Part shown: positions 1-64,000 of the stretch, piece after piece
Layout: each line of letters starts with the position of its first letter
How positions within the stretch are numbered: the first letter of the stretch is position 1
Virus record (IMG/VR): IMGVR_UViG_3300033571_009404
Coordinates: 1-64,000 of that record
Strand: one strand, 5' to 3'
Length of the DNA stretch: 64,000 bases
Made by a program: the position numbers and the translations under genes
The notes under the pieces: generated by a model
Database searches by the model: none
Told to the model about the DNA's origin: nothing
The model's input: only the letters and a program-made list of their open reading frames with translations

Positions 1-2
1 TG

Positions 3-422
3 CGCGTGTTGCGTGAACGTTACCCGCTGCGCTCGCAGAAGGTGGAGTTCGAAACCGTACTGCGCGTGCTGTCCAACCACAACAGCAATTCGCCGTACAC
101 CCATGCCAACATCGACCTGACTTTCGACGACATCGAGCGTCTGGCCGTGGTGTACGGTGTGACGGTGGTGGTCAAGCCTGTGCAGCGTGAAATCTTCAAC
201 GTGGCATTCCGCCGTGGTGACTACACCATCTCGCGTCTGCAGCAATTACTGGAAGCACGTGGTCGTAAGACCGACGTGGGTCACGTGATTGGCATGCTTG
301 ATCCTGATCGCAAACTGGGCATTACTGCCCACACCATCCTCTCCCGCGAGGATATCCGCTACCTGGCATATCGGCTGGATTTCAAGGCCCACTTTAAGTT
401 CGGCCTGCGTCGCATGCACTAA
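3..422 (+). CDS. 5'-truncated protein with two IF2 N-terminal-domain-like repeats
   Basis: Frame open from window start; segments ANIDLTFDDIERLAVVYGVTVVVK and TAHTILSREDIRYLAYRLDF resemble the C-terminal half of the IF2_N domain. Confidence 0.6.
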   Translation, partial: RVLRERYPLRSQKVEFETVLRVLSNHNSNSPYTHANIDLTFDDIERLAVVYGVTVVVKPVQREIFNVAFRRGDYTISRLQQLLEARGRKTDVGHVIGMLDPDRKLGITAHTILSREDIRYLAYRLDFKAHFKFGLRRMH

Positions 423-452
423 CCATCAACCTCAATCAATAGAAAGAGCAAA

Positions 453-992
453 ATGACTGATACCAATGTTGACTCGCCGCAAGCTTTTGAAGACGTCATG
501 CGAGTCAAGGAAAAAGTGGCGGACTACGATGACGTGTTGATTGGCTTGGGTCGTTTGGCTCAAGCCTTCAAAGACGACATGACCATGTACGCCATTCTGA
601 TCATGAACGATCGGCGTAACGAGTCTCAGCGTACGGTCGCGGTGGCCAGCTACTATCAGAAGTTTGGTCACCTTCCCGACACCCAGGCGAAGATGGGCAT
701 TGCCTGGGAAGAGTACGAGGGTGTTCTGAAGCCTCGTATGCAGCGGTTGCTGTCGGAAGCCATCAACAGCGAGATCGAAGCTGAAAATCGTGAAATGCAA
801 GCCAAGATCACCAAGCTGCAAAACGAGATGCTTGCACAAATGCGCAAGACCCATCAACCGCATCAACTGGGTACCGTCAATGAGATCGCACAGAAGTACG
901 GGATCTCGAAGTCGGAAGTTCGCCGTCTGAAGTCCGAAGGCAAGCTGGAAGAGTTCGTGCAAGAACGTGAAAGTGGTTCTGGTAAGTCATAA
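453..992 (+). CDS. Coiled-coil protein with C-terminal HTH DNA-binding domain
   Basis: GTVNEIAQKYGISKSEVRRLK is HTH-like. Confidence 0.7.
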   Translation: MTDTNVDSPQAFEDVMRVKEKVADYDDVLIGLGRLAQAFKDDMTMYAILIMNDRRNESQRTVAVASYYQKFGHLPDTQAKMGIAWEEYEGVLKPRMQRLLSEAINSEIEAENREMQAKITKLQNEMLAQMRKTHQPHQLGTVNEIAQKYGISKSEVRRLKSEGKLEEFVQERESGSGKS

Positions 993-1019
993 CAACCAAT
1001 AGAAAGGAGTACATCGCAA

Positions 1020-1475
1020 ATGTCCAATAACCTGACGTTTTCTACTTCGGTTCAACGTATCGTTGATATTGCTCAAGTACTGAAGCTTTTCAACGATACG
1101 TGCAAGTACATGCGCACACCGCGTTTTCGTGTGTCCATGAACATTCAGACCTATGAAACCGTCCCGCTGTACGGGGACTTTGACCAACTCTCGATCCGCC
1201 AGAACATGGTGGTGGCAGTAGTGGAGTTGCGTGACATGGATCTGAACAAGGTGGTAGAGAAGGTCGGGTTCGTCATCAATGATCGTCTGATGGCTGATAT
1301 CTGGCCGTTTGTCTACTATCGTGGTGACGGTTTGGAACGCGTGACTCACTATGACCATTCGTCTGTGCTGGGTGCGGGCTATATGGCTCGCTACCTGGCC
1401 ATTCAACTGGATCGTTACATCAACCCTGAAATGATTAGCCAAGTCTTGGCAGATAAGGCAAGCTATGTCGGCTAG
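1020..1475 (+). CDS. Hypothetical protein
   Basis: ORF with AAGGAG SD. Confidence 0.75.
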   Translation: MSNNLTFSTSVQRIVDIAQVLKLFNDTCKYMRTPRFRVSMNIQTYETVPLYGDFDQLSIRQNMVVAVVELRDMDLNKVVEKVGFVINDRLMADIWPFVYYRGDGLERVTHYDHSSVLGAGYMARYLAIQLDRYINPEMISQVLADKASYVG

Positions 1476-1875
1476 TTCTGTTTCTGGATTGCGCCGTCCT
1501 GGTCTACTCGCCCAGTTGCGCATACTGTTAATTGAGTGTGCCCACACCGCCAGTAAAAAGGAACCCGAATTCGACTTGGAACGCATTGTCGATGACGGGG
1601 AACTGGTTACAGCGGTGTGGACTAAATGGATTAATGCGTATCCCGAGGCGCGCCAGTACAACGTAATCGATAATATCGATTACACGCTGACCAAGATCAT
1701 CCACTACAATCCGAATGCATTCATGAGTGCGCGTGCAAGGGATAAATGGATGAAAGAAATCATGGAAAGTTATAACAGTGCTAGACTGTTGCAAGAAGCA
1801 TTGGGTAACTATCCGTCGGATACGCAATTCCGTTTCCCTGAAATTAAAACTCTGAGAGACTTCTCAGTTAAATAA
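1465..1875 (+). CDS. Hypothetical protein
   Basis: ORF overlapping upstream stop, AAGG SD. Confidence 0.7.
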   Translation: MSASSVSGLRRPGLLAQLRILLIECAHTASKKEPEFDLERIVDDGELVTAVWTKWINAYPEARQYNVIDNIDYTLTKIIHYNPNAFMSARARDKWMKEIMESYNSARLLQEALGNYPSDTQFRFPEIKTLRDFSVK

Positions 1876-1887
1876 AAAGGATTACCT

Positions 1888-2697
1888 ATGGAACTTACTT
1901 TTTTCACCAAGACCCTCGACGGTATTGTCAAAAGCTTGGAGCGGTCCGGTGAAACCGGTGTTGGTTACCGCAATGGTTATTTGTTGATCCAGAAGGTCGA
2001 ACTCTACAGTGCGACTTCCCGTATGGTTCATCAAGATTTCCTGAGCATCGTTTATCAGGAAATCGACAACAGCTACGATGAGCGTTTCGATGGTCAGGTC
2101 AGACATCGTTACTTCAATCGTCGGTATTACAAGACGGATTACATCAGCATGATCCAATTACTGGATGCGTTCGATCGCCGTCAGCAGGATGGATCTGATG
2201 AACTCGATGATAGCTTCGGTATGACGTACCGTCAGGCCATGGAGTACATGTGTGAAAAGAACTTGCGTGACTTCATCAGAATCTACACACCGCAAGTACG
2301 CATCGAACATCTGATCAAGCGTGTCAATGACACACTCAGTAAGAGAAATTCTAACTGTCTGATGTTCGACTTGGAACAGGCGATGGCTATACTTGGTTGT
2401 CAGTTGAGACCAGGTTATTACGTAACCAAACAACAAGCTGACGAACTGGTCAATATGTTCTCTATCGAGGTGATTGAAGCATATGACCTGGCTCGCACAA
2501 TCAACGTTCGTCGTTCTATGACGATTGATAAGTACTGTGAGCGATTCAATCAGCCATTGAGCGATGTTATTAATGCCATCAGTGCTGATCCGACCTTTGC
2601 AGGTAAGGTTGTGGAACCTTCCACGAAGCTTACACCATCCGTCATCGAGAGCCTGTTGTACATGCATTTCGATGACGTTGTTGTTAATCGTAAATAA
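1888..2697 (+). CDS. Hypothetical protein with C-terminal IF2_N-like repeats
   Basis: AAGGA SD; MTIDKYCERFNQPLSDVINAI...PSTKLTPSVIESL pattern. Confidence 0.65.
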   Translation: MELTFFTKTLDGIVKSLERSGETGVGYRNGYLLIQKVELYSATSRMVHQDFLSIVYQEIDNSYDERFDGQVRHRYFNRRYYKTDYISMIQLLDAFDRRQQDGSDELDDSFGMTYRQAMEYMCEKNLRDFIRIYTPQVRIEHLIKRVNDTLSKRNSNCLMFDLEQAMAILGCQLRPGYYVTKQQADELVNMFSIEVIEAYDLARTINVRRSMTIDKYCERFNQPLSDVINAISADPTFAGKVVEPSTKLTPSVIESLLYMHFDDVVVNRK

Positions 2698-2709
2698 GGA
2701 GTAGTAAAT

Positions 2710-2907
2710 ATGGAACAAAAGATGTTCGAACGTCAGTTGAAGGAAGCAAAGGAATCACTGACGCAAGCACAAAACATCGTGGACGCATTGATGAACGAAC
2801 CCGATCAAGCCGATTTGTCACAACGTGTTGTATCGGCTGCTCGTATCGCTTCTCAGGCAGCTGCGGATCTTAACATGCTGGGCGGCGCACTGCGCTATAA
2901 CAAGTAA
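2710..2907 (+). CDS. Small helical hypothetical protein
   Basis: AAGGAG SD; 65 aa. Confidence 0.75.
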   Translation: MEQKMFERQLKEAKESLTQAQNIVDALMNEPDQADLSQRVVSAARIASQAAADLNMLGGALRYNK

Positions 2908-2919
2908 GGAGCAGTAATT

Positions 2920-3660
2920 ATGCAACTCATGATGTCTCTGCCTGTCCAGGCTGTTATCAATTCTTTCGTTGCTTTCGAGAAAGCCATCGAAGATCTCGAT
3001 CAACCCTTCGCCGTAGAAGTTCACCACTTCGAATGGCATCAAGGTCAGTTCGGTCTCATCGCTACCATCACTGGTGATGATGGCAAGAGTGGCAAGAGTG
3101 GTCTCGATAAGACTTCGGTTACGATCCACTTCTTCTACCCGAACAACAAGATCGTGGTGGAAGTTCTCGAACGCTACACCAATAATCCGGTTACGAAGTT
3201 CAGCCGGGCATTCGATGCATCTGACTTCAAGGAAGCGGTCAAGCATGCGGTGGATTCGCTTGTGGCTGAGCATATCGCCAGCATGCAAGCCAAACCAACG
3301 GTCAAGCCTTTGGTCTATGCCCCGGACACAGCCTTCTTCCTCAAGCTGTTGTCCGTGGCGCACACGAGCCTGTTCAACAACACCAAGTACCCGGTGGAAG
3401 TGAACATCGGCTCCGAGGACTTCAATCCTTACATGAAGTTCGAGATTCGTGAAGGCGACTACGACAAGGTCTTCGTCAAGTACGAGATCGATGGTCATCG
3501 TATCGAATTCGGTGTGGAAGAAGGTGGCGAGGAATGCTTCGGCGCCTTGATCGATGACGTCGTGTTCCATGAAACTCAGGTCGATGAGATCATGGCACAC
3601 GTGCTGAAGTTGCTCGACATCCTCTACACCAGCCAAGAAGCTGGCAAGTGGGACCGTTAA
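2920..3660 (+). CDS. Hypothetical protein
   Basis: AAGGAG SD; strong codon bias. Confidence 0.8.
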   Translation: MQLMMSLPVQAVINSFVAFEKAIEDLDQPFAVEVHHFEWHQGQFGLIATITGDDGKSGKSGLDKTSVTIHFFYPNNKIVVEVLERYTNNPVTKFSRAFDASDFKEAVKHAVDSLVAEHIASMQAKPTVKPLVYAPDTAFFLKLLSVAHTSLFNNTKYPVEVNIGSEDFNPYMKFEIREGDYDKVFVKYEIDGHRIEFGVEEGGEECFGALIDDVVFHETQVDEIMAHVLKLLDILYTSQEAGKWDR

Positions 3661-3681
3661 TTAATAAGTAAAGGAGTAGTC

Positions 3682-4347
3682 ATGCGGTATAACGTCGGTG
3701 AAAAGTTGTATGTGGTGAACTTCGCCTTCCATGGCCAAGAACCTGAAGAGAACGCGCTGTATCAGTCTCCGTATCTCCGGGGCCTGATGCCGCGCATCTC
3801 CCAGATCCGTCTGAATCAGTTGACGGTGGAAGAACACCACAAGGTGCCGTATATCCATGATCCGGAACAAAAACTGGAACATGACGGTTACATCCTGAAA
3901 GATGACTCGGGTCAGGTTTTCTACAACCAATACCCTTCGTCCCACTATGGTCAATTCAGCGACCACATGGACTATCGCTTCCGGATGAAAGATCCGGATA
4001 CCGATGAGGCGCGTGAAGCCTACGTCAACGACATGGAACTCAACGACCCGCTCCCGCATGAATACATGTTGCTGGAGCAATTCCTGAAGGAACTGCGTCG
4101 TGGCATCACAGCAGTATTCGATGTCATCGCCAAGTATGAAGTCGCTGGTGTTGAGGAGATGGAGAACTATCGTCCTCTGCGCTGGCAGCGTGAGTACCAT
4201 GCGGTGTTGTCCGAGCTGTTGACTGAACTCAACAAGGCATTCAGGCACGCATTCGAAGGTCATGACTACGATCTGGTCCTGAAGCCCATCGATGAGAACG
4301 ATCCCGGCAGTATGAAGTTCTGGGAAGTGGAGTTCAAGACGGTGTAA
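3682..4347 (+). CDS. Hypothetical protein
   Basis: AAGGAG SD. Confidence 0.8.
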   Translation: MRYNVGEKLYVVNFAFHGQEPEENALYQSPYLRGLMPRISQIRLNQLTVEEHHKVPYIHDPEQKLEHDGYILKDDSGQVFYNQYPSSHYGQFSDHMDYRFRMKDPDTDEAREAYVNDMELNDPLPHEYMLLEQFLKELRRGITAVFDVIAKYEVAGVEEMENYRPLRWQREYHAVLSELLTELNKAFRHAFEGHDYDLVLKPIDENDPGSMKFWEVEFKTV

Positions 4348-4348
4348 C

Positions 4349-4379
4349 GTCATAAAGGCTACCGGTTTCCCGGTAGCCT
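4349..4379. terminator. Intergenic hairpin preceded by GTCATAA tag
   Basis: AGGCTACCGG-TTTC-CCGGTAGCCT (4356-4379); no U-tract on the + strand. Confidence 0.6.
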
Positions 4380-4400
4380 AAAATAAAAGGAGTAGTACCT

Positions 4401-4772
4401 ATGAAAACAGTAGCAGGAATAAATGCATTTGTTCTCAGTCAACTTTACGTGGCACTGTATAATGCTGCTTCCGTAAAGGAGAGTGAGAACTCGGTGACCA
4501 TGAAACAGTTCTTTAGTGCGAACATGGTTGAAGTGGTTATGGGCGATGTCGCATGCAACTCAGTCAAAGCATCTTTCAAACTGATCACAGATGATGATCA
4601 TCAGGCTGAGTCGATTCAAATCGTCGTCCATCATCGCGCCAATTCCGACAAGATCATTTACAGTTCACGTGATCGTATCAAGGACTACAACTACGCGAAC
4701 CACATGAAGTTCGTGATTGATCTGATGGATAACGAGTACAATCACTTAAAGGAGTGCAATACCTATGGTTAA
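4401..4772 (+). CDS. Hypothetical protein
   Basis: AAGGAG SD. Confidence 0.75.
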   Translation: MKTVAGINAFVLSQLYVALYNAASVKESENSVTMKQFFSANMVEVVMGDVACNSVKASFKLITDDDHQAESIQIVVHHRANSDKIIYSSRDRIKDYNYANHMKFVIDLMDNEYNHLKECNTYG

Positions 4773-5013
4773 AGTAATATTGCTGATAAGGCATCTCGGT
4801 CCGGATGGTCCTCCGGCCGTTACCAGTTCCATGAAGGTCGAAGACGATGTCTACAAGATCGAGAACTACATGAAGGAAGACATGGAAAAGGCACGCGATG
4901 AATTCATCAGCACTTTCCCTGAATTCCGTCGCGCCCATTGGGCTATTCAGCTGGTGGATATCCGTAACCACGGTATGTCCAGTCTCGACCACATCAAGTT
5001 GGACCCTATTTAA
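4765..5013 (+). CDS. Hypothetical protein
   Basis: AAGGAG SD, overlaps upstream stop. Confidence 0.7.
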   Translation: MVKVILLIRHLGPDGPPAVTSSMKVEDDVYKIENYMKEDMEKARDEFISTFPEFRRAHWAIQLVDIRNHGMSSLDHIKLDPI

Positions 5014-5027
5014 AGGAGGTATTACCT

Positions 5028-6311
5028 ATGCGAAACAATCATTTCATCATGGAGACCATCCATGCTAAACGTGCAGTGGATACGGTGTTTGATTCCGTAC
5101 TCCATGGACTGTTGACGGAGGGTGTCTATCATCAACGTAACACAGTTGTTGGTGTTGACTACATGCTGAAGATCATGGAGTCTCCGCCGCCCAACAGGAT
5201 GCCGATCATCCAATTCAAGAGTTCGGCTATGAGTGCTCCCTGGAAACTGGAACGCTACTACACGCTGAGTGAAGGGCTGATGGCGGCGGTCTTCGGCATC
5301 TGGTCGTGCTGCGAGTACGGCATCAGTCCGCCTGAAAACATCATGATCGGGGACATCACCAAAGATGTTCTGGACTGCATCGAACGTCTGAAAAGTACGG
5401 AGCAATCACATCGACTACGGATGTTCTCCGATTTGCCGCGCTTTGGTTATTCGGGGGATGCAGGTGGTCCTCTGCATCAGACCGCTCAGGAGACTTATGG
5501 GCGCGGCATTTCCCCGCAGTTCGGCAGAGGCAATAGCAATATGGGATACCACCACACCATGCTTCAACCTCGGATCACGCCCGTGAATTTCCGCAGTGGT
5601 ATACGTCTGGATGTGGCGGCTCATCTGGCACATCGTTGGTGTCCTGCTGCGTTTCATGGTCTATTGGATCCGACCGCTGGTATGGTCGGCTTTTGCAATC
5701 ACTGGTGGCCAGGTCCGCAGTATACGAACGACTTCATCATGACTGAGTCCATGCTGACGACGTTCGTGAATGAGCTGGAAAGGGTACATCACGTTCGTGC
5801 TGGTGTGTCTAGCAACATCGCTGAAACGGACATCGTGTTGAAGGCGGGTGTGGAGTACACTCCACTGAGTTTTGTCGAGGAGATCCTGAAACAAGGTAAT
5901 CCTGGTCATACTCGTGATGAGTACCTGACACATCTGGGTTGTCTCGGGGTCGATTTGACCAAACCGTTGACAGATACGATGATGCATCTGTTCGCCTTCG
6001 ACTACTACCTATCGCTCAAGTTCATATCCGAGCAGAACGTTGACAAGGTGAAGCTGAAGGAAGAACTCCTGGCCAAGATCCAACCCAAGTCCAAGAGCGT
6101 AACCGTCAGGGGTGGCATCTGGCTGCGTCAGTTCGGTCGTAATGCGAAGATCGCTGATATCGACTCGCTGATCACTTACTACACGGTCTTCTATCCTGGC
6201 TGGATATCGAATGGCAGTAAACCTGGCAGGAGTGATGACTTCTGGCTGGAACCCTCGCAGGTGAGCATCATGGCCGAAGACATCGGTATCCCGAAGGTGA
6301 TTGTGAAGTAA
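5028..6311 (+). CDS. Hypothetical protein with C-terminal IF2_N-like repeats
   Basis: AAGGAGG SD; ends SDDFWLEPSQVSIMAEDIGIPKVIVK. Confidence 0.65.
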   Translation: MRNNHFIMETIHAKRAVDTVFDSVLHGLLTEGVYHQRNTVVGVDYMLKIMESPPPNRMPIIQFKSSAMSAPWKLERYYTLSEGLMAAVFGIWSCCEYGISPPENIMIGDITKDVLDCIERLKSTEQSHRLRMFSDLPRFGYSGDAGGPLHQTAQETYGRGISPQFGRGNSNMGYHHTMLQPRITPVNFRSGIRLDVAAHLAHRWCPAAFHGLLDPTAGMVGFCNHWWPGPQYTNDFIMTESMLTTFVNELERVHHVRAGVSSNIAETDIVLKAGVEYTPLSFVEEILKQGNPGHTRDEYLTHLGCLGVDLTKPLTDTMMHLFAFDYYLSLKFISEQNVDKVKLKEELLAKIQPKSKSVTVRGGIWLRQFGRNAKIADIDSLITYYTVFYPGWISNGSKPGRSDDFWLEPSQVSIMAEDIGIPKVIVK

Positions 6312-6343
6312 TTAGTTACTAGCGTACATTACGTTATGTAAAT

Positions 6344-6370
6344 GCCCTCCCTTCGGGGAGGGCTTCTTTC
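6344..6370 (+). terminator. Intrinsic terminator
   Basis: GCCCTCCC-TTCG-GGGAGGGC followed by a pyrimidine/T-rich tract. Confidence 0.8.
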
Positions 6371-6403
6371 TCATCCCTTTTCTTTTTGTATTCAAACGCA
6401 ATT

Positions 6404-6425
6404 AGAACACATATTACTAAGTTGA
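6404..6425 (+). promoter_or_regulatory. Putative phage early promoter motif
   Basis: AGAACACATATTACTAAGTTGA; one of six intergenic copies; core resembles the phiKZ early motif TATATTAC. Confidence 0.65.
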
Positions 6426-6477
6426 TAATAGAACGGTCTATTGTCCTCTTTTTAACTATGTTTAAGGAAGCCCTATA

Positions 6478-7083
6478 ATGGCACTGCTCACTACCAAGAA
6501 ATACAACATCAAAGAAGTCATCTATCGTTCCAACCCGAACCTGGGTCTGCAAGAGAACATCATGATGGCCATGGACAAGAAGAAATCCGATTTGCTGTTC
6601 CCCGGTCAAGTCAAGCCCAAGCCAGTCATCAACTACGAGTTCTATCTGGACTACGATGGCTACAAAGCCAAACTGCCGGACAGCGCCAAGTGCACGATCA
6701 CCAAATCGTACATGGACACGCTCATCAACAACGCCACCAAGCAATTCGAATCCACTCGCCTGGCGTACAACAAGTTCGTCAAGGCCGATGACAAGAGCAT
6801 CGAATACTGGCATGAGTTGAAGCGTTTCGTGGTCGATGATGAAACCTATGTCAATGACATCGACGCAGCTATCGAAAATGCATGCTACCACAGTACGCGT
6901 GCATTCGCAGAAGGTCGCTACATGCCACGTCGTGTCGTCCGTACGCAGTATCTCATCATCACAACCCACAACCTGTTCGCATTCAATCCGTGGGCTGAAG
7001 GTGAAGCACTGCGCTTGCGTCGTCTGTTTGAAGAGATGCAAGAAGAACGTCTGAAGAATCTGTCCATCACTCCTTGTAAGTAA
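6478..7083 (+). CDS. Hypothetical protein
   Basis: AAGGA SD; strong codon bias. Confidence 0.8.
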   Translation: MALLTTKKYNIKEVIYRSNPNLGLQENIMMAMDKKKSDLLFPGQVKPKPVINYEFYLDYDGYKAKLPDSAKCTITKSYMDTLINNATKQFESTRLAYNKFVKADDKSIEYWHELKRFVVDDETYVNDIDAAIENACYHSTRAFAEGRYMPRRVVRTQYLIITTHNLFAFNPWAEGEALRLRRLFEEMQEERLKNLSITPCK

Positions 7084-7109
7084 GGAGCAATTAAGAGGAT
7101 ATCCCCATT

Positions 7110-8843
7110 ATGTTTTCTCATCCATTTTATTTCTTCTGGCAAAACAAGTCTCCGTTTTCCAATTGGTATATCCGGAACTTCAAAGTCAGAGAAATGATCT
7201 TCAATTGCGTTGAGCAATACATGATGTACCAGAAGGCTGTGTTCTTTGGTGATTTGGAAACTGCTAAGCTTATCATGGCAGAATCCAAACCAAAGAAGCA
7301 GAAAGAACTGGGACGTCAGGTCAAAGGCTTCAATCGCATTGATTGGGATTCTGTAGTTGAGGATATCCTCTACACGGCTATCAAGGCCAAGTTCACCCAG
7401 CATCGTGATCTGGGTGAATTGATGCTAAGCATCACTGCGAAAGAATTCGTCGAAGCATCTCCGTATGACCGGATCTATGGTGTGCGATTGTCAATGAATG
7501 ACCCTCGCATCCAGTCAAAGAAATTATGGCTCGGCCTAAACAAGCTTGGGCGTGTGCTGACCCGAGTACGTAACTGGCTGTATGTCAAGAAGAAAGGAAA
7601 GAACATGATCGATCTGTCCCCGCATCATCCAGAAGTCATTATTCTGGATTTGACAGATGTGTTTGCCGATGCACAACGGCGGCTGGCACATACGGGTGAT
7701 GTGAATCTGCTGTTGCCCTCGATGGTCAGTAGCATCATGACGTGTGTGGAATGTCGTGATCCCGATATGACCCGGTTGGAAGTCTATGTCTCTGACTTGA
7801 TCGAACAGTTCAAGAATGATGGCATGCCAACTGAGGATGGTGAAATTGCCGCAGCTATCGCTAAAGACATCGGACGTAAGCTTGTCTATGAGATCGAGAA
7901 GATCGGCGGTTACGATGAGAACGATAATTTCGATTACGATGTCTATCGTGTGGAAATCTCCGGAGCTGTGGTACTGACTCGTCTGGATCCTGTGGGCGCT
8001 CGTGCTCAAGAGAAGAGGAAAGAATGGTTTCCTGATCCGGAAGCTGTTGGTAAATCGATTTCTTCAGGTAGCAGGGTTGACCATATGGTCATGGTCGATG
8101 ACGACGGCAATCCAATCAAGACGTCTGTAGTGGATATCCCTGAACCCACTCAAGAACAGAAGGATCATATTGCTTCTTTCGAAGTTAAACTTCCTTCGCT
8201 TGAAGAAATGGAGAATCATCCGCATCAAGGATACTTCCAAGGCCAACACAATGTGCAATATGCTGCTAAGTTAGGAGAAGTAGTCACTCCTGAACAGCAG
8301 CTGCAGAACTACGAAGCACATGAGCGTCGTGTGGTTATCGAGGAGAATGTCCCGGCTGCTGGTTTCCGTAGTCGTACGGAGTACGATCTCCCCAGTGAAG
8401 ACTTTACTTCATCGACTGTTGAGTCCAATATCAGCAACAAAATCGATAAGATGCTTCATAGCCCTAAGTTCAATATGAAGTTTGCTCCTTGCGATGATCT
8501 GGGAGAAATCTCTGTCAGATTGAACGGTCAAACCATTCAGAATCCAACACCTGAACAATTGTCCGAAGTTGCCAATAAGTTGGGTTTCGATGCAGCTGAC
8601 GTCATCATGGGACAAGACAAAGGTTATCGTGAGGTTCCCTTGTCTGAAGTCAAAGAGTCTCCTTATAAAGAGATTCTCGACAATGCGTTCCAGGATCAGG
8701 AAAGGGTTATCATCAATGCAGCTCCACGCTACGTACCCCTTGGTATCGTAGACGGCGATCAACAACAACAGAAGTGGAAAGACACTACAACAGGGGAAGT
8801 GCTTACCAACGAAGAACGATTTAATCGAGTTTCAAAAGACTAA
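7110..8843 (+). CDS. NADAR (YbiA-like) domain fused to a 412-aa unknown region
   Basis: FSNWY, EQYMMYQKA, KELGRQV, AKFTQH, VEASPYDRIYG and GLNKLG motifs in aa 1-158. Confidence 0.85.
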   Translation: MFSHPFYFFWQNKSPFSNWYIRNFKVREMIFNCVEQYMMYQKAVFFGDLETAKLIMAESKPKKQKELGRQVKGFNRIDWDSVVEDILYTAIKAKFTQHRDLGELMLSITAKEFVEASPYDRIYGVRLSMNDPRIQSKKLWLGLNKLGRVLTRVRNWLYVKKKGKNMIDLSPHHPEVIILDLTDVFADAQRRLAHTGDVNLLLPSMVSSIMTCVECRDPDMTRLEVYVSDLIEQFKNDGMPTEDGEIAAAIAKDIGRKLVYEIEKIGGYDENDNFDYDVYRVEISGAVVLTRLDPVGARAQEKRKEWFPDPEAVGKSISSGSRVDHMVMVDDDGNPIKTSVVDIPEPTQEQKDHIASFEVKLPSLEEMENHPHQGYFQGQHNVQYAAKLGEVVTPEQQLQNYEAHERRVVIEENVPAAGFRSRTEYDLPSEDFTSSTVESNISNKIDKMLHSPKFNMKFAPCDDLGEISVRLNGQTIQNPTPEQLSEVANKLGFDAADVIMGQDKGYREVPLSEVKESPYKEILDNAFQDQERVIINAAPRYVPLGIVDGDQQQQKWKDTTTGEVLTNEERFNRVSKD

Positions 8844-8870
8844 TCTTCTTAATTATCTCAGGGGCGAGAT

Positions 8871-9125
8871 ATGAGCGCTGTAAATCAGGGGACTGTTGTC
8901 CATCAGCAAACTCTGTTAAATGAGGACAACACCAAAGCAGCTACTTTGACTTATCGTAATGGTTCTAACATTCCAGCGGAGTGGGAGTTATCTCAGGATG
9001 GGGATTCTGAACGTAACTTCCTTACACTGGAATTGTACCTAGCGATCAAAGGCATTGCTTTGACCAGACAGGAATGTGGTTTGACACCGGTTGATACGGT
9101 GCAAGCTTCTTTGGAATTCGAATAG
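8871..9125 (+). CDS. Hypothetical protein
   Basis: ORF in operon, AGGGG SD. Confidence 0.6.
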   Translation: MSAVNQGTVVHQQTLLNEDNTKAATLTYRNGSNIPAEWELSQDGDSERNFLTLELYLAIKGIALTRQECGLTPVDTVQASLEFE

Positions 9126-9135
9126 GAATTGTGCG

Positions 9136-9903
9136 ATGGAAAAGAGATTGAAAATGAAGAAGGCGTCCTTCATTGTCTGCGAAGGCATGGATGGATCTGG
9201 TAAGACGACAGTGTCTAAGTATCTACTGGAGTTAATGGGTTTATTTGGCTATGATGTCAAGTGGACGCGTGAACCTGGTGGTACTCCACTGGCTGAAAGT
9301 ATCCGTAACCTGATACTGACAACTGAGATGGATTCTACTACTGAACTTCTGCTGTTTAACGCAGCACGTCGTGATCATGTAGAAAACCTGATCAAGCCGT
9401 CTTTAGCAAAGGACATCACAGTGGTATCGGATCGCTTTGTGGATTCGACCATTGCTTACCAGTGCTACGCTAATCAGCGTTCACCTCTTCATCAAGTACT
9501 ATCTCTGCACCAGACTTGTATCGATTTCGATCCTGACTATGTCATTTACCTTGACATTCTCCCTGAAGTAGCAGCAGCTCGTGCAAATCAGCGTGGCGCT
9601 GGTGACCGTTTCGACAACATGCCAGCCGACTATAAGAAGCGTCTGGAGATGGGGTACCAAGTAGGGATGCTCATGCATAAAGCTAGCACCTCTACTGAAG
9701 TCGTTACCATCGATGCCAATCAAAACCTACTCGATGTATTTGAGCAAGTGTTTAATTGGTTTGTTCGCTACTACTGCGCCACGCATCAACCTGCAGCGTC
9801 ATTCGTCTTTGATAATGAAAAGCATACTAAAGCGCTCGAAAACCCTGTACTCCAGGCGGCGTTAGAACAGCATCGTCAGCACTGGCGTCTTAACTTTAGC
9901 TAA
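9136..9903 (+). CDS. tmk: Thymidylate (dTMP) kinase
   Basis: EGMDGSGKTT P-loop, TREPGGT, SDRFVDSTIAYQ; start moved to ATG 9136 after AGGA. Confidence 0.95.
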   Translation: MEKRLKMKKASFIVCEGMDGSGKTTVSKYLLELMGLFGYDVKWTREPGGTPLAESIRNLILTTEMDSTTELLLFNAARRDHVENLIKPSLAKDITVVSDRFVDSTIAYQCYANQRSPLHQVLSLHQTCIDFDPDYVIYLDILPEVAAARANQRGAGDRFDNMPADYKKRLEMGYQVGMLMHKASTSTEVVTIDANQNLLDVFEQVFNWFVRYYCATHQPAASFVFDNEKHTKALENPVLQAALEQHRQHWRLNFS

Positions 9904-9919
9904 TACGGTAACGTCTACA

Positions 9920-10291
9920 ATGGATGAAAAATACGCATTCTTTGATGACAATGGTCGAGTAAAGGAAATTGAGTATCCGATCTTTACTAAACCATTCGAG
10001 AAAAAGGAACACTGGTTTATCAAGTTCTTGATCTGGACTGGTGCTTTAACTCGTCAGTATGAGTGGTTAAATTTCCATCAACGATACATCATGTTATCGT
10101 TAGCCAATCCCATGCGTTGGTCGATTGCGCTCATGATCCAGATCGATAGCTTAATCGATAGTAAGACTATTGACCCAAATACTCTGAGAGAGGTGAATCT
10201 CTTAATGCACGTGCATGGGGTGCCCGTTGCCCTTGCATGGTATCGTATCTTCGGATACAAGATTCCTATTAACTCAGAGGTGAGAGTATGA
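9920..10291 (+). CDS. Hypothetical protein (paralog of 10288)
   Basis: Shares PxF...H and V..LM....VPV....I.G patterns with the next gene. Confidence 0.7.
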   Translation: MDEKYAFFDDNGRVKEIEYPIFTKPFEKKEHWFIKFLIWTGALTRQYEWLNFHQRYIMLSLANPMRWSIALMIQIDSLIDSKTIDPNTLREVNLLMHVHGVPVALAWYRIFGYKIPINSEVRV

Positions 10292-10728
10292 TAGCCCTAC
10301 CTAGCTACGATTCTCCAGACATTCAAGATGAAGAAGGTACTCTGTCCCACAAGGTCAGGATTCCTATGTTCCAGTACCACATGGAACAAGATCACTTTAT
10401 CTGGAAGGTACTGGATAAGTTGCGTTGTTTGGATCGTGTTTTCATTCCCATTGACAGACGTTCTCGTTTGGTCAAGTACAGGGACCACCCTGAAATCATC
10501 AATGGTAAGTTCGATGCTAATCGTGTCTCCATGACGCGCGAGCAACTCGACGGTATTATCAAGACCATTGATGATGATGCATTTTCAGGTCGTGCTAGTG
10601 CGCGTGACTATTATTGTTATCGCGTGGATCGTTTGATGAACATCGCTAAAGTGCCGGTAGGTACATGCGATTACATCGTACTGGGTATTCGCGTCTACAC
10701 CAAGGATGTGATTTATCCAGTGAATTAA
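10288..10728 (+). CDS. Hypothetical protein (paralog of 9920)
   Basis: GAGG SD; ATGA overlap. Confidence 0.7.
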   Translation: MIALPSYDSPDIQDEEGTLSHKVRIPMFQYHMEQDHFIWKVLDKLRCLDRVFIPIDRRSRLVKYRDHPEIINGKFDANRVSMTREQLDGIIKTIDDDAFSGRASARDYYCYRVDRLMNIAKVPVGTCDYIVLGIRVYTKDVIYPVN

Positions 10729-10818
10729 TTATTGGCAAAAATTAGAGGATGCTTGTATTCTTTTGAATAGAATGCAAGTATTCCTCTAGTGCCTTTATGT
10801 CTTTCATTTAGGAAGAGT

Positions 10819-10983
10819 ATGTCTAATTTAGGTTTTATGTGGTTTAGTTTTGGTGTCATCGTTTTGATCATGTGGATTATCAAGATGTGTGAGAAACCAA
10901 AAGAACCTCCCAAACTCGATCCCAACACCCTGCCGCCAGAAGTGTTAGATGAAATCCGTAAGGAGAACAAACATGGCTTGTAA
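10819..10983 (+). CDS. Small single-TM membrane protein
   Basis: AGGA SD; hydrophobic FMWFSFGVIVLIMWII. Confidence 0.65.
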   Translation: MSNLGFMWFSFGVIVLIMWIIKMCEKPKEPPKLDPNTLPPEVLDEIRKENKHGL

Positions 10984-11107
10984 TGATGCTTTCGTGGAAT
11001 CGATGATTGTCCTCTATAGTCCTGTAGTGGCGGCAATCATCTTAACCGTGTTCACTTATGGTGCTTACCTGTTCCATAAGTACCTGAAACGTAAAGGATG
11101 GGCATGA
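10973..11107 (+). CDS. Small single-TM membrane protein (44 aa, not in ORF track)
   Basis: AAGGAG SD; MACNDAFVESMIVLYSPVVAAIILTVFTYGAYLFHKYLKRKGWA. Confidence 0.65.
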   Translation: MACNDAFVESMIVLYSPVVAAIILTVFTYGAYLFHKYLKRKGWA

Positions 11108-11316
11108 TTCAAAACGACCCACTCTTAACAGGTTTCTGCTATGGACTCCTGATTCTCTTTGTCATCTTCTTTGTGTTCTGGACTTGGATCTGGTTTATTG
11201 ATCCTCCTAAGCCTCCTTCTTACTGGGAATGGCAGGCGACAAGACGGAAGTTCGATAGCGAGATGAAGAAGATCAAAGAAAGGAAAGAAGCATGCCAGAC
11301 GAAAGAGTCGTCCTAA
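11104..11316 (+). CDS. Small single-TM membrane protein
   Basis: ATGA overlap; GLLILFVIFFVFWTWIWFI. Confidence 0.7.
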   Translation: MIQNDPLLTGFCYGLLILFVIFFVFWTWIWFIDPPKPPSYWEWQATRRKFDSEMKKIKERKEACQTKESS

Positions 11317-11498
11317 TTCGCATGGGTAATGACTGGGATTGGTGGCAGTGGTTGTTGTTATTTGTTGTCAGTCTGGTTGCTACGCTTTGCATCATTGTCT
11401 TCCCCGATAAGGGTCCTCGCATGGGTCCTGAAGTCAGGAAGATTTACAAGAGAAAGAAGATTAACAAGCTTAAAGCAAGGAGGCGCTATGGACGTTAG
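11292..11498 (+). CDS. Small single-TM membrane protein
   Basis: AAGGA SD; WLLLFVVSLVATLCIIVF then a basic tail. Confidence 0.65.
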   Translation: MPDERVVLIRMGNDWDWWQWLLLFVVSLVATLCIIVFPDKGPRMGPEVRKIYKRKKINKLKARRRYGR

Positions 11499-12072
11499 TG
11501 CAACGATGGTGCTGACGGTTCTGGCCTGCGCCATCGTCATCATACTCTCAATTGCAGTAGGTGGTATCATCCGGGCCATGAACCCTAAAAGGATGATTCA
11601 AGAATATCGCTTTGTGAAATTGCACGGCGAAAATCATCTACCCATGGTGAGTCAACGATCCACCGACGGTGTGACTTACAAAGTAGCTGTAGGTACAGAA
11701 GATCAATTCGATGCATGGATGTCGATGGGTGTTTTTGATGATGAATTTCCCTACTTCGATTTTGATTTCTTATTAGATCATCGTGGCTGGACGATGTCTG
11801 ACGGTAGCGTCTATATGGTCAACCGTAGTTCCAAAGACAACTACCATGAATATCAGAGCATCATGCATGATCTGATCAAGGAACACCAAAAGCTTTATGG
11901 CGATGAGATTGGCCTTGAATCAACGGGTATGTATATCCCCAGTTATTTACAAGCAGCCATGGAGTATGAATACGCCGATCGTTTCCCAGGGGAATGGGAA
12001 AAGTTCAAAGGTGAAAAAGAAGCAAAGAACTACGTAGAACCCATTGACCATTTCGTCAAACAACTCGCTTAA
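11488..12072 (+). CDS. N-terminally anchored membrane protein
   Basis: AAGGAGG SD before ATG 11488; N-terminal TM helix. Confidence 0.75.
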   Translation: MDVSATMVLTVLACAIVIILSIAVGGIIRAMNPKRMIQEYRFVKLHGENHLPMVSQRSTDGVTYKVAVGTEDQFDAWMSMGVFDDEFPYFDFDFLLDHRGWTMSDGSVYMVNRSSKDNYHEYQSIMHDLIKEHQKLYGDEIGLESTGMYIPSYLQAAMEYEYADRFPGEWEKFKGEKEAKNYVEPIDHFVKQLA

Positions 12073-12088
12073 CTCAAGGAGCATCAAC

Positions 12089-13081
12089 ATGCCTCGTACC
12101 CTGAAAGACCTGATCAGCAATTCCATCTCGCAATCCAAGGTGCCAACCTTCAACGACATCAAAGCACCAGCATCATCGAAACCCCTGCCCTGGGAAAACA
12201 AGCAATCTCGTCTGACTCCGGAACAAGAGTTCCAGAAGTCGCTGAAGAAAGACGACAAGCCTGCTACGGTTGACCGCAGTGGCCTGGAACAAGTGAGCGA
12301 TCCGGTCATGAAAGAAAACCTCACGCGTCTGGCTGATGCTGCTGAACGTATCGTGGCCAAGAAGCCTACCATCAAGGCAGTGGTCAAGCCCAAGAAGAAG
12401 CCGATGGTTTCCAAGGGTAAGGTCAAGCCGATCGATAAGCCTGCTCCGAAGCGTGAATCGATCACCCCCAAGGCCAAACCTACCGTGATCAAGACCAAGG
12501 CTGTGACGCCTATCAAGTCTGGTAAAATGTCGGTCGGTGGTTTCGTGCAAGAGCTTAACAAAGCTGTCGGTAACACCAACGTGACTGCGGCACCGGAACA
12601 AAAGAAAGGGGATGTGAATGCAGGTCAAAAGAAGGCTGGTCCCGGTCGTCCGAAGAGTGAAGGTAAGACCGCAGCACAAAAGCCGGGTAAGAGTGCACCT
12701 GCTAAGGGGGCTCCGGTGGGTAAGGCAGCAGCTGATAAACAAGCAGCTGTGAAGAAGGAAGTCAACAAGCCCAAGACGATGAAGAAGATCATCGACGCGG
12801 TTTCCGATCGCAAAGCATCGCCCAAGGAAATCGGTAAGAAGGTCGCTGACATCGTCGTGGAAGCCAAGAACGTGGCTACTAACAAAGAGATCGTTATCAA
12901 TGCAAAAAACACCCCGGTTCAAGACAAGAAGGTTCCGGCCAAAGCGCTTCAATCTGCAGAAAAGCCCGCACCGAAGAAAGTCGTTCACGGTAAGGGTAAT
13001 GTGTCTGCGCATAGCAGCAAGGCAAAACCGGTTCAATCTGGCAAAGCAGCTGGCAAAGCTGGCGTGAAGGCTAAGAAGTAA
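12089..13081 (+). CDS. Lys/Ala/Pro-rich histone H1-like protein with AT-hook-like GRP motif
   Basis: AAGGAG SD; low-complexity K/A/P composition; KKAGPGRPKS. Confidence 0.7.
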   Translation: MPRTLKDLISNSISQSKVPTFNDIKAPASSKPLPWENKQSRLTPEQEFQKSLKKDDKPATVDRSGLEQVSDPVMKENLTRLADAAERIVAKKPTIKAVVKPKKKPMVSKGKVKPIDKPAPKRESITPKAKPTVIKTKAVTPIKSGKMSVGGFVQELNKAVGNTNVTAAPEQKKGDVNAGQKKAGPGRPKSEGKTAAQKPGKSAPAKGAPVGKAAADKQAAVKKEVNKPKTMKKIIDAVSDRKASPKEIGKKVADIVVEAKNVATNKEIVINAKNTPVQDKKVPAKALQSAEKPAPKKVVHGKGNVSAHSSKAKPVQSGKAAGKAGVKAKK

Positions 13082-13101
13082 TTTTCACAAAAGGTGAGTA
13101 C

Positions 13102-13284
13102 ATGATGAAGAAAAGGAAACTGCGTTACAGACGCTGGCAAGTACCACGAGAAAGAGATCCGAACTTCCGTCGGATGTTTATCAAGTCGTGGCGTCGTGAA
13201 CATTCTCGTATTCGTTATCCCTTGATGTTCCGGGAATGCTACATGATCCATCCTGAGTATTCCAGCTACCTGTTACACGGTTAA
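13102..13284 (+). CDS. Small Arg-rich protein
   Basis: AAGGTG SD; MMKKRKLRYRR. Confidence 0.55.
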   Translation: MMKKRKLRYRRWQVPRERDPNFRRMFIKSWRREHSRIRYPLMFRECYMIHPEYSSYLLHG

Positions 13285-13319
13285 GTACTCACCACCCTCA
13301 ACTAAAAAGAAAGCTATTC

Positions 13320-14183
13320 ATGCTGAAAGTTCAAGTCGATTACCACGATGATGCTTTGTTCGACAGCACAGACTTCGAGCCGAAGATCATTACTTTCCCT
13401 GGCGGGGAATGTCATGTGACTCTACCGGATGAATTGCTGGACAATCCACGTGCCCGTGCGTTTACCATTAAGACGCTGATCAAGAACGCCGACCACATCA
13501 TGCATTTGCTGATGGTTACAGACGCGATTCGTCGCCACTACGCGGGCTATCCGATTTTCCTACACATGCCGTACATTCCGTACGCACGTCAAGACCGCGT
13601 AGCCAACCACGGCGAGTCTTTGTCGGCTCGTGTGTTCTGTGATCTGATCAATGCTCAGAACTACGAAGTCGTCAGCGTCGCTGATCCGCACAGCCCGGTG
13701 GTGGAAGCGCTGCTGAACCGCATCGACGTGGTCGATCCGATTTACATGGTCGAAGAAGTGCTGCAAAGCGATCTCTTCAAGGACGGTGTGGCGCTGGTTG
13801 CACCGGACGCAGGTGCCCGAAAGCGTGTGCTGAATATGGCCATGGAAGTCAACGTCGAAGACGTGATCTTTGCTGACAAGGTACGCGATACCAAGACTGG
13901 CAAGATCACCGGTACCGTGGTCAACAACGAAGTTCCTCAAGGTAAAGCTATTCTGGTCGTGGATGACATCTGTGACGGTGGTCGTACCTTCCTGGAACTG
14001 GGTAAGGTCTTAAAGGAGAAGACCGACCAACCGCTGTACCTGTACATTACCCATGGCATCTTCAGCAAAGGTCTGGAAGAACTCGGTAAGTATTACGACC
14101 GTATCTTCACTGCCTACAACTGGAATGATGAAGAAGCCAACAATCCCCAACTGACCTTGATCAAGGAAGGAAATCTGCTGTGA
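13320..14183 (+). CDS. Ribose-phosphate pyrophosphokinase-like protein (probable ADPR-PP synthetase, Adps)
   Basis: FPGGE, PYIPYARQDR, DPHS, APDAGA and VDDICDGGRTF motifs; coupled to a Nampt-like gene. Confidence 0.9.
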   Translation: MLKVQVDYHDDALFDSTDFEPKIITFPGGECHVTLPDELLDNPRARAFTIKTLIKNADHIMHLLMVTDAIRRHYAGYPIFLHMPYIPYARQDRVANHGESLSARVFCDLINAQNYEVVSVADPHSPVVEALLNRIDVVDPIYMVEEVLQSDLFKDGVALVAPDAGARKRVLNMAMEVNVEDVIFADKVRDTKTGKITGTVVNNEVPQGKAILVVDDICDGGRTFLELGKVLKEKTDQPLYLYITHGIFSKGLEELGKYYDRIFTAYNWNDEEANNPQLTLIKEGNLL

Positions 14184-15883
14184 GCGAACAACAAGAAAAC
14201 ATCGTCGAGAAAGTTGCCAATGGTCTCGTGCCATTCAACCTGGCAGACTTCTACAAGACTGGTCACCCAGCCATGTATCCTCAGGGTACTGAAACCCTGG
14301 TGGCCAACTTTACCCCGCGCTCGGCCAAGTACGCTCCGGTACTGCCGGAATTGTTCGATAACAAGATCGTTTGGTTCGGCCTGCGTGGTTTCATCCAGGA
14401 ATGGCTGATCGATGTCTTCAATCGCGAGTTCTTCCAAAAACCCAAGGAAGAAGCCATCAAGAAGTACCGTCGTCGTATGGACACTTCTCTCGGTCCTGGT
14501 GCTGTCAGCATGAAGAAGCTGGAACTGCTCCATGATCTGGGTTACCTTCCGCTGGAAATTCGCGCCCTACCTGAAGGCGCTCGTGTGAACATCAAGGTAC
14601 CGCCGGTACTGTTCATCAACACCGCTGGCCCTGAACTGTCGTGGGTGGCTACCTACTTCGAAACTCTGATGTCCTGCGAAAGCTGGAAAATCTCGACGGT
14701 CGGTACCATTGCTTTCGAGTTCCACAAGCTGCTGACCTACTTCGCTGTGTCCACTGGCGCGCCTCTGGACTTTGTGCGTTGGCAAGGTCACGACTTCTCG
14801 TTCCGTGGCATGTCGGGTGTGCATGATGCAATGCGTACCTGCTCGGCTCACTTGCTGTCGTTCATGGGTACCGATACCATCCCGTCTATCGACTACCTGG
14901 AAGACTACTACGACGCCGATTCCGACAAGGAACTGGTGGGTGGTTCGATCCCAGCATCGGAACACAGTGTGATGGCTCTGCGCATTCTGCTGAAGCTGAA
15001 GGAACTGGCCAAGCTGCCGGAGAACGCAGGTCTGACTCACAAGCAACTACGTAAGGCAGCTGAGCTGGAAGTGGTGCGTGACTATGCCATCAAGGAATAC
15101 GACACTGGTCTGGTCTCCATGGTCTCGGATACCTTCGACTTCTGGAATGTGATCACTCACATCGCCAAGGTCCTGAAGCCTGAAATCATGCAACGCAAGC
15201 CGGATGTGTTCGGTAATGCCAAGGTCGTCTTCCGTCCTGATTCGGGTGATCCAGTGTACATCCTGACCGGTTACAAGAACAGTGAAATCGTTGCTAATGG
15301 CGATGGTACTTTCACTGTCAATGCAACTGGCAGAGTCATCCAAGATCACGAGCGTCGTGGTGCTGTGGAATGCCTGTGGGATATCTTCGGTGGTACCGAA
15401 ACCAGTCTCGGCTACAAGCTGCTGGATTCCCACGTCGGTCTGATCTACGGTGACTCGATCACTCTGCCGCGTGCTATGCGTATCCTGCGTCGTCTGCAAG
15501 ACAAGGGCTTCGCATCCACCAACGTAGTCTTCGGTATCGGTTCGTACACTTACAACATGCTCTCCCGTGACGTCTTCGGTTGGGCCATGAAGGCGGTGTA
15601 CGCGGTAGTCGATGGTGAGCCGGTTGAGATCTACAAGGATCCAGCAACTGACGACGGTATGAAGAAGTCGGCCAAGGGTCTGCTGCGTGTGGATAAGGTA
15701 GGTAACAACTACTTCCTGACGGAGAACTGCACCCCGGAAGAGTTCGAAGGCGGTGAACTCAAGCCGGTGTTCCGTAATGGTGAGATGTTGGTCAAGCCTA
15801 CCTTTAAGGAAGCCAAGGAACGTCTGCACCTTTCTTGGACGTGTCCGGAACCTAATAGCATCGTCTGGCAAGACGCTGCTTAA
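14180..15883 (+). CDS. Nicotinamide phosphoribosyltransferase-like protein (probable Namat)
   Basis: DFYKTGH, HDFSFRG, PASEHSV, VSDTFD, RPDSGDP, LIYGDSIT, KDPATD and KKSAKG motifs; GTGA overlap. Confidence 0.92.
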   Translation: MSEQQENIVEKVANGLVPFNLADFYKTGHPAMYPQGTETLVANFTPRSAKYAPVLPELFDNKIVWFGLRGFIQEWLIDVFNREFFQKPKEEAIKKYRRRMDTSLGPGAVSMKKLELLHDLGYLPLEIRALPEGARVNIKVPPVLFINTAGPELSWVATYFETLMSCESWKISTVGTIAFEFHKLLTYFAVSTGAPLDFVRWQGHDFSFRGMSGVHDAMRTCSAHLLSFMGTDTIPSIDYLEDYYDADSDKELVGGSIPASEHSVMALRILLKLKELAKLPENAGLTHKQLRKAAELEVVRDYAIKEYDTGLVSMVSDTFDFWNVITHIAKVLKPEIMQRKPDVFGNAKVVFRPDSGDPVYILTGYKNSEIVANGDGTFTVNATGRVIQDHERRGAVECLWDIFGGTETSLGYKLLDSHVGLIYGDSITLPRAMRILRRLQDKGFASTNVVFGIGSYTYNMLSRDVFGWAMKAVYAVVDGEPVEIYKDPATDDGMKKSAKGLLRVDKVGNNYFLTENCTPEEFEGGELKPVFRNGEMLVKPTFKEAKERLHLSWTCPEPNSIVWQDAA

Positions 15884-15887
15884 TTAG

Positions 15888-15925
15888 GGCATAAGGACCG
15901 GTGTGGGTAACTCCACACCGGTTTT
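15888..15925 (+). terminator. Hairpin/terminator preceded by GGCATAA tag
   Basis: ACCGGTGTGG-GTAACT-CCACACCGGT followed by TTT. Confidence 0.7.
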
Positions 15926-15943
15926 CAACTTTACTTTACTCTC

Positions 15944-16543
15944 ATGGAAAACAATCTTATCGTATTAGACGGTGATGGTGTATTGGTCGACTACCATCAC
16001 GCCTATGCTCAGGCATGGGGTAAAGCATTCGGTGAAGTACCTGCAATCAAAGATCCCGATGCTTACTGGGCATTGGATCGTTACGATGTTCGTAAGCTTC
16101 ATGGTGATGAACTGGATCACTTCAAGAAGCATATGGACTATGAATTCTGGGCTACCATGCCCGCCATGCCTGGTGCTGTAGAGGCATGTCAAAAACTGGT
16201 AGATGCAGGTTACAAATTGATCTGTGTAACCGCATTGGAAGATGAACACAAATCTGCGCGCTGGAAGAATCTGTTAGATCTGGGTATGCCTCTGGAAGGT
16301 ATAGTTTGTACAGGACATGGGAATGATACGGCCAGTCCCAAGGCATCAGTCTTAAGTGTCTTGAATCCGGTGGCATTCGCAGATGACTTCGTGCACTATA
16401 TGCGCGGCATTCCACCACACATCCATGCAGCTTTGATCATGCGTTCTAAGAACGGTACACCGAACGTCGGTCCTGATCTTAAGTTAGCTCATTCTCAACA
16501 TGCTGATATTCTTAGCTTTGCGGAATATTGGGTCAATCGTTAA
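15944..16543 (+). CDS. HAD-superfamily phosphatase (5'(3')-nucleotidase-like)
   Basis: LDGDGVLVD motif I, PAMPGA, CVT motif II, K, FADD motif IV. Confidence 0.85.
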   Translation: MENNLIVLDGDGVLVDYHHAYAQAWGKAFGEVPAIKDPDAYWALDRYDVRKLHGDELDHFKKHMDYEFWATMPAMPGAVEACQKLVDAGYKLICVTALEDEHKSARWKNLLDLGMPLEGIVCTGHGNDTASPKASVLSVLNPVAFADDFVHYMRGIPPHIHAALIMRSKNGTPNVGPDLKLAHSQHADILSFAEYWVNR

Positions 16544-16547
16544 CCCG

Positions 16548-16579
16548 GAAGGGGAGTTTTGCGACTCCCTTTCTTTTTT
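16548..16579 (+). terminator. Intrinsic terminator
   Basis: GAAGGGGAGTT-TTGC-GACTCCCTTTC followed by T6. Confidence 0.8.
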
Positions 16580-16599
16580 GTCTTAAATAAGGAACTATC

Positions 16600-17472
16600 A
16601 TGTCCGATCAACCCCAAGACCAAACACACACCTTATTGCCTGAACGCTTATATACCACAGCTGTCCAGTGGTCCAAGTTCGTCTCGATGACTGACCCCAT
16701 CGTTGAAGAGACGGTGCCCAACGTGGTGCAGCTGCACAAGAACCTCCTGCAGTACACCTCCCTCATGGGCGGTAACCTGTACTGCCTGCCTGCTGGTAAT
16801 GGCGGTCGCTTCGCTATCCTCCACAAACATCGTGCTGGTGTGAACCTGCGCGGTTGGGTGATGGGTGTTTATCAGGGTGATCTCGAACAGCTGTTCGAAC
16901 GTTTCACCGAAGAACTCCCTCCCAACATCGGTTACAACATCCAGTTCGCTCGTCCACTGGTATTGACCAAGGACATCAACTCGATGGACTTCGCTGGTAT
17001 TCTCGACGGCTATAGCGAAGCTGGTGATGAAGGATCGACTGGCATTAAGGGTAAGTTCATTACGAATACCGATGAACTGCTTCCGTATGACGAGATGATC
17101 AGCGAACTGTTGCAGGTCATGTCCGAGATGCCGGAGTATGAAAGCTACAAGATCGAAATGGTGCGTGCGCTGAAGATTGACTCCGTCACAGCTAATGTGA
17201 TTAAGGTTGAACTGATCATCGCCATCACCTGGAAGTCCTGGGTCAAACAGGATAACTCGGTCGACAAGCTGTCGCAGCATGTGACCATCAATTTCTATCC
17301 AGAAATCGAATCAAGTGCAGACTTCACGACCAAAGAGGGATGCGAACGTCACCTGCGTGCATTGCAACAGCGCAAAGAAGCCGGTGGTGAAGTCAATGAG
17401 GTGACGATCAATGCACTGAATGATCGCATCAAGACTTTCGTCTCGATGACCCAAGGCGGCGAACTGAATTAA
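16600..17472 (+). CDS. Hypothetical protein (C-terminal domain shared with 20486 and 21101)
   Basis: AAGGA SD; PEYESYKI...SQHVTINF. Confidence 0.8.
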   Translation: MSDQPQDQTHTLLPERLYTTAVQWSKFVSMTDPIVEETVPNVVQLHKNLLQYTSLMGGNLYCLPAGNGGRFAILHKHRAGVNLRGWVMGVYQGDLEQLFERFTEELPPNIGYNIQFARPLVLTKDINSMDFAGILDGYSEAGDEGSTGIKGKFITNTDELLPYDEMISELLQVMSEMPEYESYKIEMVRALKIDSVTANVIKVELIIAITWKSWVKQDNSVDKLSQHVTINFYPEIESSADFTTKEGCERHLRALQQRKEAGGEVNEVTINALNDRIKTFVSMTQGGELN

Positions 17473-17477
17473 TTTGT

Positions 17478-17500
17478 AGATACATATCACTAAAGTGTAG
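17478..17500 (+). promoter_or_regulatory. Putative phage early promoter motif
   Basis: AGATACATATCACTAAAGTGTAG. Confidence 0.7.
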
Positions 17501-17532
17501 GTTAACCTAACTTACTCTTGTAAAGAGAAATC

Positions 17533-18345
17533 ATGAACACGAAATATCTGGACGAAGTATTGAAGCAAAAGGGCTACTCTTTAGTGATTAACGAACACCG
17601 CTACGGTAGTGGGTTGTACGCGGTTATCTCTTACGGCATCGAGAATGCGTCTGATATTGCTGACAGCTTTACCGGCGGTGATGATGATTACGATATCGTA
17701 GAACAGTTCTACGGTAGTGGTAATCCGATTGCACTCTATAGCACCAAAGAAACTATCAGTGAACTGATGGTTGATCTTGATGAGAAATGTCGTCGTCTTC
17801 TGGCTATTGGCTGGTACGACTGGACAGATCTCATGTGTTATGTAGCAGATGAGTATCGAGCATGTTGTGAGAACCCTGGTGGTGAGCGTGATTTCTCAGC
17901 TGCCCTTCAGGTTAAGATCAGTGACATGAAGGCAAGGCTAGATGCAGTCTATAGTCTAGGCGGTACAGCACCTCCTATGAAGAAAGAAGATGGTCAGCAG
18001 TTAATTCGACTGCTTAAAATGAACATCGAAGTCAAACCTGAATTGAAGGATTTGTTCAGAGGCTTGTTTGGTGGCTATGTCGCTGACGGTGTCCAAGGTG
18101 AGCATTCTATTTATGCAAGTAATTGGAAGGTAATCAACAATTACCTATTAGCACCGTTTCGTGCAATACCTGAATTGAGTGGTGATGAAATTCTGGATCC
18201 GAAAGAGGGTATTCCACTGCTGCGTTGTTTGTCTTCAGGTGAATCGCAGATCTTTGAACTGACATTGGAATCATGTCCTAGGGGTAGTCCGATTCCCTTG
18301 CGTCTACCAGTGCAGTTTGTTCTCGTTATCGACAACTTCAATTAA
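17533..18345 (+). CDS. Hypothetical protein (N-terminal domain shared with 21874)
   Basis: LDEVLKQKG...RYG...FYGSGNPIALY. Confidence 0.75.
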   Translation: MNTKYLDEVLKQKGYSLVINEHRYGSGLYAVISYGIENASDIADSFTGGDDDYDIVEQFYGSGNPIALYSTKETISELMVDLDEKCRRLLAIGWYDWTDLMCYVADEYRACCENPGGERDFSAALQVKISDMKARLDAVYSLGGTAPPMKKEDGQQLIRLLKMNIEVKPELKDLFRGLFGGYVADGVQGEHSIYASNWKVINNYLLAPFRAIPELSGDEILDPKEGIPLLRCLSSGESQIFELTLESCPRGSPIPLRLPVQFVLVIDNFN

Positions 18346-18359
18346 TCGAAAGGGTTGTT

Positions 18360-18638
18360 ATGTTTGGTTGGATCAAGAAATTGTTGGGTGTCAGGGAGTA
18401 CGCAGAGAATGGAGAAGTGGTTCGTCTCTACAAACGAGGTAGCATTCAAGGTGAGGTTATCGAACAACCTCCTGGTGTGATCACGAACATGAAGGAAGTA
18501 AAGCTCCCCAATGAAGGTGGTCACTTTATCGAAAAACAAGTCACTGTCCGCCGGGCTGATGGTACGACGTTCAATGTAGCTTTTGATCGTCTGCGTATCA
18601 GTGGTCATGATCGTGGCTTCTACCTCTTCGAGGATTAA
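18360..18638 (+). CDS. Small beta-rich (SH3-like) hypothetical protein
   Basis: AAGGG SD. Confidence 0.7.
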   Translation: MFGWIKKLLGVREYAENGEVVRLYKRGSIQGEVIEQPPGVITNMKEVKLPNEGGHFIEKQVTVRRADGTTFNVAFDRLRISGHDRGFYLFED

Positions 18639-18992
18639 ATGCTGAAAGAGTTATTGAGTAAGCTCTTTAAACCTACAATAACCATTTTCGACACCCCTCA
18701 GGATAAGGTTGATGAATCCTTTCCGGATCGTATCTTTCTTATGGGAATGTACGGTATGATGGAATGCGTCACAGGCGATGATGAACAGTTTGATCATTTA
18801 TTCAACTCCGACATCTGGAGGTCTCATCCCAAGGATGTCCGTCAGAAGTTTAAAGACATGGCGCGTGGGTATGAATCAGGTCTGTGGTTAATGCCATATA
18901 TGACCATCCCTACTGAGGATGACTTCATGTTAGCCTGTGAAGAGTTCTCCAGTATCATCGGAAGCGAGATCAATGCCGTAGGTATTGGATAA
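18639..18992 (+). CDS. Hypothetical protein
   Basis: GAGGA SD, abuts upstream stop. Confidence 0.7.
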   Translation: MLKELLSKLFKPTITIFDTPQDKVDESFPDRIFLMGMYGMMECVTGDDEQFDHLFNSDIWRSHPKDVRQKFKDMARGYESGLWLMPYMTIPTEDDFMLACEEFSSIIGSEINAVGIG

Positions 18993-19003
18993 ATTTACCG
19001 TCC

Positions 19004-19210
19004 TAGCCTATAGTGTGTTGAGAAGAGAAATATCTTGAAGACGAGTGCCAGAATTGGTATATGGAACCGATAGCTACATGCTTGTGGTGCATGGATGTTG
19101 ATCGGTGAGTCGGTGGAGCACCACTGATCGGCTGTCATTGGCCGGACGCTAAGCGCAATTGGGGATTCGCATTCCCCCTCAGAGAGCAATGACCATACTT
19201 CGAGAGGCTA
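19004..19210 (+). ncRNA. Candidate structured non-coding RNA of unknown family
   Basis: No + ORF of 60 aa or more in the 276-bp gap; ends pair (TAGCCT/AGGCTA, AGTGTG/CATACT) and enclose several nested stems; followed by a terminator. Confidence 0.55.
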
Positions 19211-19212
19211 CA

Positions 19213-19246
19213 AAAAGCGGGAGGATTCGTCCTCTCGTTTTATGCC
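19213..19246 (+). terminator. Terminator hairpin followed by TTATGCC tag
   Basis: AAAAGCGGGAGGA-TTCG-TCCTCTCGTTTT then ATGCC. Confidence 0.75.
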
Positions 19247-19268
19247 CTTAACCTAAAAAGGAAAACAA

Positions 19269-19937
19269 ATGGGCCACTACAATTACCACGCATCTAAGTT
19301 CAAAATCAAGAAAGAGACGCCACCTGAAGTCATGGGTATACTGAACAGTCTCTTCGCACATGACCCTGATTACGAAGAATTCATCAAGGATCCGTCTAAC
19401 GATGTCTTGATTGATCGTAACTCCACGGTCTATAACTACAGAGAGTTTTGGCGTTTCTTCCAAGGCAATAGCGTCGGTATGTCTTGCAATGGTTGGCGGG
19501 TCAAAGAAGACATGGGTGACCATTGGTTGTTCGAGTCTCGTTCCAACTGCAAATACCAGAGTGGTATGGACATCTCGATCTGTGAATTCTTCTCCAAGCT
19601 CAAGCCGTGGTTGATCGCTGAAGAAGGTGATATCCTTCATCGCCAGATCTTTGAATCGGCTAACCGTGAAACACTCTTCTGTATCAAAGATGGAGAGGTT
19701 CAGATCGATACCAAGTCGGGATGTCGTTACGAGGTGGACTACGAGTATGTCTTAGATGATCGTCATCCCGTGCGACATGAGGATCTCTCTGATGATATTA
19801 ACATGAGTCCTTTGGGTCGTGGTCGCAATAATCCGAGCAACTGGATGCCGCCCTGGACAGTGAAAGAATTAGCACCCATCAATGAAGAGTTCGAAAAGAA
19901 TAAGCGCGGGCAGGCGGACTCTCATTGGGGTTTCTAA
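19269..19937 (+). CDS. Hypothetical protein
   Basis: AAGGA SD. Confidence 0.8.
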   Translation: MGHYNYHASKFKIKKETPPEVMGILNSLFAHDPDYEEFIKDPSNDVLIDRNSTVYNYREFWRFFQGNSVGMSCNGWRVKEDMGDHWLFESRSNCKYQSGMDISICEFFSKLKPWLIAEEGDILHRQIFESANRETLFCIKDGEVQIDTKSGCRYEVDYEYVLDDRHPVRHEDLSDDINMSPLGRGRNNPSNWMPPWTVKELAPINEEFEKNKRGQADSHWGF

Positions 19938-19963
19938 GAAACAGTATTTAAAAGGAAGAAGTA

Positions 19964-20209
19964 ATGCAAATTCCCCCTCATTGGAACCATGTCTCCAGTC
20001 GTAGTGAGACTGCTACTCGTGTGATGGTCGCACTGGGTGTATATGAGACTTACAAGAATGTCATCGAAGAAGCTTACGAGTACTTCGAAGATCAACTCTG
20101 GAACAAACACATGGAGTTAGGTGAAGTCCAGTTGTTGCTGAAGAACAACAAGGAAGAACTGGTCAAGTTATTTACTGAGCAAAAAGCCAGTAAGTGCCTT
20201 GTCAACTAA
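19964..20209 (+). CDS. Hypothetical protein
   Basis: AAGGA SD. Confidence 0.7.
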   Translation: MQIPPHWNHVSSRSETATRVMVALGVYETYKNVIEEAYEYFEDQLWNKHMELGEVQLLLKNNKEELVKLFTEQKASKCLVN

Positions 20210-20218
20210 GGAGTTATC

Positions 20219-20482
20219 ATGCTGCTGTATCGTGGTGTGGTCGTAGGGTCTTCTGATCTGTATACAGCGCTACGTGAAAAGAAGAAGGAAGCTGCAAGAG
20301 ATATCTTCAAGGACACGAAGCGACGTTATGAAGAGTTGTATTCGAAAGAAGACCGAGAGTGGTTCGATAAGAAATCCCAAGAGGGATGGCCTATGGACCT
20401 GATGAGGAAAAAGAAAGAGGAAGATGAAGATGCAATCATTGATCTACTCGCTCGTTTCCTTAAAATGAAAAAGAAAGGATAG
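20219..20482 (+). CDS. Charged hypothetical protein
   Basis: AAGGAG SD. Confidence 0.7.
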   Translation: MLLYRGVVVGSSDLYTALREKKKEAARDIFKDTKRRYEELYSKEDREWFDKKSQEGWPMDLMRKKKEEDEDAIIDLLARFLKMKKKG

Positions 20483-20485
20483 GTC

Positions 20486-21097
20486 ATGATTACCGTTAAG
20501 CGATACGTGCCAGGCTTTGTTGACATTGATGAAGAAGAGAAGGTTCCGACCAATGTCGATTGCCCCGTAGAGATTTTGAAGATTCCATTCGTTGCTCGAT
20601 TGTTTACCGAAGGCTTCAGTCTCACAGTCAAGAAGTATCCTGAAGAAGAACGAATTCATCTGAAGGCTATGTTAGTGAACGACGAGGCTTCGCATACTGT
20701 TGCTTTCATCAATGGTGTTAGCATCAGTGAATTGCTTACTGTATTTCCCATCGAAGAACTCACGTTTAAAGAACGTGCTGTACGAAACGTTATAACCCCA
20801 CTTACCATCAACATACTGGATAACGATGGGCGTTCCGGATTGCTCTTTTTATCCATCCAGCAGCAGTGGGGTATGCCTGGTGATAAATTAGATTGGGCGA
20901 TTGAAGTATTGAAAGAAGTCATCAGTAACAGTCCTCCATACGAAGGTTATGAGATCGTCAATATCTTCGACCTTGAAGTACATCTGAAGACTGGTAAACA
21001 TTACAGTTTGGAAGTTAGTGCTACAGTGCAGGGTATGAGCAGCGGACAGTCACTTGCTTTTCAACATCGCGTCACTGTTAACTTTCTGAAAGGATAA
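20486..21097 (+). CDS. Hypothetical protein (paralog of 21101/16600)
   Basis: MITVKRYVPG...EILKIPFV; PPYEGYEI...QHRVTVNF. Confidence 0.8.
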   Translation: MITVKRYVPGFVDIDEEEKVPTNVDCPVEILKIPFVARLFTEGFSLTVKKYPEEERIHLKAMLVNDEASHTVAFINGVSISELLTVFPIEELTFKERAVRNVITPLTINILDNDGRSGLLFLSIQQQWGMPGDKLDWAIEVLKEVISNSPPYEGYEIVNIFDLEVHLKTGKHYSLEVSATVQGMSSGQSLAFQHRVTVNFLKG

Positions 21098-21100
21098 ATC

Positions 21101-21829
21101 GTGATTCAAATTCGTCGTTATGTAGCGGGTGATTACGATCCCCGCACAGGTCCACTGCATTTCGCAGTGCAGACCCCACAGGAAATCCTGCAACAACCAT
21201 TCATTCGTAGCGTCGTCGAAGAAGATGGCTTCGTCTTGAAGTTCACTGACGATGGTCAAGGTCGCATCATCATTCAAGGTGAGTGCCCGATGTCCAAACA
21301 ACGCAAGATCGTTGCTGTGGTTGAAGGTACTAACGTTGATGAGATGAAGAAAATCATGCCGTACCTTCAGCATACCTTGGCTACCATTGCTGAACGTAAC
21401 CGTATTGCACCGGTGGAGATTCGTTACGAGCCGCCGTCGATTGACTTCCTCGAACGTTTCATGGATAGCTTTGTAGCAGCTGTCCGTTATAACGACTACA
21501 AGGGTGTGGCGCATCTCATCAAGAATGAGATCCTGAAGAACTCTCCAGTCTTCATCGGTTACACGGTATACGAAGCCATGAAGTTCGCTATGTCTTTGAA
21601 CACTCGTGGCAACGGTATTGAACTGGTGGTGCTGTGTGGTGTTCATGCATGTCGTAACGGTCTGAAGGTAGAAGAGTTCATGTTCTCTCAAGAAGTGAAG
21701 ATCACTTTCGGTACGATGCCACATGCTGAGAAGGAACCGACTGCAGCACCACGGACAGCAGTCCAAGAGACATCGCTGATCGACACCCCCATCGTCTCGT
21801 CTGGACTGCACTCGAATCTGGCACTCTAG
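21101..21829 (+). CDS. Hypothetical protein (paralog of 20486/16600)
   Basis: GTG start after AAGGA; MIQIRRYVAG...EILQQPFI; SPVFIGYTV...SQEVKITF. Confidence 0.8.
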   Translation: MIQIRRYVAGDYDPRTGPLHFAVQTPQEILQQPFIRSVVEEDGFVLKFTDDGQGRIIIQGECPMSKQRKIVAVVEGTNVDEMKKIMPYLQHTLATIAERNRIAPVEIRYEPPSIDFLERFMDSFVAAVRYNDYKGVAHLIKNEILKNSPVFIGYTVYEAMKFAMSLNTRGNGIELVVLCGVHACRNGLKVEEFMFSQEVKITFGTMPHAEKEPTAAPRTAVQETSLIDTPIVSSGLHSNLAL

Positions 21830-21873
21830 TCAGATTTTAAAGAAGTCAACGATCAGTATGTAAAGGAGTAGTA

Positions 21874-22332
21874 ATGGGTATTTGTCCAACTGTAGATTTG
21901 AGAAGTTTAGATGCATTCTTGAAAAATCGCGGTATGGCGTTTGGTGAGTCGCGCTATGGTGATAAAGACTATCAGTTGATGATCTCGCATAGCGTGAAAC
22001 ACGCCCACAGCGTCATCGATACTGAAAATGAATCAGGTGATGGATTCTCGTGGGTTGATGACTATTATGGAAGTAATCCCATTTCCATGTATCTCACCGG
22101 ACCCAATCTCCTGACATGCTTGCGAGAAGCTAACCGTCGTGCTTATGCGATTCAGTCGGTAGGTGTGAAGGAATGGGAAGATCTGATGGGTGAATTTAAT
22201 CAACTCTTCTATCTCGCTTGCAATAGTTTCCGAGAAGGCGTGTCTCGTAAACCCATTAGTCCAGAGCTTCAAGCTAAACGCGATGATTATGCGCAACGCA
22301 TGGAAAAAGCACTGAGAACATTTATCTATTAA
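21874..22332 (+). CDS. Hypothetical protein (paralog of 17533)
   Basis: AAGGAG SD; LDAFLKNRG...RYG...YYGSNPISMY. Confidence 0.75.
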   Translation: MGICPTVDLRSLDAFLKNRGMAFGESRYGDKDYQLMISHSVKHAHSVIDTENESGDGFSWVDDYYGSNPISMYLTGPNLLTCLREANRRAYAIQSVGVKEWEDLMGEFNQLFYLACNSFREGVSRKPISPELQAKRDDYAQRMEKALRTFIY

Positions 22333-22343
22333 GGAATAAAACA

Positions 22344-23399
22344 ATGCAACAATATTTAGCCGTCATGCGTGACATCCGTGAGAACGGGGAATGGAAAGAA
22401 AACCGCACTGGCATTCGCACCCTGATGATCGATGGTGCTATGGCACGCTACGATCTGCGTAAAGGCTTTCCTGCCGTAACCACTAAGAAGCTGGCATGGA
22501 ATGCCGTTAAGGGTGAGCTGTGCGGTTTCCTGCGCGGTTTCACCAGCGCTGCTGACTTCCGTGACTTCGGTTGTCGCGTCTGGGATCAAAATGCAAATGA
22601 AAACAAGCAATGGCTGGACAATCCTTTCCGTAAGGGCACTGATCATCTGGGTCCGGTCTATGGTGCTCAATGGCGTAACTGGAAAGCTTACAAGAAGATC
22701 AATGACTATTCACAGAACGCTACTAACATCGCACACAAGTTGATCAAAGAAGACGGCTGGGAATCCATTGTCGACGATGCTGAAAACATTGACTTCGCTA
22801 TCTACTACAAGGAGATCGATCAGATCCGTGAATGTATCACCAAGATCTTCAAGGATCCTGACAACCGTCGCAACATCTTCCACGCCTGGAACTTCGCTGA
22901 ACTGGATGAGATGGCTCTGGTACCGTGCCACCTGCTGTACCAGTTCCTGCCGAACAAGGATACCAAGGAAATGTCGCTGGTCATGTACCAACGCAGCTGC
23001 GACTACTTCCTGGGCGTGCCGTTCAATGTGGCGTCGGCTTCTCTGTTGTTGGAGATCGTCTGTCACCTGACTGGCTACAAGCCTAAGAACTTCGTTCACT
23101 TCATGGCTGATGTACATCTTTACGAAAACCATCTGGATCAAGTTGATGAACAGCTGTCGCGTGAACCGCTCCCACTGCCGACTTTGAAGATCACGGGTCT
23201 GAAGTCCTACGATGAGATCTACAAGCAAGCTTTCATCGAACGTCCGCCGCGTGATGGTGTATATCCGGCAGGATACGATCCTCAAGCAGACACCATGATC
23301 GATCTGGTCATGAAGGAAATCGACAACCTCCACCCCGACATGTTCGAGTTGGAGAACTATCAACATCACGCCGCTATCAAAGCACCGATGGCAGTCTAA
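22344..23399 (+). CDS. thyA: Thymidylate synthase
   Basis: NRTG, FPAVTTKK, GPVYGAQWR, MALVPCH, YQRSCD, GVPFN, HLYENH, C-terminal APMAV. Confidence 0.97.
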   Translation: MQQYLAVMRDIRENGEWKENRTGIRTLMIDGAMARYDLRKGFPAVTTKKLAWNAVKGELCGFLRGFTSAADFRDFGCRVWDQNANENKQWLDNPFRKGTDHLGPVYGAQWRNWKAYKKINDYSQNATNIAHKLIKEDGWESIVDDAENIDFAIYYKEIDQIRECITKIFKDPDNRRNIFHAWNFAELDEMALVPCHLLYQFLPNKDTKEMSLVMYQRSCDYFLGVPFNVASASLLLEIVCHLTGYKPKNFVHFMADVHLYENHLDQVDEQLSREPLPLPTLKITGLKSYDEIYKQAFIERPPRDGVYPAGYDPQADTMIDLVMKEIDNLHPDMFELENYQHHAAIKAPMAV

Positions 23400-23438
23400 G
23401 GGTACGTGTTCGATTGGTGTTAAAAGATAGGAGTTAAT

Positions 23439-23819
23439 ATGGGGGTTCTTATCCAGGTCTCCAAATTTAATGCTGATTACTTCGATGACAACTTCATATA
23501 CGACGGATACAATAATCGAGTGTTGGATTTTGATGCAGCGCATCGTGCACTTGATGGCGTGAAGTCTGAGTTTTCCAATTACACACGTAGTCAGGCAATT
23601 ATTGAGAATGTTCTCTTTGTCCTGTCTGGCGTTCGTTGTTGGAGTAATGTTAGTCCAATGTGTTACGAACTAACTAAGGAAAACTTATTGGAATTGAAGC
23701 AGTGTATGCCTGAAGGATATACTGATAATCTGTGGGATGACTTCTTAGAAGACGTAGATGAAATTTTGTCTAAGTTAGAAAAATCTGATCATTACGTCTT
23801 CACAATTGACTGGGGTTAA
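23439..23819 (+). CDS. Hypothetical protein
   Basis: AGGAG SD. Confidence 0.7.
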   Translation: MGVLIQVSKFNADYFDDNFIYDGYNNRVLDFDAAHRALDGVKSEFSNYTRSQAIIENVLFVLSGVRCWSNVSPMCYELTKENLLELKQCMPEGYTDNLWDDFLEDVDEILSKLEKSDHYVFTIDWG

Positions 23820-23820
23820 T

Positions 23821-23854
23821 AGGATGGAGGGTGTAATGCCCTCCGTCTTATGAC
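23821..23854. terminator. Hairpin followed by TTATGAC tag
   Basis: AGGATGGAGGGTG-TAA-TGCCCTCCGTCTT then ATGAC. Confidence 0.65.
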
Positions 23855-23868
23855 TGAAAGAATTCAAG

Positions 23869-24351
23869 ATGAACATTCGTATTGAACAAGCAGTAAATCT
23901 GGATCGCTGCGATGAATTCAGTCAGGTCTACGATCATTACTGGCGTGAAAATAGTCCAGATGAAGAAAGTGCTGCAGATACAGCAGCTGTCGCGTTTAAG
24001 AATTACCTTGCCAGTCCAGACAAGTATCGGTCTTTCTTCTTGATTGACGGTGATACTAATGCGATCGTTGGCTTTGCTAACATCCACATTAACGTAGAGT
24101 TCTGCTCCTATGAACATGCGGTGTATGTAGCTGACCTATATGTTGCTCCGGAGTATCGGTATTACGGATTAGCAACACGAATGATAAACCATCTAGTAGA
24201 ACTCTGCCAGCAAAATAACTGGAAGAAACTCTACTGGGTAACAGTATTGGAAAATGCTGAAGTAGAAGGTATTTGTACCAGACTTGCGAAGAGAAGAACG
24301 CATGTCTGGTATGAAATTCCAGTTCTGTATCAAGATCCAATTGATGAATAA
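23869..24351 (+). CDS. GNAT family acetyltransferase
   Basis: IVGFA, DLYVAPEYRYYGLATRMI (acetyl-CoA motif A), LYWVT..N. Confidence 0.85.
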   Translation: MNIRIEQAVNLDRCDEFSQVYDHYWRENSPDEESAADTAAVAFKNYLASPDKYRSFFLIDGDTNAIVGFANIHINVEFCSYEHAVYVADLYVAPEYRYYGLATRMINHLVELCQQNNWKKLYWVTVLENAEVEGICTRLAKRRTHVWYEIPVLYQDPIDE

Positions 24352-24363
24352 AATAGTTCTTAA

Positions 24364-26846
<2,483 letters not shown>

Positions 26847-26848
26847 AT

Positions 26849-27040
26849 ATGGCTGATGAAGTACCAGATCGTCCTGATTCACCGTGTGTAGCGGTTTGCA
26901 CCACAACCTTCGATCCCGTTTGTCGTGGTTGTGGGAGAACCGTTTACGAGGCTGCGAATTGGGTAGCAATGACTCCAGAAGAAAAGGAAGTCGTATGGAA
27001 AAGGATAACGTTACAAGGTTTCCCGAAAAGAAACCCGTAG
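26849..27040 (+). CDS. DUF1289-like Cys-rich protein
   Basis: SPCVAVC...CRGCGRT..E...W..MTPEEK..VW. Confidence 0.85.
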   Translation: MADEVPDRPDSPCVAVCTTTFDPVCRGCGRTVYEAANWVAMTPEEKEVVWKRITLQGFPKRNP

Positions 27041-27354
27041 TAAAAGAGAAGGGATCATTGGACTGGGTGGATACTCCGGTACGTCGTGATTACTTTGTTG
27101 AACCGCCAACGGTTGCGATGACTATGATGTCCACCGTTAGTCCAGCTGCATTGAAAGCAGCTAAGCAGCGGGTATTGGCTAGACGTCGTGCAAAGGTAAT
27201 AAGAGACCTGAAGCTCAATGAAGGGTTGGAGCACCACATCGTAGCACAAGGTCAACTCCAGATCAATGAAATGATCAGGAAGAAAGAAGAACGCGGTGAG
27301 AAGCACGGTATGGAGTATTACCTTATGCTTCAGCTTGTAGTTGACAATACCTAA
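26995..27354 (+). CDS. Hypothetical protein
   Basis: AAGGA SD before ATG 26995; overlaps the upstream gene. Confidence 0.6.
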   Translation: MEKDNVTRFPEKKPVVKEKGSLDWVDTPVRRDYFVEPPTVAMTMMSTVSPAALKAAKQRVLARRRAKVIRDLKLNEGLEHHIVAQGQLQINEMIRKKEERGEKHGMEYYLMLQLVVDNT

Positions 27355-27388
27355 AAAGCCAGTAAAATAGTGGATTCTAAATAATTTC

Positions 27389-27410
27389 AGATCTATATAA
27401 CTGGCTTGAG
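27389..27410 (+). promoter_or_regulatory. Putative phage early promoter motif
   Basis: AGATCTATATAACTGGCTTGAG. Confidence 0.55.
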
Positions 27411-27433
27411 TAGTAAGAGAAGTAAAGTTTCAA

Positions 27434-27466
27434 AGAGGTAATTTGGGCTCCTCTATTCTAGCCCAA
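27434..27466 (+). promoter_or_regulatory. Predicted H-type RNA pseudoknot in 5' leader
   Basis: AGAGG/CCTCT and TTGGGCT/AGCCCAA interleaved stems ending 4 nt before the AAGGAG SD. Confidence 0.5.
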
Positions 27467-27482
27467 CCATAAGGAGTTACGC

Positions 27483-27866
27483 ATGCAATTCGAAAGCATG
27501 GTCAGGAAGCCTGAAGAAATCATTCCAGGGAATATTCTCTGGCGGGTTCAAGTCACTCTGAATGAAGACGGTAGCGTAAATGTTGCCGCCCCATACAAAG
27601 TGATTCCTCGCACTGAAGCTAAGCAACTGTCGGATACTCAATATTTCGTCGGTATCCGTAACGTCATGGGCGGATTCATTATCCCTCTCGCCCTGGACGC
27701 ATTTGCTGTTGGTCACAGTGAGGATTCAGATGAGTTTCGGTTCACTCATTCCCGGTTGTTCCGCAAACGTAAGGATGCGATCAACTACGGGCGTGAGATG
27801 CAATCCTATCAACCTCCCTTAGAAGAAATGAAGTATCATTTCACCATCAAAGGAGATGAAAAGTGA
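27483..27866 (+). CDS. Hypothetical protein
   Basis: AAGGAG SD. Confidence 0.75.
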   Translation: MQFESMVRKPEEIIPGNILWRVQVTLNEDGSVNVAAPYKVIPRTEAKQLSDTQYFVGIRNVMGGFIIPLALDAFAVGHSEDSDEFRFTHSRLFRKRKDAINYGREMQSYQPPLEEMKYHFTIKGDEK

Positions 27867-29566
27867 AAGCACCGAAACCCAAGTCAGAACCCATCAAGGA
27901 TTTCATGACAATGGCGCAAGTCATTGGCAAAGACACCCTGCCTGAAACATCCCAAAACAACAAGGAGCAACAAGCTATGCAAATGCAATCGAATGTGAAC
28001 ATCATCGACACCGACTTCGTCAACCGCGACTGGCTGTGCCGTATCGATCCTGATGCCGAGATGCAAGCCAACATCGTGAATCTGATGGCAGACCGCCGTC
28101 CGTTCACGGTCAAGGAAATCGGCGACGTCTTCGAATTCTTCGGCGACGCTGGTGATCGTGTGAAGTCCGCGCATGTCATGCTGCAGATGAATGCCAAGGG
28201 TTTCTTCAAGACCGTCTCCGGTGGCAACATCGAGATGTACATCCTGAAGGATCGTTTGCCTGGCATGGATCGCCCGAAGCAACCGAAGCTGTTCCGTACT
28301 CCTGATTACTTCGATCGTGATCCGATCGGCGAGATCAAGCGTGCTGATGGCGTCGACATGGCGATCTTCAAGATCCTGTTGTCCGATGGCGAAAAGCGCA
28401 CCGCACAAGAACTGCGTGCTCTGCTCTATCCCTTCGGCTTCACGGCTAATGAAATCTCTGGCAAGCTGAAGACCCTGATGCTGGGGTCCAGTGGCGATGT
28501 CTGGATCGAACGCATCCAACGTGGTTCCGATGTCTGGTACACGGTCAAGAAGGGCTGGAACCTGGCTCGCTTCATCAAGGCACGCAAGGGCAAGCCATCC
28601 GTCGTTTACACGGGTGACGAGCCGGAACTGCCTGCAGCAAAGATCGATGACAAGCAAGAGTCTCTGACTCCGGCAGTCACCGGTCGTGCTGGTACGCACG
28701 TGTCTGTCAGCGAAGTTCAAGCTGCATCTCAGGAGGAAGCTGTGGAAACCAACCAAGTCGACCTGGTCGTGACTGCCAAGGACACGATGGATCAAGCGAT
28801 CTGGAAGGTTACGCAAGACCGCGCAACCTACCTGGTCTCTGAAGTCGCTGCTCTGATCGAAGACTTCGGCTTCAACAAGGGCACTGTCGGTGTGCGCATG
28901 GCCAAGCTGGCTGAAATGGGTTGGTTCACGCGTACTCCTGAGGGTCGTGCTTTCAAGTACACCATGGTGGAAGGTACTGCTTTCCCTATGGCGCAACTTG
29001 AAGTGGTCAAGCCGACTTCGCAAGTTCAGTCTGAACCTGCTGAAGGTAACAAGGTCGAAACCAAGGCACAAGAAGCCATCGTCACCACCAAGGCCGGTCC
29101 GAAGGTCGTGGCTCTGGATGAAGTCCAGAAACCGCGTATCAGCGTGACCGAACTGGCTCAAGAACTGGATGTGACGCCTACTGGCCTGATGTTCTACATC
29201 AAGTCGCGCGGTTTCACCGGTGTCCTGGACATCGATACCCAGTTGACCATCGAACACGCTGCTGCATTGCGTGTTAACTTCAACAAGAACGATGCAAAGG
29301 AAATCGATATGGGTACTGTCACCAATCTGGCAGATGCAGTGAAGAACGACCAAGAACAACCGGCTCTGTTCACCATGATCGTCCAGATCAAGGGTGTGAA
29401 CTTCAGCCTGGTTGAACTGAAGGAACTGACTGTGGAACTGGACGAAGCCATTTCGTTCCTGACCAAGGTCAAGTCCCTGGATGCGAAGATCACCATCAAG
29501 ACCATCCCGCTGTCGCTGGATGAAATGAAGGAACTCGCAGAACGCATCCGCGAACTGAAGCTGTAA
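27863..29566 (+). CDS. Multi-domain nucleic-acid-binding protein: three winged-helix-like repeats plus an IF2_N-like domain
   Basis: Repeats of form D.AI.K...D......E...L...GF....; RISVTELAQELDVTP; alternative start ATG 27977 has an AAGGAG SD. Confidence 0.7.
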   Translation: MKAPKPKSEPIKDFMTMAQVIGKDTLPETSQNNKEQQAMQMQSNVNIIDTDFVNRDWLCRIDPDAEMQANIVNLMADRRPFTVKEIGDVFEFFGDAGDRVKSAHVMLQMNAKGFFKTVSGGNIEMYILKDRLPGMDRPKQPKLFRTPDYFDRDPIGEIKRADGVDMAIFKILLSDGEKRTAQELRALLYPFGFTANEISGKLKTLMLGSSGDVWIERIQRGSDVWYTVKKGWNLARFIKARKGKPSVVYTGDEPELPAAKIDDKQESLTPAVTGRAGTHVSVSEVQAASQEEAVETNQVDLVVTAKDTMDQAIWKVTQDRATYLVSEVAALIEDFGFNKGTVGVRMAKLAEMGWFTRTPEGRAFKYTMVEGTAFPMAQLEVVKPTSQVQSEPAEGNKVETKAQEAIVTTKAGPKVVALDEVQKPRISVTELAQELDVTPTGLMFYIKSRGFTGVLDIDTQLTIEHAAALRVNFNKNDAKEIDMGTVTNLADAVKNDQEQPALFTMIVQIKGVNFSLVELKELTVELDEAISFLTKVKSLDAKITIKTIPLSLDEMKELAERIRELKL

Positions 29567-29568
29567 CA

Positions 29569-29650
29569 GGCATAACTGACTGAGCTAGCTAGGATAGAAT
29601 CTTAATTGATTCTATCCTAGCTGCTCTTTCTCTTATGTCTTTTTTTTTTT
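29569..29650 (+). terminator. Long hairpin terminator tagged on both sides
   Basis: GGCATAA...15-bp perfect stem AGCTAGGATAGAATC/GATTCTATCCTAGCT...TTATGTC then T11. Confidence 0.8.
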
Positions 29651-29707
29651 GATGTGAAATTTACAGACTTGCTATATGGTCTGACTAATAACCTAGAAGG
29701 AGTCACT

Positions 29708-30853
29708 ATGGCTTTGATTTCCCAATCAGTAGACGGCGAGCGTCTGGATCAGCTGGTGCAAAACCGCATCAACACCAATGAAATTATGGACCGTATCCGT
29801 CAGATCAAGAAAGAATCTGAAGGTGTGATCGGTGGTCCTGATGGTGAGTACATCGCCTTATCCGCACTGTTCAAAGAGATCGCTGATATTGGCATTGATG
29901 AGATGGCCAAAGCCGCTGCAGTCCATGTCAAGCGCAAACCGCCAATGAGTGAGGTGGAGTTTGCTAAGCTGTTCTCCAGTGGTAACGATGAAAGCGAGAA
30001 AAGCGAGAAAGATGACTTCATCGTGAATACGCATCGTGATGATCATAAGGACGGTGGTTTCGCATTCACTCCCGGATATTCGCAAGAAGAGTTCGATGCA
30101 TTGCCGCCAGCTACTCAGATCCTTCGTATTGCTGATGAGACTGTACGCGTTATCGTAAGTGATAAAGTACCCGCTAATGGTAAAGAATCGGTGATCCACA
30201 CCATGCAGTCTTTACAATGGGTTAGTAAGTTCGTACAACTGATTGAGAAGTATCTGGGCGTTCAGTATACTGAGAAGTTCACATCGATTCTCGGTTCATA
30301 TGCTGAACAATTGGAGATCTATCAGAATAACAAAAACAGCGCTCTATGGATGCCTGTTCAGATGGTACGTAATGAAATCGAAGACGAGATCAAGATGATC
30401 ATGAACATCCATCCGGATAAGATTCCTGAACTAACCAAACATGAACCCAAGATCGACATCGTCATACGTTCCAATGGACGTCAACAAGGCGCTAGCTATC
30501 TGTCTAACACCATTTATGATTCTCTGAAGATATTGGGTTATCGCAATCTCAGTCAGAACAATCTGCAAGAAGGTAACGGTAGTATTCACAGTCATCACCG
30601 CACGAACTACGAACGCAATGGCATAGCTGTTCAGTATCTACTGGAAATACCGATCACTATCGAAATTGAACAGTTCGATAATGAAGACAAGCAGTGGCGT
30701 GATGGTAAGGGTAATGTGATCGGTGAGCGTAAAGTCAAATTCGATTTTGATGTCGATACCTCTAACCTGCCAGAACATCTGAAAGCACATGGGACTTTGG
30801 TTGATATTCCCAAAGTCTGGCCGAGTACTACTGACACTAACAATAAAGGATAA
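29708..30853 (+). CDS. Hypothetical protein (domain shared with 31358)
   Basis: AAGGAG SD before ATG 29708. Confidence 0.8.
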   Translation: MALISQSVDGERLDQLVQNRINTNEIMDRIRQIKKESEGVIGGPDGEYIALSALFKEIADIGIDEMAKAAAVHVKRKPPMSEVEFAKLFSSGNDESEKSEKDDFIVNTHRDDHKDGGFAFTPGYSQEEFDALPPATQILRIADETVRVIVSDKVPANGKESVIHTMQSLQWVSKFVQLIEKYLGVQYTEKFTSILGSYAEQLEIYQNNKNSALWMPVQMVRNEIEDEIKMIMNIHPDKIPELTKHEPKIDIVIRSNGRQQGASYLSNTIYDSLKILGYRNLSQNNLQEGNGSIHSHHRTNYERNGIAVQYLLEIPITIEIEQFDNEDKQWRDGKGNVIGERKVKFDFDVDTSNLPEHLKAHGTLVDIPKVWPSTTDTNNKG

Positions 30854-30858
30854 GAAAC

Positions 30859-31356
30859 ATGGCGTACGACCGTCAACTCCCATTTGAAATGGGAGAAGGT
30901 ACTACCAAGGCAGCGGTGCTTGCAAACTACCCCGCAATCACAGAAGTCAGTAGACGTGTCCGAGAAGAACACGCTAAAGTCAATCCGGTACTTCCGAAAG
31001 GACCTACGGTGGAAAAAGAGAACCCCATACAAGTTTTCCGGAGTGAATACTTCGCAAATGATCCAGAGATGATCAAACGCCTGCTATTCACTCATCGTCA
31101 AAATCTCCCCAAGACTTCTGACTCGTACTGTGATTACAATCGCTTCAGGGATGTGCATAATAACTACACCAGATCGATCTTAGAAATCGTTCGTGAAGTT
31201 GCTCATGTCGGTACTGGCATCCGGTGCAAGAGCTTTGGCATTGTGTTCGATATTTACAACGGTGCTGAAATCATTTATCAAGAGGTTAACTCTAATGTGG
31301 AACACCGCATTAAGATCACACAACCTCCCAAATATTCTTTTCCTGAAAGGACCTGA
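30859..31356 (+). CDS. Hypothetical protein
   Basis: AAGGA SD. Confidence 0.7.
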   Translation: MAYDRQLPFEMGEGTTKAAVLANYPAITEVSRRVREEHAKVNPVLPKGPTVEKENPIQVFRSEYFANDPEMIKRLLFTHRQNLPKTSDSYCDYNRFRDVHNNYTRSILEIVREVAHVGTGIRCKSFGIVFDIYNGAEIIYQEVNSNVEHRIKITQPPKYSFPERT

Positions 31357-31357
31357 A

Positions 31358-32509
31358 GTGGAACAAAACAACTCTGCTGTTTCTCATCGACCACTGCCAT
31401 TGATCGAAGTCGACGTCAAATGCAATAAAGGACACATCGGCGGTAACTTCATGGCACAGCTGATCGGGCAAGCTCTGACCATTGCCGGGTATAGCCAAAT
31501 CAACTTAAGTCCTACGGTCATGGAGGGTGGTGATCTGCTCTCCAACAAACACCACATCCAAGGACTGCGTCAACGCGTTCACGACATTCCAGTGTTCATC
31601 CATAGTCAGATCATAGAGCGTGATCCTTACCTGCCTCTGCCGACTACGGTAGAATCAGAAATGGAGAAGGTCATGAACGCCGCCATGGAGTACGCCCACA
31701 AGTATTCATTCGTGGGTGATGACTCGATGGTTATTGCCAAGAATCATCTGCAAGAAGTACTGAGTCAATACGGTCAGGAGCTGTATCGCTTAGGCAAACA
31801 ACCAGTACATGGTCTTCCTCTGGAGCAAGAACCCAAGTACACCGTGGATGGCAATCACGTCATCAATCGTTCTTCGGGTGAAGCTATTCCACATGAAGAA
31901 CCTGTCTTCATCTTCCGTGGTCGTGACTCTCTGGCGGTAACAGCACTCATGCTGTATGTGACGTACTTCAATGAAGCCACACCGCACTACAAAGCCATCA
32001 TGAATCGCATTGATGACTTTAAGAAGTTCGCCAAAGAGTATCCGGATCGCATGAAGATGCCTGACACGGTATTGCAAGCCGGTCCTCTGGAACAGCTGAC
32101 CAAAGAGAACGTCATTGCACATAACGTCAATCTGACCAAGAATACCTTGGCTACATTGGCTAACATCTGGCGAGATGGTGTTAAGCGTGATTCGCGCATC
32201 GTAGCTGGTCTTGAGTACTTGATCGAACGTCTGGATCACATTCATGATGATCGCTGGAAATGGGCAGGTGACGAAGCCGAATATGAACGTATGCGTTTAG
32301 CTGCTTGTGGTATTGCAGCGCTGGGTAATACGGAAGAAGCCGTCAAACAGCGCATCGGTCGTGACCATCAATACTTCTCAGCTAGCTACGATGACGTCTG
32401 TCGTTCAGTTGACGCTGAGATCAAGTATCGCGATGAAGCCGCAGCGCTCAAAGATGAAAATGAGAAACTGCGTGCCGAGATTGCTCAACTGAAGAAGTTC
32501 AACGGTTAA
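31358..32509 (+). CDS. Mosaic multi-domain hypothetical protein
   Basis: GTG start after AAGGA; contains IPHEEPVFIFRGRD module and C-terminal coiled coil. Confidence 0.75.
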   Translation: MEQNNSAVSHRPLPLIEVDVKCNKGHIGGNFMAQLIGQALTIAGYSQINLSPTVMEGGDLLSNKHHIQGLRQRVHDIPVFIHSQIIERDPYLPLPTTVESEMEKVMNAAMEYAHKYSFVGDDSMVIAKNHLQEVLSQYGQELYRLGKQPVHGLPLEQEPKYTVDGNHVINRSSGEAIPHEEPVFIFRGRDSLAVTALMLYVTYFNEATPHYKAIMNRIDDFKKFAKEYPDRMKMPDTVLQAGPLEQLTKENVIAHNVNLTKNTLATLANIWRDGVKRDSRIVAGLEYLIERLDHIHDDRWKWAGDEAEYERMRLAACGIAALGNTEEAVKQRIGRDHQYFSASYDDVCRSVDAEIKYRDEAAALKDENEKLRAEIAQLKKFNG

Positions 32510-32539
32510 TTAATAACCATCAACCAATAGGAGAATACC

Positions 32540-32851
32540 ATGCCTGAAGTAAGCCCTATCGAAACCCCATTGACCCGTGACAGCATCGACGATCTGGACA
32601 TCCTGATCCGTAACCAGATCAATGCCGTCTTCCTGAATCTCGGCAGCCTGGAACTGGAACTGAGTTCCATCCTGAACTACCAGCCCAATCTCAAGAGCGA
32701 TGAGGAAAGCGAGACCGTAGAAGTTAAACGCAATGACGAAAGTGAAAAGCCGTCGTCTGAAATGGTTTCGCGTCTGCGTGTCCGTCTGGAACGTCTGGAA
32801 GAACTGAACGCCGCTATCACCAAGATCAAGACGGGCTCGACCCTGAATTAA
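32540..32851 (+). CDS. Helical hypothetical protein
   Basis: AGGAG SD. Confidence 0.75.
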   Translation: MPEVSPIETPLTRDSIDDLDILIRNQINAVFLNLGSLELELSSILNYQPNLKSDEESETVEVKRNDESEKPSSEMVSRLRVRLERLEELNAAITKIKTGSTLN

Positions 32852-32859
32852 GGAGAGTC

Positions 32860-33480
32860 ATGTCCAGAATCGCTTCTGGGAAATACATTGACTGTCTGAT
32901 ACAAGCCAGACCCGTAATGGCACGTAAGTCAGACTTACGTGCTGCCCAGCTGAGGAAAGAACAACCTCAGCTGGGTATCGGTGAAGATGAAGAGATCCTA
33001 TTTGGTCCAGCTGTACCTTCGTTCATGGATTTTCATGAAGGACCAAATTGGCCTGCGTCCTTTGGTATTGAGGATAGGGATCAACGTCAATTCTCGGCAG
33101 CGACATTCCAAGTCAATCGTCCTAATCCCAAGGACACCATCCGTAGTTTGCATCTGTTTCGTAAACCCACATTAACAGAGATTCTCTTTGATAATGAGAA
33201 GTTCGCATTGATGCATGCGTCGTCCATGAGAATCGAAGTACCGTTTATCGGTGGTCGGTTGTTAGACAGTACGATGACGCTTTGGCAAGAACTCTTCATG
33301 GATAAAGAGTATCTTTACAAAGGTGAACGATTTACTCTGTCATCTCTGGATTTCGTAACGGAGATCTATGACCAGCGTCAGCGTCATTTCACCATGTATG
33401 CACGTACTGAGTCCATTGATGTACGTGGGACGTTGTGGGTAGAACGTGAAGACCACAAACTAATCATCAAACCGCTATGA
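32860..33480 (+). CDS. Hypothetical protein
   Basis: AAGGAG SD. Confidence 0.75.
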   Translation: MSRIASGKYIDCLIQARPVMARKSDLRAAQLRKEQPQLGIGEDEEILFGPAVPSFMDFHEGPNWPASFGIEDRDQRQFSAATFQVNRPNPKDTIRSLHLFRKPTLTEILFDNEKFALMHASSMRIEVPFIGGRLLDSTMTLWQELFMDKEYLYKGERFTLSSLDFVTEIYDQRQRHFTMYARTESIDVRGTLWVEREDHKLIIKPL

Positions 33481-33848
33481 TTAAAATCAAATCACTTTAC
33501 CTAAAGTCAGTTATCGGCACCATTGAAGTGGATATCGAGAATGCTCCTGGTAGTGTCTGTAACAAAGAGGACAAGTTGTGGGTCATTGATTTCAGTGTAG
33601 AAAGACTGATTAAAGATGAGCGCACATTCTGGCAAAAGGTAAAGGGATTCCTCTTTGAAGGTAAACACTTTACTCTGAAGCAATTCATGATGACATTCCA
33701 CGTCCATGGTTGGGCCGACTTCAGAGACAGTACTTTAGACATCAATACCGACGGTGTTGGCAACACGAAGTATCTTCCTGAAGTTGTTGGCTACGGTACA
33801 GAAGCATGGCGTGTGAGCGTCAAACCAGAACTAATAGGTCAATCATGA
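33477..33848 (+). CDS. Hypothetical protein
   Basis: ATGA overlap. Confidence 0.7.
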   Translation: MIKIKSLYLKSVIGTIEVDIENAPGSVCNKEDKLWVIDFSVERLIKDERTFWQKVKGFLFEGKHFTLKQFMMTFHVHGWADFRDSTLDINTDGVGNTKYLPEVVGYGTEAWRVSVKPELIGQS

Positions 33849-34153
33849 AGCTATTTGTATTTCGTCCTAATGGACACGGTAGTGAGACGTTTATGGTTGT
33901 GCAAGAAGATGAAGCTGCTGCTCGGACTGCAGTAGATAATCTAATTGCTAAGAACAAGCAAGAATACCAAGAGTACCGACAACGATGCGATAAGGTGCGA
34001 GGTCTACGTGGTACTCGTACTTACATTCCACCTGGTCCTGAGTATCGATATCCTGAGCCAGTGTATGAATTGAATTCTGATGGCTGGGGTACTGATTACT
34101 ACGAGATGGAAGTCTACGAACCCGGTCAAGTGGCCACTAACGAGAATTCGTGA
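33845..34153 (+). CDS. Hypothetical protein
   Basis: ATGA overlap at 33845. Confidence 0.7.
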   Translation: MKLFVFRPNGHGSETFMVVQEDEAAARTAVDNLIAKNKQEYQEYRQRCDKVRGLRGTRTYIPPGPEYRYPEPVYELNSDGWGTDYYEMEVYEPGQVATNENS

Positions 34154-34154
34154 T

Positions 34155-34961
34155 ATGGAAGAACCTAATCCATTTGAGTTATCCCCAGAGCAGATCAAGC
34201 AGTTTCATGAGGAACTTCCTCGTGTAATGAGTCAGCGGCTTGATCTCGATGAGGTAATAAGGGTACAACGAATTCGTAATGAGAGAAAAATGAAAGATCC
34301 AACATACGCACCGGTGTATGCAGCGCTGTACCCTGAGCTGACAAAGATAGCCCGTAAACACGGCTATGCGATGGCGGTTCATGGAACACTTGCAAGGGAT
34401 ATGGACTTGATCTGTGTCCCGTGGATGGACCACGCATCCAAACCTGACGATGTGATTGATGAGATTGTCAATTCGTTCCACATCGTTCGTGTGGGCGGTC
34501 TCACCAGACATGCTCACAATCGTGTTGTTCAAACGATCAGCATCGGACATGGTGAATGCTTCCTCGATCTGTCTTTCATGTATCGTTGGAATACGATTGA
34601 TGAAGTCGATGGCATGCAACGTAGTGAACTTGCTGTATGGAATCTGATTGATTTTTGTGGCAAGAACCCAGTCGAAATCAAAGCAGTCGATCAGAGAGCG
34701 TGGGAGCATCTGATGATCTATATCCCTAAAGAAACACTTCTGAAGGGATTGGAGTTCAAGATGAAACATTCGGATGACCCTGAGAAGCTGCAAAAGGAAA
34801 TCACCCGTATCACAGGTAAGCAACCGGATACATTAGCATCTGTCGAAGAAGCTGAGTTAAACGGTGGTCAGCCTATTGTTCAAGGTGAGTCACACAAGGT
34901 ATTTCAACGGGTAGGGGATCCTATTCCAGACCCATCTAATCAAAAGGAAAACAACACATGA
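34155..34961 (+). CDS. Protein with minimal nucleotidyltransferase-like motif
   Basis: AVHGTLARDMDLICVPW...FLDLSF. Confidence 0.6.
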   Translation: MEEPNPFELSPEQIKQFHEELPRVMSQRLDLDEVIRVQRIRNERKMKDPTYAPVYAALYPELTKIARKHGYAMAVHGTLARDMDLICVPWMDHASKPDDVIDEIVNSFHIVRVGGLTRHAHNRVVQTISIGHGECFLDLSFMYRWNTIDEVDGMQRSELAVWNLIDFCGKNPVEIKAVDQRAWEHLMIYIPKETLLKGLEFKMKHSDDPEKLQKEITRITGKQPDTLASVEEAELNGGQPIVQGESHKVFQRVGDPIPDPSNQKENNT

Positions 34962-35851
34962 ACTACGAAGAAATGCAACAGGCTAAAGTCGATGCCGCAG
35001 AACAGAAACAAAAACAACTTTACCGTCGTATCAAAATAATCGCGGCGGTATTCTTCCTCTTGGTTGTGGGGGTTGTCTTAAATCCGGTGGTGATCGTACA
35101 GCCGGGTTATCGCGGTGTGGTGACACACATGGGCGCTACCCAAAAGGTTGTCTTGGAAGAAGGCTTGAATTTCGTCATGCCGATCCGTGACTCCGTACAT
35201 CAGATTTACGTCGGTATCAAGAAGACTGAAACTGATGGTGAATCGGGTACATCGGATTCCCAGAAAGTCGATGTGAAGGTAGCGATCAATTGGCACCAAC
35301 TGCCGAACTCGACACCTTACATCTACAAAGAACTGGGTAATGATGCTGAATCTCGTATTCTCATGCCAGCAATTCTGGATGCGATGAAGGGTGCTGTTGG
35401 TAAGTTCCGTGCAGAAGAATTGATTGTACAGCGTGACGAAGCACGGAACAAGATTACCGAACGTCTGCGCAAGATCGTTAACCCTCATGGTATCGAAATT
35501 GATGAGACGTCTATCACCAGTCTGTCATTCTCCAAAGCATTCGATAAATCGATCGAAGAGAAGATCGTAGCTGAGCAAAAGAAGAAACAAGCTGAATTCG
35601 ATTTGGCTCGTATCGAAGTGGAAGTGCGCCAAGAGTTAGCCAAGGCTACTGGTGTTGCTGCTCAGATGAAAGCTAAGAGTAAGGAAATCACTCCTGACCT
35701 TCTGGCACAGCAAAAGCTGGATAATGAGCGCGCAGCCATTGATAACCAGAAAGACTTCATTGCTAAGTGGGATGGCAAGCTGTCTAATGTTTCTGGTAGC
35801 GGCGGCATGCCGTTCTTTATGACTTTGCCTTCTACTGGCTCTGGTAAATAA
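34958..35851 (+). CDS. SPFH/Band 7 (prohibitin-like) membrane protein
   Basis: N-terminal TM; VQPGYRGVV..G...LEEGLNF..P; SIEEKIVAEQ; KWDGKL. Confidence 0.92.
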   Translation: MNYEEMQQAKVDAAEQKQKQLYRRIKIIAAVFFLLVVGVVLNPVVIVQPGYRGVVTHMGATQKVVLEEGLNFVMPIRDSVHQIYVGIKKTETDGESGTSDSQKVDVKVAINWHQLPNSTPYIYKELGNDAESRILMPAILDAMKGAVGKFRAEELIVQRDEARNKITERLRKIVNPHGIEIDETSITSLSFSKAFDKSIEEKIVAEQKKKQAEFDLARIEVEVRQELAKATGVAAQMKAKSKEITPDLLAQQKLDNERAAIDNQKDFIAKWDGKLSNVSGSGGMPFFMTLPSTGSGK

Positions 35852-35852
35852 C

Positions 35853-35884
35853 GACATAAGTGGAGTGGGTGATCCCACTCCATT
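35853..35884. terminator. Hairpin preceded by GACATAA tag
   Basis: TGGAGTGGG-TGAT-CCCACTCCA; no U-tract on the + strand. Confidence 0.6.
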
Positions 35885-35898
35885 AACAAGGATAATAA

Positions 35899-37149
35899 AT
35901 GGAAGATACTCGCGTTTTAGCACGCATCGTCCGTATCGACGATGTTTTACCTCACCCCAATGCCGACAAGATGCAACTGGGCATCGTCGGTGGTTGGCAG
36001 TGCTGCATCAAACTGGACGAATTTAAGAAGGGCGATCTGGCCTTGTACTGCGAGATCGATTCTCTCTTGCCTGTCTCGGTCCCTGAATTTGCTTTCCTGG
36101 AAGACCGTAAGGAATCCATCAAGGTAGTCAACGAAGTCGTCTACTCCCGTATCAAGACGATCCGGCTGCGTAAGGAACTGTCCCAAGGTCTGTTGGGTAA
36201 GATCCCACGTCAACTGGGTAAAGTAGTTGAAGGTCAAGACGTGACTGAAGCACTTGGCATCATCAAATACGAGAAGAAGCAAACTCGTGTCAGTGACGGT
36301 CCTGAACTGAAACCTGGTCTGATCAAACGCTTCTGCGAATGGCTGAGGAAAGACATCAAGGATGATCTGCTGCTGCCATGGCCTTACTTCATCAAGAAGA
36401 CAGAACAAGAGCGCGTTCAGAATCTGCATTCCCAGTACCTCAAAGCAGTTGAGGATGGTGAGACCTTTGAAGAATCGGTGAAGTTAAACGGTGAATCGTT
36501 TACTGCCTTCTTCGTATTCAAAGATGGTGTCCATGGTCACGCTGGTGTTTGCTCACGCAACTATGAGATCCAGACTACTGATGTAGTTTGGACCTGGAAG
36601 CAATCCTTCCGTTATTGGCTGTCTCGCTTCGTGGGTGGTAACTCTCGTATTCTGCGGACCCGGCACTTTGTCTGGCCTGATTGGCGTACTGGCGTCAAAG
36701 CCGATGATGATCCATTCGTACGCCACTGGAAACGTTTGGATCTGGCTAAGAAGCTGGAAGACTACCAGTACAAGTCAGGTGTACAGATTGCCATTCAGGG
36801 TGAGTTAGCTGGTCCTGGACATCAGAGCAATAAGGAAGGTCTGGAGACTGCTGACGTCTACGTGTATCAAGTATACGTGATCGATTCTGACTTCGGTATG
36901 AAGATGGGTCTGCTATTACCAGAAGACGCACGTCGGGTGACAGAGGAACTTGGTCTGAAGTACGTTCCTGTTCCTGAGAAGAACGCTAAGCTACCACCTA
37001 CCATCAAGGAAGCCTTGCTGCGTGCGGATGGTCCGGCTTATTTCGATAAGAGCCGCAGTCGTGAAGGTCTGGTCTACAAGAGCAATACCCGTGACTTCTC
37101 GTTCAAGGTGATTAGTAACAAGTTCTTGGAAAAGAACGAGGACGAATAA
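35899..37149 (+). CDS. ATP-dependent RNA ligase, DRB0094/Rnl2-like family
   Basis: HPNADK..GGWQC, YCEIDS, LRKELSQGL, KLNG motif I, CSRN, QGE, EGLVYK, FKVISNKF. Confidence 0.9.
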   Translation: MEDTRVLARIVRIDDVLPHPNADKMQLGIVGGWQCCIKLDEFKKGDLALYCEIDSLLPVSVPEFAFLEDRKESIKVVNEVVYSRIKTIRLRKELSQGLLGKIPRQLGKVVEGQDVTEALGIIKYEKKQTRVSDGPELKPGLIKRFCEWLRKDIKDDLLLPWPYFIKKTEQERVQNLHSQYLKAVEDGETFEESVKLNGESFTAFFVFKDGVHGHAGVCSRNYEIQTTDVVWTWKQSFRYWLSRFVGGNSRILRTRHFVWPDWRTGVKADDDPFVRHWKRLDLAKKLEDYQYKSGVQIAIQGELAGPGHQSNKEGLETADVYVYQVYVIDSDFGMKMGLLLPEDARRVTEELGLKYVPVPEKNAKLPPTIKEALLRADGPAYFDKSRSREGLVYKSNTRDFSFKVISNKFLEKNEDE

Positions 37150-37162
37150 CCTAGAAAATTGA

Positions 37163-37185
37163 AGACACTTATTATTAAAGTGTAG
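37163..37185 (+). promoter_or_regulatory. Putative phage early promoter motif
   Basis: AGACACTTATTATTAAAGTGTAG. Confidence 0.55.
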
Positions 37186-37271
37186 TAGGAAACAGGAGTT
37201 GCTTACAGAGAACTCCTGTCGTAGCACCTTTAGGCAACTGTGCCGCTAACTGAGTGATGAAAGGAATGATC

Positions 37272-37949
37272 ATGGAAATGATGAAGATGATGTTACGCAA
37301 TACCAATAGTGAACTGATCGTTCACGATGACAATCTGATTACGCTGCGAACCATGCGTGGCGTTATCGTCAGTCAAAACCCTGAAGAGGATTCCAATCCT
37401 CGTGAGGGTAAGTTCTACCGTTTGCTGAAACAGTTGTATCTCAGCGAGTTCTACAAGAACCCGTGGGACAACATGATCTGGTCGGCTCACTACAATGCGG
37501 ACGACGCCATCAAAGATACCTACCTCAGCATCTTGAACGAATACAGCAAGAAGTTCTACGGTACTGATCTGGCGAAGTGGGCAATTCAAAATGAGTTCGC
37601 CTACACGAAGAAAGTAAAAGTCGAAGTGCTGGGCATCAAGCGCGATCTTCGTCTGAAGTATACGTTCAATACTCATGGTGAGACGATGAACATCCTCCTG
37701 GAGGGATACATTGCTCACAGCACTGAGAAAGACGAGCAAGCTGTTTGGCCGACTGATGAAGTTGGTGCCTCATTCATCCAGTCTGTTTTCGATGACAACA
37801 ATATCGAGTTGACGATGAAGATTAAACCGAAGTCCATTGGTCGTGGCGAGGTTGAAATCCCTACGTTCATCCCTACCTCGGATGACATCATCGCAGCCAA
37901 CATGAAGAAGTTGGAAGCGTTCTATCACACCACTGAATTCAAATTCTAA
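37272..37949 (+). CDS. Hypothetical protein
   Basis: AAGGA SD before ATG 37272. Confidence 0.8.
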   Translation: MEMMKMMLRNTNSELIVHDDNLITLRTMRGVIVSQNPEEDSNPREGKFYRLLKQLYLSEFYKNPWDNMIWSAHYNADDAIKDTYLSILNEYSKKFYGTDLAKWAIQNEFAYTKKVKVEVLGIKRDLRLKYTFNTHGETMNILLEGYIAHSTEKDEQAVWPTDEVGASFIQSVFDDNNIELTMKIKPKSIGRGEVEIPTFIPTSDDIIAANMKKLEAFYHTTEFKF

Positions 37950-37953
37950 TAAA

Positions 37954-38175
37954 ATGAGCAGCCAATATCTCACTCCAGATGACGAAACCGTAATCGTTAC
38001 TACTAGATCAAAAGGTAATATGAACAATCAAGAACTGCTGGCTGTTCTGCGTCAAACAGGTGGCGGGTTCGCTGCCGCTATGATCAACACCATCGGTGAA
38101 TTCGATCAAGAAATTCATCTGGTTCAAGGTTATAGCGGTGAAGATGATCCCGCTAAGAAACCCACTCTGAATTAA
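37954..38175 (+). CDS. Hypothetical protein
   Basis: ORF in operon. Confidence 0.65.
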   Translation: MSSQYLTPDDETVIVTTRSKGNMNNQELLAVLRQTGGGFAAAMINTIGEFDQEIHLVQGYSGEDDPAKKPTLN

Positions 38176-38188
38176 TAAGGAGAAGTTC

Positions 38189-38584
38189 ATGTATCAAGGT
38201 ATCATCAATTTTCAAGACATCGAAAAGATGCAGCGTCAGTTCGTAGGACGTTTTGCTCCTCTGAAAGATGCTCCGATCAGTTTCAACTTCGTCAATTCGT
38301 TGGGTCTGTGTGGTCTGTACGGGAAGATCATCAACATGCGCATGATCGACGGTAAAGAAGACGGTCACTTCTTTGTCGATCTGGCTCTGGAAACTCCGGT
38401 CGATGGCTTCTACACCGTGCACAAGGATATGCTCTGCGTATTCATGCTCGGTGATGATGGCAACAGCACTCATCCGGATGGTGTCTGGGCACTTTGCTTG
38501 GCTGAAGAATACAGTCAGGTTAAGGCACTCCTGGATCAGTATCACGACAGCCTGGAAGCTGGCGACGATTCACCACCACATTGA
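38189..38584 (+). CDS. Hypothetical protein
   Basis: AAGGAG SD. Confidence 0.75.
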   Translation: MYQGIINFQDIEKMQRQFVGRFAPLKDAPISFNFVNSLGLCGLYGKIINMRMIDGKEDGHFFVDLALETPVDGFYTVHKDMLCVFMLGDDGNSTHPDGVWALCLAEEYSQVKALLDQYHDSLEAGDDSPPH

Positions 38585-38596
38585 TAAGGACTCATC

Positions 38597-39346
38597 ATGC
38601 CTCGGGAAATTACTGAGATGGAAGGATGGGTAGATATGGAGGTGCGTCTGCGCATCTTCCCGTTCTACTACAAGAAGAAGCTCGAACAGTTGTACAAGGA
38701 CGGTAAGGTCAAGAAGGAAGAAGACTTCGCTGTCGTCAAAGAACTGATGCGCGTACTGGATGGGTTCGGTGTCCCCTTCTATGGTGGTGACTTCGAGATG
38801 ATCAAGGGTCAGTGGCCCGAGGCTGAAGTACAGTTCTCTGAGATGTTGGAACCATCTGCACGTTTGAAGTATCTGACTCCAGAACAGCGCAAGCAGTTAG
38901 AGGACGTCATGGGTGACTGTAATCCAGAGAACAACACCGTCTGGGATAACATCCTGAGGGCACTGGAAGTAGCGCGTCAACTGGATCAGTGGGGTATTCC
39001 TCACCATGAATTCCCGCCACCGAAGAGTGACATGGACTGGATGATGCAGGAAATGAAGACGTATCGTCCTTATTACTCTGTACCTTACCATGAAATGATC
39101 ACTAAGCAATGGCAGAAAGGTCTCTCAACTCAGCAGCAGATCGATTGTCTATTCCCACATGAGAAGGAGATCTTGGCTCCTGAACTGATCGCCTACATCG
39201 AAGCCAACACCCCTGAGAAGCGATGGAATTGTGAGAAAGCATTGGAGCGAGCCATGAAGGTGTTGGGTGTTCCCAGTACGGTCAGTGAACTCAATTCCCG
39301 TAATGCATTCAAAGATCGTATTTTGGCTGTTATCGAAAAGGAGTAA
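38597..39346 (+). CDS. Hypothetical protein
   Basis: AAGGA SD. Confidence 0.8.
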   Translation: MPREITEMEGWVDMEVRLRIFPFYYKKKLEQLYKDGKVKKEEDFAVVKELMRVLDGFGVPFYGGDFEMIKGQWPEAEVQFSEMLEPSARLKYLTPEQRKQLEDVMGDCNPENNTVWDNILRALEVARQLDQWGIPHHEFPPPKSDMDWMMQEMKTYRPYYSVPYHEMITKQWQKGLSTQQQIDCLFPHEKEILAPELIAYIEANTPEKRWNCEKALERAMKVLGVPSTVSELNSRNAFKDRILAVIEKE

Positions 39347-39349
39347 TTG

Positions 39350-39922
39350 ATGGCGAACTTCACCAAGGTGAGGGAGGGTGTCTACATCGTCCGTACACAG
39401 GCTGGCTTCAGACGAGCCTTTAAGGACTGGGATGGTGGTAGCTCAGATAACCTGAGTGAATCATTACGTCGTATGTCCGGATATCCAAAGTCGTACCCGT
39501 CCTTGGTGATGTTTTCCTATGGCGGGCGTGACTGGGATCCATACCCGGTATGTACAGACGTGCACGTCAACGTGTTGCAAGGAGCGATTGTTGAATCTGA
39601 GCAACAACAGCGTATTAAGTTAGGATTACCTGTGGAAAAGACCAAAGAAGAATTAGCAGCTGAAGTACATCAGTTGCGCAAAGAGAATCAACTGATGCAT
39701 TATCGCATGGCTGCGCTGGAACTCAAAGCCAAGCAGTACAAGATGCATTATGAGTCCGCTAACAAGGCTCGTCTGAAAGCAGATGATTTCCGGGCAGAGA
39801 CATGGTCTGGATTGAATGCGTCCGTGGACAAAGCCTATAGCGAAATCAAGAATGATCCGAGTATGCTGAGCGCGACCTTTGTTGAACTGAAAGAACGTAT
39901 CGTTTCGTTGTTTAGCAAGTGA
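39350..39922 (+). CDS. Hypothetical protein with coiled coil
   Basis: AAGGAG SD. Confidence 0.75.
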   Translation: MANFTKVREGVYIVRTQAGFRRAFKDWDGGSSDNLSESLRRMSGYPKSYPSLVMFSYGGRDWDPYPVCTDVHVNVLQGAIVESEQQQRIKLGLPVEKTKEELAAEVHQLRKENQLMHYRMAALELKAKQYKMHYESANKARLKADDFRAETWSGLNASVDKAYSEIKNDPSMLSATFVELKERIVSLFSK

Positions 39923-39927
39923 TTATT

Positions 39928-39959
39928 GGGAGAGGGCTTAGGCTCTCTCCCTTTATGCC
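39928..39959 (+). terminator. Hairpin followed by TTTATGCC tag
   Basis: GGGAGAGGGC-TTAG-GCTCTCTCCC-TTTATGCC. Confidence 0.75.
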
Positions 39960-40006
39960 TTCTTATTTTTACTGTACTGTTCTATTGGATGTAGCTATTA
40001 ACTAAC

Positions 40007-41023
40007 ATGGAAATGAACATGAACAAAGTCGCCCTGAAAGAACTCCTGCTGGAAAAGATCGAAGATGAAGAATACGTAGCTTCGATCTGGAGAGGTATCC
40101 CTAACAATGTCGCCGATACCCAGCAGCTGGGGATGGCTTTGGTTACTGCAATCAACGACACCCGTAAACTCACGGGTAAGAAAGAGATGATCGAACTGAC
40201 AGAACTGGACTTTGAGTTCCAGTACCTGCTGGCAGTTCATAAGCTGGGTAGCCACAGCGTCATCCTGAACGCACATCACCAATCTGAAAAGGTGGAGGGT
40301 TCCATTGAAGTTTCTTTCATGAAAAATGGTCATGTCATCCGTGTGTCTGAAACGCCGGAAGAGATCCGTGCCAGTATGGCTGAGATCGCTGTCGATCCGA
40401 ATGCATCGGCAGACGAACGTTTAGCCGCTCAAGCTGTTGAACTGGGGAAAGATCAGGTTGAGAACCTGTCTCAAGCACTGGCCGCTACCCAAGCCAAACT
40501 GAACGATCTGCAGATGCTCCATGATGACGTCATGAACCGTCTGACTGGTCGTGATCTGACGATTGTGGTGCATGGTGGTTCTGATGAGCATAACAGCATC
40601 ATCACCAACTACATCGTCAAAAACATCGTCGACCAGATGTTCATCGAAGAAGATGGCGTTCGCCGTCTGAAGCCTGAAATCTTTGATACCGAAGATGTTA
40701 CCACTGGTGAAGACCTTCGCTACGTGATCGGCGAACTGATTCTGGTACACCCGCACTTGAAGACTATTCAGCTGCGTGAACTGTACACTGCAGTGGTTCA
40801 GGCTATCAGTAACATGAACGTTTTGCAGAGCGCTGCAAGTGATCTGGGTATCCGTCTGATGGATGAGAGCGGTGCACCGTCTGGTGAACCACAAGCCGAA
40901 CGTCTGGGCAGGCTTTGCGCCGACGTCATGAGCGTGACTGCTTTCGTACTGGCTGAAGGTTTGGAAGTAGCACTGATCGACAATCGCGACATTAACCGTG
41001 AAGAGGTGAATGATGCCAACTGA
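40007..41023 (+). CDS. Hypothetical protein
   Basis: Long ORF with codon bias. Confidence 0.8.
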   Translation: MEMNMNKVALKELLLEKIEDEEYVASIWRGIPNNVADTQQLGMALVTAINDTRKLTGKKEMIELTELDFEFQYLLAVHKLGSHSVILNAHHQSEKVEGSIEVSFMKNGHVIRVSETPEEIRASMAEIAVDPNASADERLAAQAVELGKDQVENLSQALAATQAKLNDLQMLHDDVMNRLTGRDLTIVVHGGSDEHNSIITNYIVKNIVDQMFIEEDGVRRLKPEIFDTEDVTTGEDLRYVIGELILVHPHLKTIQLRELYTAVVQAISNMNVLQSAASDLGIRLMDESGAPSGEPQAERLGRLCADVMSVTAFVLAEGLEVALIDNRDINREEVNDAN

Positions 41024-41363
41024 AGGTGAGCACGTAGATAAACCGGTGGATGATAGATATTATCAGGCCAGACCGACGTTCTATTCCGGCATTGTCAATG
41101 AACGGACATCGGACGCCATGACCAGTCTGAAGTGTAATCTCATTGTCGCATTGATAAATGCTGGTGTTGTCGATGCGCGTGTTGGTATGGAACCCTGTGA
41201 ACTGAGCATCATTTTGAATGATACTCGTGTACGGGTTGAGATGAACAACTGGGGAATGAAGTCGACCTTTGAGATCGATATCAGTGAGCAGACCAAAGTG
41301 GCAGCGGCAAGAAGCGGCTCTATGGTCGATTCCCTCTCAATAGCTGCGATGAAATGTACCTAA
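41010..41363 (+). CDS. Hypothetical protein
   Basis: GAGGTG SD. Confidence 0.65.
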   Translation: MMPTEGEHVDKPVDDRYYQARPTFYSGIVNERTSDAMTSLKCNLIVALINAGVVDARVGMEPCELSIILNDTRVRVEMNNWGMKSTFEIDISEQTKVAAARSGSMVDSLSIAAMKCT

Positions 41364-41626
41364 CCCCTCTTGGTTGGGCAATTGTGTCAGGGGTGATCAT
41401 TCTGTTGATCACCCTGCTCTTGCTCATTGGCTATGGAATACATCGTTTCTTCCAGACCTTAAAAGAAATCTCCGAACACTTAGGTGAAGTCAGAGATGAA
41501 CTGGATCGGGCTGGAGATAAACTAGACAACTCTTTTAAATCTATCAAAGACGGTCTGGATGACTGTCAGTTGTCATTAAAAGAGATCGATACCACCTTAG
41601 ATGCTGAATATCGATTAAAAAGGTAA
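41354..41626 (+). CDS. Single-TM protein with coiled-coil tail
   Basis: WAIVSGVIILLITLLLLIGYGI then heptad repeats. Confidence 0.75.
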   Translation: MYLTPLGWAIVSGVIILLITLLLLIGYGIHRFFQTLKEISEHLGEVRDELDRAGDKLDNSFKSIKDGLDDCQLSLKEIDTTLDAEYRLKR

Positions 41627-41629
41627 ATC

Positions 41630-42241
41630 ATGCTGATCAAAAAGAATGACGACGGTTCATTTCAAGTACTGCTGGCTTATGAAGGTCAGACTATCGGTAA
41701 TCTCAAAGCAGTGGTGTCTGCTAAGGTCTTGGATGAAACTTATCTCGACTTCAAGACGGGTAAACGCCACTTCCAATCGGAACTGGATCATCCTCGCTAT
41801 AAGTTTGATCCGATGAAACAAGCGCAAGCAATCATCGATGATAACTTAGGTGATCCTCAGATGGAAGCGATGGAGCGCGCTATGACGATCAAGCTTGAGA
41901 ACGTCTGCGGTTACATCACTGACATGTTACTGCTTCGTCCTGAGTCTATCGGGATCGACATTCTGATTGGTACGTGGAAGTTCAACGGACCGATGAAAGA
42001 AGTAGCAGAGAAGTGCTATAAGGAAACAGGTGATGTGAAACTGTCTCTGCGTGCATTCTCCAATGGTACCGGTACCTGCAACGGTATTAATGTCGTCAAG
42101 GTCATCACCTGGGACTTCGTTGACCCCAACGAAAAGTACAAGCAGGATCTGTACGAGACGCTTGGCCAAGAGAAGGCAGATAGCCTGATTCGTTATCTGA
42201 ACAACGAACCCCTTACTCAACCGGATAATCATGCTGATTGA
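41630..42241 (+). CDS. S80/prohead-protease-like protein, probably degenerate
   Basis: SELDHP, IKLENVCGYI, NGP, LSLRA, VITWDFVDP. Confidence 0.65.
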   Translation: MLIKKNDDGSFQVLLAYEGQTIGNLKAVVSAKVLDETYLDFKTGKRHFQSELDHPRYKFDPMKQAQAIIDDNLGDPQMEAMERAMTIKLENVCGYITDMLLLRPESIGIDILIGTWKFNGPMKEVAEKCYKETGDVKLSLRAFSNGTGTCNGINVVKVITWDFVDPNEKYKQDLYETLGQEKADSLIRYLNNEPLTQPDNHAD

Positions 42242-42845
42242 AAAATACGACGATGGTTCATGTTTGGTTCTGCTGGCGTTTACCGAACAGATCATGAACA
42301 ACAATGCGATCCTGACGTATACGGCGATCGATAAACTGATGCAGCGTTATAATAACGAAGAATGTCGTCGCAGTCCGTTTTATACGGAATACGGTCATCC
42401 GCATCTGGATCGTCGGGATTACTATACAGATGAACTGGATGGTGAAGGTAAGGTATTGAACGACCGCCTATTCCAGTTCAACATGGATCGTGTTTGCGGG
42501 ATGATCGATGATCTGCATGTGGAGAAGCGCCCTAACCTGCGGCACATCTTGACCGGTGTTTGGTCACCCTATGGACCATATGCTTCTGAAGCAGCGAAGC
42601 TGATCCATGAAACAGGTCAAATCAAATTGGGTCCACGGTCACTGTGTGATTTGGTTTCCAATGGTAAAGGCGGTATGACTGGTACAGTAGCCAAACTCAT
42701 TGGTTGGGACTTCATGAACCCGTATGACCAATCCATCACTTCCATGGCTAAACTGGATACACACATCTGTCATCCTGTTCGCTACTGGATAGATGACAGT
42801 GCTCCTCCAGTCCCACTCCCAGAAAAACAACTCGAACTAGGTTGA
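42231..42845 (+). CDS. S80/prohead-protease-like protein, probably inactive
   Basis: YTEYGHP, NMDRVCGMI, PYGPY, LGPRS, LIGWDFMNP. Confidence 0.65.
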   Translation: MLIEKYDDGSCLVLLAFTEQIMNNNAILTYTAIDKLMQRYNNEECRRSPFYTEYGHPHLDRRDYYTDELDGEGKVLNDRLFQFNMDRVCGMIDDLHVEKRPNLRHILTGVWSPYGPYASEAAKLIHETGQIKLGPRSLCDLVSNGKGGMTGTVAKLIGWDFMNPYDQSITSMAKLDTHICHPVRYWIDDSAPPVPLPEKQLELG

Positions 42846-42865
42846 GATACATATCACTACTTTGG
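42845..42865 (+). promoter_or_regulatory. Putative phage early promoter motif
   Basis: AGATACATATCACTACTTTGG. Confidence 0.7.
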
Positions 42866-42884
42866 TAAAACAAAGGAGAAAGTA

Positions 42885-43115
42885 ATGGTCTGGATCTTAA
42901 TCATGTTCTCGATGCCCATGTGGGAGCGCACGGCACCGGCGATGTACAGTGTTGAATTCAATGACGAGGCTGCATGTCAAACGGCGATGGAGAGTCGTAT
43001 TCGCTTCATCCGCCGTGTTGACCGTCGTAGCTACGAGTCTGGTCGCATTGATTTCGAATGTGTCCCGAAGACTACTCCCAAGAACAAACAACAATCCCCT
43101 GCTAACCGAGGTTAA
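42885..43115 (+). CDS. Small protein with hydrophobic N-terminus and a Cys pair
   Basis: AAGGAG SD; EFNDEAAC...ECVPK. Confidence 0.7.
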   Translation: MVWILIMFSMPMWERTAPAMYSVEFNDEAACQTAMESRIRFIRRVDRRSYESGRIDFECVPKTTPKNKQQSPANRG

Positions 43116-43117
43116 GT

Positions 43118-43729
43118 ATGCAGAAATTCCGTACCTTCCAGATGGTCACAACGAACCAAGCGTTGTCCTCTGTGAAGAACAACAACATCAAGCTACCAGC
43201 AGGTAGCGAGGTCATTGTCCGTAGGTTCGTCACTGGTGGGGTGTTTAACCATTACGAAGTCTTTGAAATTGAAGACTACGATCAAGAACGTCCCTTCCAA
43301 GCACAGACACACCAACTGGTTGAAAGTTACGTCAAAGGTAATTCAGCCATGCGTGTGTATCTGGCTGGACCGATGGCTGGTTACCCTGAGAATAACTACC
43401 CCGCATTCCATCGAGGAGCGGCGTGGCTGCGTTCTAAAGGCTACGAGGTAGTTTCTCCCGCCGAGATTAACTTCGACGCTCCTAAGCGCTATAAAGAGCT
43501 TGAGAGTAAATTCACAGGCGATGAACTGAGTCTTGAAAAACAAAGCATTGTCAATGAATGCCTGAAGAAAGACTTTGTTGAACTGTTGAGTTGTGAACTC
43601 ATTGTCAAGATGAAGGGTTGGCAAGAATCGACGGGTGTCAACAAAGAAATTGATCTGGGTAACTTTGTCGCTATTGGCAGCGTTGAGCTGAGTGAAATCA
43701 TGATGATCACCGACGGGGTGGTGACGTGA
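43118..43729 (+). CDS. DUF4406 (nucleoside deoxyribosyltransferase-like) domain protein with N-terminal extension
   Basis: RVYLAGPMAG...NYPAF...VSPAE...C...GWQESTG...E. Confidence 0.85.
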   Translation: MQKFRTFQMVTTNQALSSVKNNNIKLPAGSEVIVRRFVTGGVFNHYEVFEIEDYDQERPFQAQTHQLVESYVKGNSAMRVYLAGPMAGYPENNYPAFHRGAAWLRSKGYEVVSPAEINFDAPKRYKELESKFTGDELSLEKQSIVNECLKKDFVELLSCELIVKMKGWQESTGVNKEIDLGNFVAIGSVELSEIMMITDGVVT

Positions 43730-44172
43730 GCGTCTATGAAGTGGGTTGTGTATTAGGCCCACGACCAGAGGAGAAAGAAATGGCTTGTATGGATGGAAGT
43801 GATGACACACTAACGGCAGAGGAAGTCCAGGATCGTCGCCGGGAGCAACATCTTCTGGATGAAGCTGAGAAAGAACGCAATAGTCGTCGTACCACGCACA
43901 ACGACATTATCGAGAAAGCACTCTCGATTAAGCGTAACCTCAGCTACAATAACACGCCGACCGAAGCCGCTGCAAAACACATCATCAATGAACTCTGTCA
44001 TCGCTTTGGCGACACCATTGTCAAGGTGAAGCATGAAAGTAATGGCGGTGGTGGTCCCAAGGTGTGGTTCATTATCAGTCTCTTTGGCCGTCGTCGTGAG
44101 ATGACCTGGTTTGAAGTCCGGATGTGGAAGTGGTTTGGTTGGCCACCCAAAGGCGCTATCTTAGATGAGTGA
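43726..44172 (+). CDS. Hypothetical protein
   Basis: GTGA overlap; start uncertain. Confidence 0.6.
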   Translation: MSVYEVGCVLGPRPEEKEMACMDGSDDTLTAEEVQDRRREQHLLDEAEKERNSRRTTHNDIIEKALSIKRNLSYNNTPTEAAAKHIINELCHRFGDTIVKVKHESNGGGGPKVWFIISLFGRRREMTWFEVRMWKWFGWPPKGAILDE

Positions 44173-44371
44173 GGACAACATGGCTGTATGCATGACGTGT
44201 GGTAAAGGTTTCAAAGAAGGCGTGAGTCTGTTCCGCGTCAATGAGAAGGGTCAATCTGGTATCTGGGCATGTGAATCTCACTTCCCGAAAGAGAAGAAGA
44301 TCGACCCCACGGTGTACGAAACCGTTTCTGCAATCGAGAAGGGTCAAACTCCACCGGGTTCGATCCAGTAA
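44165..44371 (+). CDS. Small putative zinc-finger protein
   Basis: CxxC...CxxH. Confidence 0.7.
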   Translation: MSEDNMAVCMTCGKGFKEGVSLFRVNEKGQSGIWACESHFPKEKKIDPTVYETVSAIEKGQTPPGSIQ

Positions 44372-44452
44372 GACCAAGCTCAATCTGTATGTGATTAACC
44401 AACCTCAGGAGGCGCTATGCGGGATCTATCTAAATAACCGCAAGGAGCTATC

Positions 44453-44635
44453 ATGAGCAGGACGAAGAAGGGTGGTAAATCATTCGGACACGAGTTTTGG
44501 GCAGGGCGTGGTGGTGGTATCGTTGACGGCTGGTCCGCTGGCGGTCACACCTCCAAGAAGTACAAAACCCTGACGCACAAGCGTGAACGTAGATTGCAGA
44601 CCATCGACCTGCGCAAGCAATTGAAGGACGTGTAA
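44453..44635 (+). CDS. Small basic protein
   Basis: AAGGAG SD; MSRTKKG...EFW..R...THKRERR. Confidence 0.75.
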   Translation: MSRTKKGGKSFGHEFWAGRGGGIVDGWSAGGHTSKKYKTLTHKRERRLQTIDLRKQLKDV

Positions 44636-44640
44636 GAACT

Positions 44641-44677
44641 ATAAATAGGGAGAGGGCAACTTCTCCCTATTTATGCC
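44641..44677 (+). terminator. GNRA hairpin ending in TTATGCC tag
   Basis: ATAAATAGGGAGAGG-GCAA-CTTCTCCCTATTTAT then GCC. Confidence 0.75.
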
Positions 44678-44695
44678 CATCGTAAAGGAAATGTA

Positions 44696-44977
44696 ATGCC
44701 TGAACAAGAAATCAAACCTACTGTTAAGATGCGTCTGAAAGTTGGTGCATCTGTCTTTCAAGACTTCGGGTTCTATCGCTGGCCTGAACTGCGTCGTGGT
44801 GCCGCGCCGGTGGACACCCTGTTTAACGTAGAGTTCATGGATGATGGTAAGCGTGCTCGCTTGTCTGCACCAGGGTACGGGGATGACAGTAGTCCCAATG
44901 CCTATGGTTCCGGTGCCATTCATGTGTTCGTCAGCAATCTTCAATTCGTCAAAGAAGACGTGAAAGAAGCTGCATGA
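44696..44977 (+). CDS. Hypothetical protein
   Basis: AAGGA SD. Confidence 0.75.
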   Translation: MPEQEIKPTVKMRLKVGASVFQDFGFYRWPELRRGAAPVDTLFNVEFMDDGKRARLSAPGYGDDSSPNAYGSGAIHVFVSNLQFVKEDVKEAA

Positions 44978-45126
44978 TCACCGTTACCACATACTCTCAG
45001 ATGCTATCTCTGACCATCGATGGTGAACGGTCACTGACTGGTTTAGAACTCGCCATCACAATCGCCGTCGTTGTAGTTGGTGTATTGGCGATTGCATTGA
45101 TGTATCGAGCAATGAAGAAAGGTTGA
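44974..45126 (+). CDS. Small single-TM protein (50 aa, not in ORF track)
   Basis: ATGA overlap; LAITIAVVVVGVLAIALMYRAMKKG. Confidence 0.6.
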   Translation: MITVTTYSQMLSLTIDGERSLTGLELAITIAVVVVGVLAIALMYRAMKKG

Positions 45127-45127
45127 C

Positions 45128-45559
45128 ATGCTGAAAGTTCAAATCATCTATCCGGCTTATAATCAGAGTTTAGATCAGCCGGGTATGTGGGAGTTGTTAA
45201 GGCATATGTGGAGTGAAACACCTGGTGGTTTGATGGTCAGGGGCGCATACATCACTAACATTCCTAACGATCCTTCCACAGGAGTTGATCCCATCTACTT
45301 CTTTGGACGTCGTCCAGATTCACCAGAGGTCTGGCATGGCGATGTTGCACATGCTCAACTGTTTAGCAACATCCAAGACCTGATCAGTGAACTAGAGAAG
45401 ATGCGTCAAGAGTCTTCTCGTGGGAACGATGATGGTCAGTACTTTAACCATGAGCATCGTAGTCAGTTGGGTTACAGGGTATCGGTTTATCCGGTTTACT
45501 GGAATCCGCTTTATACGCCCCATTTTGAAATGGTAAGGGATAAACAACACTATGGCTAA
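45128..45559 (+). CDS. Hypothetical protein (family with 47021, 48772)
   Basis: YFFG...P..W......LF...VSVYPVY. Confidence 0.75.
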   Translation: MLKVQIIYPAYNQSLDQPGMWELLRHMWSETPGGLMVRGAYITNIPNDPSTGVDPIYFFGRRPDSPEVWHGDVAHAQLFSNIQDLISELEKMRQESSRGNDDGQYFNHEHRSQLGYRVSVYPVYWNPLYTPHFEMVRDKQHYG

Positions 45560-45950
45560 GACGCTCCTTGAATTGGTCAAAGGCACGATTGAACGCGGCA
45601 TCGCGTGCCCTTATGATGATGAACCCGTTGCACCGCATGACCTTGGTCGTATTGCAGCAGTGTCAGTCATTGCTGATCTGACCGATCGTCGAGGCATCAA
45701 GAATGGTTTCAATGACATTGATGACGATGTCCGTAAATCTATCGTTGATGATCTGACCAACATCATCAACGCCGTTCACTCTCCTGAATTCAAGTTCGAA
45801 GACTTTACTGGATTTCGTGATCAACTGATCGAATCGGAGAAGAGATTTGAAGCATTGACCGAAGAGGAGTTGAAAGAACTTGCAGAATATGTCGAGCGAC
45901 GTGATCGAGAGTTCTACGCTTCATTAAACAGAGTTAACCAAATATTTTAG
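45552..45950 (+). CDS. Hypothetical protein
   Basis: AAGGGA SD; ADLTDRRGIK module. Confidence 0.75.
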   Translation: MAKTLLELVKGTIERGIACPYDDEPVAPHDLGRIAAVSVIADLTDRRGIKNGFNDIDDDVRKSIVDDLTNIINAVHSPEFKFEDFTGFRDQLIESEKRFEALTEEELKELAEYVERRDREFYASLNRVNQIF

Positions 45951-45956
45951 GACGAC

Positions 45957-47021
45957 GTGATGAATGTTGACAAAAGACAATATATCGATCACGACACATT
46001 AGATATTGAAGAACGTGTCATTGTCGCAGTTAATTATCTCCCCAAGGATATTGATCCCCGGTTTGAAGGTCTGGGGATTGAAAACTATTCAAGCAAGTAC
46101 AACGAGTATTTTTGCTGGGGTAGGCACTATCAAACTAAGGTTGATAAGGAACTTCAGGAATTAGGCATTCCGGGTAATAAATACGGTTTCGTCCCCAAGA
46201 AGATACCGCGAATCATCCAATGCTTGGAGTATTACGGTGTGCCGCGTTTTAAAGAAGAATTAACGAACGATGACGTAGATGCATTGATGAAACACATAGC
46301 GTATCAGTGGAACTTCAATGGATTCGAAGAACATATGTGTAGTTCAGCAGAAAGAGCTTTTTCTGATGATCTGGAATCTCGTGACGAATATGTCTATAAT
46401 AAACTGTCGCAGATGGTTTATGAAGATTACATCACGACCATCGAAGCAGGTTATCTTGAGGCTAAAAGTTTGCAACTAGGGATGGAGTATTCCATATTCC
46501 CTTTCTACAAACATCGTAAATGGTTGTTTCCATGGGCTGCTGATTTATTGACCGACTTTCGTTTGAATGGGTTCCCCAGCTGGTATATTGGATCAGTGCT
46601 CAGTTACTACCGTAAACCAATCAGTGAAGACGAGAAATATCATTACCGTCCAGTTTATACTGCATTTTTATTTGGTGATATCGAACGTAAGTACGAAAAG
46701 CTATTAGTAGATATCGCTAAGTACCATGGTATTGATGAATATATTGCCAAAGTCCGCTACATCGATCAAAACGAGACTCTGACATACCACCGTCATCATA
46801 CCAGGCTGAAGTTGGAGAAACTGAGGAAAGAGTCAAGACAGGCAGATGAGGAATTGAAAGACCTCTTGCAAAAATGCACTAATGCCACCGAGGTTTCAGT
46901 TCAAAGTAAACCTAATAACGACGACATCACGATGAAAGAGTTTTTGCTCGATACCGTGATGTTCTGGCGTAGTCTACTCAAATTAGCGAAACGCTATTTC
47001 GCTAAGAATAAGGAGAAATAA
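45957..47021 (+). CDS. Hypothetical protein
   Basis: Long AT-rich ORF. Confidence 0.75.
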   Translation: MMNVDKRQYIDHDTLDIEERVIVAVNYLPKDIDPRFEGLGIENYSSKYNEYFCWGRHYQTKVDKELQELGIPGNKYGFVPKKIPRIIQCLEYYGVPRFKEELTNDDVDALMKHIAYQWNFNGFEEHMCSSAERAFSDDLESRDEYVYNKLSQMVYEDYITTIEAGYLEAKSLQLGMEYSIFPFYKHRKWLFPWAADLLTDFRLNGFPSWYIGSVLSYYRKPISEDEKYHYRPVYTAFLFGDIERKYEKLLVDIAKYHGIDEYIAKVRYIDQNETLTYHRHHTRLKLEKLRKESRQADEELKDLLQKCTNATEVSVQSKPNNDDITMKEFLLDTVMFWRSLLKLAKRYFAKNKEK

Positions 47022-47818
47022 TGCATTTAGGTAAACTGACGTTAAGTGAACTCCAAAAGATCGTCCACGCATTGTTCAACGAGGACAAACCTGAATCACC
47101 GATGAAGATCGTCGGTGCGTACATCGTGGCTGATTTCGTTGATCCGGAACTGGGTCGTCGTTACTATGGTTATCATGACCATCGACCACGTGAGTTGTGG
47201 TTCGAACAGAAGAGTTTGGCTCACCTCTACATCGCTGACGATTGTGCAGTGGATATCGCTCATGCATTGGTCGGTATTCTGAATGAGATGGAAGAGGTCA
47301 TCAATGTCACGGGTGGTGCTGATCCCGATAAGGAATATCAGGTCTTCTCTTACTGGAATATCAACCGTCTGAAGACACTCAAGGGTGTGACTATCAGTCT
47401 TTTGCCAGTGTACGAACTGAAGGAAGAAGGAGAAGACCTACGCGCGATTAAGGTTGTTCCTCGTATCAGGACAATCGGTGAGCTGAGGGATGAGATGTTG
47501 AAAGTCGCGCGCGGAGATACCCCAATTCCATCCAGTGCGTCACATCCATCTGTAGAACCAAACGCATCGATGAATTACCGCACGTTGGCTAAGGTTCATG
47601 CTGAAGCGAGCGCCGTCGACGCACATGCCGTACAAGGCGAAAACGTTACTGCGATTATGGACATATTGAAAGATCCTCATTTGGTTCATGTCAATATGTT
47701 GGCTGGTAAAATAGCCAAGATCGGCATGCGTGAATTAGCACACGTGCATGGTGATGAGATGTCAGCCCGCTGGCGTGCTTTCGAAGAATGGGAAGCTTCC
47801 CAAAAGGAAGGTAAATGA
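47021..47818 (+). CDS. Mosaic hypothetical protein (family with 45128, 48772)
   Basis: AAGGAG SD; RYYG...P..LW...ISLLPVYEL. Confidence 0.75.
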   Translation: MHLGKLTLSELQKIVHALFNEDKPESPMKIVGAYIVADFVDPELGRRYYGYHDHRPRELWFEQKSLAHLYIADDCAVDIAHALVGILNEMEEVINVTGGADPDKEYQVFSYWNINRLKTLKGVTISLLPVYELKEEGEDLRAIKVVPRIRTIGELRDEMLKVARGDTPIPSSASHPSVEPNASMNYRTLAKVHAEASAVDAHAVQGENVTAIMDILKDPHLVHVNMLAGKIAKIGMRELAHVHGDEMSARWRAFEEWEASQKEGK

Positions 47819-48012
47819 CCCCATATCTCATCAATCGTGCTGATGGCGTTAAAGGCCACTTCGTCATCGCTCGTAATACTTCTCGTGGTGGCTTGGAGTT
47901 TTGGAGCAAGAAGAATAAATGCTGGTGTGGCTGCGCTGACTTTAAACCCCTGGGTAAAAAGAAAGCAAAGAAGCTCTTGGCTAAAATCATTAAAAAGGAG
48001 TCCAATGAATAA
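47815..48012 (+). CDS. Small basic protein
   Basis: ATGA overlap. Confidence 0.65.
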   Translation: MTPYLINRADGVKGHFVIARNTSRGGLEFWSKKNKCWCGCADFKPLGKKKAKKLLAKIIKKESNE

Positions 48013-48190
48013 ACGTTGTACCTGTGGTCGCATGCGTTATTGCGATACAGTTGTGACTTGCCCTCGCGCTGGTATTAATCAAATGGGCGATGCACGTAAG
48101 CGTCAGCAGATGGGTGGTTTTATTGTCCCACTGCATAAGCAACCTGATCGTCCACGTAACAAACATCAACAGGAGCAGCCATATGGCTAA
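48005..48190 (+). CDS. Small Cys-rich protein
   Basis: AAGGAG SD; MNKRCTCG...C.....C. Confidence 0.6.
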   Translation: MNKRCTCGRMRYCDTVVTCPRAGINQMGDARKRQQMGGFIVPLHKQPDRPRNKHQQEQPYG

Positions 48191-48365
48191 GGGTAAGTAT
48201 AAGTCACCTCCGAAGTATCCCGAATTGCAAGGGGATGTACTGAAGAACAAAGCAAAAGACTTTATGCTGACCGTGCCACCCACTGCTGTGGGTGGTAACT
48301 TCGATCAAAAGAGAAACATCGCCTACTTTGGTAAAGAGGCTATCGATAAGAAAGAACCCCAATGA
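48183..48365 (+). CDS. Small hypothetical protein
   Basis: AGGAG SD before ATG 48183. Confidence 0.6.
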   Translation: MAKGKYKSPPKYPELQGDVLKNKAKDFMLTVPPTAVGGNFDQKRNIAYFGKEAIDKKEPQ

Positions 48366-48763
48366 TTCCATTCCTGCAAGACCCCGCTCATATCTGGCAC
48401 GTTGCCATTCTCCTGGTGTTTGCGCATTGTTTGGCAGACTATCCCCTGCAAGGTGATTTCATGGCTCAAGCCAAGAATCGTAACCATCCAGTATTCAACG
48501 CCCATGGGGACCCCAAGAAACCCGTTTACTGGAAATGGGTATTGCCGTCCCATGGGTTGATCCATGCCGGGTTCGTATACCTGATCACAGGGATGTGGGT
48601 GCTGTTCTTGGCTGAGTTCGTCATGCACACCGTGATTGACTTCTTCAAGTGCGATGAGAAGATTTCGTATAACACCGATCAAGCCCTGCATCTGTTTTGC
48701 AAGGTTGCATGGCTGATTGTGTTTTATTCAGAAATCACTTTCAAAATCTATCTGGCTAAATAG
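48362..48763 (+). CDS. DUF3307 family membrane protein
   Basis: H..ADYPLQ, H..IH, H..ID..K and DQ.LH motifs; several TM helices. Confidence 0.85.
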   Translation: MIPFLQDPAHIWHVAILLVFAHCLADYPLQGDFMAQAKNRNHPVFNAHGDPKKPVYWKWVLPSHGLIHAGFVYLITGMWVLFLAEFVMHTVIDFFKCDEKISYNTDQALHLFCKVAWLIVFYSEITFKIYLAK

Positions 48764-48771
48764 GAGATATA

Positions 48772-49188
48772 ATGCCAACTGGACTGAACCTCGATTCGAT
48801 CTACCAAGCATCGAAGAAGGCAATCGAAGTACCCATCCATACCGATGACCTGCTGGGTTTCGATCTGATCGTCGCTGAATCTCTGATTAAACTCTCGTTC
48901 ATCGACGGTCATTCGTACTACTACGGTGAACCCGATGGTCGACCGCACCAGCCACGTACTCACTGGTATCACGATCAAACCGATCCCAATGTGTTCCGTT
49001 ATACCGACGCCAAGTCGTTAGCTGAGGCGCTGGAATCTCTGCGCAAGATCATCGACGGTGAATCTGAAGGCGATATCTTCTCCATCGTACCTGAAGGTAT
49101 CCCTGCTCTGGTGTCGGTGGTGCACCTCTATCGTCTTTCCCCTGAAACATCGCCAGTCGTGGTGATGAAGTACGACAGAGAAATTTAA
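48772..49188 (+). CDS. Hypothetical protein (family with 45128, 47021)
   Basis: AGGAG SD; YYYG...P..HW...VSVVHLYRL. Confidence 0.75.
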   Translation: MPTGLNLDSIYQASKKAIEVPIHTDDLLGFDLIVAESLIKLSFIDGHSYYYGEPDGRPHQPRTHWYHDQTDPNVFRYTDAKSLAEALESLRKIIDGESEGDIFSIVPEGIPALVSVVHLYRLSPETSPVVVMKYDREI

Positions 49189-49197
49189 GGAGTCGTA

Positions 49198-49623
49198 ATG
49201 ACAAACCGTATGATCGCAGCGTCGTATGGTCAGCAAAGACCGCTCGACCTGAAGTTTGAACTATCACGCGTCTCATGCGTGAAGATCGAGAAAGAAGTCT
49301 TCCACCTTGACCAGTTCAAGAATGGTACATGGCGTTTGACCTACACCGATTCTCTGATTCCTCACATCGATCGTTTCAACAGGTTGATTATCAACCAAGT
49401 CGAGAAGAAGATTGAAGTCTGGCAAAAGGATATCGAGGGTACGTCTGGCAAGATCCGAGAACTTTCCCTGAAGTCGATCATCAAGACTGGCAGCGAAGTC
49501 GGCATGCTCCATATCGAACCAGATGCTCGGGGTAACTACCGTATCTTGGTCTCGCCCGGTCTGATCAATGACTTTAAGTTGTTCGATGGTCTGCTCATGT
49601 TGCGTGAGGTCGTCAAGACTTAA
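49198..49623 (+). CDS. Hypothetical protein with internal tandem duplication
   Basis: FHLDQFKNGTWRLTYTDSLI vs LHIEPDARGNYRILVSPGLI. Confidence 0.75.
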   Translation: MTNRMIAASYGQQRPLDLKFELSRVSCVKIEKEVFHLDQFKNGTWRLTYTDSLIPHIDRFNRLIINQVEKKIEVWQKDIEGTSGKIRELSLKSIIKTGSEVGMLHIEPDARGNYRILVSPGLINDFKLFDGLLMLREVVKT

Positions 49624-49644
49624 ATTACAGGAGTCGATTAAGGT

Positions 49645-49995
49645 ATGAGTATCTTCAAGTGGCAGCGTGGACGTCAGGACACAGGCTATGACAAGGTGCT
49701 TCTTCTGACGGGTAAATGGCCATTAGGCTTTGATTGTTATTTGATCAAGTATCCTGAAGGATCGTCTATTCCACCCCATAAAGACCCAGTGGCTACTGGG
49801 CGGCATTACAGACTCAATATCATCCTCTGGAAGTCTCCAGAAGGTGGTGAGTTCGTATGTGACAATCCCATCCTCAGTTTACCGAGGATCAAACTCTTCC
49901 GACCAGATCAATCTGAACATAGCGTAACCACTGTTAAAGGTGGATCACGTTACATCTTATCGATCGGTTGGATATTCAAAAAGGAACCGCAGTGA
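49645..49995 (+). CDS. 2OG-Fe(II) oxygenase
   Basis: PPHKD...GGEF...HSVT...RY (HxD...H...R). Confidence 0.85.
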   Translation: MSIFKWQRGRQDTGYDKVLLLTGKWPLGFDCYLIKYPEGSSIPPHKDPVATGRHYRLNIILWKSPEGGEFVCDNPILSLPRIKLFRPDQSEHSVTTVKGGSRYILSIGWIFKKEPQ

Positions 49996-50651
49996 GCGAT
50001 CAACAACCCCAAGCACAAAACGAACAACAAGGTTACACCGACGAGCAAGTCGAGACCATGAACCTGCTGGAGCAATTCAAGATCCCAGCTGGTACTTCCT
50101 CCGATGTACTGACCAAAGCCATCCCCCTGCTGGAAGTTGCAGCTGGTGCTGTGAAAGCCGCCATCGAGCACATGGAAGAACAACGTAACTTCATGGGTGC
50201 TGACTGGAAGGCACTGCCGGTGGCTGAAGACACGCTGAACAAGTGGGTCCAAGAACACACTGCACGCATCGAGTTCATTGCACACCTCCAATACATGCTC
50301 GAAGCCTGCAAGAAGTGGGAAGAACAACTCGATGAAGGTCACCTGGAACAAATGCGTCTGGTCGTTGACCTGGACAAGGCCATCAGCGAAATCGCCAGCC
50401 TGAATGCCGACATTGACAAACTCAATGCGAAGTTCCCGCAGATGTTTGTCAATGCAGAAGAATCTCCACTGATCCAGCGTCGTACCGAACTGGTTGGCGA
50501 GATCTCTGACAAGCTGCGTTTCCTGGTGCGGCCGTCTCTGCCTGCTTATTACCTGCACAATCAGAACGGCAATCAACCGCGTCACTTCGGTGAACCGGTC
50601 TGGGGCGTGGAAGACATCGTTGCCAACTTCAAGGTTGCTGCACCTACCTAA
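49992..50651 (+). CDS. Helical hypothetical protein
   Basis: GTG start after AAGGA. Confidence 0.8.
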   Translation: MSDQQPQAQNEQQGYTDEQVETMNLLEQFKIPAGTSSDVLTKAIPLLEVAAGAVKAAIEHMEEQRNFMGADWKALPVAEDTLNKWVQEHTARIEFIAHLQYMLEACKKWEEQLDEGHLEQMRLVVDLDKAISEIASLNADIDKLNAKFPQMFVNAEESPLIQRRTELVGEISDKLRFLVRPSLPAYYLHNQNGNQPRHFGEPVWGVEDIVANFKVAAPT

Positions 50652-50658
50652 ACCGTAA

Positions 50659-50694
50659 GGCATAAAGAGGAGGGGAATTCCCCTCCTCTATGAC
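50659..50694. terminator. Hairpin flanked by GGCATAA and TATGAC
   Basis: AGAGGAGGGG-AATT-CCCCTCCTCT; no U-tract. Confidence 0.65.
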
Positions 50695-50710
50695 AACAAA
50701 GGAAATTACC

Positions 50711-51289
50711 ATGGCGTATGGTGACGAATTCGGTATTAGCAAAGAAGAGTTTCAAACACTCTTCCAAGTTGAAATCAACATCGCACTTGATATGTTGATT
50801 GCCAAGTTTAAGCCGGTGATCAATCAGTTGCAAATTCAGCCTTATGAAATTGCATCCTTCGTTGGTCGAGCACTGGCCCACAAGATCAGTACTGACCTAT
50901 TGATCAGTGACAACGATACCTTGCCACCTGATGGTCACATGCAGGCAGTGCGTTGCGGTATGAATGCAATGACGGCTTATCTACAAGGTGTGGATGAAAT
51001 CCACCATCCTGAAATGCGTGAAGATCTTTACCAGCGCATCCAGAAGGTGATTGATGCTAAGATCGATAAATCCTTGCCTGAAGGTATCGATGTTAATTAT
51101 CAAATCAGTGTGGGTGTAGTTCGTCCAGAATCCATGCGGGCAGCAAATGCCTTATTGAGTGATCTTTCGGTTAAGGATGCAACTGGCAAAGAGATGGGTC
51201 GTGATTACATGATCGCACTCATTGCAAATGCACTGGATCAATACCGTGAAACCGTCACTGGTTCGCAGTATCGTTTCCTGAAGGGATAA
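50711..51289 (+). CDS. Hypothetical protein (family with 51291, 53029)
   Basis: AAGGA SD before ATG 50711. Confidence 0.75.
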   Translation: MAYGDEFGISKEEFQTLFQVEINIALDMLIAKFKPVINQLQIQPYEIASFVGRALAHKISTDLLISDNDTLPPDGHMQAVRCGMNAMTAYLQGVDEIHHPEMREDLYQRIQKVIDAKIDKSLPEGIDVNYQISVGVVRPESMRAANALLSDLSVKDATGKEMGRDYMIALIANALDQYRETVTGSQYRFLKG

Positions 51290-51290
51290 C

Positions 51291-51677
51291 ATGAACAACA
51301 AACCTGAATTGACAGCAGAACAACATGAAGAACGCATGAACTTTATGCGTGAATTTCAGTTGAGCATGCTGCGCAGTATCAAAGAAGTCTACAACAAGCA
51401 TGAGGACCAAGCAGTAGCGCTGGATCTTCAGCTCGGTGAATTGGTCTGGCATAGTGGTTCATCGTTTGCTGGCGTTGTCTATAGCTTCTTTGCTAACCAC
51501 AGCAATCTGCCAGCTGACTTCGAAATGCGTAAGTACATGCAGGCTTACGGTGAACAGTTCATGCGTGGTTATATGTCCAAAATGGACATCTTGACCGATG
51601 AGGCTAAACTGAAAGAAGCCATCGCATCGGGTAACCTAACTGTCATTAACGGAGAAAACAAAGATGAGCAAGGTTGA
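51291..51677 (+). CDS. Hypothetical protein (family with 50711, 53029)
   Basis: AAGGGA SD. Confidence 0.75.
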   Translation: MNNKPELTAEQHEERMNFMREFQLSMLRSIKEVYNKHEDQAVALDLQLGELVWHSGSSFAGVVYSFFANHSNLPADFEMRKYMQAYGEQFMRGYMSKMDILTDEAKLKEAIASGNLTVINGENKDEQG

Positions 51678-51876
51678 TAAACTGTTTCCTGACTGTCCGA
51701 CGATCTACGATGCAGAAAATCTGAAGGAATACGTCAATACCACTGGTGCGCGGGTAGATGGCAAGATTGTTCCTTGCCGTCCTCTTCCCTTCTGGGGTCT
51801 GATGCTGCGTCAGCGCTTCAAGGCGGCCTGGATGGTCTTCACTGGTAAGGCTGACGTGGTGACTTGGAAGTACTGA
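51664..51876 (+). CDS. Small hypothetical protein
   Basis: GGAG SD; VPCRP...R.KAAW.VFTGKAD..W. Confidence 0.75.
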   Translation: MSKVDKLFPDCPTIYDAENLKEYVNTTGARVDGKIVPCRPLPFWGLMLRQRFKAAWMVFTGKADVVTWKY

Positions 51877-52058
51877 TGAAGTCAATCAAGGAGAGGGTAT
51901 TAGAGAGACCCTCTCCAGAGGAGCTACAAAGACGGCGTACTGCCGAAATGCTAGATTCTCTGGAAAGGTTAGATCTCATCTTCAGTACACCCAGAAAAGT
52001 GACTGATCCCATCAAGCCATCCATCTGTGAACGTATCTTAAGGAAACTAGGGATATGA
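51876..52058 (+). CDS. Small hypothetical protein
   Basis: TGATG overlap. Confidence 0.6.
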   Translation: MKSIKERVLERPSPEELQRRRTAEMLDSLERLDLIFSTPRKVTDPIKPSICERILRKLGI

Positions 52059-52504
52059 AAGTATTGAAAGAAGGACAGCTGTCTATTGCACAGACTAAGC
52101 AATACGACGCAGTTAAGAAAGCAGCACTTCAAGATAAGTTCCTGCAAGATGGACCTCTGGATTATCCAAATCGCAACATCATCGTTACTGACGATGGCGA
52201 TGTAGCTGGATATTACACTCCACATCGTTCGTCGTTGAAGGGTAAACCGGCTTGGCGTCCTGGTGCTCTTTTCATCGCTCCGGCATTCCGTGGGCAGAAT
52301 CTGATGTTCCAAGCTCTTTCGGAATTCTATCAGAAACCTCCACGTAGAGGTGTTGCATGGATTGATGATCGCAATTCAGCATCAATAGCGTTGTTCACTA
52401 AGTTAGGTTTCCTTAAGGACAAACCTTACGAAGATGAAGGCTATCCTGGCCATTGGTGGATTCTCGATAAAGTGAGTCAACCCGGCTATACTCACTGGAA
52501 GTAG
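52055..52504 (+). CDS. GNAT family acetyltransferase
   Basis: LFIAPAFRGQNL motif A; N.ASIALFTKLGF motif B. Confidence 0.9.
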   Translation: MKVLKEGQLSIAQTKQYDAVKKAALQDKFLQDGPLDYPNRNIIVTDDGDVAGYYTPHRSSLKGKPAWRPGALFIAPAFRGQNLMFQALSEFYQKPPRRGVAWIDDRNSASIALFTKLGFLKDKPYEDEGYPGHWWILDKVSQPGYTHWK

Positions 52505-52512
52505 GAGAACCA

Positions 52513-52827
52513 ATGACAGATGTACATCTGAAAGACTGTCCTTTCTGTGGGGCAACACCACCGAAGGACTTGTCTGATACTCTGTATCCATCTGGTACCT
52601 GGTGGCGAATTAATGATGGTTATCGCCACTATGTCGCCCATCGAGACCGGGAGCCAGGAGACAACATGTGTTGGCAAGTAATCTGTAATGAAGTCTATGG
52701 CGGATGTGGTGCCGAGATATCAGCAGATAGCGAGCAAGAAGCAATTGATAAGTGGAACCATCGCGATACGTGGTTCAAGCGCACCTGGAGAAAGTTATGC
52801 CGTTTGCTCAAGCGCAGGAAAGTCTGA
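52513..52827 (+). CDS. Lar-family restriction alleviation-like zinc protein
   Basis: LKDCPFCG...C....GCGA...EQEAIDKWN. Confidence 0.8.
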   Translation: MTDVHLKDCPFCGATPPKDLSDTLYPSGTWWRINDGYRHYVAHRDREPGDNMCWQVICNEVYGGCGAEISADSEQEAIDKWNHRDTWFKRTWRKLCRLLKRRKV

Positions 52828-53028
52828 CGTTATTCGTTCCTCGGAATTCGTATATTTCTCGACGAGGTCGATGGATCAAGGCACCAGGTCAATCGCTTTG
52901 TACAGAAATTCAGTGGCACACTCACGTATTTGTACAAGCTCATGCGTCAGGTGCTGTCCCTACCATCATCCATCATGTTGTTAAGTCACTCTATCCAAGA
53001 GATGTTTAAATCAGCTTAGGAACTAATA

Positions 53029-53400
53029 ATGTCCAATGAAGACAGAACAACACGTGCTATGAGTGACTTGGAAATAAGACTCCAGTTGAAGCTTTTACAG
53101 TTCATTGATGAGAACCAAGAATTCATTACAGCTAATAAGGTTGATTTCTCCAACCTGGCACGGGTGGCTGGGAGTGCTGTAGCCTCCACGTTTTATAGCC
53201 TGGCACGACAGCACCCAGTGGCTGGTCCGCGCGTTGTGGATAATCCAGTTGGTGCAATGGAAACCATTAAGAGTTACATTGTCGAATCTTTTGACAAAAA
53301 GACAGATATTCTTGTTGACCCTGAAAAATTAAAAGCTTCTACTGTCTCGTACGAAGAAGCTGTAAAGGCTCAAGGAGTGCCAAGGCGTGACCAATCCTGA
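53029..53400 (+). CDS. Hypothetical protein (family with 50711, 51291)
   Basis: AGGA SD. Confidence 0.7.
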   Translation: MSNEDRTTRAMSDLEIRLQLKLLQFIDENQEFITANKVDFSNLARVAGSAVASTFYSLARQHPVAGPRVVDNPVGAMETIKSYIVESFDKKTDILVDPEKLKASTVSYEEAVKAQGVPRRDQS

Positions 53401-53776
53401 TAAGGTCGTTATTGTGGGAGGTGGCTACCTCTCGCAAAGCATTCTCTCAGCCATCAACAGCATACCAGGTTATTCTGGCAGAATGGCTCAGGATGTTGAC
53501 GTTTTGGGTCCTATCTATAAAGCAGCTGCGGATGCTCGTAGAGAAATGGATATCATTGGACCAGACATGATGATCGCTTCGGAAGAATATACTGCCTACC
53601 TTGATTATGTATTAAAGTACACTGTCGTGGTCGGTAGTTGTCCTAGTGGTCAAGTCTGGCGTGTTGACAAGCGTTACTTAAGGATACCCAAGGTTCAAGG
53701 TATTCGCCGTCGTAAGTCAGTTCTCTATCAACAGTTGAGTGCTGTCATTCGTAATCGTTTTTCGTTCCCGTATTAA
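53387..53776 (+). CDS. Hypothetical protein
   Basis: GTG start after AAGGAG. Confidence 0.6.
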   Translation: MTNPDKVVIVGGGYLSQSILSAINSIPGYSGRMAQDVDVLGPIYKAAADARREMDIIGPDMMIASEEYTAYLDYVLKYTVVVGSCPSGQVWRVDKRYLRIPKVQGIRRRKSVLYQQLSAVIRNRFSFPY

Positions 53777-53801
53777 CCCTCATGACTAAAGGAAAGTCGT
53801 A

Positions 53802-54581
53802 ATGTCTACCAAGAAGAAACCCCAACCGTTCCAATACCAACCGATCGCCTCGGTCAAGATGCAAGAGCAAGCCAAGGCCAAACAAGAGTTCAAGAATCTG
53901 ATCGACAAGCACAATGAGCGCTTGAACTACGAAGCCAGCATGGGCATCCACATCAACGTGGTCAATACCGTGGGTGACCGTGTGGTCATGCCGGTTGATG
54001 AATTCCGCCGCAAGTATCTGGTCACGATCGATCCGCGTCCGGATGCTACCAACGTCTTCGTGGCCATGGATGCACTGACTGGTTCGGTCTATCGCCGTAA
54101 CAATGGCAATCCGGAAGAACTGGTCGAGTACGTCGAGGTCAACATCAATGCCAAGGAACCCGTCTTTACCACCGATCTGGAAAAGACGCTGGCCAAGGCA
54201 GCTACTGACTTCGCCAATGGCGATGAGTCTGCACTGAATCGTCTGGAAGAGAACGCCGAACAACTGGTGAAAGAAGCCGTGGCTGAAGAAGCCAAACAAC
54301 CTCGTGGTCGTGGCGTGATTCCTGGTCTGCAGCCGCTGGATGAATTCGGTAATCCGATTGGTCCGATGGTTCCTCTGGAATCTGCTGACAATGCCGATAA
54401 GTCCACTACCACTGAAGCGTTGGATACGATGCTCGATATGGCCGGTAAGATGGCGGATGCGCGCAATGAAGCCAACGCTGCATTCACAGGTGCACAGGGT
54501 ACCCATGATGTTGGCTTGGAAGGGACTCCATCGGTCAGTGATGCTCCTGCCGACGATGAGTCCTTTTCTCTGCCGGGTTAA
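53802..54581 (+). CDS. Hypothetical protein with acidic C-terminus
   Basis: AAGGA SD; strong codon bias. Confidence 0.8.
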   Translation: MSTKKKPQPFQYQPIASVKMQEQAKAKQEFKNLIDKHNERLNYEASMGIHINVVNTVGDRVVMPVDEFRRKYLVTIDPRPDATNVFVAMDALTGSVYRRNNGNPEELVEYVEVNINAKEPVFTTDLEKTLAKAATDFANGDESALNRLEENAEQLVKEAVAEEAKQPRGRGVIPGLQPLDEFGNPIGPMVPLESADNADKSTTTEALDTMLDMAGKMADARNEANAAFTGAQGTHDVGLEGTPSVSDAPADDESFSLPG

Positions 54582-54610
54582 GTAACACAATCAAGATACA
54601 AGGAAACCAA

Positions 54611-55390
54611 ATGAAAGTAAGTGACATCCCATCAACAATTGGCTGGGAAGTAGTTGTCAATGGTGGACGTGATCTGGGAATGGATACAGAGAAACGTAAA
54701 CTCATTGGGAAGACTTGTATCTTGATCAAGCAGTGCAAGAGCGGTCTCATGCAGATCAGTTACAAGGGTAATCTCTACAGTGTACCCTTGACTGCGCTGG
54801 ATGTCAAGTCAGACAATCCAGCATTAAACATCAGAAAACACAATCAAAGGAATAACATGACTCAAGACGTCATCACCAACGAAACAACCAAGGTTCGCCT
54901 GACCACCAACTTCGGTGAGATCCTGCTGGAACTCAACAATGCCGCTGCCCCGGAAACCGTCAAGAACTTCCTACAATACGTCAACGACAAGTTCTACGAC
55001 GGTACCATCTTCCATCGCGTCATCGACGGCTTCATGATCCAAGGTGGTGGTTACACCTCCATCACGAGCGAAAAGCACGTGCCCAAGGAAACCCGTGAAG
55101 CCATTCCGAACGAAGCCAAGAACGGTCTGAAGAACGAGCCTTACACCATCGCCATGGCACGTACCGCAGCACCTCAATCGGCTACGGCTCAGTTCTTCAT
55201 CAACGTGAAGAACAACAGCTTCCTGGACTATCCGGGTCAAGACGGTTGGGGTTACTGCGTCTTCGGTAAGGTGATCGACGGTGAGAAGACCATCGATCGT
55301 ATCAAGGCAGTCAAGACCGAACGCCGTGGCATGTTTGCTGACGTACCTGTGGATGAAGTTGTCATCCAGAAAGCCGAAGTGGTGGAATGA
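54611..55390 (+). CDS. Cyclophilin-type peptidyl-prolyl isomerase (core from ATG 54857) with N-terminal extra domain
   Basis: APETVKNF, FYDGTIFHRVIDGFMIQGGG, IAMART, SATAQFFIN, GYCVFGKV. Confidence 0.93.
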   Translation: MKVSDIPSTIGWEVVVNGGRDLGMDTEKRKLIGKTCILIKQCKSGLMQISYKGNLYSVPLTALDVKSDNPALNIRKHNQRNNMTQDVITNETTKVRLTTNFGEILLELNNAAAPETVKNFLQYVNDKFYDGTIFHRVIDGFMIQGGGYTSITSEKHVPKETREAIPNEAKNGLKNEPYTIAMARTAAPQSATAQFFINVKNNSFLDYPGQDGWGYCVFGKVIDGEKTIDRIKAVKTERRGMFADVPVDEVVIQKAEVVE

Positions 55391-55698
55391 ACAAGATCAT
55401 CCTGGCGGCGTTACTGCTGTTAGCTGGCTGTGGTCCCAAACCAGATACAGCCATGAAGGTGTCGTCTCCCACAATCGGTGACGAAGCAGTCGCTAAGAAA
55501 GACAAAGGCGATGGTCGCTTCAGAATCGAACGTGTGGGTGTGGTTTATGATGATCTCGCTTACGAGAGCAAGCGCGGCATCTACGTCATCATCGATACCA
55601 AGACCGGTAAGGAATACTTCGGTATGTCCGGTATTGGCATTACTGAGACGGGCAATCACAACTGTGGCAAGAACTGCAACAGAGACGACGAGCGGTAA
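55387..55698 (+). CDS. Lipoprotein
   Basis: MNKIILAALLLLAGC lipobox; IIDTKTGKEY. Confidence 0.8.
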   Translation: MNKIILAALLLLAGCGPKPDTAMKVSSPTIGDEAVAKKDKGDGRFRIERVGVVYDDLAYESKRGIYVIIDTKTGKEYFGMSGIGITETGNHNCGKNCNRDDER

Positions 55699-55707
55699 CA
55701 TTCATTT

Positions 55708-55735
55708 CCCACACTCCTTCGGGGGTGTGGGTTTT
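55708..55735 (+). terminator. Intrinsic terminator
   Basis: CCCACACTCC-TTCG-GGGGTGTGGG-TTTT. Confidence 0.8.
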
Positions 55736-55763
55736 GATCTCCTCTTTCTTTTTAGAAATAATT

Positions 55764-55785
55764 AGACACATATCACTAGCTTGAG
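55764..55785 (+). promoter_or_regulatory. Putative phage early promoter motif
   Basis: AGACACATATCACTAGCTTGAG. Confidence 0.7.
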
Positions 55786-55827
55786 TAACAAATGCTCTTT
55801 ATGACTAAAACGAAAGAGGAGTAACAA

Positions 55828-56031
55828 ATGAAACAAGATCAAACTGGACCGATTAGTCCGCCCGATAAGAGTCTCATTGAGATTCAAGAAGAATTCGTAC
55901 AGTATCCCATCATCCCGCCACGTATATGCAATCTTCGTGAATCGGCTGAACGTATCCGACAGATGGGGACCTTCAGTCATATCACAGATTCTGTCGAATG
56001 GCAACGAGAGATGCGCTCGGACTGGGACTAA
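55828..56031 (+). CDS. Small hypothetical protein
   Basis: GAGGAG SD. Confidence 0.6.
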   Translation: MKQDQTGPISPPDKSLIEIQEEFVQYPIIPPRICNLRESAERIRQMGTFSHITDSVEWQREMRSDWD

Positions 56032-56078
56032 ATCCTACGTCTCGTAGAGACGACTGATTAACTATTTAAATATCAAAC

Positions 56079-56366
56079 ATGACTACTGAAATCCAAACCA
56101 TCGAAGTACAACATCGCAAAGTCGCTCAAGAACCGTTTGAGTGGATGGACAAACAAGGTGCGCGTTACAAGCTGACTGATGGTCACTTCACCGCCAAGCA
56201 TGACGGTCGCGATATTCTGGTCGTGCGCTATGAAGCTGCCTCTGGTACGGAATACAAATACGTCTATCTGGATACCAACAAGGACGTTGAGTTCAAGCTG
56301 GGTAACTGGATCTCCATTCCGGAAAGTGCTGTGCTGGAGCGCGTACCTCTTCCCTGGAAGAAGTAA
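56079..56366 (+). CDS. Hypothetical protein
   Basis: Codon bias; AT-rich leader. Confidence 0.7.
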   Translation: MTTEIQTIEVQHRKVAQEPFEWMDKQGARYKLTDGHFTAKHDGRDILVVRYEAASGTEYKYVYLDTNKDVEFKLGNWISIPESAVLERVPLPWKK

Positions 56367-56367
56367 C

Positions 56368-56559
56368 ATGGAGCCGCAGTTTTATCCGTTCGAAGAGTTC
56401 AGGAAATTTATTGACAATCTTCCCAAATCACTTCGTGAGAAGAGAATCAATCCCGTACCTGACTTCTATGTCAAGCCGGAATACATCACTGAAGTTAAAG
56501 GTGATTGTTTCCAGCTTGACCCCAAACACATCGTCTGGAATAAGGATAAGAAGAAATGA
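56368..56559 (+). CDS. Small hypothetical protein
   Basis: ATG directly after upstream stop. Confidence 0.6.
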   Translation: MEPQFYPFEEFRKFIDNLPKSLREKRINPVPDFYVKPEYITEVKGDCFQLDPKHIVWNKDKKK

Positions 56560-56924
56560 AATTCAACAATAGTGACACCATCAACATCGTCAATGCAATC
56601 CAAGGACTGATGTCTTTGGATCGTAACTGCATCTGTTACAAGGACATTGAAGTTACTGTTGATTACATCCAGGACAGGGATGGTAAACAGATGGGGCGCT
56701 TTACCCGGACTACGGGTCTGGCTGCTGGTGAGAAGGTAAGTGTGACGGTCTCTCGCTATGATGCTCCAGATAACAAGATCTACGTCATGGCTCTGTATCA
56801 CAATGGGGAAGACGGTAAGTATACCGATGAACAGTACGATTTCAGTGAACTGCAGGAAGCCGCACAATTCGTAGGGACGCACCTGACTACTACGTGGTGG
56901 GTGCCTGACAAGAAAGGTGAATGA
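56556..56924 (+). CDS. Hypothetical protein
   Basis: ATGA overlap. Confidence 0.75.
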   Translation: MKFNNSDTINIVNAIQGLMSLDRNCICYKDIEVTVDYIQDRDGKQMGRFTRTTGLAAGEKVSVTVSRYDAPDNKIYVMALYHNGEDGKYTDEQYDFSELQEAAQFVGTHLTTTWWVPDKKGE

Positions 56925-57259
56925 TGGACACTTCAGATGTTCGGAAACGGATGATGAATCGGTCTGCTGAAAGACTCTTAGCAACACAAGAAGCCCTTAA
57001 CCAGATCCAAGAGAGGAAGGACGCATTGCAAAGACGATTAATGCTCTTTCCACATGTCGTTGATCGTCAACAACCTCAACCGGGTGACCACATCATCGAT
57101 GTGAATGGCGTTGTTCATATCGCAATGCAGGCGCAGGGTCGCCGCATTCTGACGGGTTACGAAGGGGTACTTGCCAACACGCCTCAAACACCGACCATCA
57201 ATGAAAGCGACATTGAAACTTGTCCTGTAATCGGTAGCAAAGACCATTTGCGATTGTGA
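56921..57259 (+). CDS. Hypothetical protein
   Basis: AAGGTG SD; ATGA overlap. Confidence 0.7.
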   Translation: MMDTSDVRKRMMNRSAERLLATQEALNQIQERKDALQRRLMLFPHVVDRQQPQPGDHIIDVNGVVHIAMQAQGRRILTGYEGVLANTPQTPTINESDIETCPVIGSKDHLRL

Positions 57260-57266
57260 GGCAAGC

Positions 57267-57461
57267 TTGAAAATCCGCAAACGTAAAAGACTGCTTGACT
57301 TGACTGCCATCCCCTTCATTCAAAACAAATACGATCTGCGTTTCTACGTAGACAGGAATTACTATCGCTTTGTCAAGAACTTGGGATGGCAAAAATCTAA
57401 GCGTGTGTTTGGCATCACTGCTCGCAATCTCGTGGCGGTGCCATTACTTAAGGTGGAGTGA
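57267..57461 (+). CDS. Small basic protein
   Basis: TTG start after GAGG; MKIRKRKR. Confidence 0.55.
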   Translation: MKIRKRKRLLDLTAIPFIQNKYDLRFYVDRNYYRFVKNLGWQKSKRVFGITARNLVAVPLLKVE

Positions 57462-57769
57462 TGAATATCCGTAAACGTAAGCGCAAGGTCGAAGCTTCTA
57501 CTTGGTTTAACAGGATCGTTCACTATCCTGATGTAGATGCACCCACTCAAACAGCGCAATGCACCCAGCACAACTTTGAATGGAAGGATAAACATTCGCA
57601 GCGTGCTGAGAACAAATACGAGCGTCAAAGCTTGCGTAATTTCCGTCGGCATGGGAAATGGTGGAAGTGGCGCCCCTATGGTACTCTTTCTCCAGTGACT
57701 TACTGGAAGAGAACCAAGAAACGCTTAGCTGAAGAAAAGAAGGCGCTGGCTCAAGCAACTTCAGTCTAA
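57458..57769 (+). CDS. Basic hypothetical protein
   Basis: MNIRKRKRK N-terminus. Confidence 0.65.
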   Translation: MMNIRKRKRKVEASTWFNRIVHYPDVDAPTQTAQCTQHNFEWKDKHSQRAENKYERQSLRNFRRHGKWWKWRPYGTLSPVTYWKRTKKRLAEEKKALAQATSV

Positions 57770-57780
57770 AGGACATTGAC

Positions 57781-58380
57781 ATGAAGCAAAGGAAACATAA
57801 ACGCCGTCTGTATGGTCGTATTCAATCTGACGCTATTGACTACTACAAGAATTACGACTGGGAAGCTTTCAAGAAAGTTGTAATGGATCGTAGTAAACAT
57901 ACCAAGCTTAGCTGGATAATCTTGGATGCGGAGTTTGCCGATAGTCAGCCGGAACACAAGAAGTGGCAGAGTCTAGCCGCTGAGTCTCTTAAGATTCATC
58001 GCAGGCAGATGTTCCGTAAACGCCGTCCTCGATTGAATATGGCATATGGCGGTCAATTCTCCATGACATCGATTCCCAATCCATTCCCTGATCCTCGTAG
58101 TCGTAGTAATCGTGATCTCGTGACGGTTGGTGAGATCACAGACTTCGATCCTAAGCCATTCATCGTCAAGGAACGTCATTTCATGCGGCGAGTAGCACCT
58201 GCTGCGTTAAAAGGAGAGCATAGCCATCCTGATGTGACTGAAGTCAAGATCGGCAATGGTGACAGGGAGTTCTATGCTGTTGATCCCGGCTCAGATAAAT
58301 GCATAGGTATGCGTGGGTTTATCGATGAGAATGGTCATTTACACCAGACCTCGTTCAATCTAGTCAATCCTGGGAAATAA
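57781..58380 (+). CDS. Basic hypothetical protein
   Basis: AAGGA SD; MKQRKHKRR. Confidence 0.7.
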   Translation: MKQRKHKRRLYGRIQSDAIDYYKNYDWEAFKKVVMDRSKHTKLSWIILDAEFADSQPEHKKWQSLAAESLKIHRRQMFRKRRPRLNMAYGGQFSMTSIPNPFPDPRSRSNRDLVTVGEITDFDPKPFIVKERHFMRRVAPAALKGEHSHPDVTEVKIGNGDREFYAVDPGSDKCIGMRGFIDENGHLHQTSFNLVNPGK

Positions 58381-58383
58381 ATT

Positions 58384-59145
58384 ATGGATGACGATAATGT
58401 CATGAAGCGTCTGACTAATGCATTACAGTCAGAAGAGATGCAAAAGAAGTTGAGGGAGATGCAATTGCGTTTTATGCCTACTTCCGAGATGACTCCAGAA
58501 GATGTAGAGAAAGCATTAAGACGTCGATTCAATGAATTGATCGGTACTGAACAAGGTTCGAGAATCGAGCTTGTTGCGGTTCATCCGGACTCCATTCGTG
58601 AGATGACGGTATCTATGGTTATGCCCCCTGAGGTTAAAGACTTGCTGTTTACCAAAATGGGCAATCTCCCTGCGGCCATTATGCCTCCGATCAAGATCCC
58701 TATGGTCAAACCTGAGAACTTCTCTCGTTCCGTCGAAGGGATTGAGCCTGATGAGATCTCTGGCTGGATCAGTAATGAGAACAACGGTGATGATGACTAT
58801 GTGGTCTTCGTTCGGCAGAAAGATTCCAAAGACTACTGGGATGATAAACCGCTAGCGGATCTCATGCGGGAGAAGTACTCAAATAAGTTAGTCACTATCC
58901 ATTACTGGACCTGTGACCGTGAGTTACCTCCTGAAGTCTTGAAGACAGCTGCCTTAGAACATATCTTCGGTATCACTGAAGCTGACTATCAAACGCACTA
59001 TTCGGATACGACCGGTTATCTCTGGTTGGATCAGGATATCAAGATTGGTGGTCACGATCTGTTAGAAGAACTACGTTCTCATGCAGGCAAGTATCTTTAC
59101 ATGGAGATCTTTGTACATGAACACCCGCCAATTAAAGCGGTATAA
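58384..59145 (+). CDS. Hypothetical protein
   Basis: YSDTTGYLW...IGGHDLLEEL module. Confidence 0.8.
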   Translation: MDDDNVMKRLTNALQSEEMQKKLREMQLRFMPTSEMTPEDVEKALRRRFNELIGTEQGSRIELVAVHPDSIREMTVSMVMPPEVKDLLFTKMGNLPAAIMPPIKIPMVKPENFSRSVEGIEPDEISGWISNENNGDDDYVVFVRQKDSKDYWDDKPLADLMREKYSNKLVTIHYWTCDRELPPEVLKTAALEHIFGITEADYQTHYSDTTGYLWLDQDIKIGGHDLLEELRSHAGKYLYMEIFVHEHPPIKAV

Positions 59146-59333
59146 AAACAATCAATCTCTTGTGCGCCTTAAGTTCTTGGTGCATGGAGAAATCCAAGCT
59201 TTGATGAAACGGTTCCCTTACCGTCGCATTGAAGACCTGATAGCTTATCACATGGTTCGTAGTGATCAAGTCATTGTGACCAAGATGATGAGCACTTATT
59301 TGAAACAACTACCGGTACCTAGGAGAATCAGAA

Positions 59334-59516
59334 ATGGCTAAAGAACAACAACCTCATCGTGTCCTGAACGGCATCTTCAGCAAGGTCATCGATCAGAGCG
59401 TTAAAGACAAGGGCGTCAGTCCCGGCCTAGCCAAGAAACAGCTGGTGGAGTCGTTCCCTCAGGCTAAGCCCAAGCACAAGCCGAAATCCAAGAAACCGCA
59501 GCAACAGGTGCGTTAA
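59334..59516 (+). CDS. Small basic protein
   Basis: AGGAG SD. Confidence 0.65.
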   Translation: MAKEQQPHRVLNGIFSKVIDQSVKDKGVSPGLAKKQLVESFPQAKPKHKPKSKKPQQQVR

Positions 59517-59923
59517 TGGATTTCATTAATCCAGCCACGATGCGAGTAGGTGACTTATACTTCATCGTGGCATTGCAATTTAGTAACGATCAATCCTTAG
59601 CTAGCATTGTCCGACTTGGGGTCATAGTGACTTCCAAGCAGGACAGTGCTGATCGAATACAAGTAAAGGTCGTCTTCCGTGCTAAAGGTAATGTTAAAGA
59701 GCACCCAGCATTCGAATATGAATATCTCATCGATGTTAGTAAAAAGGCTAAGATGATTGGGATGGATGAGGTTGCTGTGTTTAACACGGGAGCTAAGGCA
59801 GCGTCGTTTAATCGACATGTTTCTGATGTCATGTGGGCATTTAACGTTGAATCGCTACCAAGGTCGGAAGCGATTCGATTGTTGAAAGTTCCTTTCTTCA
59901 GAAACTTCAATAGTGGGGTATAA
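59516..59923 (+). CDS. Hypothetical protein
   Basis: TAATG overlap. Confidence 0.7.
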   Translation: MDFINPATMRVGDLYFIVALQFSNDQSLASIVRLGVIVTSKQDSADRIQVKVVFRAKGNVKEHPAFEYEYLIDVSKKAKMIGMDEVAVFNTGAKAASFNRHVSDVMWAFNVESLPRSEAIRLLKVPFFRNFNSGV

Positions 59924-60817
59924 ATGGCATCAATTGTCAATTACGAACAAGACCATAATTCATTCATGGCAGAGACTGTTGCGATGTTTGCCCATGAAGC
60001 AACTGGTCAACGTCGTGTTGTCTTTTCAGATGGTCAACGTGAAGAGGGTGATGAACCCTATTACAATCACCCGCTGCGTGTAGCTGGTGGTGTGCGTAAC
60101 TTCTTTAATACGGATGCCTGGAAGCGCATGAGCTTTGTCAACCATGACAAAGACAAACTTCGCTGGGCTGCTATTAATGCGGCCTATCTTCACGACGTTA
60201 TCGAAGACACCAAGATTAAGCGTGAGTATATCGAAGAGTATTTCGGTCTTACCACGATGACCATCGTCATGGGTTGTACTTCGGTGCTGTCAGATCGTAA
60301 GGATCTTCCCCGTGCAGTCAAGAAGGCAGTTAATCGTTGTCGTTTATTTAATGCCAGTCATGCACACGCATACGCACCCTTCATTTACCTGATCAAGACG
60401 GAAGACCATAGCGACAACTGGTTTAACAATAACCGGGATGACCTGAATAATCGCAGTCGTACTCTGACTGAGATCATCATCAATGTAGCGACTTACATCT
60501 GCGCATTACAACGTGGTCCTAACGACAGCGTGTTCCTGCAGGCATATCTGAACGGTGTCATCGATGGGATTATGTCAGACGCCGCTCAACTGGGTATTCA
60601 TCCTACCAGTGTGGCGACGCATTATGTCTCTATGATGGATCTCTGGGCTAAGGCTGGTAAAGACGACAACTTTACCTACAACCTGAAGTCACTCCCACAC
60701 GACTGGGCAAAGAGTATGGCTGACTACATGCCTGTAGTTGATCTTATTAAAGATAACTTAGAGCATCTGTTCTCGCGCTATGTTCGGATCTTCAATCACA
60801 AAAACGAAGCAGGATAA
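59924..60817 (+). CDS. RelA/SpoT-type HD-domain hydrolase (small alarmone hydrolase/Mesh1-like)
   Basis: AH...GQRR, EPYYNHPLRVA, AAYLHDVIEDT, IK..D..DN. Confidence 0.8.
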   Translation: MASIVNYEQDHNSFMAETVAMFAHEATGQRRVVFSDGQREEGDEPYYNHPLRVAGGVRNFFNTDAWKRMSFVNHDKDKLRWAAINAAYLHDVIEDTKIKREYIEEYFGLTTMTIVMGCTSVLSDRKDLPRAVKKAVNRCRLFNASHAHAYAPFIYLIKTEDHSDNWFNNNRDDLNNRSRTLTEIIINVATYICALQRGPNDSVFLQAYLNGVIDGIMSDAAQLGIHPTSVATHYVSMMDLWAKAGKDDNFTYNLKSLPHDWAKSMADYMPVVDLIKDNLEHLFSRYVRIFNHKNEAG

Positions 60818-60822
60818 CGCTC

Positions 60823-60862
60823 ATTTCTCGTAAATGTTGGGATTACCACCTTTACGAGAAAT
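60823..60862. terminator. Intergenic inverted repeat
   Basis: ATTTCTCGTAAA...TTTACGAGAAAT, 12-bp perfect stem. Confidence 0.5.
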
Positions 60863-60891
60863 ACTATCGTAATTCAAAGACGGAATTCTAA

Positions 60892-61722
60892 ATGGACTAT
60901 TCGGAGGGAAGGATGGACGAACATCAGTTCGAAAGTTCCAAGATGACAGATGAGATGTTTAACCAGAATTGGGAAAACACGATCCGGCATTTGGAAGCGA
61001 AGAATCAAGAAGCAATGAAGAAAGAATGGGAATGGGCAGAAAGTCCCTATGCCAATCTCCTTCTGCTGTTGAATCTCGGTAGTCACACGCCACATCAACT
61101 GTTTGCGTTGTTCTTGGATAAGTTGAATATCCCACTGGACATGCGTGCAGTCATCGAGTCGTTCCCAACGCTTTACAATTCGATACTGCGTCGTGTTGAG
61201 TACATGATCCGTCGCTCGTTGCCTAGCCCAGGTAAAACAAGACCGGGTGATGTAGATGAGGCGTTCGGTATGGCTTCGGTTTCACTCCATACATCGGGAC
61301 GTCAGACTGGTAAGAGCTTGATGAACCTTCATGTTCAGTCCAGTGCAGAAGCCATTCTTGCATTCATATTCAAGGGAGCGAATATGGATGTCACTGAGAT
61401 GGTCAAGATACGTGACATCTTTTACAGTAAATACCCGGATCCCATAAGGGAAGGTCGTCATGGTCATGTGGTGATCGATGAAGCCATCATCACCGATCCA
61501 CCAAACCGGATGTTCAAAACCAGAAATTCTTCTATATCAGGTGCGCACTATGCTCCTGTATTAAGTACATCTGTCCGTCCTGATGATCTATCGCCTAAAT
61601 TTGTCAGGCACCGTGTAGAAGAACCAGAACAAACTGATTGCGATGACTACGGGTCGCCGGATCACAACGGCAACCACGCAGCACCATCTGATTTACTCAT
61701 GAGGCTCATGGGTCGCATCTAA
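60892..61722 (+). CDS. Hypothetical protein with terminase-like Walker A/B motifs
   Basis: SGRQTGKS and HVVIDEA. Confidence 0.6.
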   Translation: MDYSEGRMDEHQFESSKMTDEMFNQNWENTIRHLEAKNQEAMKKEWEWAESPYANLLLLLNLGSHTPHQLFALFLDKLNIPLDMRAVIESFPTLYNSILRRVEYMIRRSLPSPGKTRPGDVDEAFGMASVSLHTSGRQTGKSLMNLHVQSSAEAILAFIFKGANMDVTEMVKIRDIFYSKYPDPIREGRHGHVVIDEAIITDPPNRMFKTRNSSISGAHYAPVLSTSVRPDDLSPKFVRHRVEEPEQTDCDDYGSPDHNGNHAAPSDLLMRLMGRI

Positions 61723-61734
61723 GAAAGGAAAACA

Positions 61735-62211
61735 ATGTGTCAACATGATGGCACCAGACGTACTCCGATTATCTGTCCCGTTAAGGATCAGGGTCGGATT
61801 AAGTATTGGACTGGGGTTCAGGAAATGTACACCACTCTCACAGAGAACCTGAACCCTACAGAAGACGCTAACTTGATTCAGTACATCAAGTGTCAGCTGG
61901 ACGAGGTTGAGAGAGTGTTAGAGAACCCTCTGAACCCTTACAGTGTACTGAAGTTCATCTCGACGTGCACGCATCAATATCATCGTGGATTGGTCGTCCA
62001 TGACATTTATGCGATACATTGCAACGATGGTGATGACGCTATTAACATTCCGCGCTATTTCCAGAACTCAAGTAATCCAGATGAAGTAAAGAGCGTTTAC
62101 TGGAGGGCGGAGTTTAAAGTCCGTGAAGTCTTCGTCCCGCATCTGAAGATGTATAAGGTCAATACATTCGAATTTGTGGGTATTTCTGTTCGTAAAGGAA
62201 AGTCAACATGA
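61735..62211 (+). CDS. Hypothetical protein
   Basis: AAGGA SD. Confidence 0.7.
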   Translation: MCQHDGTRRTPIICPVKDQGRIKYWTGVQEMYTTLTENLNPTEDANLIQYIKCQLDEVERVLENPLNPYSVLKFISTCTHQYHRGLVVHDIYAIHCNDGDDAINIPRYFQNSSNPDEVKSVYWRAEFKVREVFVPHLKMYKVNTFEFVGISVRKGKST

Positions 62212-62813
62212 AAAGCATGACAAAGAAGCAGTTTGAAATCATCGATGCTGTGGTCAAGCAGCGTTTCATCAGCGTGTTGTTCGAGCTATATGAAATCAAA
62301 CAAGGTCTGAGTAAGTTCAAACAGGATGCGGTCTTTGGTGAGTTTCCTGGTTACAACACCAATGGGATGAACGCCTACGTTCACGATGGTTATGTGAACG
62401 TAATCGATGGGTCTTTAGTCATCACGGATAAAGGCGAACAGCTTTTGGCGGACTATATTGGCGCCCATACCGTCATGGATGCCCATACCCGCTATCAGTT
62501 CCTGAAAGAAGATATTCCTCGTAATGTCCGTGTTTACATCGCTCAATCCGTTTTCGGACTTTACACCTTCGGTATGGCGACGACTGACTTCGATAAATGC
62601 GATGAAGACTGCGCGATGAATAATTCGCGTGTTCCTTATAGTTGGGATCAGATCGATCGCATGACGTTTATCAAACTTATTAAATATTTCTCTGAGGATG
62701 TGACGAGTACATTCCCGTTGGTCGATGACGGTCAAGGGTACTACTTCAGTGATCTGGGTGAAAAGGATCTGACGCTGCAAGATGAAGCAGAAGATGCTGA
62801 AAAGGAGAAATGA
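62208..62813 (+). CDS. Winged-helix-like protein (family with 63160, 63771)
   Basis: GYV...DGSLVITDKGEQLLADYIG. Confidence 0.7.
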   Translation: MKSMTKKQFEIIDAVVKQRFISVLFELYEIKQGLSKFKQDAVFGEFPGYNTNGMNAYVHDGYVNVIDGSLVITDKGEQLLADYIGAHTVMDAHTRYQFLKEDIPRNVRVYIAQSVFGLYTFGMATTDFDKCDEDCAMNNSRVPYSWDQIDRMTFIKLIKYFSEDVTSTFPLVDDGQGYYFSDLGEKDLTLQDEAEDAEKEK

Positions 62814-63163
62814 TGAGTAGTGTAGAAACCATGGAAGTCATCCTCAAGGCTTTGGAAGAAGCTCGTGACAAAGGCGAACTGAACTATGTAATCGTCGACG
62901 GCGCTTTGGATAGTAAGCGTATCAAGCTGATTCCCAAAGGTCCGTCTATCCATAGTCGCAATGTTCTTATCGTTCAGAAGAACCACAGCGAGCGTGATCT
63001 GGTGTTTAACGATTTGGGTCCTGGTGGTGGATTGCCTCACTATCGCTACTACTTCAAAACAGCAGATCTCATTCCAGGTAAAGAGAATTGCAATGTCGAG
63101 AACATCGGGCGTGACGTTGTTGCTTATCTGATGGATGGCACTCTCCCGGAAGGAACAGCATGA
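62810..63163 (+). CDS. Hypothetical protein
   Basis: AAGGAG SD; ATGA overlap. Confidence 0.75.
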   Translation: MMSSVETMEVILKALEEARDKGELNYVIVDGALDSKRIKLIPKGPSIHSRNVLIVQKNHSERDLVFNDLGPGGGLPHYRYYFKTADLIPGKENCNVENIGRDVVAYLMDGTLPEGTA

Positions 63164-63774
63164 CCAAACTGTGTATCGATATCCCTCGATACGCTGAGAT
63201 CGACAGAGCAGTCAGGCATGGCACCCTGATTGCTGTGTTTAACGCACAGACCACTTCTGTGAAGATCCACAGCGAACTCGATACCCCAGCCAACCGTGAA
63301 GCTGTAGCTAGAGGTTATCTGCTATATGACGTCCTCTTTGGTCAGTACCAGATCACTGAGAACGGCAAAGATCTCCTAAAGCAGTATGCAGGACGGGATC
63401 ACATTGGCTCAACGATTGCTTACATCAAGCGTCTCCAACGTACTGAGATCCATCCCAGGTGCCGTTATTGGCTGGGTGTGGTGTACTTTGCCAACTATCC
63501 AGATAAGTATCGTTATACCAATGCAGAACTGGCCAAGTTGAACCGTATGCCTGATGAGCTGGGAAAGTATCTGGACATCATCGGGGTACCACGCTACTTG
63601 ATTGATCTGACACGTAAAGACATCAACTTCTTACGGTCGTATCAGTTCGAGGAGTTTGACAACAAGTTCTGGCATAGTTATCAACAGAGTGATCTGGGTC
63701 GCTTTGACCGACACATGGTCATGGACTACGTCGCTGGATGCAATGAAGCCAACAGGAAAGGAACCACACTGTGA
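63160..63774 (+). CDS. Winged-helix-like protein (family with 62208, 63771)
   Basis: IDRAV...RGYL...QITENGKDLLKQYAG. Confidence 0.7.
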   Translation: MTKLCIDIPRYAEIDRAVRHGTLIAVFNAQTTSVKIHSELDTPANREAVARGYLLYDVLFGQYQITENGKDLLKQYAGRDHIGSTIAYIKRLQRTEIHPRCRYWLGVVYFANYPDKYRYTNAELAKLNRMPDELGKYLDIIGVPRYLIDLTRKDINFLRSYQFEEFDNKFWHSYQQSDLGRFDRHMVMDYVAGCNEANRKGTTL

Positions 63775-64000
63775 ACTTAATGGAATATCTCCAGGTAGAC
63801 CGTGCTGTTAAAACCAAGCAACTGTATCTGACTTACGATGTGGTCTATCGTAATGGCGCAATCAATGAAGCAGCGCGCCTTGAAGGATCTGATGCTTGGG
63901 TTGATGAAGCACTGGTACGTCAGTTCATGCGGGTTGAACGTGACGGTAGCTTGGCGATCTGTAATCAAGGCATTAAGCTACTCTTGAATTACACTGGGAC
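63771..64000 (+). CDS. 3'-truncated third member of the 62208/63160 family
   Basis: GTG after AAGGA; VDRAVK...DGSLAICNQGIKLLLNYTG, open to window end. Confidence 0.65.
   Translation, partial: MNLMEYLQVDRAVKTKQLYLTYDVVYRNGAINEAARLEGSDAWVDEALVRQFMRVERDGSLAICNQGIKLLLNYTG

What the first reader, a model, noticed from the sequence alone, without database searches (positions are those of the whole stretch)
19004..19246. Candidate novel ~210-nt multi-stem ncRNA with a T-arm-like hairpin and its own terminator
Seen: this is the longest gap in the window with no + ORF in the track (18993-19268), and it is filled with nested complementarity. Closing stems: TAGCCT(19004)/AGGCTA(19205) and AGTGTG(19012)/CATACT(19194). 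Hairpin: TGCCA-GAAT-TGGTA (19046-59). A junction closed by GATAGCT(19069)/GGCTGTC(19130) holds CATGC/GCATG (19077-93) and GATCGGT...GGTG-GAG-CACC-ACTGATC (19100-29). The 3' domain has GGGGA-TTCGCAT-TCCCC (19161-77; 5-bp stem and 7-nt TTCG loop, like a T-arm). An alternative 7-bp helix GTCATTG(19134)/CAATGAC(19187), ending in ...ACCA, overlaps and competes with the 19130 helix. A UUCG terminator follows. G-U pairs favour the + strand. I cannot match it to tRNA, tmRNA, RNase P or a riboswitch. Inference: a phage structured RNA, such as a tRNA mimic or decoy for anticodon nucleases, a ribozyme, or a switchable RNA.
Basis: partly seen in the sequence, partly recalled or inferred. Interest (0 to 1): 0.82.

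Follow-up and report, generated by a model that had tools for sequence, protein, structure and literature searches.

The report
tRNA-like RNA gene in jumbo phages
The 276-base gap holds a gene-sized, strongly conserved RNA that is built like a transfer RNA with extra arms and a knotted-away anticodon loop. It recurs unannotated in cultured Ralstonia and Xanthomonas jumbo phages, so it is a new, testable tRNA mimic of unknown target.

Summary
Window 19033-19205 (+) is the core of a conserved structured RNA. It is followed by a terminator (19216-19239) and then a TATG late-promoter-like motif.

Homologues lie in intergenic DNA of an uncultivated relative (L004), Ralstonia phages RP12/RP31 and FLC4-3B/FLC1-1B, and Xanthomonas phages RTH11 and LucasX. 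None is annotated. ARAGORN calls no tRNA, and Rfam 15 gives no credible match.

Across the six sequences (three clades), hand-aligned helices are 199/199 canonical, and 21 of 34 pairs show compensatory changes. A tool count on a model-based alignment agrees: 91.8% paired against 74.9% in shuffles, 0/500.

The RNA is tRNA-derived. It has:
- an acceptor-like closing helix;
- U8;
- a class-II (tRNA-Leu-type) D arm with G18G19;
- a variable-arm-like hairpin;
- a T arm, canonical GGUUCGAAUCC in RP12 and FLC4-3B.

It also has two extra hairpins. Its anticodon-like loop is fully paired to a 7-nt insert 3' of the T arm (a pseudoknot with covariation), so it cannot decode.

The best reading is a trans-acting tRNA mimic. 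Its target is unknown and expression is not shown.

The parts
18991..18999 (+). AAATTTACC, a candidate phiKZ-type middle-promoter box. If it is used, the start site would lie near 19019-19022.
   Evidence: It matches the phiKZ consensus AAanTTACc, which is centred about -24 (PMC4666361). It is the only AAANTTACC in the window. It is not conserved in L004, so this is weak.
19009..19018 (+). TATAGTGTGT box, the conserved 5' boundary of the module. It may be a -10-like promoter element or a 5' leader signal.
   Evidence: It is 10/10 identical in L004, while the sequence upstream is unrelated. The X13 relative reads TATAAT (G19013 to A). The sigma-70 scan lists TGGATA-17-TATAGT. Its function was not tested.
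19033..19040 (+). P1 5' strand, the acceptor-like closing helix. It pairs with 19198-19205.
   Evidence: It is 8 bp in five lineages and 7/8 in FLC4-3B. Seven of 8 pairs are compensatory in the hand table and 6 of 8 in the tool count. The outer U..A is invariant.
19043..19065 (+). tRNA core 5' half. It comprises GAG (tRNA positions 5-7), U8, G9, and a class-II D arm (stem 19048-50/19062-64, 11-nt loop with G18G19 at 19056-57), then N26.
   Evidence: The D stem is CCA/UGG here and GUG/CAC in RP12 and LucasX, so all three pairs are compensatory. The RP12 copy is 22/22 identical to the D-arm region of Bacillus-phage tRNA-Leu genes.
19066..19106 (+). P3, a variable arm. Its base is ACCG/CGGU and its tip is CATGC-7 nt-GCATG (19077-19093).
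   Evidence: A hairpin sits at this place in all six sequences, with unrelated sequence and length; L004 has CUAC-GUAA-GUAG and FLC4-3B has GGC-GUAA-GCC.
19109..19128 (+). P4 hairpin, GUC.GUGG / CCAC.GAU with loop AGCA. It abuts P5 directly.
   Evidence: It covaries across clades: GGCUGUG/CACAGUC in RP12 and CCAGAG/CUCUGG in RTH11. Five of 7 pairs are compensatory.
19129..19144 (+). P5, an anticodon-arm-like hairpin. It has a 4-bp stem CGGC/GCCG and an 8-nt loop (19133-19140).
   Evidence: Two of 4 pairs are compensatory. In the tool count, helix 4 is 100% paired.
19134..19140 (+). Pseudoknot 5' strand, GUCAUUG. It is the P5 loop and pairs with 19187-19193.
   Evidence: The pairing is 7/7 in all six sequences. 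U-A to A-U and U-A to G-C are compensatory changes, and there are three wobble-compatible single changes.
19147..19155 (+). P6, a short variable-arm-like hairpin (CGC-UAA-GCG).
   Evidence: Relatives have a 3-4 bp stem with a U-N-A loop, and 2 of 3 pairs are compensatory. In the X13 relative a longer hairpin replaces it.
19161..19177 (+). P7, the T arm: a 5-bp stem with the 7-nt loop UUCGCAU.
   Evidence: The stem is GGGGA, GGAGA, GGAGG, GAUGG or GCGGG, each with a matching 3' strand. The loop is UUCGAAU in RP12 and FLC4-3B, UUCGACU in L004 and RTH11, and UUCGAGU in LucasX. The window copy lacks A58.
19178..19197 (+). 3' insert. It comprises CUC (tRNA positions 66-68, pairing with GAG 19043-45), the linker AGAGAG, the pseudoknot 3' strand CAAUGAC (19187-19193), and CAUA.
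   Evidence: CUCAGAR is invariant in all six sequences. The pseudoknot strand covaries with the P5 loop.
19198..19205 (+). P1 3' strand, CUUCGAGA. The final A may act as a discriminator-like A73.
   Evidence: In RP12 and FLC4-3B the helix is followed by CC(G).
19216..19239 (+). Intrinsic terminator hairpin: 10 bp with a UUCG loop, followed by a U run.
   Evidence: L004 shows compensatory changes. Nearly the same hairpin follows the RP12 copy. Similar hairpins followed by TTTATGCC also occur at 39928-39960 and 44646-44680.
19241..19250 (+). TATGCCCTTA, a late-promoter-like TATG motif for the next gene (19269-19937). The start site would be G19244.
   Evidence: It is conserved in L004 and L011. 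In phiKZ, late promoters are TATG with the start at the G (PMC4666361). TTATGC is enriched after hairpins in gaps of this window.

Best explanation
Window ~19020-19241 (+) encodes a stable, non-decoding, tRNA-derived RNA. It has a core of about 173 nt between the two strands of P1, plus a short leader and a terminator.

Shown:
- It belongs to a conserved family present in at least three clades of jumbo phages.
- It is under much stronger nucleotide constraint than the neighbouring genes.
- Its helices are kept by compensatory changes.
- Its 5' and 3' parts are homologous in layout to a class-II tRNA. These are the inner acceptor pairs GAG/CUC, U8, a 3-bp D stem with an 11-nt loop carrying G18G19, a short variable-arm-like hairpin, and a 5-bp T stem with a UUCG-type 7-nt loop.
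- Between the D arm and the T arm it carries four hairpins instead of two.
- The 7 loop bases of the anticodon-like hairpin pair with an insert placed between the T arm and the 3' strand of the closing helix.

Inferred:
- The D-loop/T-loop 'elbow' and an acceptor-like helix are presented to the cell, while no anticodon is available.
- The RNA therefore acts in trans as a tRNA mimic. It would bind or occupy a factor that recognises tRNA by shape rather than by anticodon.
- Possible factors are a processing or modification enzyme, an anticodon-independent synthetase such as LeuRS, an RNA-repair enzyme, or a tRNA-directed host defence nuclease.
- The result would be either decoy action or recruitment.

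Transcription probably comes from the upstream operon or from a promoter in 18991-19018, and it ends at the 19216-19239 terminator. The target and the direction of the effect are unknown.
For: Homologues:
- L004/L005: 79% identity over 242 nt.
- RP12/RP31 and FLC4-3B/FLC1-1B by blastn, with model R1 scoring 55.8 and 45.3 bits.
- RTH11 and LucasX.
- All lie in stretches with no annotated feature.

Constraint:
- The element is 181/214 identical to L004, and its core is 52/54.
- Codon third positions of the flanking homologous genes are only 43% and 32% identical.

Covariation:
- Hand table: 199/199 cells canonical, 21/34 pairs compensatory, 0/2000 shuffles as good, and 2/279936 clade-level permutations as good.
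- Tool count on the model alignment: 91.8% paired against 74.9% in shuffles. Fifteen pairs change on both sides, against 9.9. The score is 0.521 against 0.198, 0/500 shuffles reach it, and slid controls give 31-55%.

tRNA likeness:
- The D-arm region is 22-nt identical to annotated tRNA-Leu genes, and the T-arm region hits annotated tRNA-Tyr genes.
- The D stem covaries.
- The T loop is UUCGAAU in RP12 and FLC4-3B.
- In LucasX the element sits inside a tRNA gene cluster.

Independence from neighbours:
- The flanking genes differ in every clade.

Strand:
- G-U pairs and folding z-scores favour +.
Against: - No transcript evidence. The one RNA-labelled run held a single 155-nt, depth-5 contig that the tool flagged as probably DNA.
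- The family rests on six sequences in three clades. The helices were delimited by hand.
- Folding energy is only marginally better than shuffles (z about -1.2 to -2.5).
- The window copy has C instead of A at T-loop position 58. P1 is not contiguous with the T stem. NCCA is not conserved. So classical tRNA-enzyme recognition is not guaranteed.
- No conserved protein partner lies next to it.
- The close relative L011 lacks it at the syntenic site, so it is dispensable for some relatives.
- The X13 contig that carries the 3' domain continues with unrelated sequence where the P1 3' strand is expected.
Confidence: 0.55

Rival explanations
1. It is the RNA subunit or scaffold of an RNA-repair particle, analogous to Y RNA (YrlA) with Ro and RtcB. 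The tRNA-like module would tether or guide a phage RNA ligase or kinase.
For: In RP12 and FLC4-3B the element lies between a small P-loop protein and an RNA ligase of phrog_14301. Bacterial yrlA genes lie in rsr-rtcB operons and mimic tRNA (PMC4201824; PMC7824862). The window also encodes an RNA ligase (35899-37149) and a HAD/PNK-like protein.
Against: - The ligase adjacency is limited to the Ralstonia clade. No homologue of that ligase or of the upstream proteins is in the window, L004 or L011.
- No TROVE/Ro domain was found among the proteins scanned, which were only a subset of the window's ORFs.
- YrlA has the permuted order T-acceptor-D, whereas this RNA has D before T.
- Rfam gives no Y RNA hit.
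Confidence: 0.12
2. It is a processing signal. A tRNA-shaped module at the end of an operon would recruit RNase P, RNase Z or the CCA-adding enzyme to define RNA ends (tRNA punctuation, as for mascRNA). The RNA itself would be a by-product.
For: - It lies between the last ORF of an operon and the terminator, with no terminator in front of it.
- An invariant U precedes a 7-bp version of P1 and an invariant A follows it, like U(-1) and A73.
- M. smegmatis YrlA is cut by RNase P and gets CCA added (PMC4201824).
Against: - A terminator already defines the 3' end.
- The T stem and P1 are separated by a 2-nt/17-nt internal loop, so the 12-bp acceptor/T stack that RNase P measures is absent.
- The extra conserved parts (P4, P5, the pseudoknot) are unnecessary for punctuation.
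Confidence: 0.12
3. It is a cis-acting leader, a riboswitch or attenuator. Formation of P1 would decide whether the terminator forms, controlling read-through into the next gene.
For: - A P1-closed multi-helix junction is followed at once by a terminator and then an RBS.
- CGAGAGG (19201-07) can pair with the terminator 3' strand: 7/7 in the window and 6/7 in L004.
- Positions 19201, 19218 and 19237 change together.
- The core is nearly invariant (52/54).
Against: - The alternative fold is about 9.5 kcal/mol worse (-70.5 against -80.0) and competes for the terminator 3' strand, which is kinetically unfavourable.
- The downstream gene differs in every clade.
- A TATG promoter-like motif follows the terminator.
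- In RTH11 and LucasX the terminator is more than 140 nt away.
- No riboswitch model matches.
Confidence: 0.07
4. It is a decaying tRNA-Leu pseudogene with insertions, kept only by linkage, or it is a DNA-level site.
For: It resembles tRNA-Leu D and T arms. It sits in a tRNA cluster in LucasX. ARAGORN rejects it. L011 lacks it at the syntenic site.
Against: - It is 85% identical where synonymous sites are at 32-43%.
- Compensatory changes occur also in the non-tRNA helices P1, P4 and the pseudoknot, across three clades.
- G-U pairs are strand-specific.
Confidence: 0.05
5. It encodes a small protein on the minus strand: ORF 19189-18995, 64 aa.
For: The first 29 codons are shared with a 34-aa minus-strand ORF in L004, and three of the seven substitutions are synonymous in that frame.
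Against: - The frame breaks after 29 codons through 10- and 6-nt indels.
- Three of 7 substitutions at third positions is the chance expectation.
- 25 of 28 third positions are unchanged, against about 43% identity in real genes.
- The start would be TTG with no Shine-Dalgarno sequence.
- The ORF is antisense to every neighbouring gene.
- The same substitutions are compensatory in RNA helices.
Confidence: 0.02

Closest known systems
Class-II tRNA (tRNA-Leu type), including phage-encoded tRNA-Leu genes
   Same: It has U8, a 3-bp D stem with an 11-nt loop carrying A14 and G18G19, a short stem-loop in front of the T arm, a 5-bp T stem with a UUCGAAU-type loop, GAG/CUC at acceptor positions 5-7/66-68, and a 7-8-bp end helix followed by A. 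The RP12 copy is 22/22 identical to annotated tRNA-Leu D-arm DNA.
   Different: - Four hairpins lie between the D and T arms instead of two.
- About 20 nt are inserted between the T arm and the 3' strand of the end helix.
- The anticodon-like loop is fully base-paired.
- There is no conserved NCCA.
- ARAGORN does not call it, and in RP12 tRNAscan-SE did not either (PMC5468394).
- The core is 162-208 nt, against about 85 nt for a tRNA.
Bacterial Y RNA YrlA (Ro60-associated tRNA mimic; PMC4201824)
   Same: It is a non-coding RNA whose D- and T-arm-like hairpins mimic the tRNA elbow. It is closed by a stem formed by the 5' and 3' ends. Y RNAs are found in some phages and lie next to RNA-repair genes in some genomes.
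   Different: In YrlA the order is T arm, acceptor-like hairpin, D arm, and the end stem takes the anticodon-stem position and binds Ro60. Here the order is D then T, the end stem is on the acceptor side, no Ro/TROVE gene was found, there is an extra pseudoknot, and Rfam gives no hit.
tmRNA tRNA-like domain
   Same: It has a T arm and an acceptor-like helix formed by the two ends of a longer RNA, with pseudoknots in between. It does not decode with an anticodon.
   Different: There is no tag reading frame and no conserved ACCA end. This RNA keeps a full D arm, which tmRNA lacks. It is far shorter, and ARAGORN finds no tmRNA.
Plant-virus 3' tRNA-like structures such as TYMV TLS (from general knowledge, not tested here)
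   Same: It is a viral tRNA mimic in which a pseudoknot builds part of the tRNA-like fold.
   Different: The plant-virus structures sit at the 3' end of RNA genomes, end in CCA and are aminoacylated. Here the element is a DNA-phage gene with an internal pseudoknot that masks the anticodon-like loop.
Phage T4 stable RNAs 'species 1 and 2' (rnaC, rnaD) of the tRNA gene cluster (from memory, a lead only)
   Same: They are small stable phage RNAs of unknown function, encoded among tRNA genes, with tRNA-like processing.
   Different: No sequence or structure comparison could be made with the tools here.

Membership tests
tRNA | Recognised by a tRNA gene finder | tested here: not met
   ARAGORN finds nothing in the window and calls no gene at the element in L004, L017, L018, L019 or L020. 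tRNAscan-SE found only tRNA-Asn in RP12 (PMC5468394).
tRNA | D arm with G18G19 and T arm with a 5-bp stem and a UUCRANY loop (the elbow) | tested here: met
   The D stem covaries, and the loop GAAUUGGUAUA is conserved. The T stem covaries. The T loop is UUCGAAU, UUCGACU or UUCGAGU in five of six copies; the window copy has UUCGCAU.
tRNA | Anticodon arm (5 bp, 7-nt loop with U33) directly after position 26, with a free anticodon | tested here: not met
   Two extra hairpins (P3, P4) follow position 26. The anticodon-like loop is 7/7 paired to a downstream strand in all six sequences. Its second base is U, G or A.
tRNA | 7-bp acceptor stem continuous with the T stem and ending in N73-CCA | tested here: not met
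   Only GAG/CUC adjoins the T stem. P1 is separated from it by a 2-nt/17-nt internal loop. After P1 come GGC, GGC, CCG, CCG, UGA or UUU.
Y RNA / YrlA | Encoded next to a Ro60 (TROVE) gene and bound by Ro60 | tested here: not met
   No TROVE domain was found in the flanking or large window proteins that were scanned, which were only a subset of the window's ORFs, nor in the neighbours in RP12, FLC4-3B, RTH11 or LucasX. Binding is not testable here.
Y RNA / YrlA | Arm order T - acceptor-like hairpin - D, matched by the Rfam model | tested here: not met
   The order here is D ... T. The window element gives no Rfam match at E <= 10. L004 gives only four chance-level hits, to mir-71 (both strands), RAGATH-12 and MIR529 (E 2.5-3.9).
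tmRNA | Tag-peptide reading frame and a tRNA-Ala-like acceptor ending in ACCA | tested here: not met
   ARAGORN's tmRNA search is negative, and no conserved ACCA is present.
Riboswitch / transcription attenuator | Conserved association with one gene family and a competitive anti-terminator | tested here: not met
   The downstream genes differ by clade. The alternative pairing is 9.5 kcal/mol worse. There is no Rfam hit.
Aminoacylatable viral tRNA-like structure | Charged by a synthetase at a 3' CCA end | not testable with these tools
   This needs 3'-end mapping and charging assays. An invariant A follows P1, and CC follows it in RP12 and FLC4-3B only.

The most novel reading that the evidence does not exclude
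The RNA is a tRNA-Leu-derived counter-defence or takeover device. Its preserved elbow and acceptor-like end would let it be taken for a tRNA by a host factor that does not read the anticodon. Such a factor could be a tRNA-directed immune nuclease or transferase, LeuRS, RNase P or the CCA-adding enzyme. The pseudoknot keeps it off the decoding path. This would be a new mechanistic class of phage RNA decoy, and it could be studied in cultured Ralstonia and Xanthomonas jumbo phages.
Probability: 0.2. Interest if true: 0.85.

Novelty: new variant of a known kind. Interest (0 to 1): 0.6.

Why it matters
tRNA mimicry by non-coding RNAs is known from only a few families: tmRNA, Y RNAs and viral 3' tRNA-like structures. 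This would add a phage-encoded family with its own architecture, namely a class-II tRNA core with extra arms and an anticodon-like loop locked in a pseudoknot.

It is missed by tRNA finders, by Rfam and by the annotation of at least four groups of published jumbo-phage genomes (RP12/RP31, FLC4-3B/FLC1-1B, RTH11, LucasX). Those phages have culturable hosts, so expression, processing, partners and phenotype can be tested directly.

Many bacterial defences act on tRNAs, and jumbo phages invest heavily in tRNA supply and RNA repair. A shape-only tRNA mimic is therefore a plausible new player in that conflict. At the least, it gives a covariation-supported model for annotating these genomes.

Tried and rejected
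- Rfam at gathering and at E <= 10, on the window and on L004, gave nothing meaningful.
- ARAGORN found nothing.
- A first blastn with a 1.7-kb query against GenBank phages found nothing. Only the short element-only query found the Ralstonia hits.
- Exact-pattern scans of viral, metagenome and genome collections with five conserved blocks returned only the source contig or nothing.
- Protein-guided searches with the flanking genes found only L004, L005 and L006, plus distant relatives without the element.
- Sequencing-run search and read laying gave no transcript evidence. They did give one partial, diverged DNA relative, X13.
- blastn against E. coli genomes and plasmids found no match, so the element shows no similarity to E. 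coli genomes or to the plasmid collection; the real host is unknown and its RNAs could not be tested.
- Models R1 and R2 found no second copy in the 64-kb window or in about 100 kb of related loci. R1's weak extra hits were terminator hairpins.
- The hit in Pseudomonas phage D6 lies between tRNA genes and was not a family member.
- A group I or II intron splitting a kinase-ligase gene in RP12 was considered and dropped. There is no intron model hit, and the context is not conserved.
- A CsrA-type GGA sponge was considered and dropped, because GGA counts are near expectation and not conserved.
- A minus-strand ORF and the riboswitch reading were examined and ranked low; see the rival explanations.
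Full report
**Source and setting.** The window is the first 64 kb of a 310-kb IMG/VR contig, IMGVR_UViG_3300033571_009404. It is a jumbo phage distantly related to Erwinia, Ralstonia and Salmonella jumbo phages.

Nearly all genes are on the + strand. The gap 18993-19268 lies between a 117-aa ORF and a 222-aa ORF of phrog_4334. It is the longest ORF-free stretch in a greedy tiling of the window.

**Direct checks.**
- ARAGORN finds no tRNA or tmRNA in the window.
- Rfam 15 gives no match for the window at gathering thresholds or at E <= 10. The L004 homologue gives only chance-level hits.
- Folding of the + strand is only modestly better than shuffles. The z-score is -2.54 with the terminator and -1.9 to -2.0 without it. 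The minus strand gives -0.76.

On energy alone the finding would be weak.

**Expression.** Two run searches and the single read-laying run gave no transcript evidence. The 'RNA-Seq' wastewater run holds one 155-nt contig (19042-19195) at depth about 5, which the tool judged to be probably DNA.

One DNA run, X13, holds a diverged relative. In it:
- 19014-19073 is identical to the window.
- The sequence just upstream (19003-19009) is rewritten.
- G19013 is A, so TATAGT reads TATAAT.
- The P3 region carries most of the differences.
- P6 is replaced by a longer hairpin.

**First homologue.** The 222-aa protein has a 63%-identical relative on an 8.4-kb JGI contig (L004, with an identical Logan copy, L005). 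There the gene has no upstream gap.

However, a 264-nt gap 1.2 kb further upstream matches window 19026-19264 at 79%, and it lies between different genes. The aligned element is 181/214 identical, and its core is 52/54. Codon third positions of the two shared genes are only 43% and 32% identical.

So the nucleotide sequence itself is under selection. The 5' limit of similarity is the box TATAGTGTGT (19009-19018). The 3' limit is TTTATGCCCTTA.

**Punctuation.** The terminator hairpin followed by TTTATGCC recurs at 39928-39960 and 44646-44680, and in the relative L011. In phiKZ, late promoters are TATG with the start at the G (PMC4666361).

The 3' end of the module is therefore the phage's generic terminator plus next-promoter signal. 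No terminator separates the upstream ORF from the element, so at the least it is carried on the upstream operon's transcript.

Candidate promoter elements of its own are AAATTTACC (18991-18999) and the TATAGT box. AAATTTACC matches the phiKZ middle consensus and is unique in the window. Neither was tested.

**More homologues.** A blastn with only the element as query hit unannotated DNA in Ralstonia phages RP12/RP31 and FLC4-3B/FLC1-1B. A model built from the window and L004 scored these at 55.8 and 45.3 bits. Using them as queries added Xanthomonas phages RTH11 and LucasX.

All copies lie in gaps of 285-635 nt. The same searches hit annotated tRNA genes:
- 22 nt of the RP12 copy are identical to the D-arm region of Bacillus-phage tRNA-Leu genes.
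- The T-arm region of the FLC4-3B copy matches Aeromonas-phage tRNA-Tyr genes.

**Architecture, in window coordinates.**
- P1: 19033-40/19198-205.
- Two unpaired bases, then GAG (19043-45), which pairs with CUC (19178-80) directly after the T stem. These correspond to tRNA positions 5-7/66-68.
- U8 and G9.
- A class-II D arm with stem 19048-50/19062-64 and an 11-nt loop carrying G18G19.
- P3 (19066-19106), a hairpin that varies in length and sequence.
- P4 (19109-28).
- P5 (19129-44), with an 8-nt loop.
- P6 (19147-55).
- The T arm (19161-77).
- The insert CUC-AGAGAG-CAAUGAC-CAUA.
- The P1 3' strand.

The seven bases 19134-40 of the P5 loop pair with 19187-93. This forms an H-type pseudoknot, with one base crossing the 7-bp helix.

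**Covariation.** In a hand-made table of these helices for the six sequences, all 199 cells are canonical pairs. Of the 34 pairs, 21 show changes on both sides:

| Helix | Pairs with compensatory change |
|---|---|
| P1 | 7 of 8 |
| P4 | 5 of 7 |
| P5 | 2 of 4 |
| Pseudoknot | 2 of 7, plus three wobble-compatible changes |
| P6 | 2 of 3 |
| P7 | 3 of 5 |

No shuffle out of 2000 did as well. Only 2 of 279,936 clade-level permutations did. The D stem switches completely, from CCA/UGG to GUG/CAC.

An independent count used an alignment made by model R2, whose RNAalifold structure lacks the pseudoknot and P4. It gives 91.8% paired cells against 74.9% in shuffles. Fifteen pairs change on both sides against 9.9, and the score is 0.521 against 0.198 (0/500). 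Slid controls give 31-55%.

R2 finds no further copy in 165 kb of held sequence, including the whole window.

- The T-arm-like hairpin, the 7-bp helix GTCATTG/CAATGAC, the CATGC/GCATG hairpin, the GGTG/CACC core and the terminator are confirmed.
- The outer stems TAGCCT/AGGCTA and AGTGTG/CATACT, the junction GATAGCT/GGCTGTC and the stem GATCGGT/ACTGATC are not conserved, or they clash with covarying helices.
- The 7-bp helix does not compete with its neighbour. Both form together.

**What it is not.**
- It fails the defining tests for a decoding tRNA. No finder calls it, there is no free anticodon arm after position 26, the acceptor is not continuous with the T stem, and NCCA is not conserved.
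- It is not a YrlA-type Y RNA. The arm order differs, no Ro/TROVE gene was found among the proteins scanned, and Rfam gives no hit.
- It is not a tmRNA.
- A riboswitch-like reading is weak. The possible anti-terminator is 9.5 kcal/mol worse than the P1-plus-terminator fold, and the downstream genes differ in each clade.
- A minus-strand peptide is unlikely. The frame breaks, and third positions are far too conserved.

**Context.** No protein neighbour is conserved across clades.

| Phage(s) | Context of the element |
|---|---|
| Ralstonia phages (RP12, FLC4-3B) | Between a P-loop 99-aa protein and an RNA ligase of phrog_14301 |
| LucasX | Inside a tRNA cluster, in front of an HNH endonuclease |
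| RTH11 | Near tRNA-Leu, a CYTH protein, an NMNAT-Nudix protein and a nicotinate phosphoribosyltransferase |
| Window | 3 kb after a PRPP-synthetase, NAMPT and HAD cluster |

None of the Ralstonia or Xanthomonas neighbours has a homologue in the window. The relative L011 lacks the element at the syntenic place. The RNA is thus an independent, accessory module.

**Mechanism.**
- Shown: this is a conserved, covarying, tRNA-derived fold that keeps the elbow-forming D and T loops and an acceptor-like end helix. Its anticodon-like loop is sequestered.
- Inferred: it works in trans as a shape mimic of tRNA for a factor that does not read the anticodon, acting as a decoy or as a recruiting handle.

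I put about 0.9 on 'conserved structured tRNA-like RNA element'. I put about 0.55 on the trans-acting mimic reading as a whole. Which partner it engages I leave open. The alternatives (RNA-repair scaffold, processing signal, attenuator, pseudogene, small ORF) are ranked in the rival list.

**Novelty and score.** tRNA-like non-coding RNAs are a known kind. This family is not in Rfam and is not annotated in the published genomes that carry it; the RP12 paper found only tRNA-Asn. Its pseudoknot-masked design differs from tmRNA, Y RNAs and viral 3' tRNA-like structures. I rate it a new variant of a known kind, with interest 0.6.

Noticed in passing
window 39928-39960, 44646-44680, 19216-19250, 23825-23855, 29590-29640: There is a recurrent intergenic punctuation signal. 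It is a G+C-rich hairpin, often GGGAGAGG.../...CCTCTCCC, followed at once by (T)TTATG(C/A)C. It looks like a terminator fused to a phiKZ-type TATG late promoter. The same TTTATGCCCTTAA occurs in relative L011 (about 4200-4215).
   Followed up: partly
window 6405-6440, 17478-17510, 27395-27430, 37165-37200, 55760-55795: A roughly 30-nt motif occurs in five gaps: AATT..AGA-CAC-ATAT(C/T)AC-TA...TG..GTA. It resembles the phiKZ early/middle TTAC-type promoters and is probably this phage's own early or middle promoter class.
   Followed up: partly
window 7110-8843, 13320-16543, 35899-37149: The window carries an NAD and RNA conflict toolkit. It includes a NADAR-domain protein, PRPP synthetase with nicotinamide phosphoribosyltransferase (an NAD-reconstitution pair), a HAD/PNK-like phosphatase, and an Rnl-type RNA ligase with a PHA02142 OB domain.
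   Followed up: partly
L019 2664-2830 and L020 2666-3095: In the Xanthomonas phages the gap continues for 150-430 nt after the tRNA-like element. It shows further conserved blocks (AAUGAAGUGUC, GCU(A/G)AGGGUGCAGGCU) before a terminator plus TTATGC. This may be a second non-coding RNA domain.
   Followed up: no
L017 2620-2700 and L018 2625-2701: The annotated start of RP12 ORF259 is the ATG inside the TTATGC motif. The RNA-ligase family match begins only at residue 28, so the true start is probably downstream. The intervening leader holds a conserved GGTGG.G.TGGGATTCGAAAC stretch that again looks like a T arm.
   Followed up: partly
run X13, contig 3 (laid on window 19158-19196): The diverged relative's contig carries GTCATTGG, a longer P6-like hairpin and the T-arm/pseudoknot region. 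After ...CCAT it continues with CAGTTATCTTTTTACTG... instead of the P1 3' strand. This could be an insertion, a second copy or a chimeric contig, and it is unexplained.
   Followed up: no
window 23403-23827 vs L011 15095-15518: This 126-aa ORF region is 88% identical at the DNA level between the window and L011. That is far above the 66-80% of the other shared genes, including thymidylate synthase.
   Followed up: no
L011 2618-3184: The related 298-kb phage contig encodes a sigma-70-family protein (regions 2 and 4). Part of this phage group may therefore redirect host RNA polymerase, which bears on whether the TATAGT/TATAAT box is a real -10 element.
   Followed up: no
window 33849-34079, 48191-48361, 52828-53028, 59146-59333: These are other long stretches without a called + ORF (171-231 nt). 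By eye they look coding-like rather than structured. They were not examined further.
   Followed up: no

What the first reader, a model, noticed from the sequence alone, without database searches (positions are those of the whole stretch)
41630..42845. Tandem prohead-protease (S80-like) paralogs with eroded catalytic residues, outside any head-gene cluster
Seen: both proteins carry the ordered motifs ExxHP, (D/E)xVCGxI, GP, LxxR and WDFxxP, and share the start MLIxKxDDGSxxVLLA. Known (recalled): T4 gp21/phiKZ gp175-type proteases have the catalytic His in the VSH motif and Ser in the SxR motif. Here VSH reads VCG in both, and SxR is SLR in one and GPR in the other. Inference: pseudo-proteases, or Cys-altered variants, repurposed as substrate-binding regulators or as decoys for defences that sense or are activated by phage proteases.
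Basis: partly seen in the sequence, partly recalled or inferred. Interest (0 to 1): 0.62.

Follow-up and report, generated by a model that had tools for sequence, protein, structure and literature searches.

The report
Tandem prohead-protease paralogs in jumbo phage
Two adjacent genes of a 310-kb nucleus-forming jumbo phage encode extra, trimmed-down copies of the capsid-maturation protease. They belong to a paralog family first described in 2017 whose function is still unknown, and one copy keeps the full catalytic triad while the other has lost its serine.

Summary
ORFs 41630-42241 (A, 203 aa) and 42231-42845 (B, 204 aa) are 31% identical paralogs (E 7e-21). Both have the T4 gp21 / S80 prohead-protease fold (A: Z 12.4 to PDB 5JBL).

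The phage's true maturation protease lies 134 kb away, at genome position 176298-177083, in the conserved virion-RNA-polymerase/head module.

The published triad (SPN3US gp245 H77/S153/D178; T4 gp21 H85/S140) uses the His of the ExxHP motif, not the "VSH/CxH" His. On that assignment A keeps the whole triad (H54, S139, D162). B keeps His and Asp but has Gly at the serine.

Both proteins lack the N-terminal extension and the C-terminal propeptide of canonical proteases, so they probably act outside the prohead.

They group with SPN3US gp117, 201phi2-1 gp206 and similar short proteins, the "diverged paralog of the prohead protease" of Ali et al. 2017. In that family most members have a broken triad. 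Thirteen of 29 related jumbo-phage records carry at least one such extra copy.

An orthologous A-B pair with the same 11-nt gene overlap exists in another metagenome and is under purifying selection (dN/dS 0.11 and 0.16).

Verdict: a new member of a known kind, with function still unknown.

The parts
41630..42241 (+). Gene A: 203-aa S80/gp21-fold prohead-protease paralog with an intact His-Ser-Asp triad
   Evidence: ORF. Pfam PF20034 E 3.9e-7, above the cut-off. AF2 model pLDDT 92.2. T4 gp21 5JBL: Foldseek E 4e-4, prob 1.0; Z 12.4, rmsd 2.6 A over 132 residues. Ortholog at 77% identity, dN/dS 0.11.
41789..41791 (+). Codon of A His54 (ELDHP), the position of the catalytic His
   Evidence: Aligns with canonical H81, gp245 H77 and T4 gp21 H85.
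41912..41914 (+). Codon of A Tyr95 (VCGY), replacing the second conserved His (CxH) of S80 proteases
   Evidence: Alignments. This His is not part of the published triad.
42044..42046 (+). Codon of A Ser139 (KLSLR), the retained nucleophile position
   Evidence: Aligns with canonical S159 and gp245 S153.
42113..42115 (+). Codon of A Asp162 (TWDF), the third triad residue
   Evidence: Invariant column in the alignments; equals gp245 D178.
42231..42241 (+). 11-nt overlap of the stop of A with the start of B (ATGCTGATTGA)
   Evidence: An 11-nt overlap in the same position occurs in the orthologous pairs of L088 and L085; the L088 junction was read (ATGCTGCTTGA), the L085 one is known from gene coordinates only. 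No promoter-like site lies between the genes, and the only terminator-like match is a weak one inside gene B at 42634-42646, within a scan no richer than shuffled sequence.
42231..42845 (+). Gene B: 204-aa S80/gp21-fold paralog with Ser replaced by Gly
   Evidence: ORF. Pfam PF20034 E 7.9e-4, below the cut-off. PHROG 7478 E 3e-10. AF2 pLDDT 82, tail 173-192 disordered. 5JBL Foldseek E 3e-4, prob 1.0. Ortholog at 78% identity, dN/dS 0.16.
42396..42398 (+). Codon of B His56 (EYGHP), the retained catalytic-His position
   Evidence: Alignments.
42630..42632 (+). Codon of B Gly134 (KLGPR) at the nucleophile position (Ser lost)
   Evidence: Alignments. The B-ortholog in L088 has Ala at this position.
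42708..42710 (+). Codon of B Asp160 (GWDF), the retained third triad residue
   Evidence: Invariant column.

Best explanation
A and B are accessory paralogs of the phage's capsid-maturation protease. They belong to the gp117-like family of 'diverged prohead-protease paralogs' found in phiKZ-like (chimallin-encoding) jumbo phages.

Shown:
- Both have the T4 gp21/assemblin fold.
- Both lack the ~25-residue N-terminal extension and the ~70-residue C-terminal region of canonical S80 proteases.
- The gene pair, with its 11-nt overlap, recurs in two other metagenomic contigs (L088, L085), and its L088 orthologs are under purifying selection.
- A keeps His54-Ser139-Asp162. B keeps His and Asp but has Gly at the serine.

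Inferred: because the ends that target the real protease to the prohead and gate its activity are missing, A and B act outside the prohead core, in the infected cell. Most family members have lost Ser and/or His, yet they keep the Glu and Pro flanking the His, the Arg after the Ser, and the Asp. The family's common activity is therefore most likely non-catalytic binding of a peptide or protein ligand in the old active-site groove.

A is the exception. It may still cleave, with B as a co-expressed dead partner or a second binding specificity. Substrate, partner and timing are unknown.
For: Homology and fold:
- paralog profile against canonical profile, 99.95% probability, E 1.6e-37.
- A model pLDDT 92, Z 12.4 to 5JBL, herpesvirus proteases next at Z 5-6.6.
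- B matches 5JBL at E 3e-4.

The true protease is elsewhere. Genome position 176298-177083 scores 257 bits to PF20034. It lies in a module collinear with SPN3US gp240, gp241, gp244 and gp245.

Triad assignment: PMC5694885, direct counting on gp245 and T4 gp21, and hhalign.

Family membership:
- The paralog profile A3 finds SPN3US gp117 at E 1e-9.
- In the ML tree a starred branch (98) separates 57 mostly short, mostly triad-broken rows, including A, B and gp117, from 104 canonical rows that are all His-Ser-Asp.
- The best BFVD fold matches are short uncharacterised proteins of 201phi2-1 (145 aa, the length Ali et al. give for gp206), Phabio, Psa21, Eowyn, RAY and fHe-Yen9-04.

Missing termini: alignments.

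Conservation:
- The orthologous A-B pair in L088 has the same overlap. The A-type keeps His/Ser/Asp and the B-type has Ala at the Ser site. dN/dS is 0.11 and 0.16.
- A second tandem pair occurs in L085.
- 13 of 29 related jumbo-phage records have an extra S80-like locus.

The phage encodes a chimallin homologue.
Against: - No experiment or expression data bear on activity, localisation or partners.
- A lacks the second conserved His (CxH) present in 87 of the 104 canonical-clade rows (motif table). If that residue is needed in S80 enzymes, A is dead too.
- Retention of the triad in A rests on only two sequences, A and its 77%-identical ortholog. The positional counterpart in L085 has Gly at the Ser site.
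- The A-B complex prediction gave no verdict.
- No gene neighbour is conserved across family members, so context gives no functional hint.
- The paralog 'clade' contains long branches and could be partly an attraction artefact of independent duplications (warnings).
Confidence: 0.6

Rival explanations
1. One reading: both A and B are catalytically dead pseudo-proteases. They act as substrate-binding regulators of head maturation, or as decoys or inhibitors for host defences that respond to the phage prohead protease.
For: B has Gly at the nucleophile. In the tree 52 of the 57 paralog rows have a broken triad. Only one of the paralog rows (P0108) has His at the CxH position, which 87 of 104 canonical-clade rows keep, so A might be inactive despite its His/Ser/Asp. 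A type I CBASS screen reported the prohead protease as a determinant of activation and evasion (Richmond-Buccola et al. 2024, as cited in PMC13276650).
Against: A and its ortholog keep all three residues of the published triad. T4 gp21 works without any His at the CxH position. A look-alike of a trigger would more naturally activate a sensor than blind it. No defence-related neighbour was found, and nothing was tested experimentally.
Confidence: 0.25
2. A and B are minor structural or assembly components of the prohead core (protease-fold scaffold-like proteins), incorporated by a route other than the canonical C-terminal region.
For: T4 gp21 is itself a pentameric core component (PMC9958956). 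Several BFVD fold matches carry names such as 'prohead core scaffold' or 'virion structural protein'.
Against: The region inferred to target the canonical enzyme into the prohead is absent (PMC5694885). The genes sit among small non-structural-looking genes 134 kb from the head module. In the passages of Ali et al. that I read, gp117 appears only as a sequence-search hit to the protease, not among the virion proteins discussed. I did not check their full virion table.
Confidence: 0.08
3. The genes are decaying duplicates without function.
For: Loss of catalytic residues in B and in most of the family. Patchy distribution, 13 of 29 relatives.
Against: Both frames are open. The AF2 models are confident. 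dN/dS is 0.11 and 0.16 against orthologs at about 77% identity, with the gene overlap preserved. The family is widespread (547 profile hits at E<=1e-10).
Confidence: 0.04
4. A and/or B is the true head-maturation protease.
For: A has an intact triad and the protease fold.
Against: A canonical S80 protease scoring 257 bits lies in the head/virion-RNA-polymerase module collinear with SPN3US gp240, gp241, gp244 and gp245. A and B lack the C-terminal propeptide and fall outside the canonical clade.
Confidence: 0.01

Closest known systems
SPN3US gp117 and kin: Erwinia phage Stratton gp135, Kwan gp144, 201phi2-1 gp206, PhiPA3 gp143. [quoted passage not shown] 2017, Front Microbiol 8:2251.
   Same: A second, diverged S80-like gene far from the protease gene. 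It is short because the C-terminal region is missing. It carries the 'RVCG(Y)' motif and keeps the Asp. Some phages have two copies. Function is unknown. My paralog profile retrieves gp117, and A/B group with it in the tree.
   Different: gp117 has no aligned catalytic His (EFDAP), whereas A and B both keep it and A keeps the whole triad. A and B are about 200 aa with their own ~40-aa tails, against about 135-160 aa. They form a tightly overlapped tandem pair with one triad-intact and one Ser-less member.
phiKZ gp175 / SPN3US gp245, MEROPS S80 prohead protease (Pfam PF20034)
   Same: Same fold and the same ordered motifs. A has the same His/Ser/Asp triad positions.
   Different: A and B are only about 20% identical to the genome's own S80 enzyme. 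They lack the N-terminal ~25 residues, the CxH His and the auto-cleaved C-terminal propeptide. They lie outside the head module and outside the canonical clade.
T4 gp21 (PDB 5JBL)
   Same: It is the best structural match for both models (A: Z 12.4, rmsd 2.6 A over 132 residues). The His of ELNHP and the Ser of SxR correspond.
   Different: About 15% identity. T4 gp21 has an N-terminal blocking peptide and is a prohead-core pentamer. Nothing is known about the oligomeric state of A or B.
Herpesvirus assemblin proteases (VZV, HCMV, KSHV; family S21)
   Same: Distantly the same fold (Z 4-6.6).
   Different: The third triad residue is His rather than Asp. There is no detectable sequence similarity.

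Membership tests
Peptidase S80 (PF20034) prohead protease | Sequence match above the Pfam gathering score | tested here: inconclusive
   A scores 29.9 bits against a 23.4-bit cut-off (met). B scores 19.1 bits (not met alone). Profile-profile comparison of the paralog set with the canonical set gives 99.95%, E 1.6e-37.
Peptidase S80 (PF20034) prohead protease | gp21/assemblin fold | tested here: met
   A: Foldseek 5JBL E 4e-4, prob 1.0; VIA Z 12.4. B: 5JBL E 3e-4, prob 1.0.
Peptidase S80 (PF20034) prohead protease | Catalytic triad His (ExxHP), Ser (SxR), Asp ((W/F)D) | tested here: inconclusive
   A: H54/S139/D162 all present. B: H56/G134/D160, Ser lost. The triad definition comes from PMC5694885, checked on gp245 and T4 gp21.
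Peptidase S80 (PF20034) prohead protease | C-terminal propeptide that is auto-cleaved and inferred to target the enzyme to the prohead | tested here: not met
   The canonical C-terminal 'EPGI..A.K..SP.LES...W' region is absent from A and B. Its role is taken from PMC5694885 and PMC7411985.
Peptidase S80 (PF20034) prohead protease | Position in the conserved virion-RNA-polymerase beta / gp244-like / protease module | tested here: not met
   That module is at genome position 167498-177083 and holds the canonical gene. A and B are at 41.6-42.8 kb.
Peptidase S80 (PF20034) prohead protease | Proteolytic activity on head proteins at S/A/G-X-E sites | not testable with these tools
   Requires biochemistry.
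gp117-like prohead-protease paralogs (Ali et al. 2017) | Second, diverged S80 homologue in a genome that also has a canonical protease | tested here: met
gp117-like prohead-protease paralogs (Ali et al. 2017) | Lacks the 3' (C-terminal) part of the protease gene | tested here: met
   PMC5694885.
gp117-like prohead-protease paralogs (Ali et al. 2017) | Groups with gp117 and other short paralogs, apart from canonical proteases | tested here: met
   A starred branch (98) separates 57 paralog rows from the canonical clade. The A3 profile hits gp117 at E 1e-9. The best BFVD fold matches are the short paralogs. Caveat: long branches and a quick LG+G4 search.

The most novel reading that the evidence does not exclude
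A and B form an active/dead pair of non-capsid proteases. A, free of the N-terminal blocking peptide and the prohead-targeting tail, cleaves a phage or host protein in the cytoplasm of a nucleus-forming phage infection. B, which has Gly in place of Ser, acts as its specificity or regulatory subunit. This would give the gp117-like family its first function and would be a case of a capsid protease re-used outside the capsid.
Probability: 0.12. Interest if true: 0.6.

Novelty: new member of a known kind. Interest (0 to 1): 0.3.

Why it matters
Extra copies of the prohead protease are common in phiKZ-like jumbo phages: 13 of 29 relatives here, and many cultured phages by fold search. None has a known role. 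This locus adds an overlapped, conserved pair in which one member keeps the full catalytic triad and the other has lost the serine. That contrast makes it a convenient place to ask whether the family cleaves or only binds.

It also corrects a tempting misreading. The conserved CxH histidine of S80 enzymes is not the catalytic histidine.

Beyond this the finding is an ordinary accessory-gene duplication of a kind already described.

Tried and rejected
- GenBank phages, DNA and protein searches with the locus and with A: no match.
- Word-index protein search: only one relative of A and none of B.
- Pattern-based locus search with the 3-sequence alignment in IMG/VR: nothing.
- PDB sequence and profile searches with the canonical protease: only chance hits. 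The link to T4 gp21 had to be made by fold.
- Papers with the primary mutagenesis and structure data are not held: Thomas & Black 2013, Fokine & Rossmann 2016, Cheng et al. 2004, Thomas et al. 2012. The triad assignment therefore rests on Ali et al. 2017 plus my own residue counting and alignments.
- Gene-neighbourhood comparison with the paralog loci of FLC9 and Xoo-sp14: no shared neighbours.
- Complex prediction for A+B: no answer (score 0.01). This is not evidence either way.
- The mixture-model tree did not finish. The reported tree is the quick LG+G4 search.
- The paralog profile found no second copy in phiKZ or LucasX.
- Two equal-length 567-aa ORFs in the window looked like possible repeats but are unrelated.
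- Promoter/terminator scan: nothing above the shuffled expectation.
- Read laying and the look-up of sequencing runs were not used. No alternative genetic code was needed.

Full report
**What is there**

The window is the first 64 kb of a 310,114-bp IMG/VR virus record with direct terminal repeats, rated 100% complete. On the + strand, ORF A (41630-42241, 203 aa) and ORF B (42231-42845, 204 aa) overlap by 11 nt.

- A and B are 31% identical, E 7e-21.
- A matches Pfam Peptidase_S80 above the curated cut-off (E 3.9e-7, 29.9 vs 23.4 bits).
- B falls just below that cut-off (E 7.9e-4, 19.1 bits).
- Both hit PHROG head-maturation-protease families.
- The neighbours are small genes without family matches, plus a DUF4406 / nucleoside-2-deoxyribosyltransferase-like protein.
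- The sigma-70 promoter and terminator scans found no more sites than shuffled sequence. No promoter-like site lies between the two genes, and one weak terminator-like match lies inside gene B.

**The phage and its real protease**

A full-length S80 protease (261 aa, 257 bits) lies at genome position 176298-177083. It sits directly after homologues of SPN3US gp240, gp241 (virion RNA polymerase beta subunits) and gp244, in the same order as SPN3US gp240-gp245. This is therefore the maturation protease.

The genome also encodes a homologue of the phiKZ nuclear shell protein chimallin (26% identity, E 3.9e-26). Its protease is closest to those of Burkholderia phage FLC9, Xanthomonas phage LucasX and Ralstonia phages RP12/RP31, at 47-52% identity. 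It is thus a phiKZ-like, probably nucleus-forming jumbo phage.

**Fold**

With a 112-sequence alignment, AlphaFold2 gives A a mean pLDDT of 92.2 (pTM 0.84). B scores 82.0 (pTM 0.76) with a disordered tail at 173-192.

- Both models match T4 gp21 (5JBL) first: Foldseek E 3-4e-4, probability 1.0.
- For A, VIA-align gives Z 12.4, rmsd 2.6 A over 132 residues.
- Herpesvirus proteases come next at Z 4-6.6.

**Which residues are catalytic**

Ali et al. 2017 (PMC5694885) give the triad of the SPN3US protease gp245 as H77, S153, D178, aligned to the T4 gp21 triad. S153A abolishes auto-cleavage (PMC7411985).

I fetched gp245 and counted the residues:

- H77 is the His of 'EEDHP', the ExxHP motif.
- The 'VCMH' His is H104.
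- S153 is in 'CFSLR'.
- D178 is in 'TFDW'.

In T4 gp21, H85 lies in 'GELNHP' and S140 in 'VSSR', and there is no His at the CxH position. That H85 and S140 are the catalytic residues of gp21 is from my recollection of Cheng et al. 2004 and Fokine & Rossmann 2016, which I could not read here. hhalign places A's 'SELDHPR' on T4's 'GELNHPPRA'. The scores are weak (E 0.011 and 0.001) but the register is the same each time.

In the 104-row canonical clade of my tree, every row keeps the ExxHP His, the Ser and the Asp. The CxH His is replaced in 17 of them (motif table).

The consequences for the two proteins are:

- A has H54, S139 and D162, a complete triad.
- B has H56, G134 and D160, so the nucleophile is lost.
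- The CxH His is Tyr95 in A and Met in B.
- The Cys before it is shared with many canonical enzymes and is not a new feature.

**Relatives and family**

Ali et al. [quoted passage not shown] Their examples are SPN3US gp117, Erwinia phage proteins (two copies in some phages), 201phi2-1 gp206 (145 aa) and PhiPA3 gp143. They noted that the 3' part of the gene is missing and that Ser and Asp, but not His, align in gp117. gp117 itself reads '...RVCGY...ISPR...SFD'.

A profile of A, B and seven relatives from IMG/VR jumbo phages gave these results:

- It finds gp117 at E 1e-9. It also finds single extra copies in FLC9 (gp284, triad positions N/A/D) and Xoo-sp14 (gp75, S/S/D). It finds none in phiKZ or LucasX.
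- Against 1.84 billion representative proteins it finds 1207 proteins at E<=1e-3 and 547 at E<=1e-10.
- In an ML tree of 162 rows, a starred branch separates 104 canonical rows, all with His/Ser/Asp, from 57 mostly short rows. Of these 57, 52 have a broken triad. A, B and gp117 are on the short side.
- A pairs with P0002 (support 99). That pair is sister (support 83) to B plus two B-like proteins.
- The best BFVD fold matches of A are short uncharacterised proteins of 201phi2-1, Phabio (three copies), Psa21, Eowyn (two copies), RAY and fHe-Yen9-04.
- Among 29 related jumbo-phage records, all have the canonical gene and 13 have at least one extra S80-like locus.

**Conservation of the pair**

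A 933-bp JGI contig (L088) carries orthologs of both genes with an 11-nt overlap at the same junction (ATGCTGCTTGA there).

- The A-type ortholog (77% identity) keeps His/Ser/Asp.
- The B-type ortholog (78% identity) has Ala at the Ser site.
- dN/dS is 0.11 and 0.16.

A second contig (L085) has a similar overlapped pair in which both members lack Ser. A third (L083) has a single B-type gene between an HD-domain gene and a cyclophilin gene. No neighbour is shared across family members.

**Interpretation**

Identity is secure. These are gp117-like accessory paralogs of the prohead protease, not the maturation enzyme and not decaying pseudogenes.

Both lack the N-terminal ~25 residues of canonical S80 enzymes. 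In T4 gp21 the N-terminus blocks the active site until self-cleavage (PMC9958956). Both also lack the C-terminal propeptide inferred to carry the enzyme into the prohead. I infer from this that they work outside the prohead core.

The family at large has lost Ser and/or His but keeps Glu and Pro around the His, the Arg after the Ser, and the Asp (invariant columns). Its common activity is therefore probably binding rather than cleavage. A may be an exception that still cleaves, unless the missing CxH His is essential. B is dead as a serine protease.

Whether A and B associate is unknown; the complex prediction gave no verdict.

There is no support for it in this locus.

**Verdict**

The locus is a new member of a known kind with modest interest. 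The active-looking/dead pair makes it a reasonable entry point for finding the family's function.

No reads tools, alternative genetic codes or restricted sequences were involved.

Noticed in passing
window 57781-58380 (and 58153-58473): A 199-aa ORF carries a short stretch, 'FMRRVAPAALKGEHSHP', that resembles positions 46-105 of the S80 profile (E 0.0015, 15 bits). The match runs over the stop into the next ORF. The ORF alone has no Pfam hit. It may be a third, decayed remnant of a protease copy, or chance.
   Followed up: partly
window 14180-15883: A 567-aa protein with a nicotinamide/nicotinate phosphoribosyltransferase domain (PF04095, E 2.4e-35, plus a weak NAMPT_N match). It is an NAD-salvage gene in a slightly GC-richer stretch. 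The equal-length ORF at 27863-29566 is unrelated to it.
   Followed up: partly
window 43118-43729: A DUF4406 / nucleoside 2-deoxyribosyltransferase-like protein (Pfam E 4e-14; PHROG 355 E 6e-22), 270 nt downstream of gene B.
   Followed up: no
window 41354-41626: A 90-aa protein with an N-terminal hydrophobic segment and a coiled-coil-like remainder (weak DUF948 and MukF_M matches below their cut-offs). It ends 3 nt before gene A.
   Followed up: no
G000 219950-221752 (outside the window; L087): A homologue of the phiKZ nuclear shell protein gp54 (chimallin), 26% identity over residues 4-608, E 3.9e-26. The phage is probably nucleus-forming.
   Followed up: partly
L056, L057, L059 (IMG/VR relatives G011, G010, G012): Here the protease paralogs are 250-270 aa with a ~100-aa C-terminal extension. 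Each gene overlaps a downstream gene for a 294-aa protein (347 aa as the longest ORF in L056) with an N-terminal signal-peptide-like segment. The L057 copy matches the NMT1_3 (TAXI-like) solute-binding family (E 2e-8). G012 also has a tandem pair of paralogs (273 and 194 aa).
   Followed up: partly
L083 (JGI 3300050193 contig): A relative with shuffled gene order. Its B-type paralog lies between an HD_4 gene and a cyclophilin gene. The homologues of those genes in this window are at 59924-60817 and 54611-55390. L083 4071-4643 matches window 39347-39922 (38% identity).
   Followed up: partly
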